From the NCBI GenBank assembly GCA_050575255.1, contig JBNZDD010013572.1, positions 1,296,439-1,360,438 on the forward strand: DNA of 64,000 bases, written 5' to 3'. Positions 1-64,000 of the stretch are shown here, piece after piece (within the stretch, counting starts at the first letter, position 1; the number at the start of each line of letters is the position of its first letter). Under the pieces are notes generated by a model, which was not told the origin of the DNA, ran no database searches, and was given only the letters and a program-made list of their open reading frames with translations. This stretch comes from Harriotta raleighana. Lineage: Eukaryota. The position numbers and the translations under genes were made by a program.

Positions 1-158
1 AGAGGGTCACATCAGCCTGGGGAAGGATTCAAACATACTGATGATGTTAGTTTAATTTGATTCCTATTAATAGTTAATCAGTGCAAACTGCTTTTAAAAC
101 TCACATTGACTGCTAACTGTGGCATTCCTTTTCATATCTTACAAGGTAACCTATACAG

Positions 159-457
159 TAATAAGAATAATAACCCTTGTATTTGGTAGCGTGCTTTTCA
201 CATGTTACAAATGGCTCAAAGAGTTTCACAGAATATGCTGTATACTGTGGGCGAAATGTGGCAGCCAATTGCGCATAGTCGTATCCAACAAACAATAGTG
301 GATTGAAAATGACCAAACTATTATAGTTGTTTTTTCAGGGACTATTATTAGGCATGTGGAGTAAGGATACCTGCCCAACGTTTCACCCTGCCTGGAATCG
401 AACCCAAGTCTTTTGCTTGCAAGAAAAATGCTCTGACAACTAAGCTACCGGATTCCA
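159..457 (-). mobile_element. tRNA-derived Deu-domain SINE (young family), near full length
   Basis: On the minus strand: tRNA-like head with A/B-box-like motifs, Deu-like core (..aattggctgccacatttcgcccaca..), L2-like tail ending in (ATT)n; matches more than 10 other copies in the window. Confidence 0.85.
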
Positions 458-539
458 CATTACAGTTAAGTTGAAAATCGTGGCGCCTGTTGCATTGATT
501 TTTATTGATATTAACTATTATTTTCTTGATGAATGAATT

Positions 540-680
540 GGAGATAGTTGATGGCAAGGATATCCCTAATTGTGACCACCACTTCTCCCAATGTCTTCAG
601 GTCTGCATCAAGCTTCACCATTGTTAAACTCTCTGAGACACTACCCCACTTGAAGGATACTGTATAATGCAAGTTGTTGT
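540..680 (+). mobile_element. Old L2 LINE 3' end fragment
   Basis: ctctctgagacact..gaaggatactgtataatgcaagttgttgttg resembles the L2 tails elsewhere in the window. Confidence 0.5.
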
Positions 681-1873
681 TGGAGTCAATAAAGAACATT
701 TAAACTTTCGATTATGTACATATTGCTTTTGTGTCTTTATTGTCAAGAAGCATTAATATTAGTGGCATGGATCACTTTGTCTTAGATTTTGCAAAAATAT
801 AGTTTTGCAATCAGACACAGACGAGTACGAGACAGACCCTATTGTTTGTTAATTTATCTCCTGAGATTACAGAGTGAGCAATGTCACACAATCTGTACTT
901 TTATGATATAAATATCCTTGCCAAGTACTTTCCCAAAATTGTAACCTATTTTCCAGGCTATTAATCCAGGTAATTTTCTCAGCCATATGTTTATATCAAA
1001 AGATACAAAATGCACTTGCTAACTTTCTCTAACAAATAAAAATTGATAGGCTATCAAAATAAATTCCTTAGTTAACCAGAAAATTATAATATTGCTTCCC
1101 TCCAGCAATTGTATGCAAAATATTTCTGGATATTTATTGAATAACCTTCGATAGAGATCTTTAGCCCAATTCAGGAGTGAGCATTAGGACCGTCAAAGAA
1201 GTCATAGATTTAAACTTGTGTGGATATCCATTGCTTACATTTAAATATACTGTACTAATTTAGCTGGTGGACAGTCCTTGATTACGGTTTGCCTTGCTAA
1301 GGTAAGTACATGTATATTGAATCATATTCTTAGACTTAGATTGCACCTTATCTCTAGCTAATCCTGCATCTCTATATAAATATGAGATGCATGTAACTTT
1401 ATATACAGTATATGTATAAATGGTACTAACAAGCAAAGGCTGGATTAGCGTTTGGTTAAAAAGGATTGCAATTTATGTGTCTTAGACGTATATGATCCAA
1501 ATACTCTGTGGAATAGTTTTTCTGAACCCTTGCTACAGGTTGAACACATATTGTGAGGTTAAATTGATATCCTAGAGTGTTACTAAATCATCTTTAGGAT
1601 TCAGAGAGAAATTTCCCAGGATTGGATGTTTCCCCTGAGGTTATTCACCTCCTTCTTGAGATGTAGTAAGTCAGTGTCCATGACAGTCTGCATTAGATGG
1701 AAGAAGTGACTTCAGTGGCTCAAGTTATCACTTCTCGTTCCACATATCTTTCTGTTCCCAATTGCTTGAAAAAGATAATAGAAAGGAAGTCCTACAGGGT
1801 GCTAAACCAAAATGTTTTTTTTTTTAAAATTCCCTGAGACTAAAACAGAAATAATGTGTTTTGAAACAAGAGA

Positions 1874-1973
1874 TGTCCCTTTGCATAATGGTTAATGTGC
1901 TTGTCTCAAAAGCATGAGGACCCGGGATCGATTCCCAGGGCGCAAAACCTTGGCCACGTTTCCTTACTCATGC
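1874..1973 (+). mobile_element. tRNA-SINE 5' head fragment
   Basis: taatggttaa..gggatcgattccc..aaaccttggccacgtttccttactc matches the SINE head. Confidence 0.65.
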
Positions 1974-3214
1974 AATACACATTATGTTTGTTTTAATATT
2001 TTTATATTTGTTCAGAGAAAACTGAATCATATAACACCTCACTGACATCACTAATAAGTTAAAAGGACTGTGTTGTTGCAATTTACACCCACATTCCATC
2101 ATTAAAAACCTTAAACTTTAAAATCTTAACAAAAAAACATAATATATTAGTGAAAACAATGAATCTGGAAGACAGGGAAATCCTTTAAGAACAAAACACA
2201 AATTAAGCCCCATAATGGTGTAATTCAATGTATGTCACCGATCTGCATATTCATGATTTCATTCTGAGAATTAAATAATTCATAAAGCTACTCCACTTTT
2301 ACTATTTCTCCTATATCTTTCCAGTTATTACCGTTATTATCATGCTTTAATCCTTTACAATGCCAAATCTCCAAACAAAAATGTCAGACAAGTAGTACTG
2401 CAATGCGTATTGAAATGAAAGGAAAATGTAGCATGAACTGCAGACATGAAAAGCTTTCAGAAAAAGAAGAGTAAATCAAAAAGTCCATGGTACATAGTTG
2501 GCACAACCTTGTCTTGGTATTGTGCTTCTTTTGTGCACAACACAGGATAGGATTGTAAACCCGATTTTTTTCCCAGAGCTTTTTTTTAAACGTAGGCTAC
2601 CTCATAGAAATGGGAATCACCATCCAGCTCCTGTGTGTACAATATGGATCTTTTAATAAAGTGGTGTATCATCTCCAAAGAGCAATTACCACAATCTTTG
2701 GAGCTATCAACATTGTGTTTAATATTTGAGATGGAATCATGATACACAATGAGTCATGGGTGACTAATATCATGGCCCCTTTTCCAAGCTGTAATAACCA
2801 TTGGCTATAAATTCAACAAGGAAACACTGAGCTGATGATAACAGACTATCAGAACATTAATGCCTTTCTGACATTCAGTCAGACATTGTGCTTGTAGACA
2901 TACTTCAACCTTCATGCCAACATTTTTTATATACTTCAGCTTGATCCTTTCATTTGTGGTCAGTCTTTCACATGTCACTATCACTGAGCCATTTATGTCA
3001 GACACATTTTAGCACCTACATTCTCAAAGGTGATTTCTACATTCTTAGAAACTGCTACAGTTCTCTTCTGGAACACTATTTCAGATTTGGCACAGACAAA
3101 GGGAACTGATGATCTCTTTTTTCTGAATGCAATTCAATCTGTTCTGGCAGTTGCCTGTGACTCAGAACGCACTGTGAAAAACCGTACCAGAGAGAGCAAA
3201 CGCAGAGTAACTAC

Positions 3215-3450
3215 TTTGTCAGATTTGTTTTGGGAGCCTTTATCCCACAGTCCTTTTACCTTACTCCCTCCCTTGCCTCCTTCAAGATCCCCTCTAAAAC
3301 CGTGCCTTCGGCCACTCTCCTACCCCTAGCCTCCCTACCTTCCACCCTCCCTGATTCAAACCTCCTGCTTGGGTCCAAATTCCTAACTCTCCAGTGGCAT
3401 GGGACGTTCTCCTGACATGAAAGGCGCTATACAAATGTAATTTGGTGTTG
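3215..3450 (+). mobile_element. L2 LINE 3' end
   Basis: ORF2 C-terminal remnant (LTPSLASFK), C-rich 3'UTR, tail gggacgttctcctgacatgaaaggcgctatacaaatgtaatttggtgttg. Confidence 0.75.
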
Positions 3451-3599
3451 TGAGGCCATAGATAGAGATGATAATGAATAGACATGAAACATTGGAGCAG
3501 TGTGAAGATAATCTTCTGAGGTTGGAGTTCTGAGACCTGAAACTCTACATAGTCTCAGCCTGTAATGAGAGCATCATTATTAATGGATGCCCTCTCCAC

Positions 3600-4603
3600 C
3601 ACACTGAGCCAGTACAAAAGCTTGATGTCTTGTTTGACCCTCAAGTGTTATTTAAACCCCACATCTATTGCCCATTCTGCGTTCCCCCACTTCTGCAACA
3701 TTACCCACCTCCACCACTATCTCCCCCTCAGACTGCTGAGACCCTCACCCATTCTTTTCTTGGATCCAAGTTTGTCTATCCTAACTCCCAACTTGCTGAT
3801 CTTCCCATCGCTTTCTTCCTGTAGTTCAGTGATCAGAGCACTCACCTTACAAGCATGAGACATGTGTTCGAATCCAGGCAGGACAGGGCGAAACCTTGGG
3901 CAAGTTTTCTTACTCCACATGCTTAATAATAATCCCTCCAAAAAAACACAACAGTAAAATTGGTCATTTCAATCCATGATTGTTTGTGGGACACTGGTGT
4001 ACACAATTGGCTGCCACGTTTTACCCAAAAATATACAGTCAATTCGCTTTACAGCATATTCTGTGAAGTGCTTTGAGACATCTAGAAGATGTGAAAAGTG
4101 CTATATTAAATGCAATGATTATTATTATTCCACAGGCTGCAGATTATTCAGAACTCTGCAGCTCATGTCCTCTCTCCGCTAGGCTCCATGGGCTGCTCAC
4201 CCCTATCCTCACCCAGCCCACCTAGCTCCCCATTCCCCAGAATCCTTGTCCTCAGTTTTAAAGCTCTCCAGGGTTTTGGTCCTATGTACCTCTGTGACCC
4301 AACTTGTCCGCTCGGCAGGCACTTGCCTGCTCCACGTATCCCACCCTCCACCATCAGCAGTTTGGTTTTCAGCCTTTCTATACCATCCTCTGGCACTCCA
4401 TCTCATCCCATCACCAGGGTTTTTCAAGACCTATTTCAAGACCTTCCTCTACAACCATGCCTTTGGTCATCTCCCTCCTACTCCACACTCCCCACCTTAA
4501 CCTCCAGTTTGGGTGCAAACCTTTCACTGTCCATTGCCTTGGAATGTCCTTGTGACATGAAAGGCACCATATAAATATATAAATATAATAATTGTTGTTG
4601 TTG
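3600..4603 (+). mobile_element. L2 LINE 3' fragment interrupted by a SINE
   Basis: ORF2 remnants (FDPQ..PHI; RILVLSFKALQG; FKTYFKTFLYNHAF) and (TTG)n tail; SINE inserted at 3817-4129. Confidence 0.8.
3817..4129 (+). mobile_element. tRNA-Deu SINE nested in L2
   Basis: tcctgtagttcagtgatcagagcac..gttcgaatcc head, Deu-like core, (ATT)n tail; L2 sequence resumes on both sides. Confidence 0.9.
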
Positions 4604-6142
4604 GACCATTTTGGCCTAAAATTTGATTATGCAGAAACGTAGAAAATTAATAAATTCAGCCCTAATTCACAAGCAGTTTTTCTGCAGTTCTTAAAAAGAG
4701 TCTGAACCAGGATTGATTTTAAGAATTTGTCACATTTCTGTGCAATCTTGAATTTTAAGCCAAAAGGGTAATCGAAATGCAGCACAAAAATACTGTACCA
4801 GAGCTTGGAGGATTTATTGCACAACGTGGGCAGGTGTTTCCTTTTTGTTTGGCACTTATGCCTGTAAAATAGTTAATAAAATGAGAAACATCAGTCAAGT
4901 ATCAGACCCTATTGTAACTTGGTCTCAGATATATATATAGAAGTAGGATTCTTTGATGCATTAGGAAAGCTTCATGGAAGGGATTTTACAGTAGATTCTT
5001 GANGTGTTCGAATCCAGGCAGGACAGGGCGAAACCTTGGGCAAGTTTTCTTACTCCACATGCTTAATAATAATCCCTCCAAAAAAACACAACAGTAAAAT
5101 TGGTCATTTCAATCCATGATTGTTTGTGGGACACTGGTGTACACAATTGGCTGCCACGTTTTACCCAAAAATATACAGTCAATTCGCTTTACAGCATATT
5201 CTGTGAAGTGCTTTGAGACATCTAGAAGATGTGAAAAGTGCTATATTAAATGCAATGATTATTATTATTCCACAGGCTGCAGATTATTCAGAACTCTGCA
5301 GCTCATGTCCTCTCTCCGCTAGGCTCCATGGGCTGCTCACCCCTATCCTCACCCAGCCCACCTAGCTCCCCATTCCCCAGAATCCTTGTCCTCAGTTTTA
5401 AAGCTCTCCAGGGTTTTGGTCCTATGTACCTCTGTGACCCAACTTGTCCGCTCGGCAGGCACTTGCCTGCTCCACGTATCCCACCCTCCACCATCAGCAG
5501 TTTGGTTTTCAGCCTTTCTATACCATCCTCTGGCACTCCATCTCATCCCATCACCAGGGTTTTTCAAGACCTATTTCAAGACCTTCCTCTACAACCATGC
5601 CTTTGGTCATCTCCCTCCTACTCCACACTCCCCACCTTAACCTCCAGTTTGGGTGCAAACCTTTCACTGTCCATTGCCTTGGAATGTCCTTGTGACATGA
5701 AAGGCACCATATAAATATATAAATATAATAATTGTTGTTGTTGGACCATTTTGGCCTAAAATTTGATTATGCAGAAACGTAGAAAATTAATAAATTCAGC
5801 CCTAATTCACAAGCAGTTTTTCTGCAGTTCTTAAAAAGAGTCTGAACCAGGATTGATTTTAAGAATTTGTCACATTTCTGTGCAATCTTGAATTTTAAGC
5901 CAAAAGGGTAATCGAAATGCAGCACAAAAATACTGTACCAGAGCTTGGAGGATTTATTGCACAACGTGGGCAGGTGTTTCCTTTTTGTTTGGCACTTATG
6001 CCTGTAAAATAGTTAATAAAATGAGAAACATCAGTCAAGTATCAGACCCTATTGTAACTTGGTCTCAGATATATATATAGAAGTAGGATTCTTTGATGCA
6101 TTAGGAAAGCTTCATGGAAGGGATTTTACAGTAGATTCTTGA
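3864..6142. other. 1139-bp tandem duplication across a single-N gap (probable assembly artefact)
   Basis: 3864-5002 is repeated at 5004-6142 with N at 5003; ORF track shows identical ORFs offset by 1140. Confidence 0.9.
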
Positions 6143-6827
6143 TTAGCTCAAATCATTAAAGCCCTCCTAGCTGGAAGAGGATGTGTCATGGAAAGGTGAA
6201 CAACAGAGCAACAGGATGGCTGAGGCAGGGCAATGATAAGATAAATCTTTATGGCTATTATTGATTCAAACAAATCAGAGAATGCATATATTCCAGGAAA
6301 CAACTATTGGCAAATATTCATTGTACTCTTGTTAAAATAAAAAAAAGTGAATGAACAGGGTTTGATTTTCAACCTTCCATAATTACAGTTTCAGGCGATG
6401 ACAGTCTTAACTGCCTTGAGGCCTGCTGTTGACTGCTGATTCCCTTCAGACGTGTTCCTCTGTGCTGAACTTCACTATGCCAGGGGTGAAGATTACTGTG
6501 CACATCTGGATCCAGGTTAGGTCTACAAGACAGATGTAAAAAAAAACACAGGCCGGAGGAGCACTGTGCATTTCTTTCTACAGAGATCTGATGAGGGGAG
6601 TGCTAAACTTTGAAACTAAAGTCATGCTGCACTATCAATTGAGAACTGAACTGAAACAACATATAATGACATGAACCCCATTTACAGAGATCTGGAAGCC
6701 TCAGTATGTTTAGTATATTTGTCCTACTTCACAGGTCACTGTTAGAAAAGGAGGGCTTTTTACTTTTACAGCAGATCTTCCTCCAACTAGCAGGGCTTCA
6801 ATGTTTGGTCATGAAGCCTCATAAAAA

Positions 6828-7320
6828 ACAACAGCAACATTGTGCACTTATATAGAGTCCTCCACACCGGGTAGTGTCTCACAGCGCTCAACACTGGCGG
6901 AGCTTGACTCAGAGCCTGGGAGGTGTTCAGTGGGGGAGGTGGCTATAAGCATAGTGAAGAAGAAGGTTTTCAGGTGGGACCTGAATGAGGGTAAAAGTGC
7001 ATTGAAGTATCCAAGTGGGAGGTGACAATCCTATGCCCAAGGGTTTTTGTCTGCATTTGGGATAAGGTATGTTCAGAGGCAGGCAATGTGGTGGAGGTGG
7101 AAGAATGCAGTCCCGGTCAGAGATCGGATGTGGGGAGGAAGGGCAGCTGGGAGGCGAACTGGATGTCTAGATTGCACATTGGCTCATTTAGTCTGAGGAA
7201 GAGCCCAAGAAGGTTGAGGAGCTTAGAACCATAGGAGTGAAGACTTTGACGACTTGTCCATGTTCAGCTATAGGATGTTTACACTCATCCAGGCCTTGAT
7301 GTCTGCCAGACAATTATTGA
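6828..7320 (-). mobile_element. L2 LINE 3' fragment, internally deleted
   Basis: (CAA)n tail at the left end, L2 3'UTR, RT C-terminal remnant. Confidence 0.7.
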
Positions 7321-7387
7321 AACATGGCTTATTTAAACATTTTTGGATGCATTTCTCAACACAGATTCAGTACGTTGAGAAAGGTCA

Positions 7388-8680
7388 ACAACAACAACTT
7401 GCTGTATGGATTGCCTTTCATGTGCAACTATCTGCATCCACAACTATTTATGAGACACATAGGGGAGCATCTTGGAGGGCTGAACAATTTGACACCAAGT
7501 CAGGGAGAGTGGGGATGTGACCTAAGATATGGTTGAACAGGAAGACCATCTTGAAATGTGATCTGAAGGATGGAGGAGGCAAGATGGAGGGGTTAAGGAA
7601 AAGTGTTCCATAGTTTGGGAGTCCAATGGCTTAAGGACAGGGGATGAGGGAGTTGAAAGAAGCTGGATCCAACTGAGTGAAGGTGGTGGAGGAAGCAGGA
7701 TAGAGTGGTAAGGAGGTAAACAGCAGGAAGTGATTTCTAAATCAATGGGAAGATATTGTAATCAATCTGTTCAGTGAAAGGGAGCCAGCAGAGCCTAGCA
7801 ATGACTGGGTGATGAGGGTATGGAGTTTGATAGGGGTGAGAATACAGGTGGAGGAATTTTCAATTTGTTGTGGAGAATGATGAAGCTGGGAAGGATGGCA
7901 TTGGAATAATCAATTGGGAGGTGATTAAGGTGTAGATACAGGTTTTGACTGTGTTGGGTGTGAGGTATGGTCAAAGGCAGGCAATAAGGTGAAGAAAATT
8001 GGTCCTGGTCAGGGACTGGATGTGGGGTAGGAAAGATAGCTGGGGATCAAATCTACTAAATAGATTACACACAGGTTTGGTAAGTCTGAAGGACAGGCCG
8101 AGGAAATTGAGCATGTCAGCGCCATAGTAGAGAAGATTTTGACGAGAACCAATGAATATGGCTTCCATCTTATCAACATTCAGCTGCAGGAAGCTAAATG
8201 GTAAATGGAATTAGGATAGAAGATCAGCCATGATCTTATTAAAGGACAGGGTAGGTTGAAGGGGCCAAAAGGCCTACCCCTGCTTCTACTTCTTATGTTC
8301 TAAAGTTGCTGCTCATCCTGCCCTTGATGGATGACAAGCCAGCTGACAGAATATCAATGGACTTGGAGTCACAGCTAGAGGAGAGATTTAGGGGTCATCC
8401 CCATATATGTGGAAGTTTACCTTGTGTCTGTGAATGACATCAGTGAGACAGTGCCTGTGGAAGAGACATAATTGTCTGTGTCAAACACAGAGGAGAGGGC
8501 CAGGAGGACTAGTATGTAGAGGGAGCTCAGATCACAGAGACAGAGAGAACTTGTGACTTTGCTAAGTATTTTCTCTGACATGTGGACAGCATTGAAACTG
8601 GATTGGAGGGCTTGAGTAGAAAGTTCAGGGACAGGTGTGAGTGAAATTGGGTGGCCACAACAATCTTCAAGACTTTAGAA
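7388..8680 (-). mobile_element. Old L2 LINE fragment
   Basis: ORF 7971-8168 (EAIFIGSRQNL..RFDPQLSFLPHIQSLT) is L2 ORF2-like; (CAA)n tail at 7388. Confidence 0.8.
8194..8301 (+). mobile_element. CR1-type 3' tail inserted in L2
   Basis: gatcagccatgatcttatt..aggggccaaaaggcctacccctgcttctacttcttatgttct; same family as 17280-17420. Confidence 0.7.
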
Positions 8681-9127
8681 ATGAATGGCCAAGTTTAGGC
8701 CATTTCCTGCCCTTACAATGTTCCTTTTGATTTGATTTGGAATGTAAATTAAGGCAAGGAAAACACCTTCTATCTCCTTCTGCACAATTACAGCAGAAGC
8801 ATAGAAACTTGTGATGTTATCATTGCAATTAAACAAACCAAGAATTCTCGACTGGCCTACAGATGTGAACACTCTTCCCCATTTCCCTTCTAGCACACTG
8901 ATTTAATAAACCTTGCATTGTTTGGACCAAATTTAGCTCATAATATTGCTGGCTGTTATTTTAGTGGTGGTATGAAAAAACTTCAGAATGGGCCAGAAAG
9001 ACTGAAAGAAAAGCAATGGTATTTGCTTGTTTGTGAAGCAAGGCATAACAACAGGGTTCAAAGAAGGAACTTGGGCAGGGTGATTCCTGACATCATAATC
9101 CACTTACAATGCTATCAGTGATGGAGA

Positions 9128-9459
9128 TGGAGTTCTGCAGCTTAGAGGTTAAAGCACTTGCATCGCAAGCTAGAGGACATTGGTTCAATTCACAGGGGGG
9201 GCAAAACATTGGACAGGTTTGCTAACTCCACTTTCCTCTGTTCACCTGGCAGTAAGTAGAAACCTGAAAGTTATTCAATTCATGGGTTGCTTTTCTGTGG
9301 TGATAAACCCTTAAAAATAAATTTGGTCAATCAATTTATGCTACTGTTATAAGTAATTGGCTGCTGAGTTTTGCCCACAAAATATTCAGTTAATTCACTT
9401 TACTGTATATTCTGTTAGGTGTTTTGAGACGTCTCAACAACATGATAAGGCACTATATC
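9128..9459 (+). mobile_element. tRNA-Deu SINE, long (older) variant
   Basis: Head, extra internal segment cctctgttcacctggcagtaagtagaaacctg.., Deu-like core, L2-like tail. Confidence 0.8.
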
Positions 9460-9489
9460 GATGAGGCGATGAAGCGCTATAGAACGAGG

Positions 9490-10345
9490 GAGAATTTCGT
9501 CCAAGTAAATATCAACAAGACAGAGGCTCATGTTAGTACCTCAGCACCTCAGGCACTGACAACATCAGCATTCAAGGCTATTCTCTCCACCTCTCGAAGC
9601 CAGTCAGGAATCTGGGCATCTTGTTTGACCCGAATTGTCCTTCCTCCCTCATATCCACGCCATGACTGGTGCAGCCTTCCACCACCTCCGTAATATCACC
9701 AGACTCCACCACTACCTCACCCCCCCATGCTGCTTAAACACTCATCCACACATTTATTACATACAGGATCAATTATGGGAACTCTCTCCTCGTCAGCCTT
9801 CCCAGCTCCTCCTTTCACAAGCTGCAAATTATTCAGAACTCTGCAGTTCATGTACTCTTCCGCACTAGACTCCGCGACCACATCACTCCCTCCCTCACCC
9901 GTCTCCAATGGCTCCCCATCCCCCAGAGGATCGAATTCAAGATCCTCATCCTCACTTTCAAGACCATTCACGGTCTTGCCCCCGCCTATCTCTCTGACCT
10001 CCCGTCTCCCTATCAGCTTGCCTGTCCCCTCCATTCAGCGTCATCCGCCCTAACCGCCCTACAATTGGTGGCTGGGCTTTCAGCCTCTCTGCTCCCACAC
10101 TATGGAACTCCATTCCGCAATCCGTTCGCCTCACTTCTCCCTTTCCTCCTTCAAGGCAGGTATTAAGACCTTCCTCTTTGCCTTCTGCTGCCCTCCTAAC
10201 TCTTCCCCCTCTCCTATTCTCCTCCCCCTTCCCCTTACTCCAACACCCCCACCCCTCCCCTCGGGTCCCGACCTAATTGTTCAGTGCCTTCCCAACGTGA
10301 AAGGAACTCTATATATATATTGTCTATATCTATATATTGTTGTTA
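9490..10345 (+). mobile_element. L2 LINE 3' fragment
   Basis: NFVQVNINKTEA; FLPHIHAMTGAAFHHLRNITRL; SSFKAGIKTFLF; C-rich UTR and tail. Confidence 0.85.
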
Positions 10346-11689
10346 TATCCAATACAATGATAGTTATTATTAAGACAATTAGCTTCTGCTAATTATTAGC
10401 TTCTGCTTCACAGTTGTGCTACAATGTTCTGTGAAAATATTTACCACAAAGAAAAAAATCAGACCATCATAGTTACAACAAAATGAGCTCAAGTCTTCTG
10501 TATGAAAGGATTTGCTGGAAAATCGCTGGGTACAGGTTTTAACGTAAGAAATATTGCAAACATTGTTTGCTTTTCAGTAGAAGTGGAGCATCTATAGAGG
10601 CACGACTACATGCTGGTGTTTACCCAATAGCAGCAAACAAAGAGAAATGCTGCTGAACACTGGGTCCACTTCATGAATATTTACAAACTGGTTTTCTGGA
10701 GATTAATTAAACACGGGGAAATGTAACCCCTAGCTTGTCTTCAAGGGTGTTTAGGAAAAGGAGTTGTGGGAATTTTCCAGGTGTGCCACATCCCTTCTCA
10801 GATTTTCTGTAAATATTCCTCCTGCTTCTCCATTATTTTAGTAAATAACATTGAAAGAGTCTGTGGTTCAACTGGCATATTCAAAATAAAATCCCAAATA
10901 CAGTCGTGGGCTTTCCTTCTGGCCTCCAATAAAGATTATAGGACTACCTCAAGTCAAAATGGTAACTATCCTTTTCCATAGTCTTCACTGTAGGTCATTC
11001 TTTTAGTTTCCTTTGCTTCAATGGATCAAACAAATATTTTACTGTTACTAAACTACCAGGAATTACAACAACAGCAACAAAGTTACACTTCTATAGCACT
11101 ACGTCCCAAGGCGCTGGGCAGATAGTATTTTAGATCTGAGCTAGAGGTCAGAGTGGAAGGCAGTGGAACAAATACAATCGCGTAATTTAAACTGCAACAC
11201 AACGTCATACGTTTGGCGCACCAGTAAGCCTCTGGTTTTATTTTTGATTTTGTTATTTGGCACAGTAACTCAGTGCTCAACAATCACTTATACTATGGCG
11301 TGATCAACAAGGAAAAAGCAACCTGTCCAGCAGTGTATGAATCTCAATCAGACCAGGCATGTACTGAGGCAAGTAAGTGACTGGAAATAACTCACATTAG
11401 ACACTCCTCTTATTGAAACTGCTCAACACCATCATTGATTATTGAAAAGCTACTGCAGTGCAGACATAACACTTTTGCCTTTTGCATTTACGTCTTAAAT
11501 AGTGGGAACAAATATTGGTTTTTCGCCATTCACCTGAACTAATCTGGAGACTCCACACAGTCCTCAAACACACAGGTGGATCTAGTGCAAAAAAAATACT
11601 ATTTTTATTAAGCCAACTCATAATAGCCTTAAATGTACACCCTATCTTCTGTCCTCTTTCCTCAAAACCAATATTTGTTCCTACCATTG

Positions 11690-12790
11690 AAGTTTCAATA
11701 AGAAACTTGATGGAGGCAAGGCGGAGGGACTGTGGGATGAAGATCCACAGTGTGGGGACAGAGAGGCTGAAAGCCCAACCACTGATGGTAGGATTGTCAG
11801 ACGGGAGATGTGGAGAAGACGGGAGCCTGCTGAACGTAGAGGATGGGCAGGTTTGTAAGGAGATAGCAGGGCAGAGAGATAGGAAGGGGCAAAGCCGTGA
11901 ATGGCCTTGAAAGTCAGGACAAGGATCTTGAATTCAATCATCTGGGGGATAGGAGTCAATGGAGCCGGGCGAGGGTGGAGTGATGAGGTAACGGAGCCTG
12001 GTGCGGGAGAGGACACGAGTTGCAGAGTTTTGAATGATCTGCAGTTTGTGAAGGGAAGAGCTGGGAATGCCTACTAGGATGGAGTTTCCATAGTTAAGTC
12101 TTGATGTGATGAATGCATGGGTGAGGGCAGCCTGAGGTGTGAGGCAGTGGTGGAGTCTGGCAATGTTATGGAGATGGTGGAAGGCAGTGCTGGTCATTGT
12201 GCAGATGTTGGGGAGAAAGGACAGATCAAGGTCAAATAAGACATCTAGGTTCTTCACTGGCTTCAAGAAATGGAGTGTGGCCATGGATGCTGTTGCTGCC
12301 AGTGTCCCAAGTGCAGAGGCACTGAAGCGAGCCATTCAGGAGGGCCTCAGTCTTGCTGGAGTTCAGCTGGAGAAAGTTGTCCTTTGTCCAGGACTCAATG
12401 TTGGACAGGCAGGCAGTCAGGACACTGGTACTCCTGGAATTAAGGGTGGAAGTGGAGAGAAAGAGTTGGATGCAATCCTCATAAATATGTAAATTTACCC
12501 CATATCTGTGGATGATGTCACCAAGGGGGAGCATGTAGAGGGTGAAGAGGAGGGGCCAAAGACAGAGCTCTGAGGAATGCCACGCAAGACTGTGCAGGGC
12601 CTGGAAGAAAAGCCGTTGGCGGACACAATGTGGAGACGATGTGAAACTTAGGACCTGAAACAGTCAAGGACAGAACCTTGAAAATTGAGGTGGGAGGAGA
12701 GACTGTGGAGGTGGTTTGGTTGTCCAGTGTCGAAGGTGGTGGATAGATCGAGGAGGATGAGAACGGAACCGTGGTCACAAATGGTCAAGA
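11690..12790 (-). mobile_element. L2 LINE ORF2 (RT) fragment
   Basis: MLPLGDIIHRYGVNLHIYEDCIQLF (decayed YADD motif), NFLQLNSSKTEA, HAFITSRLNYGNS. Confidence 0.9.
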
Positions 12791-13524
12791 TATCATTGGT
12801 CGGGAAGCTCCTTTGTCAGACTCCAAACAGTTATCAGCAAAATAATCTGCTATGTGGAAGACATAATAATAATGATGTAAAATTATGCTGAATAAAATAA
12901 TTTGTAAGTGGGACTGAAGACTTGAGACATGAGAAAAAACTGGAGGTCGGAGAGATTCTCCTGTGATCAACAGCTTGGAGATGTTAATGCATTTTAAAGT
13001 GATGTGAAAAATTTGAACGTACTTAGAGTAGGTACTTCATTCATGAAAGTTGACACTGCATTGGCCCATGGTTACAAACTGTGGAAAATCCCAAATAACT
13101 GGAAAACACAGTCAAAAATAAGCAAGCATCATCTGGAGATGGACATTGAGATCATGCATAAAAACGAAAATGCTTGAGGGTACATGATTATTGTAGAGGT
13201 AGATTTCCACTTTGAATGGAAAGCCAAGGGCAGATTAGAGTGAGAGTTTATTGAGAGACAGGTGCTCAAGGATCAACAAAGAGTGAAAAGGGCTGAGAGT
13301 GCAAACTCAGGGATCATTCCAAGCTAGAGAGACTGAACACTTGTGCACGCAACAATTGCTGATGGCAGCTCTTACTCCAAAGGGAAGGCTTTTAAATGCA
13401 TTTCAGTGAAGTCTGTTATGGCTTTAAATCATGCACTTGTTCTTGATACCCCATGTTATGGCAGAATATTTGGAAGCTCTGGGGCTGAACAAAATTAACA
13501 GCTATGAGGGAAACTGCTGCCATC

Positions 13525-14973
13525 CACCCCCACAAAAAATCTTCCCTAGATCCCTCAAACCCAGCCACTACTGCCCTATTTCAAACCTTCCCTTCCTTGT
13601 CAAAGCACTCAAATGCATTGTTGCCAACCAACCCGTTGCCCAACTCTCCTCCCACTCCCTTTTCAAACCCCTCCAGTCCGGTTTCCACCCTGCCCACAGT
13701 AGAGACTGCGCTTGTGAAAGTCACAAGGATATCTTTGATCAGGGCTCCCTCTGCTTCCTTGGCCTCCTGGACCTCTCAGCTGCGTTCGATGCAGTCGACC
13801 ATGCCATCCTTCTCCACCGCCTGTCCTCTGTCATTCACCTCAGTGGGACCACATTCGCCTGGTTCGAGTTCTACCTCATAAACCGCCAGCAGTACATAGC
13901 CACAAATGGTTTTTCCTCATGCTCTCACCCGGTTACCTGTGGAGTACCCCAAGGATCCATTCTTGGCCCCCTCCTCTTCCTAGTATATATGTTCCCTCTT
14001 GATGATGTCATACGCAGACATGGGGTAAACTTCCACATGTATGCGGATGACAACCAACTCTATTTTTCCACATCACTTTGCGATCCCCCAGTCCCCTGAT
14101 ATACTGTCAGCCTGCCGATCAAAAATCAGGAGCTGGATGAGCACAAATTTCCTGCAGCTGAATATTGACAAGACGGAAGCCATACTCTTTGGCTCTCGTC
14201 ATCGTCTTCAGTCACATGGCTCTCACCTACTCCACCTACCCGACCTGCCCCTAAAACTCTCTGAACCAGTATGCAACCTTGGCAACAGGTTCGACCCCCA
14301 ACTGTCCTTCCTCCCCCATATCTGATCCCTCACCAACACTGCTTTTCTCCACTTGTAACGTATTGCCCATCTCCGTCACTACCTTGCCCCAAAAGCTGCT
14401 GAAACTCTGGTCCATGCCTTTGTCACCTCTCGGCTGGACTATGTAAATGCACTCCTCCCTGCCCACCACAATCCATACAATTCAGCTCATTCAGAATTCT
14501 GCCACCTGCCTACTCACCCACACCAAACTTCTCTCCCCGATTACTCCAGTCCTTGCCAGATTTCACTGGCTCTTTTTCACTGGCTCCCTCCTGATTTTTT
14601 GTTTTCAAGTCTCTCCATTCCTCTGCACCGCCCTACCTCTCTGACCTCCTCTCTCCCCAACACAGCACCAGTTGCCTTCGCTCCTCCGGTTCTGGTCTCC
14701 TCCTTGTCCCCCAAATCCGCCACTCAACTATCGGCGGCCGTGCCTTCAGCCACTACTCTCCGAAACTCTGCAAGTCCCTTCCTCACTACCTTCACCTCAT
14801 CCTCTCTCTTCCTAGTTTCAGGACTCAGCTGAAGACCTTTCTTTTCGACTGCTCCTTCAGTCACCTTTTTCCCCGTACCCCTGGCTCGGGCCCAGGATCC
14901 GTTATTGTGAAGTGCTCTGAGACGCCATTCGGCATGGAGGGCACTATATAAATGAAAGTTGTGGTTGTTGTTG
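13525..14973 (+). mobile_element. 5'-truncated L2 LINE with decayed RT domain
   Basis: ORF 13431-14099: PISNLPFL, QSGFHPAHS, LLDLSAAFDAVDH, GVPQGSILGPLLF, HMYADDNQLY; frameshifts and stops; (TTG)n tail. Confidence 0.95.
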
Positions 14974-15015
14974 AAGCATTCTGCTGTCTGTCCCAATAGA
15001 TTCTAAATCCAATTA

Positions 15016-15718
15016 CAGTAAAACCTTGTTTATCCGGCACCAACAGGATCTGGCCAGTGGCGATTAGACGTTTTTACCGGTCGACGGAGGTAAACAAAAC
15101 ATGACTTTTAAAGGGAGCAGGAGCAATCTCGCTTTCTCTGTCTCTCTCTCTCCCTCTCTGTGTGTGTATGTGTGTGTGTCTCTCTCTCTGTCTAGGTGTG
15201 TGTCTCTCTCTCTGTCTGTGTGTGTGTGTCTATCTGTATCTCTCGCTCTCTGTCTCTCTCCCCCTCTTTCTCTCTCTCTGTCTATGTATCTGTGTATGTG
15301 TCTCTCTGTATCTGTGTGTGTCTCTGTCTCTCTATGTCTGTATGTATCTGTCTCCCTCTCTGTATCTGAATGTGTATGTTTCTCTCTCTGTGTCTCTGTG
15401 TGTGTGTCTCTCTATCTGTGTCTGCTTCTCTATCTGTTTGTGTGTGTCCCTCGCTATCTGTGTTTGTGTGTCCATCTCTTTTACCTGTAAATGGCTGCTG
15501 CCCACAGTTCTGAGCATCTCACCAGTTTAGACACACCTGGTGGCCAACCACGAATACTGCACTTGTGAGTACTGCACTCGCTTTCAAAAGTCCATTCCTT
15601 AAACATGTCATCACTATTTGTCGGATAACATACGGTTAATCGAATCTGGACTTTTTTTGAGGTGGCGGTTGAACGGGTTTTCCAGTTCATCAAGTCACGG
15701 ATAAACGAGGTTGAACTG
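15016..15718. mobile_element. Non-autonomous Tc1/mariner (pogo/Tigger-type) MITE
   Basis: TA flanks at 15014-15 and 15719-20; TIRs cagtaaaaccttgtttatccg / cggataaacgaggttgaactg (18 of 21 match). Confidence 0.8.
15130..15480 (+). repeat. Compound (CT)n/(GT)n microsatellite inside the MITE
   Basis: Directly visible; accounts for the low-complexity C/V/S/L ORFs. Confidence 0.95.
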
Positions 15719-16524
15719 TACTTTATTCAGTGGGGGCTAAATCAAAAGCTCAGTTGAGAAACTGTACATTAACATTAGATTGAGAGATAGGAATGTGCAA
15801 AATGGTCCATCTCTGTGGTCCTAAATTAGAATTTGTTTTTAAAAACAAAGGGGATAAATGTGGTGTGTGATTATTGTGAAACATTCCACGATGTAATCAC
15901 ATAATACCACATTTATAGATGGGGTGGACCTCCCTGGGGACAAGGCACGTAAATAGTACTGAAAAGATTATTCTTTAAAAAAGATCACATTGTAACAACA
16001 GACCATAGGACCTTCTTCGATGTTGTAATTTGATATGGTTCGAATTTCTGTAGGAAATACCTAACCCTTCAATTGTGTTAAAAAAAAATCTGTCCAAAGC
16101 CAGTTACTGTTACCAATGAGGTAGTTGACAAGAGTTTTGAACCTGTCACTGGCCATCACTTCAGTGCCAGGTTAGAGTAGACTGCCTTAACTCATCTTTA
16201 ATATTATTATCTCAAAGACAGAGGGAAGGGCATTCAATTCACCTGGCAATCTTTATCAATGATTGGAAAGATTGCTTAACAGATTCAATGTTATCTCATT
16301 AGATCTGGAATGAAACATTGCATTTCCCATCCATAAAAGGCACAGCATAGAAACAAAGCAATTGGTCTATAATTTCTCCATTGGTAGTTATCTCTACATG
16401 AGCCACTTAATTGATTTCACTCTGCTGCTCCCCGTTCCTTATACAATTTTATATACCATATTTTCCAACAACTATCTATCATTTTAAAGAATTTACGTAT
16501 TTTACTTCAACTATAGTTTGTAAC

Positions 16525-16762
16525 AATAATAATAATACTAATAATAATCCTTCAAGTTGATATAGCCCTTATCACATCTTCCAAAGCACTTCATAGAATA
16601 CACTGTAAAGAGAATTGACTGAATATTTGTGGGTGAAACGCGGCAGCCAATTATGCGTAGCAGATTTCCACAAACAGCCGTGGATTGAAGCAACCAATTT
16701 ATTATATTTTTTCTCTGGAGGAATTATTATTAGGCATGTGGAGTCAGGAAACTTGTCCAAGT
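16525..16762 (-). mobile_element. tRNA-Deu SINE, 5'-truncated
   Basis: (TAA)n tail, Deu-like core, ends at aacttgtccaag. Confidence 0.8.
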
Positions 16763-17279
16763 CCTGGAACAGATTAACAACTGAGTTCCAACTTACTATG
16801 GGACTCTATAATGTTGTTAAATGCCTGGTTATTTGCAGGATCCCGACAGCATCAGCCTCTGGACCTCTTTGTGCTGGATGTTACAATTTATAGCATTCCA
16901 ATGGGTAAAATGATCTTAAGAACAAAAGACAACCAATGTGTTGTTATCACTAGTGATAACTTGTTGACTGCTTTGATGATACATTTATGGTTAATGTGTC
17001 ACATTTTATATTCCACCTGCCTTTTACCTAAAACGTCAAACTATTTTTATCTTGATGAAAAGTAAAATGAAATTCAATCTGTAAATGAATTGTTCTGTTT
17101 TGAGTTAGCCATTGACTCAACTCCTTTACCCCACAAGATTTAAAAATTACCTGTTTAAAAATAATCTATTAAATGACAGCTAAAACAGATTTAGAAGGGG
17201 TCCCTCTTGTTTAACTAACCTCCAACGTTTCTGAGGAAGTGATATCCCCAATTGACTCTGGGAAGTCATATGACATAGT

Positions 17280-17420
17280 AAGAACATAAGAACATAAGAA
17301 TTAGGAGCAGGAGTAGGCCATTCGGCCCTTCGAGCCTGCCCCGGCATTCAATAAGATCATGGTTGATCTGATGACCTAACTCTAATTACCTGCCTTATCC
17401 CCATATGCCCTAATCCCTCT
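17280..17420 (-). mobile_element. CR1-type LINE 3' tail
   Basis: (agaacata)2 octamer tail then gaattaggagcaggagtaggccattcggcccttcgagcc. Confidence 0.8.
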
Positions 17421-18349
17421 ATTTTAAAAAAAAATAATGTATTAAGAATTCCAAGAAGCATTTGATGAAGTATCACATGAAAGACACCTCCACAAGCTGC
17501 TACAACAACAACAAAATTACATTTATAGATTGACTTTCAGGTAGGGAGCAGAGCCTGCTGAACGGAGGGGATGAACAGGCTGATAGGGAGACAGCAGGTC
17601 AGAGAGATAGGCGGGGGCAAGACCGTGAATGGCCTTGAAGGTGAAGGTCCTATTAAGGGTAAAACTTGGACAAGATTTAATATTTGGCTGAAATCCTATA
17701 AATTACTTTCAGGCTTTCTCCTGAAGTGAAAGACATTGTATCAAATATAAGGATGGCTATTTATCTGAGAGCGAGTATGTGAAATGCAAGTACTGAAGAT
17801 TTACGTTCAACGCCATCTTGTTCTGTGACGAAAAGTATTAAGCGTTCCTGAGAAGGAATATGTTTTGTAGAAAACATTGTGGTGCCTACAGAACACTGGG
17901 ATCTAAACCATTCTGATCACTAACTTTTGCATTCCATATTTATTTAATTTTGCATTCCACATTTATAATGGGATTTTCATTATAGCATTTGTTAAATACA
18001 GTGTTTGCAATCGGGGCAATTTATACCCTATTATATCACTTATTTGCTTATTAACTGCCTTTTTTCTTTTCATTGTCTGATATGTTTGAGACTAATAGGT
18101 GGCAGTGATTGTATTTCTGTTGAGTTATCAAAGCTGGAGCTTCTTCAAAGATGTTTCACATTTTGTATTTGTAAGGTTGAATGATTTAGTGGCTGAGTTT
18201 AAATATTTTTGTAGGATTTGCGATGTGTCCGAGAAATTTTGTCGAATGCTTTTTGTTTTGAATTCTGTCACTTCTGTGGTGGATTATGTTTTTAGAGAAA
18301 ATTTTAGGTCTTTAGTCTTAGCTTTTAAACTACATGATTTTGACTAACT

Positions 18350-18530
18350 GATCATGCCTACCAAGTTGCACAGCAAGTTCAATCCCTCATCTCTAGTGAT
18401 CGCTCTTGATGGTGGTGGTGTTTCCATTGAGCTCAGCTGTCCTTGAGTAGTGAAGAGAAATCTCGCTAGGGTTCCTGATTTCTATCCAGTATCTCTGCTA
18501 GATGTGTGCATTCACTGTTAGATTAGGCAA
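18350..18530 (+). mobile_element. Ancient SINE relic (LF-SINE-like; related antisense relic at about 44130-44300)
   Basis: gctagggttcctgatttctatccagtatctctgctagatgtgtgcat recalls an ancient vertebrate SINE body; from memory only. Confidence 0.3.
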
Positions 18531-18574
18531 CAAATAGTTCATTTTTGACAATACCATAATCAATTATTCCAGGA

Positions 18575-18880
18575 ATACAATAATAATAATGCCTTAGCAC
18601 ATTGTCAAAATGTTTCCAGAGCACTTCACATCATTTTATTGTAAAGTGTAATGACTGTGTAATTATAGGCAAACAAAATAGTAACTTTGGAAACGGCTAT
18701 GGGATCTTTAATGTCCACCTGAACAGGCAGATGGTTTGAAGTCACATATGAATGACAGTATCTCTGACAATGCAGTGTTCCTCCAAAACTGCATTGAAGT
18801 GTCAGCCTAGACACGAGTTCAAAACACCAACTGGAGGCTTGAACCCACAATTCTAACACAGAGGCAAGGCTGATCTGTAC
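18575..18880 (-). mobile_element. Old DeuSINE relic (SacSINE1/AmnSINE1-like)
   Basis: atgggatctttaatgtccacctgaacaggcaga..tctgacaatgcag..gtgtcagcctaga..ttgaacccacaa. Confidence 0.75.
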
Positions 18881-21099
18881 CTGAACTGATCCTTTCAATT
18901 CCAATTTTCGGCAATCTCTGCCAACTTACTATTTTGCAGTATATGTTAAATATTTGATATTTTTAAAAACATATGGCTGCATGTGTGACTCGTGCTCAAC
19001 CCACAAAATAGGCAACCTCATTTCTGCTTGAACAGTTATTATTAGAGACCACTTAATAATCAATACAGTAAAACTATAGAACTAGAAGTATTTACAGCCT
19101 CTGGAACATTGCTTGCTTCTGTGCAGATGGCCTGGGACACATGTGTACAGATTGCCTTCAGCACATTTGTAAAGCCATCTTTTGGAGCAAATAATGCTTT
19201 GATTTAATGATGTTGCCAGCCTGCAGAAGATGCGCACAGTGTATTCTCTTCTAAATCCTGGCTTCTGATAACCACTGTTATGCCACTGATCTGCGAACAG
19301 AATGTGTAAAATCGAGTGGATGTGCATTGCCTGGTGAACTTAATTAGTGTGTTTTCAATCAAATTTGGTCAATAAGCTGAATGCAACAGAAATTCCTGTT
19401 TACCATGAGAAATGCTTCCAAATAAGATTCTGCTTCGCTCATCAACATTGGTTGGCAGGAGGGTACTGTACTGTTATTGAATCCAAAACACAATGTAGAT
19501 TCACTCAGTCCTTTAATTCCAACTTTCCAAATCCACCTCTTTAAAATCTGCCCAGTCATTTTCGCTGAATTCTTGCATCATCCAGATTCAATTGCCACTT
19601 AGATACTTAAAGCAACATGTAACAGGTACAAATGCTAGGATCTGCTGTGCTGGCTACCGTTTGATGCATTAGTAACTTTCTCCAGGAAGACAAAATAAAA
19701 AAGCATCACATGATAATGTTTACTCAGGGTATGCTGAATTATAATTGGAATGTAACTATCTTTTAACTCCTGATTGTGAAAATATTTTATGCATGTTGTG
19801 TGTTTGCAAATTGTGTGCAGCTATGCTATTCCATCCATGCTTTGTTCCTATGATACCGTCTGAGTCTAGGACTGCACAGAGGACACCTGTTTCAGAACAA
19901 CAACAACAGAGCCCTTCTGTCTTGGTTGCCTTTTATCTTTTCAAGAGAAACTAACTATGCCCACATGTTTGTATTTTGACATCAATGCTTCTATAGCAGC
20001 AGTGGGAGCATGATGAGCAATGCTCCTGCTCTGTCTATGGTCTGCACAACTGACGTCTTCTTTGTGATGTTGTCACGTCCTGAATGGCAGACTGCAGTGC
20101 TGATGAATGGAGCTTCATTCCATTAATTGTATAAGGGATTGCATAGCATAACTGAGTTTTTACACTCCTGCACACTAGCTAGATCGTCTTCTGGTGTCAT
20201 ATAATAATAATTCTTGTATTCGGTACAAGGAACAATTACATTGTAAAATTGTAGTGAAATTACATCATTATTCTAAGTCAATAATTTAATTTCTAACAAA
20301 ACATTACATTTTTACGCCTATCTGATTGTAAACTGGCAATGTAAAGATTTCCCTTTTTGATGTTTACAGCATGATGGCCCAGAACAGAAAGATGACTGAA
20401 TAAGAGTTAAAAAAGTAAATCAGCATTTTAACAAGAATCTTTAACCTATTAATCAGTTCAAATGTACCTGCAATATAAGAACAGAGAATGAGAAATAATA
20501 GATTCCTACATTTTTAAAGATACCAATTTTTAATAAATCTTTTCTGCTTTATTGGGGGCAGGGATTATGTAATGAAATTACATTTGGTCATTATGTGCCC
20601 CTTGAGGATTTGACCTTGTGCTGTGGTCAGCACTGCCATAAAATACCTTCAAAATTGCTGAAGGGCTTCAATTGTTTTTTTAAATCCTCAACATTGGGCA
20701 AGCATAAAGTCCCAACATTTGGTTGAACTTGTCAGTCGTTTTCGCAAAAAACAACAAAGAAACAAAATTTTAACCACGATTACAAAATGGAAATCACTAA
20801 TTTCATGTTTTTGAATATCACATCTTCAACTCCGATGAGTCATTCAAAATATTTTTTGATATGCAGCAGTATAAATTGTTTGCACCACAAGGTACTCCAG
20901 AACAGTGTTCCACCTGCACATCATACACACACTTGCTGCATTAGTTTATGTGTGTAGAGTTGATTCCACAAGCCCGCTGAAGAGTTATTCAATCAAGTAG
21001 CCGGAATACAAAAAGTAAAAAAAGAAAGTGAGCTTCACAGATACTCTTATTACCAAAAACAGTGGCTTTTTGTTGCCAGATATGGACCACCAGCAGGAG

Positions 21100-21345
21100 A
21101 ATGACCAATTAATTTAGAGGTTTGCTAACCGGGACACTGGGAGAAACACCCTTTTGAATCTTGTCATGGGAACTTTAACAACCCACCTGAACAGGCATCT
21201 CAGTTTAACATCTGGCAGACCAGCATTCCTTCATTATTGCACTGGTGTGACATCTTAAACGTTTCAGTTAAGTCCCCAATGAGGGTTTGAATCCATAATA
21301 TTTTGACCTGGAGGCGAGAGTACTGCCATCTGAATCAGGCTGACA
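21100..21345 (-). mobile_element. Old DeuSINE relic
   Basis: ggacactgggagaaacaccc..catgggaactttaacaacccacctgaacaggca..ggcgagagtactgccatctgaatca. Confidence 0.7.
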
Positions 21346-21999
21346 CCACCGAAAAACTGTTCCAAGCTATATTACTCAGTCTCCCCAGCACAAATTAAAA
21401 GATATTTATTGAAAGAGAGAAAAGAAATTAAATGTGGTCATAAAGATTTGAGTGTTGCATTACTAAAAAAAAGGAATTGAAGTGTTTCAGGCATTTGCAA
21501 TTCCTATGTATTACAAAGACTGAATAATAAATTTTACAAAAAAGCAGTGCGATGGCAGCTTCGAGTAGCACCTTGAGGCTTTGCAGTGCTTTGCTATGTA
21601 TCAAATATGAAAGGATTTGCACCCACTATTCCACAGCATTTGAGTGCACAATTCCAGGCATGACATCAAGGTAGACAACTCAGTGGTGATAGTTGGGCAG
21701 AAGGAAAATAAGAGATCTCTTCCTAACAACTGGCTAAACAATAGCATTGACAATGGTGTGGGAGCTCCAGGACTCTATGGTACAGTATATGGAGACGTGA
21801 ATGTAAATATACAGTCCAATTGATGTCTCTATGGCCAACCAGTTTTGTATTATCATCATTATGTATTTTGTTCTATGATCTCATCTTTTCAATTTGTTCT
21901 CGCTCATCGTTTATTTCATCCTTATTTTAGTGTTTTCTACCTTGTTAACCATATGTATCTCTGTCATTCTCCAACCCAGATTTGATATGGAAAATTGGT

Positions 22000-22480
22000 A
22001 GTGCAGCCAGAAACCCAAAGTGCTTTAGAGAGACTGAGTGTGAGCGGAAGCTGGTAGGGGGGACGGGGATAGGGGGATGTTGGCTGAAAGCACCATCTAA
22101 CAGATGGGTTTTTAGGTGGGGTATTGAATATAGAGGGGGACAGGAATGAGACAGAAAGACATCTGAAGAGAATTATAGAGAACAAGGTTAAAATAGCTGA
22201 AGGAATAGCCACTTGTTGATGGTAGGGTAGTGTAATTTGTGGGGATATTGAGGAACAGGACAAGTTTAAAGCAGTGACTGGGAGAGTAGGCTTACTGTGG
22301 GTCACTCAGAAAGAATGCGGTGAAGCCTTGGACTCATTTGAAAGTAAGGATGAGGATTTTAAAGTTTATCCACTGAGAGATAGAAAGCCTCTGGAGCCAG
22401 GAGAGGATAGGAAGATGGTTTCAAGGAGGCTGGTGTGGCAAAGGACATGAGCTGTGTGGAGGGTAGTTCTGGTTTAATTA
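22000..22480 (-). mobile_element. Highly diverged L2 3' fragment
   Basis: Purine-rich antisense pattern matching the other L2 3' regions (gaaagtaaggatgaggattttaaag). Confidence 0.55.
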
Positions 22481-23337
22481 TTTTACTCAGAAAAGTGAAT
22501 ACTATAAATGGGAAATGGACTATCCAAGGAGGAAGTGCAGGCAATTAAGTCAGAAAATGCAGGAGGGAATTAGATAGTGATTTGGCAAATAATTCAATTG
22601 AAGGATACAAGAGATGGTGTGATATGGGACATTTTTTCTAAAATTGATTTTGCTTTAAGTCCCACCAGATAGATGGGTTGCAGTGGATTTTCTCTGTCTG
22701 TCAAACTCCTTAGCTTCTATGTGAGTCCTCCTAATGTGAAAGGCGCTGTAAATTGTTTTGCAAAACCACTCTATATGTGAGTGTACTTATTGATTATAAT
22801 CAACATATATAGGCTCTATATGCAAATTTGAACAGTACAGTATTTATCCGTTGCAAAAGGTACATGCACTGTATACATGGGTGTCCTGCTTTAATACGAC
22901 TAATAGAAACTAATATGGGCAGTTAAAGAGTTAATATAGTCGTCATAAATGGATGCAACTGCTTTACCCCAGAACTGCAGTGTGCATCTCTTAATTTAAT
23001 CATGAAATGTGAGAAAAATTCAATTTTAACAGTTTTGATTGTGTGTTGCTTGTGAAGACCTGTTCTTGCTGAGCCAACATTTTTTAACGTGTCTTTAAGA
23101 CTGTCTTGTGTTATCTCTTATAGTATTTCATAGTTCTTAAGGTCTGAAGTTTTGAAAGAACATTGTTAGAAATCTGGTCCTACTGGTTGCATTTTTTTGC
23201 CTGAAGGTTCATATGTTAATTCAGATGGTTCATGTCAAAATCAAATGGTGAAAATGTGTTATTCAGCAACAACGTTGCTTCTTTAGAGAAGATTCTGTCT
23301 GTGGTTTCAGTTTTGAAAATGAGTTGATTTAAAATAT

Positions 23338-23518
23338 GGAGAAAGGAAAAGTGAGTCAACGTTTCATGACCCTTCATTAAAACTGTTCTGACGAATGGTC
23401 ATGGATCAGAAACATTGACTCACTTTTCCTTTCTCCATAGATGCTGCCTGACCTGCTGAGTGTTCCCAGCGATTTCTCTTTTTGTTTCAGATTCCCAGCA
23501 TTGCAGTATTTTGTGTTT
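23338..23518 (+). mobile_element. Penelope-like element pLTR fragment, partly inverted, with 14-bp TSD
   Basis: TSD ttgatttaaaatat at 23324-23337 and 23519-23532; 31-bp inverted arms 23335-23365 and 23409-23439 (1 mismatch); body gatgctgcctgacctgctgag..tttcagattcccagc. Confidence 0.7.
23385..23420 (+). ncRNA. Minimal type I hammerhead ribozyme motif (decayed)
   Basis: gtt-CTGACGA(23388-94)-a-tggtc/atg/gatca stem II-GAAA(23409-12)-catt-gac; the antisense arm keeps gaaacgtt. Confidence 0.6.
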
Positions 23519-24054
23519 TTGATTTAAAATATAACTGTTTCAGTGTGGCAATTAAAACAGAGCTGAACAGCTGTAATGAAGCCCATGGTAATTATTTAAC
23601 TTCCACAAATGGAAGTTCGTCCACAAAATACAGTCACTCTATTTTGCAGTAAATCCTGTGAAGCATTGAGTCGGCCCTCTGGCATGAAAGGTGGATACTA
23701 AATGTAAGGATTATCATTAATGATTATTATGAATCCCAGAGCATTTGACAATATATCAAGCCTCAAACTAGCTGAGCCTTTTTCTTAGGTTTGTTTGGAT
23801 GGAAGAATACCAAATTGAAAGAAAAAGCTGAATAAAAAAACGAAGGAGGAAATTCCTGGATACAATTACTTTCTGTTCAAAATAATCATCCTTGATCAAT
23901 TCAGCTAATTTTCATACTCCACGATTTAGGTTGTCTCGTCTCCTCGACTGCTCTAGTGTTAGAGCAGGGCTACACATGCCACCATGTACCCAAGGTTCTC
24001 CAGTCACTCCATTTATTGTCCTTCCTCTTGGAGCCACCCAAACTCAGAAAGAAG

Positions 24055-24400
24055 AACCTATAATTTTATAACATCTTATTACAGTGGAACATTTTGAAGC
24101 TCTTCAAGATAATTACTATCAAATATAGTAACTGTTTCTTGTAAGCCAACAACATCCTACAAATTGCCATGAGGCAAATTATCAATTAACTCCCATCTCT
24201 TTTTGAATAGTGCAATCGGACATTTAATATATATATGAAGTGTTAACAGCGAAACATGTAGACAGCGCCTTGATTTAACATGCTACCTGACAGTAAAGAC
24301 CTCTGACAATGTTGTCCCAGTGTTCAAGTCCTCACTCCGTGGGACTTGAACCCATAACCTTGTGACCTAGAAATGAAAATTCAACCAAATGAGCCAACCT
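24055..24400 (-). mobile_element. Old DeuSINE relic
   Basis: ttgatttaacatg..ctctgacaatg..gggacttgaacccataaccttgtgac..tgagccaa. Confidence 0.6.
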
Positions 24401-25102
24401 GAGTTCTTCCATTGTTGGCTGGTTTTGGATGACTCTGAGCCCAGTCTAGAGCATTGACCCCCATGGGAATTAGCAGAGCCTTTCTGGGATGAATCTATCT
24501 TTCCTCTATATCTAATGTTACATGAAAAGCCCAGAAAATGACTGGCATCTATGATCCTTGAAAATACTTGACATTTCACTAACCATAAAAAAAGTATTTA
24601 TATATTGTTTTCAAACAGAGATTTTGAATGAAATGTACTTGCACTGGACTTTCTTTTTCCATTAAGCTTACTCTTCAGTGTAAGTTGAATACTACATTCC
24701 CTGTGATATAGTTAATAAAAGCAATCTACATTCTTGACTTTAGTTTTCATTTTTTATTGACATTCCACAGTAACATCATTTATTTCACTTAGTCTCGTCT
24801 TCACTGAAGTCTGGCAGGTACAACCATGAAGAACGAATCACTTCTTCAGTGTAGTAAGAACAAAGTGTGTGATATTGGACTTTCAGGAGGAATGTGTTTG
24901 TGAGTGTATGTTTGGGAGGGGAGCATAACAGTGTTAGTAACATAACAATTTGTTTGAAGAACAGTCTTACTTCCAGTTTAAACCTTTGCTGTTTAAAGGG
25001 TTTATCCCTGTGACCAGGGTGCTCATTGAGATTAGGTTTTCACACAACTTAATCACATTTTATTATGAGTTATATTATACTCATGACAGTAGACAATTTT
25101 TG

Positions 25103-25420
25103 TGGAGCTCCTGTAGCTCAATGGTTAGAGCACTCAACAACAACAACTTTGATTTATATAGTGCCCTCCATGCCGGACAGTATCTCAGAGTGCTTCACAA
25201 CAACGAATTCTGGGACCGAGTCTGGGGCAGGGGTAGAAAGGTGACCAAAGGGGCGATCAAAGGGAAAGGTCTTTAGCTGAGACCTGAAACTGAGAAGAGA
25301 GGGGGCAAGGTGAAGGGAGTGAGGGAGTTCCAGAGTCTCGGGGCATATTGGCTGAAGGCACGGCCGCCAATGGTAGAGCGGAGCGGAGGATTCGGGGGAA
25401 CATGGAGGAGACCAGACCCT
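25103..25420. mobile_element. SINE head (+, 25103-25136) cut by an antisense L2 3' end (25137-25420)
   Basis: ggagctcctgtagctcaatggttagagcactc followed directly by (aac)n tttgatttatatagtgccctcc. Confidence 0.8.
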
Positions 25421-26659
25421 TAATTCTTACCCTTTGTTTTTGGTTTCCAAATCATATTTTAATCTTTTTATTCCTCTATCTCACACATGAACACCAGTAA
25501 ATTTTCAACGAAAGCAATAGTGTGCAATAAAGAAAATCAATCATGGCATTATTGTGTTATCCTTATTATTAATGCTATACAGTACAGCAGTTTTTTTTCC
25601 TTTCATTACCTTCATTACTAAATGAATTTTGAATTGTTTTTAATATGTGAAATATTGGTGGAACCATATATATCCTGGGTTTTCTTGTAATAAGTCACTT
25701 TCTGATACCTTTTAATTATAGTGTCACTCGGTTATCGGACAATATTAAAACACGCTGTTGTATATATTGATTTTTCTTTGGGTTTCAGACTGTGCCTGAG
25801 GGATTGGGTTGGAAAGATTCTTGTGGTGTGGCATATTGGATCCAGAAAAGACACCACTTAATAAATGATAGTAATGCCTGTGGCTTATTAATCTCTCTAT
25901 TTGAAGTGCAAGCAATGTTCGACACACCATGGCCAAATAGTTTGACTTTTTTATTTTCGCTATGTAAGAAATTAGCATTGTAATTCTTTATAATAGGTTT
26001 TTGCTGTCTTAAATTAATGAATACATTTAATTTGTTGTCATCTCTTAACAATCTTGCGATGGCAGCAAACTGTGAAGTTGAGTTTGGGTTCAAGCAAACT
26101 TTTTTGGAAAACAAATCTAAAAAAAACATTTTTCTAAAATTTGTAACTTCATTTAAACTGACAGAAAGTCAATACAGCCAATTTATGTCCAATTATGTGC
26201 TAATAAAGGAATAATTGTGTTAAGTCAGTAGAAATTGGATGCAAACAGCATCCGCAAAACGTGTACCATTCTTAATGAAATAATATAGATGATAATTATA
26301 TAGTGGCCCAAAGTTCTGTTAATGGCTCTATTCATTCTGGACATGTAGAATCTCCTCAGTAAATCAAGAAGTCCAAATCTTGTACCATTGTAACACTAGT
26401 CTAGGCTTTCCTCCTGGTACAATAATACAGTACCTCTGGAAAATTTCGTTCAGTAAGCTTAATAAGTAATGGGAAAAAAGGGATATGGGGAATCCATCCA
26501 CAAGGCACATCCACACCTGACCAACACAAGTTATATACTGAGGCAGGCTGGCCCACTCTTCCTGCTCATCACTCTCCCCGCTCTCACTGACTCACTGGAG
26601 ATAATAAAACAGCATCTTACACTACCACAGTTTGGCTAAATTATTTTACCTTTAGTCCT

Positions 26660-27064
26660 GGAAGTGTTAGGAGACTCTCTCTCTTTCTCCGTCTCTTCTG
26701 TTTACCATCAGATTGCTCCGAGATCGAGGAAAGATTGTCCTCCCAAGTATGCATTGCACATGGGGCCGGCCTCCTCCCAAATGGGCATGCACGTGGGCAC
26801 AGCCAGCTGAGGAATCATTTAACTTAGTCGGGGATTGCTGGCATCCTCCCAAATGCTCATGCACGCAGGGCCAGTCAGCCGAGGAATCATCGGACTTAGC
26901 ATTGTCGGGAGCTGCCGGCGTCCTTCCAAATGCGCATGCACGCAGGGCCAGCCAGTGCGTATACGTAAATTTTACTCACGTTATGCCAAAAAAGTGCCAC
27001 ATTTATTTCTTCACGTACAGGCGAATCCGTACTCGAGAAAGTCGCATTCGACAAGGGTTGACTG
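26660..27064. mobile_element. Tigger/pogo-like DNA transposon fragment with internal ~75-bp repeats
   Basis: Right end ..cgacaagggttgactg followed by TA (27065-66); CpG-rich; repeated cctcccaaatgcgcatgcacgcagggccag..gaggaatcat; left TIR not found. Confidence 0.55.
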
Positions 27065-27153
27065 TATAGAGATTCTATTAAGATAAACGAACACTTTTAC
27101 CGTTAATTATATTTATTCTTCCACCTTGCTCCTTCTTTGCCCATCTTCCGGTA

Positions 27154-27375
27154 CCTTAGGACGTCCTTCTGATGTGAAAAGCACTATATACATGTATCAA
27201 TCAATCAATAATTACCTTTATATAGCGCCTTTCACGTCGGGAGGACGTCCCAAGGCGCTGAACAGTCAAGTAGGGATCAGAGCGGGGGGGAGTGGTCAGG
27301 GGAAGGAAAGTAGGAAAATTGACTGTATATTTGTGGGCAAAATGCGGCAGCCGGTGTAATTCTGTTGTTGTTGTT
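27154..27375. mobile_element. Cluster of short L2 tails and a SINE piece
   Basis: Plus tail 27154-27190, minus tail about 27197-27300, minus SINE core about 27313-27352, plus (TTG)n tail. Confidence 0.75.
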
Positions 27376-27677
27376 CAGAACACATATGAAGACTTTCCTC
27401 TTTGACTGTGCCTATGTCTCTGTCTCGGTGTTAAGCAACCCCCATGATAAGCGTTCTGAAATGCTACCTGTGCAAAGGGTGCTAAATAAGTTTTTGTTGT
27501 TTTATTCGGTAAAGCAAGGATCAATGTTGCAGAGTTAAAGAATTTTATTCTGTTCATTTTCATTGTGTAATTCAACAACAACAACAAAATTACATTTGTA
27601 TAATTCAGAGAAACAATGAAAAACGGTTGGTGGTGACCTGAACTCCTCTAACTGCTAAAGCATCAGATGTTTATCTG

Positions 27678-27990
27678 TGAAATCCTGTAGCTCAGAGGTT
27701 AGAGCACTCACCTTGCAAGCGAGGGACCTTGGTTCAATTCCAGGCAGGGAGAAAACTTGGGCAAGCTTCCTTACTCCACACGCCTAATAATAATCCCTCA
27801 AAAAAGAAACAATAATAAATTGGTCATTTCAAACCACGACTATTTGTGGGACAGTACTGTGCACAATTGGCTGCCGCATTTCTCCCACATATATACAGTC
27901 AATTCAATTTATGCGCTTAAATTGAAGCACTTTGAGATATCAAGAAGACATGAAAAGCATGATATTAAATGCAAGAATTATTATTATTAT
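27678..27990 (+). mobile_element. tRNA-Deu SINE, full length
   Basis: Head tcctgtagctcagaggttagagcac..ggttcaattcc, core, (ATT)n tail. Confidence 0.9.
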
Positions 27991-28073
27991 CGTGAGCGGC
28001 TTGTTGAGTATCCTACTACTTAGATGCATATAAAGAAATATCTCACCCAGTTTTTGCTGAATATCGTTCCGTG

Positions 28074-28393
28074 TGGAGCTCCTGTAGCTCAGTGGTTAGA
28101 GGACTCGTCTTACAAGAGTGACACCTGTGTTCGAATCCAGGCAGATCAGGGAGAAACCTTCAGCAAGTTTCCTTCCTCCGCCTAATAATAATCTGTCCAA
28201 AAAACAAACACAATAATAAAATTGGTCATTTCAATGCACGACTGTTTGAGGGACACTGCTGTGTGCAATTGGCAGCCGCATTTCGCCCACAAACATACAA
28301 TCAATTCACTTTACAGTATATTCTGTGAAGCGCTTTGAGACATTGATAAGATGTGAAAAGCAATCTATCAAATGCAAGGATTATTATTATTAT
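28074..28393 (+). mobile_element. tRNA-Deu SINE, full length
   Basis: tggagctcctgtagctcagtggttagag..gttcgaatcc..(ATT)n. Confidence 0.9.
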
Positions 28394-28899
28394 AGAACAC
28401 AGCTATTGAATTAAGATCAGAAATGATTTTGAGTATTTTTATGTTTTGAAAACATCAATAGTTTTTTATGATCCATGATCTGAGTCATTCGATCAGTTAT
28501 GCACATGTTGCCATATCCTCTCCACATGAGTTGATCATTGACGGGACAAATAAATGGCCATTATATTTCTCACCAATTATCTTTTATTTCAAATAATTAC
28601 AATCAATCCATTGCGGCAAACTCCACTGCTTAACAAATTAGTCCTTTCTCTGTGAAATGGATCGCATCATCTCTACTTATCTTGGAAATAACTAGATTTG
28701 TCATTTACTATGGAATCTGATTTCAACATGGTTTGTTGTGTGTTCCTTCACATCACTTTTGATGTGGTTGATCAAGCCCCCAAAACACTATATATACAGT
28801 TATCAAGAGAGAGTACACCATGGCTAAACGGCCATAGAGTGGCCATAGCAATACCTAAAGAGAAATAAATCAGAGGAGAATAAGGAAAGGTCAGGTAAA

Positions 28900-29055
28900 T
28901 AACAACAACAACAACTTTGATTTATATAGCGCCCTCCACGCCGGACGGTGTCTCAGAGCGCAAATGGGAATGATAGATTTATTCTTAAAAGAGCCAGCAC
29001 AGACATGATCGGTTGAATGGCCTTTATCTGTGCTGCAAATGTTTATGGTTGTATG
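28900..29055. mobile_element. Minus-strand L2 tail joined to a plus-strand CR1 3' tail
   Basis: (aac)n tttgatttatatagcgccctcc.. then gagccagcacagacatgatcggttgaatggcct.. Confidence 0.6.
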
Positions 29056-29309
29056 GCAGGACATGTATCTATGTTCCATCACCTGGCTAGTTTGGGTCTT
29101 GACCTAGACTTAAAGATTTTGGTTGTACAAAGATCTTTAGGAGGAAATGTTGAGCTCAGGTTATGGATATCCCCACAGAGGAAGAATCAAATTACTTGAA
29201 ACTCCTCCTGCACAACCCATGCCAACTAGATATGAAGAATTGTGAAGCAAAATAGCCACAGATTAATTTGAAAGAAAACAATGAACCATATTGATTAAGT
29301 ATTGGAAAT

Positions 29310-29455
29310 ATATGCTGTGCTTCCATTATTCACCCACAAATACAGTATACAGTCAATTCACTTTACAGTATATTCTATGAAGCGCTATGAGACGTCGATA
29401 AGATGTGAAAAATGATATATCAAATGCAAGGATTATTGTTATTTTTATTATTATT
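29310..29455 (+). mobile_element. SINE 3' half
   Basis: cagtcaattcactttacagtatattc..gcaaggattattg. Confidence 0.75.
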
Positions 29456-29714
29456 AGACTTGTTTTCTGACTGAGAATTTATATTCGATTAGTGATAACA
29501 GAGTTTTGTACACTATAAACTTTGCAAAATCTTGTAATAGTGTCATTCCAACAGTTTGCTAAATCAAAAGACTGAATTCCACCTAGTATTAGATAATGAG
29601 ATAATGAGACCATTTGTCTTAAAATGTTTAATTCTGAGCAGAATTAATTTAGAGATTTCTTAATTTGGAATCTAACAATTTGCGTTTTTTATTTTTTTTA
29701 AAAAGCTTTCAAAT

Positions 29715-29970
29715 TATTATTAATAATAATGAATAATAATAATGCTTGCATTTGGTTTAGCACCTCTCGCATCCAGAGGACGTCGCAAAGCTCTGCACAT
29801 GATTTACTGTGGAGTTAAGTGACTGTCTATTTGTGAGCAAATATAGCAGCTAATTTTTACACATCTATATCCCACATACAACAAAGACGACAAAATTATA
29901 TTTGTAAAGAGCCTTATTGGGGGATTGTTGTCCAGAACACCAGGAGAATCTCTTTTCAAATACTGTCATT
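29715..29970 (-). mobile_element. Old DeuSINE relic
   Basis: (TAA)n tail, gcagctaatttt, ccagaacaccaggagaa. Confidence 0.6.
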
Positions 29971-31009
29971 GACTGATATTGATTTTGGAGCAATGATGCA
30001 CATTAAGAACACTGCAGTCCACCCCATCAAGTGACTTGAATGCTTGATGTGCAGCATACCAGATCGGATAAAAGATGATTATTTGTATAGGAAGTATGGT
30101 CTGTGTGAAACAATAGCTTCTCAAAATCTGTCCTTTGTTTGAAAAATCACAAATTGATACAAGATGTATCAGGTTGCTATAGAAAGAAATATAAAATTTC
30201 TATTTTGACATTTAGTGCCATTTAAATAGGAAGCTTCATATTACCAGCGGAAATCCATAAGATTTGAAAGCAAATGTTGTTCAGTGATTTCCCAGAATAG
30301 GACAATCAATACACCCGTCAGTCTGCTAGAAATATATGTTGTGTTTTTGTATTAAACTTCAGTGATTTATAAAATGTGTCAAGAGTACATTTTTAATTCC
30401 TGAAGTTATTGCTTTCTTCTTTTAAAATAATTTGCATCTCATTTACACCAGCTCCACCTTGGCAGTGAGCGAGATAGAGAAAAGTGTCTGTCTCAACACA
30501 CGTATTTGGAAATATATCAAATGAATGGTGATGGAACTGCCATAATTTCTCTCTCGCATCATTATTTGTGAAAAACAGAGCACGTAAACAGCACAATGGA
30601 TGCAGCAGTGAATTGTCCTCTGACAAGGAAAAACAGCATTAAGTATTGTTCACTCAAAACTTTGAACGTAGGTGGTTCTGGGTTTGAATCTATTCATGAG
30701 ATCTAATTTGTAGCATTTCTCACTGGTTGAGTTCATTTTCACCTGCAGGTACTCTACTAAGTGCACCCCGGGGAATTATGCAATTACACACCCATGTAAT
30801 TTCACACATAATAAGTTTCAATATGCGTAGGCACATAATATTGTGTAATATGGCCGAACTGCTTCATATTTGCTGTTCTGCCTCTCTTTCCACCGATCAC
30901 TGCACAGCTTCCGGAGGCAGCATTCACTTCCCGCTCTCGCTCTCTTTGTGTTGTTCTCTGTGATGCCTCTGGAGGCGCTACCTCTTTTGAAAGGTACGCA
31001 GGCCAGCTT

Positions 31010-31900
31010 TCCTGTATTTAATAGAGCGTCTTTCGTGTCAGTAGATTGATGCCTTAAAGTGCTTCACAGAATTTACCGCATAGTGTAATATCCGTGTTTT
31101 TGTGGGAGAATACAGAAACCAATTTGTGCACAGCAATGTCCCATAATCAGCCATGAATTAAATAACCAATTGTCGGCCAGGACACGCGGTGAACTTCCTT
31201 CCCTTTTCGAATAGTACCACAAAATCAACCTGAACAGGCAAATGGGACTTCAGCGTGATGGAATGTCAACCTAAACTACACAAGTTCAAATTTCCAATGT
31301 GGTGCTTGAATTCACAGCCTTCTGACTTCGACTGTGAAGTACTAAGAGCTGAGCCAAGCTGACAGCGCTGGGCGACTGCTCGATTATCGGATGTGCTGTC
31401 TTTCAAATGAGACATATCACTTAAGTCCCATCTGCTTGTTCAGGTCGATCCCATGGCAGGAAACTGTACTTGTGTCACAGCCATTTAATTCATGGCTGCT
31501 TGTGGGACATTGTTGTGTACAAATCAGTCCTGCATTTGGCGACAAAAACATAGTTACTGCTCTTTGCAGTAAATTGTGAAGAATTTTAGAAGTTAAGAAA
31601 TCGTAATACAAAATATCACAAATTAAACCATATTTCGTGACATTTTTGATGGTGCTTGCAGTACTTTGCTTCTGTCTGTTCAGGCAGATGTTAATTATCG
31701 AATGATACTCTTTGAAAATGGAAGGGACTTTCTGTTTGCATACTAACCAACAATCCTTCAAATAAATTGATCATATCTTCATTGCTGTTTTTTGCTGACA
31801 GAAACGGCTGCTGTGTTAGCCGGCAAAAACAAATAGTACTTTACAGCAATTAACAATGAAACACTATGAAATGTTTAAATGTGATAAAGCTCTTTCTTAT
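31010..31900. mobile_element. Cluster of three old DeuSINE relics (minus 31010-31365; plus 31385-31600; plus 31680-31900)
   Basis: Deu-like core in both orientations (aatttgtgcacagcaatgtccca; tgtgggacattgttgtgtacaaat). Confidence 0.7.
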
Positions 31901-32108
31901 TTCTGAGCTAAACCAAACTTGGTTTGCTTATTTATTTTGTCTTATTTTGTCTTTATTCTATTATTATTTATTTTATCCCCAAGTAACAATTGGTCGTTCA
32001 CATCATGGTTATGCATGGGGCAATGCTGCAGGGAAATTGTTTGCCAACTTTGTCTGCAAATACACTTCACAGTAAATCTTGTGAAATGCTTTGAGACTCT
32101 TCCTGATA

Positions 32109-32373
32109 TAATAATAATAATTCTTGCATTTGATATAATGCTTTTCACGTTTTCTAGATGTCTCAAAGCGCTTCACAGAATATACTATAAAGTGAATTGA
32201 CTGTATATTTGTGGGCAAATCGCGGCAGCCAATTGCGCACAGCAGTGTTCCACAAACAGTCATAGATTGAAATGAACAATTTTTTTTTGAGGGATCATTA
32301 TTAGGCATGTGGAGTAAGGAACTTGCCCAAGGTTTCACCCTGACCTGCCTGGATTCAAACATAGGTCTCAAGC
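32109..32373 (-). mobile_element. tRNA-Deu SINE
   Basis: Tail, core and partial head match the family. Confidence 0.9.
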
Positions 32374-32949
32374 TACGAAAGGTTTTATACCAAATATAAT
32401 ATTTATCATTACAGTATTAGCATTTAATTTTGGTTGAGTATACCGTTATCAGGATGGTCTTTTTAAGTTAAAGTTGCACAATTCATATTTATGGTGTTTT
32501 AAATGTTGTTTTGCTATGCAATATGGTTGTTGGCAAACCACTGGACCACCCCTGAGTCTGCCTTATGTAAAAGTGTCATGAAATGTTGAACTGCTAATGT
32601 TTATGAAATAATATGGGCACCAATGCTTATACTGAATCTTTTCAGGCTTGGATGTGTTAAGCTCTCTGGGAGCTCAACAGTCAGCAGTCTATTTTCCTGA
32701 AAGTGCCAACAATCCCACTCTCACAATGGAAAGTTTCCCAAATGCTGTGTTATTGGCAGGTAAAATCATTCTGTGTAGAGCTCAATAGCTTGATTAATTC
32801 TCCATGGACGTTGATTAAATGTCAGGAATTTGATCTTGTAGGAAATGAGAAGTAAACATTTAAATCCAGAAGAAAACAGTTTTTCCCTGTGAAGTGTGGA
32901 TTTGATACAAACATTTAAACATTTTATATTAGCCCGCTTTCCATTAAAT

Positions 32950-33302
32950 AATAACAATAATCATTGCTTTTGTTATAGCGCCTTATCACGTCTTTTACAC
33001 GTCTCAAAGCACTTCACAGAATATGCTGTGAAGTGAATTGACTGTATATTTTGTGAAACACGGCAGCCCATTGTGCACAGCAGTGTCCCACAAACAGTGA
33101 CCAAATTTTTTTTTTGAGAGAGGTTATAATCCCAGAAAAGTGATCTGCCAATCAACTAACAACCAGGTTCCTACTAGCTGCTAGATAAACAGAGGCATGT
33201 GGAGTAAGAGAACTTGTCCAACATTTCACCCTACCCAGGAATCTAACCCACGTCCTCTCGCTTGTAAGGCAAGTGTTCTAACCACTAAGACACACTACTC
33301 CA
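32950..33302 (-). mobile_element. tRNA-Deu SINE, long variant
   Basis: Contains the extra segment at 33131-33192 shared with the copy at 9128. Confidence 0.8.
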
Positions 33303-33619
33303 AAATGCATTGTAAAAACATAACTGATGTTATGAACTGCTGGTACAAAATTACATTTATGTTCTTGATTCAAGGACATTTACTATGCAAAACTTCAAAG
33401 TACCTTTAAAAAGTATCGCGGTATAAGTTTATTGGAGAACTGTATGTGAAACTAATTCAGATAGCAAGATAGCCACAGCTGCTCTTCAAGCATAAAAATT
33501 ACAATTTCGACAAATCAGCATTTGTTTTACAGCCAACAGCAAGTTAAGATACCAAAGAAAAGTTAGTTGGTATTATCCAAATTGACTTTTCTAATGAGTC
33601 ACTTCATAATAACAATTAT

Positions 33620-33790
33620 TAATAATAATAATGATCATCCTTACATTTGATAGAGCACATTATCACATTGGTGAGACGTCTCAAAACACTTCACAGTATG
33701 TACTAGAAAGTGATGTGACTGTGTGTATTTTGCGGGTGATTGCGGCAGCCAATTTGTGCACAGCAGTGTCCCACAAACAGTGTCAACAAA
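33620..33790 (-). mobile_element. SINE 3' part
   Basis: gcggcagccaatttgtgcacagcagtgtcccacaaacag plus tail. Confidence 0.75.
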
Positions 33791-34206
33791 TGTAAACTCT
33801 TTACATTTGATAATGTAGTTGAACACATGCAGCTGAGTGTAACATCATATGTTTCTGGCCCAGTAGGAGAAGGCATCTGTCACATTTCTCTAGGCCAAAA
33901 AATTTTATTCACTGAAATGAATTTTGGTACTATTGTATAAAGATGCTTTTCCAAAACATTCACAATTCTAGCAACACCCAAAGAAAAGTCAGACAACAAA
34001 ATAATAACTTCATTTATGTAATGCTTTTCAAAAAGAATAACGTCTTTTGATGCTTCACAGTGGTGGGAGTAGACATTCACATTGATCAAGTTTAACAAAG
34101 TTAATAAACTCTTCAAAACATACCATCAAGTTATCAACAACAACAACAACAAAATTACACTTATCGAGTGCCTTTCACGCCAGGACGACAAATCAATAGT
34201 AGATTC

Positions 34207-34520
34207 GGAGTCCTGTAGCTTGGTGCTTAGAGCACTTGCCTTACAAGCGAGAGACGTGGGTTTGATTCCAGGCAGGGCAATGCCTTGGGCAAGTTTCCTT
34301 ATTCCACACACATAATAATAATCCCTAAAAAAAAACTACAATAAATTGGTCATTTCAATCCACGTCTGTTTGTGGGACACTGCTGTGTGCAATTGGCTGC
34401 TGCATTTCGCCTATATATATATATACACTCAATTCACTTTACAGTATATTCTGTGAAGCGCTTTGAAATGTCTAGAAGATGTGATAAGGTGCAATATCAA
34501 ATGCAATGATTATTATTATT
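34207..34520 (+). mobile_element. tRNA-Deu SINE, full length
   Basis: ggagtcctgtagcttggtgcttagagcac..(ATT)n. Confidence 0.9.
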
Positions 34521-34724
34521 AAAAATATCATTACTGATGGGTCATCATTACAGTATTCTACCACCAAATTCAAAGAGTCAGAAGATTGCAGCACAATCCC
34601 AGCGTCTTGGGACTCCCTCCTGACGTGAAAGGCGCTCTAGAAATGTAATGTTGTTGTTGTTGTTGTTGCAGAGATCTTCAAAATCATTCCAAGAGGTGAA
34701 ACCTTTACCCTAGAGTTCCAAATA

Positions 34725-35058
34725 GAGTAAAACCCTGTTTATCTGGCACGCTCGGGGTGGGGGGGGGGGGGGGGGGGGGGGGGNAAACATGCCATGTTAA
34801 TAATAGACTACATAGTAACAGAATATTGTATGAATATTTACCAATAAAGCATTCCAGCACAGTTGGTAAAAAATCGGTAAAACATTTTTTTTTACCGATC
34901 AGTAAAAAACCCAAGTTTGTAAGTTTACTAAGTGCGCGTGCGCACGCATTGCACGCATGCACAAAGTGAGCAAACTCGCGATTCTGGAATGGGGAATTGC
35001 CCTGGGAGGAGGTCGAGCAATTTGGTTGATCGGGTCATGGATGAACGAGGTCTTACTG
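34725..35058. mobile_element. pogo/Tigger-type MITE, same TIR family as 15016; spans a poly-G/N gap
   Basis: TA + gagtaaaaccctgtttatctgg .. ggatgaacgaggtcttactg + TA; N at 34784. Confidence 0.7.
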
Positions 35059-35657
35059 TATTGGGTAAATGTAGACTACACATTTTTCTTTCATCCAAAA
35101 TAGTTAATTATTGTTTTATCCAGAGTGGTTAATGTAGTTACAAAAGCACAACATCTAAATAAAATTTGAGAACCATGGTATTTACATCTTACTGTCTCTG
35201 ATTTGCAAGAAGACAGTTCCTTATATAACAGTCCAGAGTTACATGTGCAAGATTCTGCCAAAGTGACATCTGTAGCTTCCTGTTTCCAGTTCCACAGCAC
35301 ATATGCTTATAAATAGTACATTTTTTATCTGTGTTGCTTGACTCTACACATGAAGCCATTAACTTCAAGCCCCACTCTTTCTAACATTGAGCCCAATACC
35401 ATTTCTGAGAACACTGCTCAGGATTAGGGGCGAACAATGTACCAATAAAAGGAGTTGCATACTATTGTCATCTGTTGCCAGGTAGCCTATGGTATCTCAA
35501 ACATTCAAAGCAATCTAGCGAACAAGCGGACATACTTACACACTCAGAAAAGATATCTTACCTGCCCTTGGGATGTCCTCCCGACATGAAAGCCACTACA
35601 AAATGCAATTCATGTTGTTTTTGTTCCCTCCCCAACAACCCAGAGTTAATGTAACAA

Positions 35658-35849
35658 CAACTTACATCATAAACAATATCCATTGGAAATGCTCAGATAC
35701 AGAGTTATATGATGTGTTTGCAGATTAAGCAAATGGAGCCCCCATTCACCATANCAAATTACATCATAAACAATATCCATTGGAAATACTCAGATACAGA
35801 GTTATATGATGTGTTTGCAGATTAAGCAAATGGAGCCCCCATTCACCAT
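35658..35849. other. ~96-bp overlap duplication across N 35754
   Basis: Two copies differing at about 2 positions. Confidence 0.85.
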
Positions 35850-36499
35850 AGTACTAGAGTATATAAACAACAAATATCCTTTGATATTTCTCTGGAAAAT
35901 ACCAGAAATAGCTAAATGTCTATCTGTACTACCACAGCCATGGAGTGTTGCTTAATGGATGGGTCTTGCCAAAGTTTACCAACAAAGTTTTCTCAAAGTT
36001 TCTCTTGGTCTAATACATATACTGTATATGTATTTTAGGAATGACAAGGTAAAGCTGATCTGAACAAATTGCCAATTCTGGATGTTCTGAATTGCTAAGT
36101 GAATAAACAAAATCTCAACCCAGATGGAATTTCTACCCAAATCTATAAAAATGCAGAATCACAAAGTTAGGGATAGAGAATAATCAGTGTGAATAGAAGA
36201 TAAATTAGTCTACATGATATCTCATAGGAGAGGGGTTTCAGAGAATCATAAAAACTTAAGGAAAGGAGATGGTAATTGAGACCATGGAGCCTGTTCCCCC
36301 ATAGTGCAGAGATTGCTGGAAATATCTGCACATTGTGTAGTGGCAGGAAAGAAAGAGCTAGTTTTGTAATTCATGTCTCTCGAGATAAAGCATCAGTTTT
36401 GGGATGTAATACTGAATTTGTGCAGAGAAATAGTTCATAGTACTGCACATCAATTTTGGTGGCCATATTACAGTGATGATAGATAAGAATTAAGTACCA

Positions 36500-36692
36500 G
36501 TCAATTGTGCACAGCAGTGTTCAGCAAACAGTCGTGGGTTGAAATGACCAATTTATTGTTATTTTTTTTCTTGGGCGATTATAATCAGGCATATGGAGTA
36601 AGGAAATTTGTCCAATATATTACCCTGCCAGGAATCAAACCCAGTTTTTCAGTTACGAGGTGAGTGCTCTAACTGAGCTATCGGACTCCACT
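36500..36692 (-). mobile_element. tRNA-Deu SINE 5' part
   Basis: Core and head ending ..ctgagctatcggactcca. Confidence 0.8.
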
Positions 36693-36924
36693 TTTAGCTT
36701 CCTCTCCCCTCTACCACTTGTCTCTCGCAGCTCGGACTCCCATTCCTCTGTCGTTCTATAATTCTAAAGTGCTTTTAGATTTATTTCTTACATGAAACAA
36801 CAACTTGCATTTATATAACCCAGTTTCTGTAGAGTAGCATCTTGGAGCACTGTATTGCAGATACCGAGCCAGGGAGAAAGATGTTGTTGAATCCTAATTA
36901 TACAGTTATCATGGTTAAACAATC

Positions 36925-37110
36925 TAGAATGAAGGGAAGCAAACTCAAGCTCTGAAAGAGAACATGGACAGTTTAAGGTGAACTACATGAAACAGACAAT
37001 GGTGAATATGTCGAGTGAACCAAAGTGGGAAGGAGTGGAGGCAGATTGTGTCTAAAAATTCAAGAGGGAATAAGATAGCTATTTAGTGAAGAAATTAATT
37101 GTGGGATGTG
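36925..37110 (+). mobile_element. Old CR1 3' ORF2 remnant
   Basis: gtggaggcagat..ttcaagagggaataagatagctatttag resembles the CR1 C-terminus (VEA..FKRELD.YL). Confidence 0.5.
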
Positions 37111-40100
37111 AATGACAGACTATATGAGATTTTTCTTATTTTTAAACAGATAGCGAGGATTATATTCCTGGTAAAAGAGAGCATATTAACGAGTTTTTTT
37201 TAATATACTCACTTTTAAATCGACTTTCAATGCAAATGTATTGAAAAGTTGACATTACAAACAAAACACTGCTTATGACTGGAGTGACTATATCCTCAAC
37301 TAACTACACAAGAAGCAAAAATTGAGATCGGTAATGATTTGTATGTATCGGGACATTGGAAGCAATTTTGCTTCTGCTGAAAAATTATTTCATGTTGAAA
37401 CCTTGTTTAGCATAAAAATGTTTTGCTACAGCTGAGTTTCAGCATATCGGGAGCTGGCAGGTTGAGTGTTACTGACTGACAGTTTGATGCAAGAGAAAAA
37501 ATGGTTAGTTCAAGTTCAGTTACAGTAAATAGTCATCTCAACATGAAATTGCCACATTCTCAAAATTGATCTGAAGAATCTAAACTCCCAAAAAGCCATA
37601 TTCTGAGCTTTGGAGTCTGGGAAAATGATTTGAATCTGATTGCCTGACCATGGAAAAATTTCGATTTTGATTTGAACTGGATTTGAAGGCTTTTTCTAAG
37701 AAAAAGTTTAATTTATTCAATTCATAAATTAGCAACAACTTGTATTGATATAGTGTACTGATATAGTGCCCTTTACACGAGTAAGCGTCTCAGAACACTT
37801 ACTCCAAAAAACAAATTGATTTTAAGATTGTGTTGAGGTTTTTCTGCTGGCAGTCTTGTTTTCTCTCATTTTCTGCAATGTGTTTCCTTTACTTTTATAT
37901 TAGCAAAGTTATAAGCTTATCCCAATTTTGCTTATTTTAAGGAGCATTATCCTAGCCAAAAAACAAAGCTTACCAGTCGGCTGGCCATTGTAAATAAAAG
38001 ACATTACAATCTACGTCACCTAAACAGACCATTTAGCCCAACCAGCCCACTGCAGTCTTTATATTCTATATGAACATCCACCCAATCCTAATCCCTCCTA
38101 CCTCATTCACATACCCCTCTATTCCTTCTCATCATGTATGCATTGATGGTATTTTCTTGGACATGGACAAACTCATGTCTTCTGCTGGGTAGGACTCCAA
38201 ACATGTGTTTTCTCAATAATTAGGAAGCGAAGAAATGAGAGAGAAAGTTGACTTCAAAAATTGCACATTACCATTTGGACCACACATTCAGTGAGAACGT
38301 CCAGTGTTCCACTGGTGCCAGTGAAATCTACAACTTCAGACTCTTGCATAGTGCTGACAAATTATTAACCATCAGTTTGTTATTGGCACTGGAAAAGGAC
38401 TGCATCCAAACAATGCAAGATTTAGGGGTAATAGTTTCTTTATAGGTAAATATAATTAAAACTCTGCTCCAATTCTTTTGCCAGTTAATTGAGAAAATGC
38501 TATTTGTTATACTGTAGATAGTCTTTTTTATTTGCAAGTTCACAATAAATAGTTTCCATTGTATCAGGATTGCAATTATGTGAATTTGATACTGCTCAAT
38601 TAATTATGTAATCAATCCCTTTGATATAAAGTATGTGTAGACTTTTTTGATATTCTAATAGGGCAGTAACAATTATTCAAAGAGTGAATCAAAAAATGAT
38701 GTTTTACTCTTAAAAAATTCCTGTCTTTTCAAACAACACAAAATAGCTTCGCAATTTTTCCGACACAAAATTATTATTTGAATAAGATTTTCCAAATCAT
38801 GCAATACACAGATTAGAGGAATAATTCGGTTTTAGGGGCATAATTTCATTGATGTCAGGAAAACAAGAAAATTATTCCAATTACGCATTTCGTTACATTG
38901 GAATATTCCTCACGTCAGCACATCACCCCCCCATTTTAACATCCAATGCAAGATTGTACTGTACCCGGTCAATATGCCATGAAAATAAATGTGCAGGATT
39001 GATGATAATGCCTTTAAACTTTGTCATATATAGTTTCTGAATGTATACGCATATCCATCTAGTAGCTTGGAAAGATTCTGTTCTGCTGCGCAACTTAAGT
39101 CATCTGATACAGACATTTGCAGATGATTTAACTGCACAGCATAGATACACCCACTTCAAAGGAGGGCTGAGGCATGAATGTAGAAAATCTCAAGAAGTCT
39201 ATGGACATCTTAAGTGATTAATGGTTTGAGCACTGGTTTTCGAACCAAAGTGGTCTCCAGTTCATGTACTACCACCTTTAATTGCATTTTAGTGCTTTAA
39301 TTTGCGAACATTGAATATTAACTATGGCTTTAATTGAATGATAGAAGCATATTCTGAGAATCCTGATCTCTTTCCCCTCCCCTTCCACTCCAGAAGAGCA
39401 CGGAGAGGGATGAATGTTTGATTAGGATGCAGCAGTACTTTTATCATTTTCTTTTTATCTATTACGTATGATTGTCCCAAAGAGAAACCTTTCAACTTGG
39501 CTGATAGTATGAATTTTATTTACTGGATATTTTTATCTTTCAATGTGCAGTGCAGTGCAATACCACCTGGTGTATGCGTGACTGAGAATGATTAGAGTTT
39601 ATTCTACCCTTCCTTAATATTCATTAAAGGTGGGACATCCATGCTTAAGGAAGCTCAATCAGAAACCAATATCGCCAGAATTCCAAGAGTTGCTCATATA
39701 TTTGCCTGAAAAAAAATCATTATATTTTTATTTCTATTTTAATTATATGAAGGCTTGAAGATTCAACGTCTCATCCAAAGGACGGCACCTTTGGGACAAC
39801 AGCACTTCTCCAGGACTATATTAAACTGTCCCAACTTGGTCAAAAGGGACACAAATGTAAATAAAAAATACAAATCTAACGCCAACATGCTTTTTTTTTG
39901 GTGAGTGAGATTAGGCTCCATTCACCCTCTAAAGATGAATTACACATTCCTTAAGGGAATGAGGGGTGCCGCCAGAGACAATGCTTTTCCCCCAAATTCT
40001 TCTACACCCACATCATTAAATGATGTGGAACTGATACCAGTCTTCATGACCACACCTGAGCAAATCCGGAGACCTGATCACATCTCAGGCAAGCTTGGCC

Positions 40101-40451
40101 TCAGCCTAGTGATCAAATGCTCACTTTAGGTCTGCATTCAGTATCTCCACTTCCTCAATACCAATCCCAGCCAACAACAGATATAGATAGACAGTTTGAA
40201 CCCGAGCTCCTCCTCCTGTGTTGCTTCATGAGGAGAGTCAGTTATAGAATTGTAAACACAAGCGAATCCCAACAAGAGATCTATCTGGCAGCAGCACAGC
40301 CTAATGGAGTAACTGATAAACTTCCTGAGGAAGGCCGCCTCTGCGGACTTCATATTAGAGAGCCCACCGCTCTTTCTCTTGCTCATCGTGTGTGTTGGGA
40401 AGAAGTGGGGTGGAGGGAGAGGAAAGGGGGCCCTCAGCAGCCTGGCATGCG

Positions 40452-41268
40452 TTACGTCAAAGGGAAACCCTTTACAAAAATGAAACAGCCATGTTACCTC
40501 GCGCTGGTTTATTCGGTTTAAAACGGTTTCTTCTCCCCGATGTCGCTGTTGCTCCTAAAATGGTGGACGGTTCAGATCTGGTGCCGAACGGACAGCAAAA
40601 GAAGGGTGGGAGACAAGCAGTNATTACGTCAAAGGGAAACCCTTTACAAAAATGAAACAGCCGTGTTACCTCGCGCTGGTTTATTCGGTTTAAAGCGGTT
40701 TCTTCTCCCCGATGTCGCTGTTGCTCCTAAAATGGTGGACGGCTCAGATCTGGTGCCGAACGGACAGCAAAAGAAGGGTGGGAGACAAGCAGTGGGAAAG
40801 GGGGTCGTGCGACACGGATTCTTTGATGCCCGGACCACAAAGCTGACGAGGGCACTGCCATCGGCAATAGTGATGGGGGGGGTGTCACCTGATGCGGGCT
40901 GAGCTCCCCATTGACCTGCTGCAGGCATTGTCTGCAGGCTAATGATCAAGTGCAGGACGTCCTCCCGACATGAAAGGCTCTCTACCAATGTAATTTTGTT
41001 GTTGTTGTTGCAGGCTGCAGGCCCGGTTACTAAACCATTTTGGAATATCCTCAATTGTTTNTGATGGGGGGTGTCACCTGATGCGGGCTGAGCTCCCCAT
41101 TGACCTGCTGCAGGCATTGTCTGCAGGCTGCAGGCTAATGATCAAGTGCAGGACGTCCTCCCGACATGAAAGGCTCTCTACCAATGTAATTTTGTTGTTG
41201 TTATTGTTGTTGTTGTTGCAGGCTGCAGGCCCGGTTACTAAACCATTTTGGAATATCCTCAATTGTTT
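40452..41268. other. Two overlap duplications across N 40622 (~170 bp) and N 41061 (~190-207 bp)
   Basis: Copies differ by SNPs, poly-G length, a tgcaggc indel and (TTG)n length, which is haplotype-like. Confidence 0.85.
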
Positions 41269-41914
41269 CACTTCCTTGTCTCTGTTGGGGCAAGTAATAA
41301 GACTACAGAATATGCTTTCATTAGATTCTATCCCTTTCTTATTCATGCACCAGAAGTTCGTAAGTAATGACAAGCCAGACAATAGATCTTGTCCAGTACT
41401 TGTACATTTTACAAGTATTAGACAAGATCTATCGGTAATTAGCCAAATCAAAAGTGATGCGATTAGACAGCAGAGTGAATATCAGTGCATTGCATGGCAA
41501 ATGGCCACAATTCGCGAATTAAAGTAACTGATCAAACCAGCATTATTCACATTTTTATTTACACTGGCCTGCATTTCCTGTATTAGAAAGCAAACTTGAA
41601 AAGTATCTTATCTAGAAATGTAGCTCTACGGTCATATGAATCATGCAGCCACACATGACACACTGCTTTCATGTACATATCACTGTATTAAATACGTTTT
41701 TCATTCTTCCTGGCCCTCATTATCACTGGACTGGATAACCATAGGTGAAAATCGACCTTTGATTCACTTTTATGTGAATGTTCTTTGGCATTCTCCTGCG
41801 CATTGTTGAGCAAGTAATTTGCAACAGGGCCAGTCAACTTAAATCAGAATTCTGAGACTCGACTCTGCATGAAAGGTGGTTTATAATTACAAGTGGTTGT
41901 TGTTGTTGTTAAAT

Positions 41915-43050
41915 ACAACAAAAACAACAACTTGTGCTTACATAGCGCCCTCCATGCCGGGTAGCATCTCAGAGGGCTTTCAGGTGGGACTTGAAAAAGT
42001 GGAGAGGTAGGTGCAGCAGAGAGATTAAGGGACAGTGTTCTAGAGTTTGGGGGCATAGTGACTCAAATCGCAACCTCCTTTATGGGGTAGAGGGTGCAAG
42101 AGACGAGCACTAGGCCGGTGCCAATCGAGTGGAGGCCCCGGATAGTGGTTTGGGGAGTGAGGAGGTTGGAGAAGTAGAGAGATGCTAGGGAGTGAGTGGA
42201 ATTAAACACAAGTGTGAGAATTGTGAAGTCTATCAGTTCAGTGATGGGGAGCCATTGGAGTCTGGCCAGAACTGGTGGGAAGTGGGTACGGAGTTTGGTC
42301 CAGGTCAGTAGGTGGGCCACATAGTTCTGAATTAGCTGGATCTTTTGGATGGTGGAGCTGGGGAGACCGGCAAGGTTTGTGTAATCCAAGTGGGAGGTGA
42401 CAAATGCATGCACAAGGGTTTTGGCTGCATTTGGGATAATGTATGGACAGGGTGGAGAAAGGTGGTCCTGGTCAAGGACTTTATCTGGGGGAGGAATGAC
42501 AGCTGGGGGTGGAACCCAAAAGTCTAGATTGCGCAATGGTTCGGTGAGTGTGAGGGAGTGCCAGGAAGTTGGAGGGGTTTAGAATCACAGGAGAGATGAT
42601 GTTGATGGGAGCCAAGGAATATGATTTCTATCTTATCCATGTTCAGCTGCAGAAAGTTTACACTCTTCCAGGCCTTGATGTCTGCCAGACAAGCTGATGG
42701 AACAATGGCGGACCTGGAGTTGCTACTGGAGGAAGCAAAGTAGATTTGTGTGTCATCCACATACAATTGGAATGTTACCCCATGTCTATGATATCGCCCA
42801 GAAGGAGCATATAGATAAGGAAAAGAAGAGTGTCAAGAATGGAGTATTGGTGTATCCCGCAGATAAGCGGGTGGAGGCGGAGGATAAACTGTTTGCTGAG
42901 ATGAAATGGAGGCAGTTGGTTAAGAAGGATTTGAACCATGCGAGTGCAGTATCAATAAGGAAGGTGAGGGAGCAGAGATGGTGGAAGAGAATGGCACAGT
43001 CGACTGTGTCGAATGCGGCAGAGAATCCAAGAGGACAAGGATGCAGAGTG
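41915..43050 (-). mobile_element. L2 LINE 3' fragment with decayed RT
   Basis: MYVDDTQIYF, NFLQLNMDKIE, AKTLVHAFVTSHLDY; (CAA)n tail. Confidence 0.9.
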
Positions 43051-45076
43051 AGCCCTAATAACAGATAGAGAATGAAGTGTCTTGAAGTGGCCTCCCATGT
43101 TACCTTGTTGAAATTGGTTATTACGTCATGTGGTCATTACAAATAGCCCTTGTCTACACGGGACAAAACTTATCTTACTTGAAACAGCATTCATAACAAT
43201 TGTGCAGCCAATTTAGTGAATTGCTTATTGTTCATATTCCTCAATAACTAACTTGGCCAAAATTCTATACTGTGTCTCCTTGAACTTACATGCAGCGCCT
43301 GTCTGATTTGACTGTCACCCTGGAAAGCCTGCTTATATCTTCATTAAATTCAATGAAGCATGAAGATATTGAATAAAGAGAGAATATCAAGATGACAGAT
43401 AGAATAGGTGGGATGAATTTTAAATATTTATTTTTAATTTGGATTTTTTTTAACAATGTATAGATTTATTCATATACTCTTGCAATGTTAAGTGGTGTTC
43501 TTTTCGGTCTGTGTGAATTAAAACATTTTGTTTAAAAAAAAACCTATGCCAGGCCTGAATGGGTTGGCATTTTGAGGGTTAATATCTGAGCAGGTGGTAA
43601 CTGTTCAAAGGATTGCTGTGAAAGATTTTTTAATAATGTAAAGTAAATCTATGTGGTGCAGGAACTCATTTTTAAGTACTTCCCTATGGACATTTCATTT
43701 ACTAATAAACAATTCCTATGTGCTATACTGCAGTATAGGAATCCTTGACTTGGGGGATTTTCATTTCAAAAGCTGCTATTTCTACGATAAAATATTAAAT
43801 TAAAGCTTGACAACCATGGAATTCTCAGAATTTACTTTGTTAAAATTGGGCTCTTGAGGAGACCATTGGGGTCAGTTCTTGAAGGGAATTGTTCTCACTT
43901 TGAAATGCTTCAAATCCAGCCAGCGAGCTTCATTTGGGTGATGCTAAGCAAGGAGACAAAAGAAGAGCTTTCTTCTCTTGAGCATTTCATGCATTTCCTC
44001 TGATGACATTATCTCTCCAATCCTTCATCATTTTCACAAAAACTGAATCAAGTGAAAAAGAGTCTCTGTTGTAAAATTGCATTGTATTGATGCAACAATT
44101 GGCTTCTTCATGTCTCTCTTGATCATGGGTGGGCTTATCTGCTCATTTTCACCCCAATTCCTTCCTCATTTCAGTGGATATTCTGCATGTGCCTAGACTG
44201 TAAATGACTGTTGTCTAGTTATTGAACCATGACGATTATCAATTTAGCCTGGCCTTGCTCTCACCAGCTATCCAAACATGTGTATTTTCAGGCAGGAGTT
44301 AGACAGAATAAATGGTAAAACTTGCATTTTAAAACACTGAGCATTTAGCAAGTAACTGTCATGGTAACCTTTTGTGTAGGCAAATGCAGTAGCCATTTTA
44401 CATAGAATTACATAGACTGTACAACACCAAAACAAACTTGTGTTCATACTCTACATGATCTATACGAGGAAACTCTACAGCTCTCCTCATCTCCTTTCCT
44501 ATCCCCTCCCATACTCTGGATACGTATATATATATATAAATATATATATCTATCAATAAGATACACAAGCAGCCACGAAGTTAATGGTTAATTAATCCAG
44601 AGCACTGTTGGCCAGGACTCTGGGAGAAATTTCTTTCTCTTTTCAAACCATGCCATGGGATCTTTAATATCTACACATCAAATTCAAGGATCATCTGAAT
44701 GTGGCAGAGAATTGGAGTGTTGATATTCCATACATTAAATTGTTAATCAAAGCACCACTATAATCATTAAATATTTCAACATGAAAACAGGCTCAACTTG
44801 ATCAACTTCATTCTCCCACAGCACCCAAATCTGTTTAATATTCCTCCTCTTCAAGAATCCATCCCATTCCCCTTTTGAATAAAACTGCGGAATCTACTTG
44901 AAATCACATTCCAGAACCACACTCTGGGTGAAGATTTTTTTCTCCAATCTCACCTTGACTTCCTCTGTGATTCTCTTCAAATTGTTTTCTTTTGTTACTG
45001 AAATTACTAATACCCTGACTGTAATCTGTAAAAATCGCCACAAACCAAGAATGGAAATCGCAATCTTCTGGATTTC

Positions 45077-45825
45077 ATAGAATCATAGAAGGTTATGGCA
45101 CAGAAGGAGGCCATTTGGCCCATCAAGTCTTTTTGCTCTTTGACAGAACAATGTCACTTTTATTAACACCAATCACCAGCTTTCTCCCCATAACCCTGCA
45201 AACCCATCTTCCCCAGATACCTATCTAGTTCTCTCTTAAAAGCTGCTATCGAATCGGACCTCACTACCCTTTCAGGCAGATCATTCCAAATTCGAACAAC
45301 AAGCTGAGTAAAAAAAATCTTCTAACCTCCCCTCTGCTTCTTTTGGTAGATATCTTAAGACTGTGACCACGGGTCACAGACACAGCTACCAGCGGAAACA
45401 GCTTTTCCCTATCTAGCCTGTGGAAACCTTTCATGATCTTGAAGACCTCTATCAGGTCCCCGCGTAACCTTCTCTGCTCTAATGGGAAAAGTCCTAACTT
45501 CTCCAGCCTGTCCTCATAGCTAAGGTTCCCCATTCCTGGTATTATTCTTGTGAATCTCCTCTGCACCCTTTCCGGTGCCTTAAAGTCCTTCCTGAAGTAA
45601 GGTGCCCAGAACTGGATGCAGTACTCCAGCTGAGGCCTAAACCAGTGTTTTGTATAGATTAACCATAACCTCCCTACTCTTATACTCTATGCAGCTACTA
45701 ATAAAGCTCAGTACACCAAATGCCTTTTTTACTGCCTTATCTACCTGCCTTGCTTCCTTTAATGATTCGCTTACTTGAACACCCAGATCTCTCTGTACGT
45801 TCACCCCCTTTAAGATTTTGTTATT
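45077..45825 (-). mobile_element. 5'-truncated CR1 LINE, well preserved
   Basis: QRRFTRIIPGMGNLSYEDRLEKLGLFPLEQRRLRGDLIEVFKIMKG; QRDLGVQV..AVKKAFGVLSFI; (catagaat)2 tail. Confidence 0.95.
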
Positions 45826-48254
45826 GAAATTACTAATACCCTGACTGTAATCTGACTGCCACAAACCAAGAATGGAAATCGCAATCTTCTGGATTTCCTC
45901 TGTGGTTTAGTTTCACACTAGCCAATGCTTTACCAACTGAATTGCTGAAAGAGTCACATATTACACCAATTGTGTCATCGAAGGAGCAAGATACATGAAG
46001 TTTCAGACTTTCCAGGTTGGTATTGACTAAATAAACATGCATGATGTTGAAAACTGATTTAAAGACTGTTTGACTCCATGACTCTTCCCATGGCTGTCAA
46101 AGCAATAGTAGCCATTAATTTGTTTACAACAAGAACAACAAAATTACACTTCTACAGCGCCTTTCATGTCGGGAGGACGAGAGGGTCTTTCAAGACATCA
46201 AGAAGTGATTTTTCAGGCACCGAACAAGAAGTTAAGTCTACGTGTATTCAAGCGGTGATTAATGCACTGTTTTGTAAAGCTTACAGGTTCATCTGTTTCC
46301 ATAAGAGTGTAGAGAAACAACATGTAGAGCTGCAACAATGTTCTGGCTCCACATTGTGCTGGCTGTGATAAGCCATATGTCCATACAGATACAGATGGTA
46401 TTGATTAATCTGATGGCATGCATCCATTCCTTCAATGGGTCAATTTTGTGGATTCAATAATTAGATACTTGGATGTACTTGGATATGTGAGAATTGAAAC
46501 CCTCCCCCACTGTCCACCCCGCCCCCCACCACCATGGCCACCTGTGATTGTATACTTTATAAGTGAACGCAGAAATTCAAATTGTGACTTGTACAGTTTG
46601 CTGCAAACCAGGCTTTGCTGAATCAAATTAAGTGTCATAGTCCCGACTGATACAATTTATGTAGTTTTTCTTTATTTGCATTAATAACACCTTTTACCTT
46701 TTTTTAATCTGTCTTGCTCTGAATAACCCACTTGAGTCAGGATTTGATTCATTGCTAAATTATTTCTCACTGTTCTTTTGGCCACTGAAGTGTTTTCTTA
46801 TCTGCCCCATGCTCAATCCACTGGACCCAAGTCCCCTCCACCCGCAAGGAGAGTGCCTTACAAGTAGTGGGGTGGGGGTTGGTAGGGCACAGTTTGTTGT
46901 AAAAATAAACACTGTCTTGACCAAGGCCACAAGAAGCACTACCACTTTTGTTCATTATTGTCTAATTGTGGACCAGATGAATGTCATAATGAGTGTCAAT
47001 AATCTGCAGCATTTCATACCATCCTATAAATTGGTCTAAATAATTTGATTGCTTCCTAATTGTCTATCTTCAAACAGATAACATACCAGAGAGCTACAGT
47101 AGGTAGATGTCCTTGCCCTGACTTTCAAACAGCAGCTGGAGTTGTGATGCAGTTTAAACTTGTGCTTTGGGGAATGTTAGAACCTGATCAAGAAATAAAA
47201 GGTAAATTTGTACTTTCACGTGTCCAGGTTTATATTTATTTCACAAATATTGAAACCTACGCCAATATCTTTGAGCAAAACAGTGCGAGACAGCACACAT
47301 GACCTCATGACTTGTGCTGCACAAACTGCGCCTGGAAACAAAGCAAAGAAAGAAGTTAACTCTTTGATGGCAGGAGTGGCAGCACAAAGTCAAAATACAG
47401 AACTGTATTACAGTAGTGTATTTAATTTTATTTGCAAAATATCATGAATCAGAAGGACACTTCAATCTGATGGGATGAATCACATCACAAATCACCTTCA
47501 CTTCAAATGCACAATATGGTACTATAATATATATGAGGCATAGTGTTTGTTCCTGTAAAAATAGATTTGCTCGACATTTTATACATACTTGCATCTATCC
47601 TTAAATTCAATATTTCATCTTTTACATAGGCAGGTCGTCTCAAAGGCACTTCACAGGGTTCACAAAAGAGTGCATTGACTATGATTTTTTAGATGAACAC
47701 GGCAGCCAATTTGTACACTCCCTTCTCCTTTTTGTTATGAAGACTGTGCTTCTTTAAGAGCTAACCTTTTCCAGGGACCATGTAATGGAATGGTTTGCAA
47801 ACTATGGGATAATTAATTGATGGTGATCTATTAATTAACACTGGTAATTAAATTAGGGTTATGGTTATTAACTGGTCCCTTGGTGTGCCCCCATACCCTT
47901 CTCATTGGCCTTGCCTGGGAATCAAGCTGTGTGATGCTTTGGATTTGCGGATCGGGGCCAACTCAATTGCCAATTGCAGTAGTGGGATTCCATCTTAATT
48001 TGAAAGCTCAAATGTTCATTTTAATATTACTATTTCCTACATAAGTTACATTGTTCTTTACTTACCTACAGTCTCTTCTTCTCAAGTCACAACATTAATT
48101 TTGAAGATTGGAGAAAGATGAAGATGAAGAGGGTTTTCAGCCCATTTGATGGCATCCTTCCACATAATCCATCATCCTATGAGTCAAGCAGCCTTGCCTC
48201 AACTACCCTTTGTAGTACCTATTCCAATCCTTAATTACTCTCTGGGAAAGAGTA

Positions 48255-48566
48255 CTAATAATAATAATCCTTGCATTTGATATATATGATTTTCACATCT
48301 TCTATATGTCTCAAAGTGCTTCACAGAATATACTGTTAAGTGAATTGACTGTATATTTGTGGGAAAAACACGACAGCCAATTGCACACAGTAGTATGCCA
48401 CAAACAGTTGTAGATTGAAGTGACCAATTTATTATTTTTTTCATGAGGGATCATTATCTGACATGCAGAGTAAGGAAACTTGCCCAAGGTTTTCCCTGCC
48501 TGGAATTGAACCCAGGTCTCTCGCTTGTGAGGCGAGTGCTCTAACCACTGAGCTACAGGACTCCAC
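48255..48566 (-). mobile_element. tRNA-Deu SINE, full length
   Basis: Complete head, core and tail; possible short TSD actaa. Confidence 0.9.
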
Positions 48567-48691
48567 TAAATAAACACTTCCTGGTTTCTGTCCTGAAATT
48601 ATCCTTTGCAACTTAAGACCCATGCTTACTGTTTTCATGCATCTAAGAGAATTGTTCTGGATTTACATTTTCAATCCTATTTAAAATGTTA

Positions 48692-49145
48692 CATATAGAA
48701 TCATAGAATCATACAGCACAGATGGAGGCCATTCGTCCCATTGTGCCTGTACCGGGACTTTGAAAGGACTACCCAATTAGTTCAATTTCCCCATTCTTTT
48801 CCCATAGCTTCAGAATTTATTCCTTTTCAAGTGTATATCCAGTTCCCTAATGAAAGTTATTATTGTATCTGCTTCCACCACCCTTTCAAAGCAGTGCATT
48901 ACAGATTGTAAAAACTTGCTGCTAACAACAATTTCTCCTTATTTCCCCATTGATTTTGTTTGCCAATTATCCTAAATCAGTATCCCATGGTCACCACCAC
49001 CCCACTCCCATACCCCCACCAAATCCCAGTGAAAACAGTTGCTCCATATCTACTTTATCAAAAAACCTCATCATTTTGAACACCTCTATTAAATCTCCCC
49101 TTAACCTTCTCTGCTCTTAGGAGAGCACTCCCAGCTTCTCCAGTA
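48692..49145 (-). mobile_element. CR1 LINE 3' end
   Basis: (atagaatc)n tail, ggaggccattcgtccc, aaatctccccttaaccttctctgctc (antisense EQRRLRGDL). Confidence 0.85.
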
Positions 49146-49658
49146 AATCTCTATAAGGTGAATTGCTTGATGAATTGACCATATTTTCAGGGATCATTTG
49201 TGGGTTTTCTGCAAATAATAGGGAGTAGCATTTCAGTATTGCTTTACCAGACACAAATTTTATTTCATCAATAATAATGATCACATCAATATTTACATTT
49301 TTCACCCCAATAGCTGAAAGGAATAGCCCATAAACTACACCCACCTCCAACACTTAGCTAATGGATATACTTCCGCATTTCTGCAAGNTAGGAGAGCACT
49401 CCCAGCTTCTCCAGTAAATCTCTATAAGGTGAATTGCTTGATGAATTGACCATATTTTCAGGGATCATTTGTGGGTTTTCTGCAAATAATAGGGAGTAGC
49501 ATTTCAGTATTGCTTTACCAGACACAAATTTTATTTCATCAATAATAATGATCACATCAATATTTACATTTTTCACCCCAATAGCTGAAAGGAATAGCCC
49601 ATAAACTACACCCACCTCCAACACTTAGCTAATGGATATACTTCCGCATTTCTGCAAG
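49118..49658. other. 270-bp overlap duplication across N 49388
   Basis: Identical copies; duplicated ORF MLEVGVVYG.. Confidence 0.9.
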
Positions 49659-49674
49659 CTGCAGAAGTGGAATT

Positions 49675-50445
49675 CTAAATAATAATATAAAAAAATTTAG
49701 TGTCTCTCACATTGGGAGGAAATCTCAAATCGCTTCAGGGGATATTACTGAAAAGTGCTGTGACTATATTTTGGGGGCAAGAAATGTAGCAGCCAATTTA
49801 CACATAGCCAACAATCTCCATCCCACAAAGGGCTATGACATGAATGACCAATTTTATCTCGGAGATTGTTGGCTAAAACACTATACGAAACTCTTGACTT
49901 TTCAAATATGGCCATGGGATCTTTAACATCCTGAGCAAGCTGCCTACACCTTGGTTTAATGTCTCATCCAACGCATGGCACCACCTACCATCCTGAATAC
50001 GCCCAGTATTCAGTTCTCAGCTGAAGACCTATCTTTTCAATCGTGCCTTCGGTCACCATTTTTCCCCCTCCCTCGGGCCCGGGATCCATTATTGTGAAGT
50101 GCTCTGAGACGCCTTCCTTCGTGGAGGACATTATGTAAATCAAAGTTGTTGTTGTTGTTTTATTACTTTGACGTATGAGCAAGTCCATGTTTTTGAATAT
50201 TACTTTAAGACTTTGATTGGCAAATGGACATTGACAATGAGAAGCAAGTATGAAAGGTTTCTGGGATAGTGACTGGGCAGATTATGGAAAAGAGTTGAAG
50301 TGTAAGGTTTAAATAAAGGAACCAGTAAATCTAAACTGTTATGTGATTGGCAATTGCATATGTGAGTTGGATGTCTCAGTATGGGAATTGAACCCACAAC
50401 CTTCTGACTTGCAGGCTAGAGTTCTACCAATTGAGCCAGGCTGAG
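49675..50445. mobile_element. Old minus-strand DeuSINE split by a plus-strand L2 3' end (about 49990-50160)
   Basis: ccatgggatctttaacatcc..ggtttaatgtctcatcc, then the L2 tail, then gaacccacaaccttctgac head. Confidence 0.7.
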
Positions 50446-52944
50446 ACCTGCAGTTTTAAGAAGGTGATGACTGGTAAACTGGATTGTAAATCCTGGTAAA
50501 AACATCTATTATCTATGAAGACAATTTTCATATGGCAGGAATTAACAACTACTGTATAAAGTTATTCAGTTTAAGGGGAGCAAGTAGAGTGTAAAGAAGA
50601 ATTTATTGAGATTTTCAATTTCTATTCGCTAAACAAAAATAACCAGTTTTCACAAACACACTTAAATAGAGTTGAGTACACTTGGCAGCAGAGACCAAGA
50701 CATCTCTTTTCTATAATGTGCTTCATTCTGTGCTAATAAAGAAGCTATGGTGTCAAGAGATGAATAAAAATGTCAATCTTGTTATGTTCACTGACTACAG
50801 ATTGAGACAGATATTTCAAAGGACCCATCGCAAATGTCTTATTTGCTTGAATTTAGATTATTAGCAATGTAAAAGTTTGTATGCATACAGCAAAATAATG
50901 TTGTATTCTTGGGGAGAAAATAGAACTAGTGTTACATCAAAGTAAGTCTCAATTATCAGTCACTGGCCTTGCACAACACTGTGACTGGATTGATTTCTAC
51001 ATAATTTGTCAATCCTATTGAGCAAAATGAGCCATTTAGTTCAAACGAGTCATTTGAACAGTTTATCTCAATGCGACGTTGACTAAAATACAGCAGTAGG
51101 AAAGGCTAGGTTTTGCTGTTTAGTAAAGATTCCTTGAGCAAAACTAAAGGCTTGAATCTTAACATAAATAGAACTTGTTATTGCAGTTTTACAATGAACC
51201 TTCCTTAAACTGTGTCAAATTAGTACTGATTCCCAATGTCATTAAATTGATTTGTGAAGTTGCTTGAGCATGTGTTTCACTGAAGTACAACTGATGTTAT
51301 AATACATGACTGGCACAAGAGCACTCTATTTGCTTCTATTCACTCTCACTAGGGAAAAAGCACGATGGACGGAGAAAGCCAGCTGCAAAAATATTTTTCT
51401 CTATTATAAAGAAAATGTGACATTGAAAACATCAATGATTACATTGGAGGAGAGAATACAGCTTTTTTTTAAAACTCTGTATATATTTGGGTCAATGCGC
51501 AAAGCTCTCATCTCCACTATCCGTGTATTGGTTTGGAGATGGGACAAAGTATTAAGAAGGTCATCAGGAAGCCTTCTATGACTTGATTTGCCCCCTAACA
51601 TTTATGGAGAGTTGTGGTTGTGTGGGTACCCCCTGGCATTGTATCATAGCACACAATCAGAATTCCTCAGCATTCTCCTTCTCCAAGCTGATCATTTTTA
51701 AATGTGTTTGATTTCTGTACCTATTGAAGTTCATCAAAATGTGTTGGGAATTATTCCAACTTTTCAAAAGCGTTCCTGCAAAATTGTACAATACTCTGTT
51801 ACCAGAAGAGTGGAATGGATTGCAAGAAGAGTGGTGGAGAGCAGGGTGCTAGACTCATTTAAGAACTAGGTTGATGCTCTAATAGAACTGTCACCAATAA
51901 CATTTTTTCTATAATGTGAGAATAAATAAAATAAGATCCACACACCATCACCCTGGAGCAAAAGGACTAAGTAGTCCGTCAGTCTTCTGCCATTTGAGGA
52001 TTTAACATGTATATTTTTAGGATTCACAAGTTGAAAATCTACCGGACTTTCCAGTCATTCCTCCCTAAGTGACCCACAGAAATCCAGCCACCATTGATTT
52101 AGAAACATGTAATTTTTTAGTGCAGTGAAAGTCATTTAGCCAATCTGGTCTGTACCATACACAGCATAGCAGAGACTTGTTGAAATCAGAACTGAAACTT
52201 CAGACGCTCATCTAATTTCCCATCGGGAATGCCAAATGAATCTAAACGTTAGCGCTGCGCCATTGAATATTGCCCTCAGCACAGGGGTTAGTGCCAATGT
52301 TAATAACCAGAATTCAGTCTAGGCACAGTACCAGCCGTTGTTAAGAGTTCAGTTACATATGTTCAGTACTTTTCCCTTAAGTATTCAATGGAGAAACACA
52401 GTATTTCACACTGATTTAATTAAAAGAGAAGAGGAATTCCCTCCTGATATTAAAAGTAGAAACCTAAACAGTAAAAGCTGAAAACACAAGATGGATTCAA
52501 GGACAAGAGTTAATATACTTCTCGTCCTTCAGCTCACTTTGTATTCTATAGTAGGTTCCCAGGCAGGCAAATTGTTAAATTTTAATAAATCGGGCATAGT
52601 ACTGTACTATAAATTCCAAAAAATTCAACATCTCCAAGTTCCTTCTCTCGCCCGTACAACACTGTATTAGTTTCAGAACAGCAAAGATGCCGTTAAAGCT
52701 AATGAAAAGGAACCTGAATCAGCAACAAAATAAAGGCATAGAAAGGAAGGATTGCAACAAGATTCTGAAATAAAAGTGCTTTAAAATGCATCCAACATTC
52801 ATTTCTTTTCTTTTTTGTCCCTGCTGCCCTCCATCGCCTGTTCGTTCTCTAGTATATCAGGATTCTGTCAATTTGCTTCCAGAATATTATAATTCAATTT
52901 GCCAAACCAATATACATTACACTTCAAGATCAACAGACTCATTC

Positions 52945-53320
52945 TAATAATTCTTACATTTGATGTAACTCCTTTAACACCAGGAGGACATATGCAAGAT
53001 GTAATGACGTGTACTGTATGTGAACGCAACAGCTAATTTGCACAGCAAAGTACCACAAACAGTCATCAAGTGAATGATTAATTTTATTTGGTGGACACCG
53101 GGAGATACTCCCTTTTTTAATAGTGCCATTGGTTCTTTAACATCAACCTACACAGCCAAATGGGTTCTGAGTTTAACATTTCATCGAAAGGCTAGCACCT
53201 CAAACATCCTTCAGCACTGTTTTAAATTGTCATCTTAGACTACATGATTTCAAAGTCTTTGAACCCCCAAATTTCAGGCTCAGATGGGAGAGAGCTATCA
53301 ACTTTCCAGTCTGACACACA
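52945..53320 (-). mobile_element. Old DeuSINE relic
   Basis: ggacaccgggagatactcc..tagtgccattggttctttaacatc..gagagagctatcaact. Confidence 0.7.
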
Positions 53321-54225
53321 ACTTTAGATGTAGAGGAGCATTAGCCTCAGTGAGGAACCAGCCAAATATTGTTCTGAATATATTTCCTGGGATGTCCTCC
53401 CGACGTGAAAGGAGCCATATAAATGTAATTTTGTTGTTGTTGTTGCAACTGTGGCTTCATGTTTTTCTCAAGCTCCTCTGTTCTTGGAGATATTTTGATT
53501 ATTAAACCCTTCCAAAGAATCACAATCCTAGAAGCAATGACACCCTCCAATATCTAACCCAAGTGATTGTGATTCTAACAGAATATTTGACTGTCAGAGG
53601 AATGTGGCACAGAAATATTGTCTATCACGATTGCTTAGGATTTTACCTGAATGTTTTGGGTGAAGAAAGCCCATTTGATTTCATACTTTCAGAATACCCA
53701 TCACAGCATCCAGTTGTTACCAATCCATGTGAATAGCCTATCAAGTTGATTTTGTAAGATGTATGCTTATCCAAAGTACTGTCAACAAATAAATTCAACT
53801 GAACTTCAAAAAACATTTAATTGGAAATGCTTCTCTAACATAATAGAAATGAAGCAGAATAGAATGGCTACCTTTGGATGTCATATATATCTCTGATGTC
53901 TTTATCTGAGGCTCCTCTCTTCCCAAAATATATTATTTATATGTTCAGGAAAGCCAGTTCCCACTGTAGATTGCAGCTTATCCATTGGAAGGATAAGGCT
54001 TGATAGTCTGAATGATTTCTGTCCCTTAAATTCTCAGTTACATGATATTCCCGTTAAATATCTATGCAAACAATATTCAAAATGGACTATCAATCAGATA
54101 CGTATCGCTGTAATTTTGACTTTTGTCTACCTCACACTGTACCTTACCCCACCAATATGTTAAGTTGCAACCTTAATTTGTTTTCATACTGCAGCATATA
54201 AACTGTCAGGTCAGTCATTTATATA

Positions 54226-55080
54226 CAACAAAAAAATTACATTTTTATAGCGTTTTTCAAATTCGGAGGACATCCCAAGGCACTGGACAGTCAGTGTTTT
54301 GGACCTTGTCTGAGGTTGGGATCGGGAAGGGTGGAGGGAAGAAAGGGGAGGGGTGGGGTGAGGTGGGGGATGTGGGGTGGGTAACTAATCTGTCTCACGA
54401 CGGTCTAAACTCAGCTCACGTTCCCTATTAGTGGGTGAACAATCCAACACTTGGTGAGTTCTGCTTCACAATGATGGGAAGAGCTGATGGCACTGTTAAA
54501 GAGGAGAGTCTTGAGGTTGAACTTGAAGGAGGCTAAGGAGGGCGCGAGCAGGAGGGGCTGCAGGGTGGAATTCCAAAGGTTGGAGGAAGAGTGGCTGAAG
54601 GCTTGCCCACCAAAGGTAGGGAGCGTTAGTCGCGGGACATGGAATAGGCTGGAGCCCACTGAGCGGAGGAAGCATCAGGTTAGTAGGGGGTTAAGAGATT
54701 GTAGATGCAAGGTGGGGTAAGGCCAAGAAGGGCTTTAACGATGAGGGCCAGGATTTTGAATTACATCCTTTGAGTGATGTGGAACCAGTGGATTTGGGTA
54801 AGAATGGGGCTGATAGGGTCATGGAGCTTTGTGTGGGAGAGGACATTAGCTGCAACCTATGGAGGGAGGAATTGGAGCGGCCGACAAACAGGACATTGGC
54901 ATAGTCGAGAATGGATGTGATAAAGGCATGAATGGGAGTTTCAGTGGCCTGATGAGTGAAGGGGTGGCGGAGTTGAGCAATGTTGCAGATGTGAGGGAAG
55001 GCAGAGTGGATCATAGCATGGATGGGGGGAGAAACGACAGTTGAGGATTCAGCAAGACACCTGGGTTCCTGATTGGCTTG
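54226..55080 (-). mobile_element. L2 LINE 3' fragment carrying a 28S rRNA piece
   Basis: ETPIHAFITSILDYAN; GGQAFSHSSSNLWNS..FKFNLKTLLFNSA; C-rich UTR and tail at 54226. Confidence 0.9.
54379..54487 (-). pseudogene. 28S rRNA fragment (domain V, peptidyl-transferase region)
   Basis: Minus strand tcagctcttcccatcattgtgaagcagaactcaccaagtgttggattgttcacccactaatagggaacgtgagctgagtttagaccgtcgtgagacagattagtt matches the conserved eukaryotic LSU segment as I recall it, with roughly 7 transitions. Confidence 0.9.
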
Positions 55081-56024
55081 GTGATATCCTAGGGCGCTTT
55101 GTTATTTACCCTCCATGCAGTAAGGAGTTATTGGGGTTTTGACACCCAATGCCCATATATAAAGTAAAATTGAAGACTGCAAAACATACAAAAGTGGACA
55201 AACCAGGCATGTTTGGGGTATGGGTTAAAATAACTTAAGAAGAAAGGCAATGGCAGCCACCAAGAATGAGGGCCTTAGCAATTCATTCTTAAAGTGAATA
55301 ATTTGGAAATAATACCAATGGAAAAACAATTTGGTTGGATAGTCTAATCACATCTGATTGGATAAAGCAGGAATAAAATTAAGCTGAGATCAGCAACCGG
55401 AAAAGAATAATTTAACAACATGGAAGAAGTTGCTCTGCAATTGTACTGCAATAAGAAGAAGCCAAATACAAATGTTATGTGGTCAATAGAATTGTACAAT
55501 TACGTCCTTCGGATGTTCTCCCGACGTGAAAGGCGTTCTATAAATGTAATTTTGTTGCTGCTATTGTTGTACAAGTGTGAAAATTGGATCCTGGAGGCTG
55601 AAGTAGGAAAAATGGTAGGCATTTGAGTTATACAGTGACAATGTTGAATCTGTGTTACATAGATGGAATGACTAATAGGAAGAGAACCTGAAAACAGCTC
55701 ACGAATAGAGCAAAGTGATAAGGTAGATCAAAATGAAATAAACAATGTTGCTGTATTATACAGAGTGTACAGGGGAAATTTATGTGGTTGTTACTCTATG
55801 GGAAAACTCAAAAGCATCAGCTTTAGATGCAGGCAAAGAGAAATGTTATTCAATTTGGGGATGGAATGGATAGATTTAAAATCAGGAATAGATGCAATCT
55901 TCATGCAGATTAATAGAGAGTAGACATGGACACCTAAAGCAATTGCATAAACAATAAAGTTGTCAACCTCTACAGTGGAGCAGCACCTAAGAAGGCAAGA
56001 TGGCACTTGCCTCTGCAAAGTAGG

Positions 56025-56368
56025 TTAATTAGAAAATAGACGTTTTAGATATCTAAAAAAGGATAACTCCTATTTCCATGAATTTGTAAGGGTATAATTA
56101 CTCTGCTATTAGGATATTAATTATGCTAATGTACTCAATTTGCATAGGCTAATTGGCCAACTTAGAAAATAAAAATCTCCCTGTAACTCAACAACTATAA
56201 CATCTATCTTTGTAAGACTTGGAAGCTATGATTGTTATGCTATTGGGGATAGCATATTAATAATTGTGCTAATTAGACTTAATTTACATATGCAGATTAC
56301 ATTAATTAGAAAACAGGCCTTTCCTCATAATTCAAAAATCTTTCACGGTTATTAATTACTCAACAAAG
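56025..56368. repeat. Degenerate tandem repeat, ~134-bp period, about 2.5 units
   Basis: gctatt..tattaat..tgctaat..aattt(g/a)cata..ttagaaaa recurs at 56105 and 56239; partial unit upstream. Confidence 0.55.
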
Positions 56369-57484
56369 TAGAAAAAAAAACAACTGCATGTTATTAATCA
56401 GTTGTGAGCCTAAGCTTTCTGGAGCTCCATACAACAATTCACATCAGGGCTGCATCTTTCCCTATTTCTATTAGTCAAGGGTAAAAATGATAAACAGCAT
56501 TGCCACCCATTGGCAAAGCCCAAAGGACCTGTAGGGAACACTGCACTGTGATACATCATAGAAAACAGCTTTTCAAAACTGAATGCATCTTATCTTGCTC
56601 AACAATGGATGCCTTTTACTCATGGTGATGTTCTGCACCATTACTCTTATGGTGCCAATGGTCTAATGGACCAAGCCTCCAATTCTGCATAAATAGATCA
56701 TACAGTAGATCTTTAAGGTATACTATTTTGAAAAACAATTCTTGTAAATCTTTATTCTTTTGTTTACAAACACACAACCCGTTTGCCTGTATCTTAAAGC
56801 ATCGTTACAGTTAATGTCCTTATTATTAAAATTACACCCAGCATTTATGTTCCTGCTCCCACTCAAAGAAAGAATTACTGTATTCCTATAAATTGTTAAA
56901 CCACACTTGCTTGACAAATATACTGTTCTTCTGACCTGGCCTTATTTATTCATAAACCTGCTCCTACCTACCCCACAGGGCTGCATGCGCTGTTTGGGCT
57001 CCATCTTTCTAAGTGAAGTTACAATATAAATGTCAATGAATGTTGTTATTTTGCTAATAGCTGCCAGAGTGCTTTACTTTGTTTACAAATCCATGATGAT
57101 ATTGATGATGGTATGACTGATTATTTTTTACTGTGAATTAACACCGGAAAATTGGCTGCGAAGAGAATCTTTATGATGGAGGAAAAAATACCACCTTTTT
57201 TTTAACGTGCTTAATAATTTTTATTCAAACCCCAGGCACTATAACTCACTTTTAACTTCAATCATTAAAATATCCTTAAACAAATGTAATTTTGCTGTTG
57301 TTGTTAAGCCACTGCTGGCATAGACAAAGGAAATCATTGCTTCCAATGGCTGGATTCATGATTTTCTCAATCGTAAATACATGGTGTTCCATGTATCCTA
57401 CTGTCCTCTATGTTCCCTTATCCCCTATTTCCAATGGTTCTATACCTCTCAATGTCTCCTATTTACAATTTGCTCAGCACCCAA

Positions 57485-57797
57485 GGCATCCTGTAGCTCA
57501 GTGGTTAGAGCAATCAGCTCACAAATAAGAGACCTGGGTTCAATTCCAGGAAGGGCAAAACCTTGGGCAAGTTTGCTTACTCCACACGCCTGATAATAAT
57601 CCCTCAAGAAAAGAACAATAACAAATTGGTCACCTCAATCCACGACTATTCGTGGGACACTACTGTGCGCAATTGGCTGCCACGTTTGCCCATAAATATA
57701 TAGTCAATTCACTTGAAAATATATTCTGTGAAGTGCTTTGAAATGTCAAGAAGATGTGAAAAGTGCTATATCAAATGCAAGGATTAGAATTATTATA
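57485..57797 (+). mobile_element. tRNA-Deu SINE, full length
   Basis: tcctgtagctcagtggttagagc..gggttcaattcc..tail. Confidence 0.9.
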
Positions 57798-58671
57798 TAA
57801 ATGCAAGCTCTTGTTGTTACCTTTCTGTTCTCACCTGGGATCAGATTTGTAGTCCACGTATATGTATCACATTGAATGGGTCATAGGAAGACTCTAATTC
57901 TGTTAAAAATGGTGAAGTCATAGTAGTCTGGTCCATAAGACAATACTTTTAGTTTGTGAATCATGGACTTCCATTATTGTTAGTGGGATACTGGCTATTT
58001 GTTTTTGTTTATTAAAATTCCTATTTACCAGCAGACTTGAGCCTGAATTCCAATGCGGTAGGCCTGGCTTCTAGGATTTCACCATTGATACTGGTGTTGG
58101 GGGAAGGAGGATGGGTTGAGGACAGATATGAACATGACAAATATTACATGGACCATAGAATTCACCTCTACACCTCTTTCATTCAGTTCTGCTCATAAAA
58201 AAATGGTGAATCTATTGAATTATTTACTTCAGTATTAATTTGATCAAAAAATGTAAAAAGTAATATGTTTTGATGTAGAAATGTAAATACAAAGCTTTGC
58301 CCCCATTTTCCATTTAGCTCCAGTGCTGCTATAAGCATTTTAAAATGTGTCAAGAATGATCTGAGGAAAAGACAATGATTCCCAGTTGTGTTGCACAGTG
58401 GCACATATGAGACAGTCTGTGAGAGGTTACAATCAAATTCAGAGTTTCAACTGAGGATTTTAGGGTTCCACTGGAAAAATCTTTAAGATGAGTAAGAGCT
58501 AGGGATTTTAATTACAATAAGATCCATATTCGCAGTATTAAATAGATTTTATTTATTACTAGTATGATATAAAATGAGAATTTATTTTCTGAAAAATGCA
58601 TTGTACCAGCCTCTGTAAGGGCATGCTTAAACACATATCAGAGTTATTACTTTCTTACCTGTTTAGTAAGA

Positions 58672-58731
58672 ATTGATATCTTCGTGTAGGTCTGAATTCC
58701 AATAATTCAGACCTACACGATCTGTGTCAAT
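58672..58731 (+). repeat. Inverted repeat / hairpin
   Basis: tcgtgtaggtctgaatt (58682-98), loop ccaat, aattcagacctacacga (58704-20): perfect 17-bp arms. Confidence 0.9.
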
Positions 58732-59945
58732 ATTATCATAGTGAGTGAAACTTCCTAAAGAAATCAACTTTCAACAATCATTGAAGATTGGAACAACTTG
58801 AAGCATGTTCCACCACCTTAAATGAGACTCATTCAAATAGCATCTCAGTGGAAGATTGCTCTATGAGATCTTTCACTATACTATAGTTTACTATATACTC
58901 ATGCTCTCTATCAGTTTCCACCCTCCCTACTTCTAACTCTGGTCTAAAATACTGTCTGTCCAGCACCTAGGGACAGACATGTAGCCCTGACATGAAAGAC
59001 GCTCCACAAATGTAATGTTGTTGTTGTTACCAACACTGGAGCATTATTCATTCCCAATGTATAATTCTCTTATTCAGTCTCCAAATTCTTTGAAATCCCA
59101 TTTGCAAAGTTTCTTGGCATATTGTGATTTTCATGACCCATTCTGCTTTCCCCACCTCCACAGCATTGCTTGGCTCCATCACTGCCTTACCCTCAGGCCA
59201 AAGAGAGTCTCGAGCATTCTTTCATTATGTCCAGGCAGCATTACATCAATTTAGTTTGTCTCCCTGCTTACAGCATTTGTGGGAACCAGATTATATACTA
59301 AGGAAATCCTGTTAAAAATACATTAATTTAGCTTTCTTTATTTCTATCTTCCCTTCACTTTTTTTCTCTCTCTCTCTCTCTCTTCCCACCTGCCACTCAT
59401 GCTCTTTATCAATCTGATTTCCTGCTGTTCATACATTGGAGAATATTCTGATGAATTTGAAATTACAATTTGAACATTGTGAAATTCAAATAGTAATATG
59501 AAACTGAAATGAACTTGTTAAAGTAACAACATTCAATGTTCCGTCTGTTTTTCTCTTTTCATTCTGATTATGTTATAATTTTTCATACTGAATTTATATC
59601 TGTAGTGTTGTAAATTCAGTGTGAAAATCAGAAAACAAACCTGCCAAACTGTGCTCCGGTTCACCTTTTGCACCTTCACTGAGACCTATTCAAGCAGGTG
59701 TTCAGTGTTACAAAATTTATATGTCTGTTGCTAGTATACATTAATTATTTTGATTCTCTCAGACTCAGTGAAAGGTAGTTAAAATTTGCACTGTTCGAAA
59801 AAAGAAGGGAGTTTCTTCCGGTGTCATGGCCAACAATTCCCCCAAACAAATTAGTCATTTGTATCATCACTGTTTGTGGGACATTGCTGTGTGCAATCGG
59901 GCTGACACATTCACCTACAAAAACACAATCACTCCACTTTATATA

Positions 59946-60263
59946 AAAATAATAATCTTTGCATTTGATATCGCGCTTTTCACATCTTCTCGATGTCTCA
60001 AAGTGCTTCACATTATATAATGTAAAGTGAATTGACTGTATATTTGTGGGCGAAATGCGGCAGCCAATTGCGCACAGCGGTGTCCCACAAACAGTTGTGG
60101 ATTGAAATAATCAATTTTATTATTGTGTTTTTTTGAGAGATTATTATTAGGCGTGAGGAGTAAGTAAACTTGCCCAAGATTCCACCCTGATCTGCCGGGA
60201 TTTGAAACACAGGTCTCACGCTTTTAAGGCATGTGCTCTAACCAGCGAGCTACAGGAGTTCCA
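59946..60263 (-). mobile_element. tRNA-Deu SINE inserted into an older plus-strand DeuSINE (about 59840-60350)
   Basis: Full length; TSD actttata at 59936-43 and 60267-74. Confidence 0.9.
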
Positions 60264-60367
60264 TTTACTTTATAGTAAATCCTGTGAAGCTCTTTTGGAT
60301 GTCCTTCTGAAACAAAAAGCACTATACCACATGCAAGGATTATTATTATTATTTGCATACGATAATA

Positions 60368-61140
60368 CAACAACAACTTTGATTTACACAGCGCCCTCCA
60401 CGCCGAAAGGCATCTCAGAGCATTTCACAATAGCAGATCCCGGGACTGAACCAGGGGCAGGGGTAGAAAGGTGACCAAAGGCATGGTCGAAGAGAAAGGT
60501 CTTCAGCTGGGACGTGAAACTGGAAAAAGAGGAGGCGAGGCGGAGGGAATGAGGAAGGGAATTCCAGAGCCTAGGGGCATAGTGGCTGAAGGCACGGCCG
60601 CCGAGGGCAGAGCAGAGGATTCGGGGGACATGGAGGAGACCAGACCCAGTGGAGCAAAAGCAACGGGTGCTGGTTTGAGGAGAGAGGGGGTCAGAGAGAT
60701 AGGGGGTTGCAGGGGAGTGGAGGGATTTGAAGACGAGGGTGAGGATCTTGAAATCAATCCTCTCTGGGATAGGGAGCCAGTGGCAGGGTCTGGGGTAATG
60801 GGGGAGTGAAGTTTGGTGCAGGTGAAAACACGAGCGGCAGAGTTCTGGATAAGATGGACTCTGTGGATTGTGGTGGAAGGGAGACCGGAGAGGAGGGCAT
60901 TGCAATAGTCCAGCTGAGAGGTGACAAGGGCGTGGACCAGGGTTTCAGCGGCTTTTGGTGTGAGGTATTGGCGGAGACGGGCAATCCTTCGGAGGTTGAA
61001 GAAAGCGATGCTGGTGACGGATCGGATGTGATGGAGGAAGGACAGTTGAGGGTCGAACTTGATGCCTAGATTGTGCACAGTTCGGAGAGTTTTAGGAGCA
61101 GACCGAGAAGGTGGAGGAGGTGAGAGCCGTGCAAATGGAG
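60368..61140 (-). mobile_element. Young L2 LINE 3' fragment
   Basis: ORFs 60503-61078 and 60384-60905: AAETLVHALVTSQLDYCNALL; HWLPIPERIDFKIL..GGRAFSHYAPRLWNSLP..LKTFLFDHAF; CpGs retained. Confidence 0.95.
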
Positions 61141-61367
61141 ATGTTAACTTTTACAAACAGAAGTATAACGATCTTACAAAGAGAGCGTGATAGGATATAG
61201 TTTCATGACTGTTTATGAAATATTGTTCTGTGCAAAATTGGCTCCCCTCATTTGCCTACAAGTTTCAGTCATTTCAGCTTACTTTAGTATCTTCTGTGAA
61301 GCATTTTGAGAAGTGCCCCAATGTAAAACGCGCTAATTTCTAAAGTTCGTATCATTATTATATACAC

Positions 61368-61683
61368 ATAATAATAATCCTTGCATTTGATATAGCGCTT
61401 TTCACATCTTCTAGACATCTCAAAGCGCTTCACAGAATATACTGTAAAGTGAATTGACTGTGTATTTGTGGGCGAAACGTTGCAGCCAATTGCACACAGC
61501 AGTGTCCCACAAACACTCGTGGATTGAAATTGACTAATTTTTCATGATAGGTTTTTTTTGGGGACGGATTATTATTAGGCTGGTGGAGTAAGGGAACTTG
61601 TCTGAGGTTTCGTCCTATCTTGATTCGACACACAGATCATGCTTGTAAGTTGAGTGTTCTAACCATTGAGCTACAGGACTCCA
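61368..61683 (-). mobile_element. tRNA-Deu SINE, full length
   Basis: Head, core and tail; TSD cacata at 61365-70 and 61682-87. Confidence 0.9.
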
Positions 61684-61729
61684 CATATATGCGTCTTGGC
61701 TTGACAACTGCCAAATGAAGTTCATTACA

Positions 61730-61985
61730 GATAAATAGGGAGATCTGCTTATAGGAAGTAAGAATAGGAGGCACATGTACTCCATAGTTGGGATACAACC
61801 TATCAAGCAGGAAACTGAAAGAAACCTAAGAGTGTTAGTTGACTCATCACTCACCATGTCAAAACAGTGTAAAGCAGTAACAAACAAGGCAAACAGGATA
61901 CTGAGCTATGTTATTAAATCAGTTGCACGCAGATTCAAAGATGTCATGTAGAAGCTGTACATTGCTCTGGTGAGGCTGCATGTGA
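61730..61985 (+). mobile_element. CR1 RT fragment
   Basis: Translates to ETERNLRVLVDSSLTMSKQCKAVTNKANRILSYV..KLYIALVRL with one stop. Confidence 0.8.
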
Positions 61986-62189
61986 TGTAGGGTTCTGTGA
62001 CATAAACAAATAGATGGAAAAATAACTTTTACAAATTATTTGATAACTGACAATTGATAATTATTTAATCTGTTAGAAACATAACATGTTTCACCTTCTG
62101 ATTTCTTTATTCTCCCTGTGGTAAAAGGGTTCAGCTTCTATGTTTACCATTTTATTGATAATTACCATCTTCAAACTCGATTATTCAAA

Positions 62190-62610
62190 TGTCCTCCTCT
62201 ATCCAGCTCCACCATCCACAAAATCCAGATGATCCAAAACCCATTTTATCGCATTTTCACAGTATTAAATTCCATCATACCAGTTCTAGCCCAGTGGCTC
62301 TCTATCACTGAACAGATCGATTCCACGATCCTCATGCTTGTTTTCAAATCCTTTGAATGTCCTGGGATCTCCCTAACTCTAAGATTTGCTTACTCCTTGA
62401 CCTATTACCAGCTGCCTCTGCTTGATGGGCTTTGACCTTCTGCACATCCCTCTATCCTCTCCATTTCACCATCGATGGTTGCTCTTTCAACCACTACACC
62501 CTGAAACTCTGGAACACTCACCCTCTATCCCACTGCCTTGCTCCTTCCTTCCCCATCTTTAGATCATGCTGAAGAACTTCCTCTTTGACCATGCTTAATG
62601 TCACCTCCCC
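62190..62610 (+). mobile_element. Old L2 3' fragment
   Basis: STIHKIQMIQN..IIPVLAQWLSITEQID. Confidence 0.75.
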
Positions 62611-62839
62611 CTGGGTTTGGTGTTGCGCCACGCAAGTTATTTTTGTTGTGCAATTGGAACACAGGGACAGAAGGAGGGCATTCAATCCTTTGAGTTTGTC
62701 CCATTAGTTTATTAGATATTGGCAGATTTTCTAATCCCGGTGCCTCACCCCTTAATACTATTTGTGCTAACAACAACCAAAGGTCAAAAGGTACTTTGAA
62801 CACATTTAAGAAGCAATGTTATGATGTAATAGGAAGACT

Positions 62840-63040
62840 GAAGGACAGAATNCAGAGTGGAAGGACACAATCAAATGGGCTAAAGAGTATTCTCATTGAT
62901 CTCAAGTGATCTTGGGAACTCACTGCAAACATATGTCATGGAGGAGCANAAGGACAGAATCAAATGGGCTAAAGAGTATTCTCATTGAACCATCTCAAGT
63001 GATCTTGGGAACTCACTGCAAACATATGTCATGGAGGAGC
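62840..63040. other. Gap-associated ~90-bp duplication (N at 62852 and 62949)
   Basis: aaggaca..atcaaatgggctaaagag..gaggagca repeated with small differences. Confidence 0.8.
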
Positions 63041-64000
63041 AGTCATTTGTTTCCTTTTGGTGTAGAGGCTCACAGTATCATAGATGTATTGTACCAATAA
63101 ACTTTGCTCTGTATGCTTCACCTGAAACAATAGGGTTCACTAAAGTGCATAAGGTCTATTTTTGACCAGGGGGCCACAACTTTTGAGCATTTTGTGCATC
63201 TGTCGCAAAGTTGCCCCAAAGCAAATCCACATACCATGGGCTCTAATTTGCGGAATTTCTTAAAGAGGAAATGAAAAGTTATTGAAGTTCGGACTTCTTT
63301 TGTAAACAGAAGATCTTCATGCCTCCTTACAGGTTAGTCCATTTCTTACTAAGGAATCCCATTGAGAAATACCACAGGTTAGACACCCATATCTCTGAAA
63401 GGAAATAGCTGGCATTTTAGAGAGCAAAAGCAGGAAGAGGAGAACTTCAGATGTATGTCATACTGGAGTGAACGGGTGAGATTTTTCAATGCAGCGATGT
63501 TTGTGACGTGTTGCCATGCATACGTATTCAATGTGTGGAGTCCAGCAGCATGAAGCATTGATCTGCACAATTATATTATTTCGAACTCATTTGTTGGTAC
63601 TCATTGACCACATTGAGATTGATACCTTTAAAACAATGGGAACATAACACACACAAATAACACAGTGTTGCTGGTTAGTGATAAACCAAATAAGAACTGG
63701 AGTCTGCATGAATATCCTCAGAAATTTCATATGGTCAAAATAATAGTCGTCTGAAATTCTTATCGTTACCTCAATACGTTTGCATAGCAGCAAGTATCTA
63801 CATCCAGACTTCTTCTCTTGGCAATTCTTTCTAAGTTTTTATAAACTGTTGAGGAAATCTTGCAGTCTAACTGCACAATCTGCGCCACTTTTCAGTGGAG
63901 CGTGTGATCCCAAGTCTCTCATTGTGTTCACCTTGCCTTGTTCCTTCCGATGTGTCTTTTCTTTGGTGAACCATCTTTTTCATTCTGGCTGATGATTTAA

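Follow-up and report, generated by a model that had tools for sequence, protein, structure and literature searches.

Several ways in which 28S rRNA sequences become dispersed or joined to LINEs have been described. Tailless retropseudogenes (Noll et al. 2015, PMC5322556) are made by L1, carry target-site duplications (TSDs) and, in the available parts of that paper, were found only in therian mammals and in the anole lizard; ten 5'-truncated 28S cases are given for human. SINE28 elements (Longo et al. 2015, PMC4994717) are, according to the portions of the article consulted, dispersed fragments of 65-437 nt that are about 86% identical to rRNA, have been repeatedly re-derived from host rRNA and are sometimes embedded in another element; they correspond to the terminal ~500 nt of 28S and bear an A-rich tail and TSDs. 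Chimeras of 28S and LINE-1 arising in a single event are described in the accessible text of PMC13174262 as 5' additions to L1 of 50-482 nt (one event, n=18), mostly from human 28S 3636-4115 and 83% sense. Moreover, most LINEs are considered 'stringent' in their template choice (listing of PMC4176376).

In the window, i.e. the whole stretch of 64,000 nt analysed here, a 28S piece lies on the same strand as its host L2, as the first-pass annotation had proposed. It sits right after the frame ending ...KTLLFNSAI and ahead of the C-rich 3' UTR, the stem-loop and a (TTG)n-type tail, so that the placement between the end of ORF2 and the 3' UTR was also recovered (Table 1). The Rfam model LSU_rRNA_eukarya (positions 2884-2984 of 3401) matches window 54387-54487 on the minus strand with 110.2 bits and an E-value of 7.9e-28, a match that a 10-kb scan of the window had missed. 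Furthermore, over 105 nt the piece shares 94.3% identity with L002, an rDNA-like locus in this genome, from which it shows six differences, two of them CpG-type; changed columns amount to 4/89 at non-CpG and 1/8 at CpG positions. The length had been estimated as ~109 nt (54379-54487): the 28S piece is there, and 28S proper accounts for 105 nt, the longer figure counting the 4 nt shared at the right-hand end. Positions are given below on a module whose +1 is window 54487 and which runs along the 28S sense direction, as measured on the rDNA-like locus L002/L031. The structure line of the Rfam model places a 5-nt hairpin loop at +47 to +51, which we take to be the A-loop (H92). Since the window piece covers this loop, its earlier assignment to the peptidyl-transferase region of LSU domain V holds. 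By inferred numbering, it would correspond to about 4452-4556 of human 28S.

Table 1. Position, strand and supporting evidence of the features discussed in the window
Feature	Position	Strand	Evidence or remark
L2 3' stem-loop region and T/TTG tail	54225..54285	(-)	80-86% to sister tails; stem-loop read by eye
C-rich L2 3' UTR	54286..54378	(-)	exceeds that of most sisters by ~20 nt; variable tract length in sisters
Right junction microhomology ACCC	54379..54382	(-)	loss from L2 or 28S of about 2 nt at most
28S rRNA fragment, peptidyl-transferase region	54383..54487	(-)	Rfam 110 bits; 94.3% to rDNA locus L002
Left junction microhomology TCRG, common to native L2 and 28S	54484..54487	(-)	27 sister L2s compared with rDNA
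Decayed L2 ORF2 C-terminal region, 5'-truncated, ending at KTLLF motif	54488..55080	(-)	stops and frameshifts in translation
tRNA-headed SINE copies	3817-4129, 27679-27990, 28074-28397, 34207-34521, 48256-48576, 57489-57800, 59939-60263, 61358-61689		about 80% alike

The host LINE presumably belongs to the L2 clade, a name resting on motifs and tail type. It fits L2 features, namely an RT-bearing ORF2 (RVT_1 is detected in sister copy L036, further upstream in the element, E 2.9e-07) and a 3' end made of a stem-loop and a microsatellite tail. Pfam gave no match for the window's own 63-aa L2 stretch; an alignment of the C-terminal stretch with a sister L2 covers 60 aa at 65% identity. For one sister copy, the two top database relatives (64% and 60%) come from Callorhinchus milii, so that the host is probably a cartilaginous fish. 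The family is abundant, with 6014 and 2964 candidates for the two flank queries, and the best DNA identity to the window L2 among the best 40 scored of the 6014 is 79%. By eye, no TSD is seen at the ends of the whole L2 unit; L2 copies often have none.

Both junctions are almost flush. The insertion point reads approximately CCA-TCRG-TC-ACCCC in the native sequence of 27 non-redundant sister L2s. The window L2 is kept through TCAG, which is also 28S +1 to +4, and resumes at ACCC, which is also the end of the 28S match; alignment to the sisters indicates a loss of at most about 2 nt of L2 or 28S. The ACCC of the 28S 3' end thus matches the native L2 target, over 4 nt only, a comparison made for this copy. 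The microhomologies reported by the first-pass annotation therefore exist at both ends, but their extent against true sister L2s is limited to 4 nt per end. No clear TSD surrounds the 28S piece at this locus.

The two parts of the chimera have decayed unequally. Non-CpG changes affect 4/89 columns of the 28S piece relative to rDNA versus 57/390 columns of the L2 flanks relative to the sister majority (Fisher p 0.008). The window ORF2 differs by 16% from the sister majority, whereas the median for the sisters themselves is 10%; hence, it may belong to an unsampled subfamily, which would inflate the age of the L2. For this reason, a conservative L2 age of 10% was also used, and the difference is then borderline (p 0.05); the shortness of the 28S piece is a further limitation. 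Judged on this decay, the 28S piece is likely to be younger than its L2 flanks. We therefore favour, as the probable history of the locus, a later and tailless retrocopy of rRNA that landed in an old and decaying L2, i.e. the separate later insertion that had been listed as a last alternative and that fits best. The L2 DNA would have been nicked where the C-rich UTR begins, leaving an end able to pair with the 28S ACCC. The reverse transcriptase (RT) of a LINE, acting in trans, would then have copied about 105 nt of mature rRNA, and the 4-nt TCRG match would have served to join the cDNA to the L2 DNA upstream, with hardly any loss and no clear TSD. Since L2s dominate the loci seen, an L2-type enzyme may be guessed; L1 is also possible.

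The window piece is one of a crowd. The genome holds 147 candidates for the 105-nt region and 81 and 50 for its flanks, as compared with 3, 3, 9 and 4 for control 28S stretches of 105, 105, 631 and 256 nt, which is a more than tenfold over-representation. Stretches of 28S further 3' of the region gave only 3 and 4 candidates and are therefore not amplified. After merging of duplicates, 106 loci correspond to 77 distinct matches, one of which is rDNA, leaving 76 dispersed copies including that of the window; these are minimum counts in which the best matches are favoured, since the best 40 candidates were scored per search. Copy length is 40-366 nt with a median of 176 nt, identity to rDNA is 71-99% with a median of 82%, and nearly all copies fall within module -214 to +190. 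The window copy ranks as the 5th youngest of the 76.

Their 5' starts are variable, and they share no common head, tail or 5' end. A-rich tails are not in excess (at least 10 A in the next 15 nt in 2/76 copies; mean of 4.6 versus 4.4 in far flanks), and the window copy has no oligo(A) tail. Among the 57 copies that were not found through the 3' query, 20 end at +139 to +149. This pile lies at the foot of a hairpin obtained by folding at +141 to +167, which we assume to be the sarcin-ricin helix; the 3' end of the window copy, at +105 to +111, is outside it. Exact repeats of at least 7 nt flank 5 of the 76 copies versus 3.7 expected, i.e. no excess of TSDs. When mismatches are allowed, the only significant case among the 76 is L009 (19-column TSD, score 26, 0.05 expected). 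Short TSDs would be masked by the decay of the copies, whose median is 12% at non-CpG positions.

As in the class of Noll et al. (PMC5322556), as far as the available text describes it, there is no A-tail, internal 3' truncation sites are preferred and the 3' end matches the target. Unlike in that class, the host is probably an L2-rich cartilaginous fish, TSDs are mostly undetectable and a single 28S region has given rise to at least 76 copies. By analogy, the window piece may work like a tailless retropseudogene, as a variant of it. The locus shares with the chimeras of PMC13174262 a sense 28S sequence joined to a LINE, the size range (50-482 nt) and a preferred 28S region; unlike the cases in the accessible part of that study, the piece is internal to the L2, comes from another part of 28S and looks younger than the LINE. 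The dispersion of 28S fragments recalls SINE28 as presented in the portions consulted (PMC4994717), but the 28S region is not the terminal one, and neither A-rich or simple-repeat tails nor TSDs characterize the copies.

A double template switch within one event, preferred by the first-pass annotation, is disfavoured and appears unlikely compared with a later retrocopy. According to this scenario, the L2 RT would have copied the L2 tail, jumped at ACCC to 28S RNA for 105 nt and jumped back at TCRG to the same spot of the L2 RNA. The shared orientation, the microhomology at both ends, the near absence of L2 loss and the lack of a clear TSD all fit this, as does the sense bias of the known 28S/LINE-1 chimeras in the part of PMC13174262 available. 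Moreover, other loci suggest that template switching probably also happens in this genome: in L015, a 5' part of L2 is followed by a sense 28S piece at the ORF2 end with no L2 tail after it, and in L107, 28S is directly followed by sense L2 body, so that both could be true single-switch chimeras. However, simultaneous insertion of both parts does not agree with their unequal decay, which becomes borderline at the 10% L2 age. Furthermore, sisters as old as a 4.5%-diverged copy would be expected to be about 91% alike, far above the 79% of the best one scored. The L2 adjacency of the 76 copies is also at background: sense L2 body follows 6/76 of them (window included) versus 14/218 control flanks, and antisense L2 body 1/76 versus 10/218. 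Lastly, in L009 (G000:C13702, about 1297300-1297490), an L2-28S-L2 arrangement in which the L2 context was recognized by eye, the TSD surrounds the 28S piece (-39 to +143) alone. Another such layout, L131, has a different piece (+54 to +162) and different junctions.

Other associations with L2 were considered. Sense 28S pieces near the L2 ORF2 end number three (window, L015 and L131) versus 0.29 expected in 75, but this preference is not significant after ascertainment, as the query that retrieved two of them contained L2. Priming of L2 tails on 28S in a tail-to-tail manner was considered but set aside. Antisense tails follow 3/76 copies versus 3/218 controls; in L028, 28S resumes beyond the inserted element, so that later L2 insertion explains at least some of these joins. 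A sense L2 tail is present just upstream of 5/76 copies versus 4/217 controls, a small excess.

The crowd of copies carries recurrent changes relative to today's rDNA. At +79, T>A occurs in 11/57 copies, the highest among 78 T positions, for which the mean background is 3% (p 9e-7 uncorrected, about 2e-4 after correction for 234 tests), and in 11/45 copies when only gap-free alignments are kept; the base is unchanged in 40/57. The change is present in both young (5/18) and old (6/36) copies and is unlinked to eight other recurrent changes. Um2552 of E. coli corresponds to human Um4498, located in the A-loop, according to the available part of PMC7379855. In our mapping, +47 is taken as human 4498, so that +79 corresponds to U4530. 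In human 28S, U4530 is m3U, which mainly yields mismatches on reverse transcription in the parts consulted of PMC5066629, PMC8336963 and PMC10245971. By analogy with human 28S, from which m3U is placed here by position, the excess at +79 is likely to be the fossil of RT errors at this base. Both share an excess of substitutions and some deletions after reverse transcription. Unlike the published signature, obtained on cDNA in vitro, the errors here would come from the enzyme of a natural retroelement and have become fixed in the germ line; the T>A direction comes from this genome, the consulted parts of the same three papers giving none. In addition, of the 27 copies that the 3' query retrieved, 4 have their start at +76 to +81. 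This is only suggestive of an RT stop at m3U, since short copies are expected to be commoner anyway.

A second change, T>G at +112, reaches a comparable frequency (11/52 copies, with T>A in four others) and, like that at +79, to which it is unlinked, occurs in young and old copies alike; the two rank 1 and 2 of 442 transversion types, which counts against the m3U reading of +79. It fits no pairing-blocking modification in the available parts of the papers cited on 28S modification, and would reflect either an rRNA mark yet to be described or an ancient variant of rDNA giving rise to a CpG. Other positions track age. The copies differ from today's rDNA at -90 in 15/17 older versus 2/8 younger cases and at -87 in 13/22 older versus 0/7 younger ones, as would be expected if the copies had accumulated over a long period while the rRNA itself was changing. 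Neither a 28S hot spot of this kind nor fixed m3U errors in retrocopies appeared in the literature searched (titles and abstract openings, outside subscription journals, Repbase and supplements), and the consulted parts of PMC10946416, PMC5786205 and PMC5381670 contain no such hot spot.

These marks bear on a further explanation, in which a break in the old L2 would have been patched by a microhomology-mediated copy of rDNA or of a 28S pseudogene, with no RT at this locus. Microhomology, tiny loss and lack of a clear TSD fit end-joining repair, and all three are observed here (loss of at most 2 nt). Furthermore, the window copy lacks the +79 change, an absence that leans towards being uninformative given how many other copies keep the base. 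However, the piece falls within the one 28S region in which over-representation and an RT-type mark coincide, and copying from rDNA should not prefer one region of 28S. We therefore regard DNA repair as improbable, more so than the double switch.

An amplified L2 subfamily or SINE stably carrying a 28S module, also envisaged earlier, is largely refuted and can hardly be retained. The region has more than 100 candidate copies, and 35 pairs of copies share at least 4 derived changes versus a shuffled mean of 19.7 (maximum 34), an excess that could come from unequal ages, ignored by the shuffle. However, the highest number of changes shared by a pair is 5 versus a shuffled mean of 5.5, which indicates no master copy, and the copies lack a common architecture. 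Moreover, 28S is found in 0/66 sister L2 loci, which agrees with the initial remark that other L2 3' ends in the window lack it; among 9 candidates for a 68-nt query covering the left junction, the window alone spans it, and none of the other 29 loci fetched by similarity shares either junction. An assembly chimera of rDNA and L2 reads is just as improbable: the reads called for by the first-pass annotation did not appear over the left junction among the pieces listed (four runs on 54458-55300, a check of the L2 5' part and left junction only, swamped by other L2 copies), but the piece has decayed relative to rDNA, both its ends meet the same native L2 position, and the L2 part reappears in independent contigs with one difference each over 269 nt and 247 nt.

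The single locus in the window is an inert and ordinary by-product, an accident and no new element; the crowd of copies with its likely m3U footprint matters more. We tentatively propose, as a reading still open to serious doubt, that a LINE RT has been repeatedly templated on one region of mature 28S from the foot of the sarcin-ricin helix, in a non-mammalian genome. This enzyme could be of the L2 type, supposedly stringent in its choice of template as are most LINEs, and would use rRNA that is either the product of a defined cleavage or similar to a LINE tail. The copies could then be viewed as a dated fossil record of rRNA modification (m3U and, possibly, a further undescribed mark at +112) as well as of earlier rDNA states. 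If this is true, tailless retrocopying extends beyond mammals and lizards. If the +79 excess reflects RT errors at m3U, old retrocopies could serve as a germ-line archive of RNA modifications for unmeasured species. Furthermore, the sharp regional and 3'-end bias makes the choice of a non-LINE template by LINEs testable.

Several individual loci deserve mention. L004 (G000:C13713, about 8970100-8970490) is a young copy (-182 to +171, 95%) with the +79 change, whose 3' end passes through short hexamer repeats into a CAG tract and resembles template slippage at the start of reverse transcription. L005/L127 (G000:C13482:15670-16143) consists of near-intact pieces (-115 to +97 and +120 to +315, 97-99%), inverted and located beside N, an arrangement due either to twin priming or to an assembly join; L005 itself (99%, with an inverted second piece), counted among the 76 copies, could be derived from rDNA by another route. 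A short rDNA contig, L003 (G000:C10921:1-340), is identical to L002 over the module and clearly different just upstream; it is possibly a mosaic or a contaminant. An 18S control was discarded because its 789 candidates pile on a 60-nt L2 tail inside the 18S pseudogene used as query; all 12 loci fetched hold the L2 tail and none holds 18S. This tail (L032:7376-7437) belongs to a younger L2 family inserted in a decayed 18S pseudogene, and its best 40 matches are about 86-97% identical.

The window also includes perfect tandem duplicates, of 1139 nt (3864-5002 and 5004-6142, 100% identical) and of 270 nt (49118-49658, 100% identical). Both are likely to be assembly artefacts, and similar ones occur at L042/L043, L046/L051 and L115/L116. 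Lastly, a tRNA-headed SINE family of ~310 nt is abundant in the window, with copies about 80% alike and a weak tRNA match at 57487-57558.
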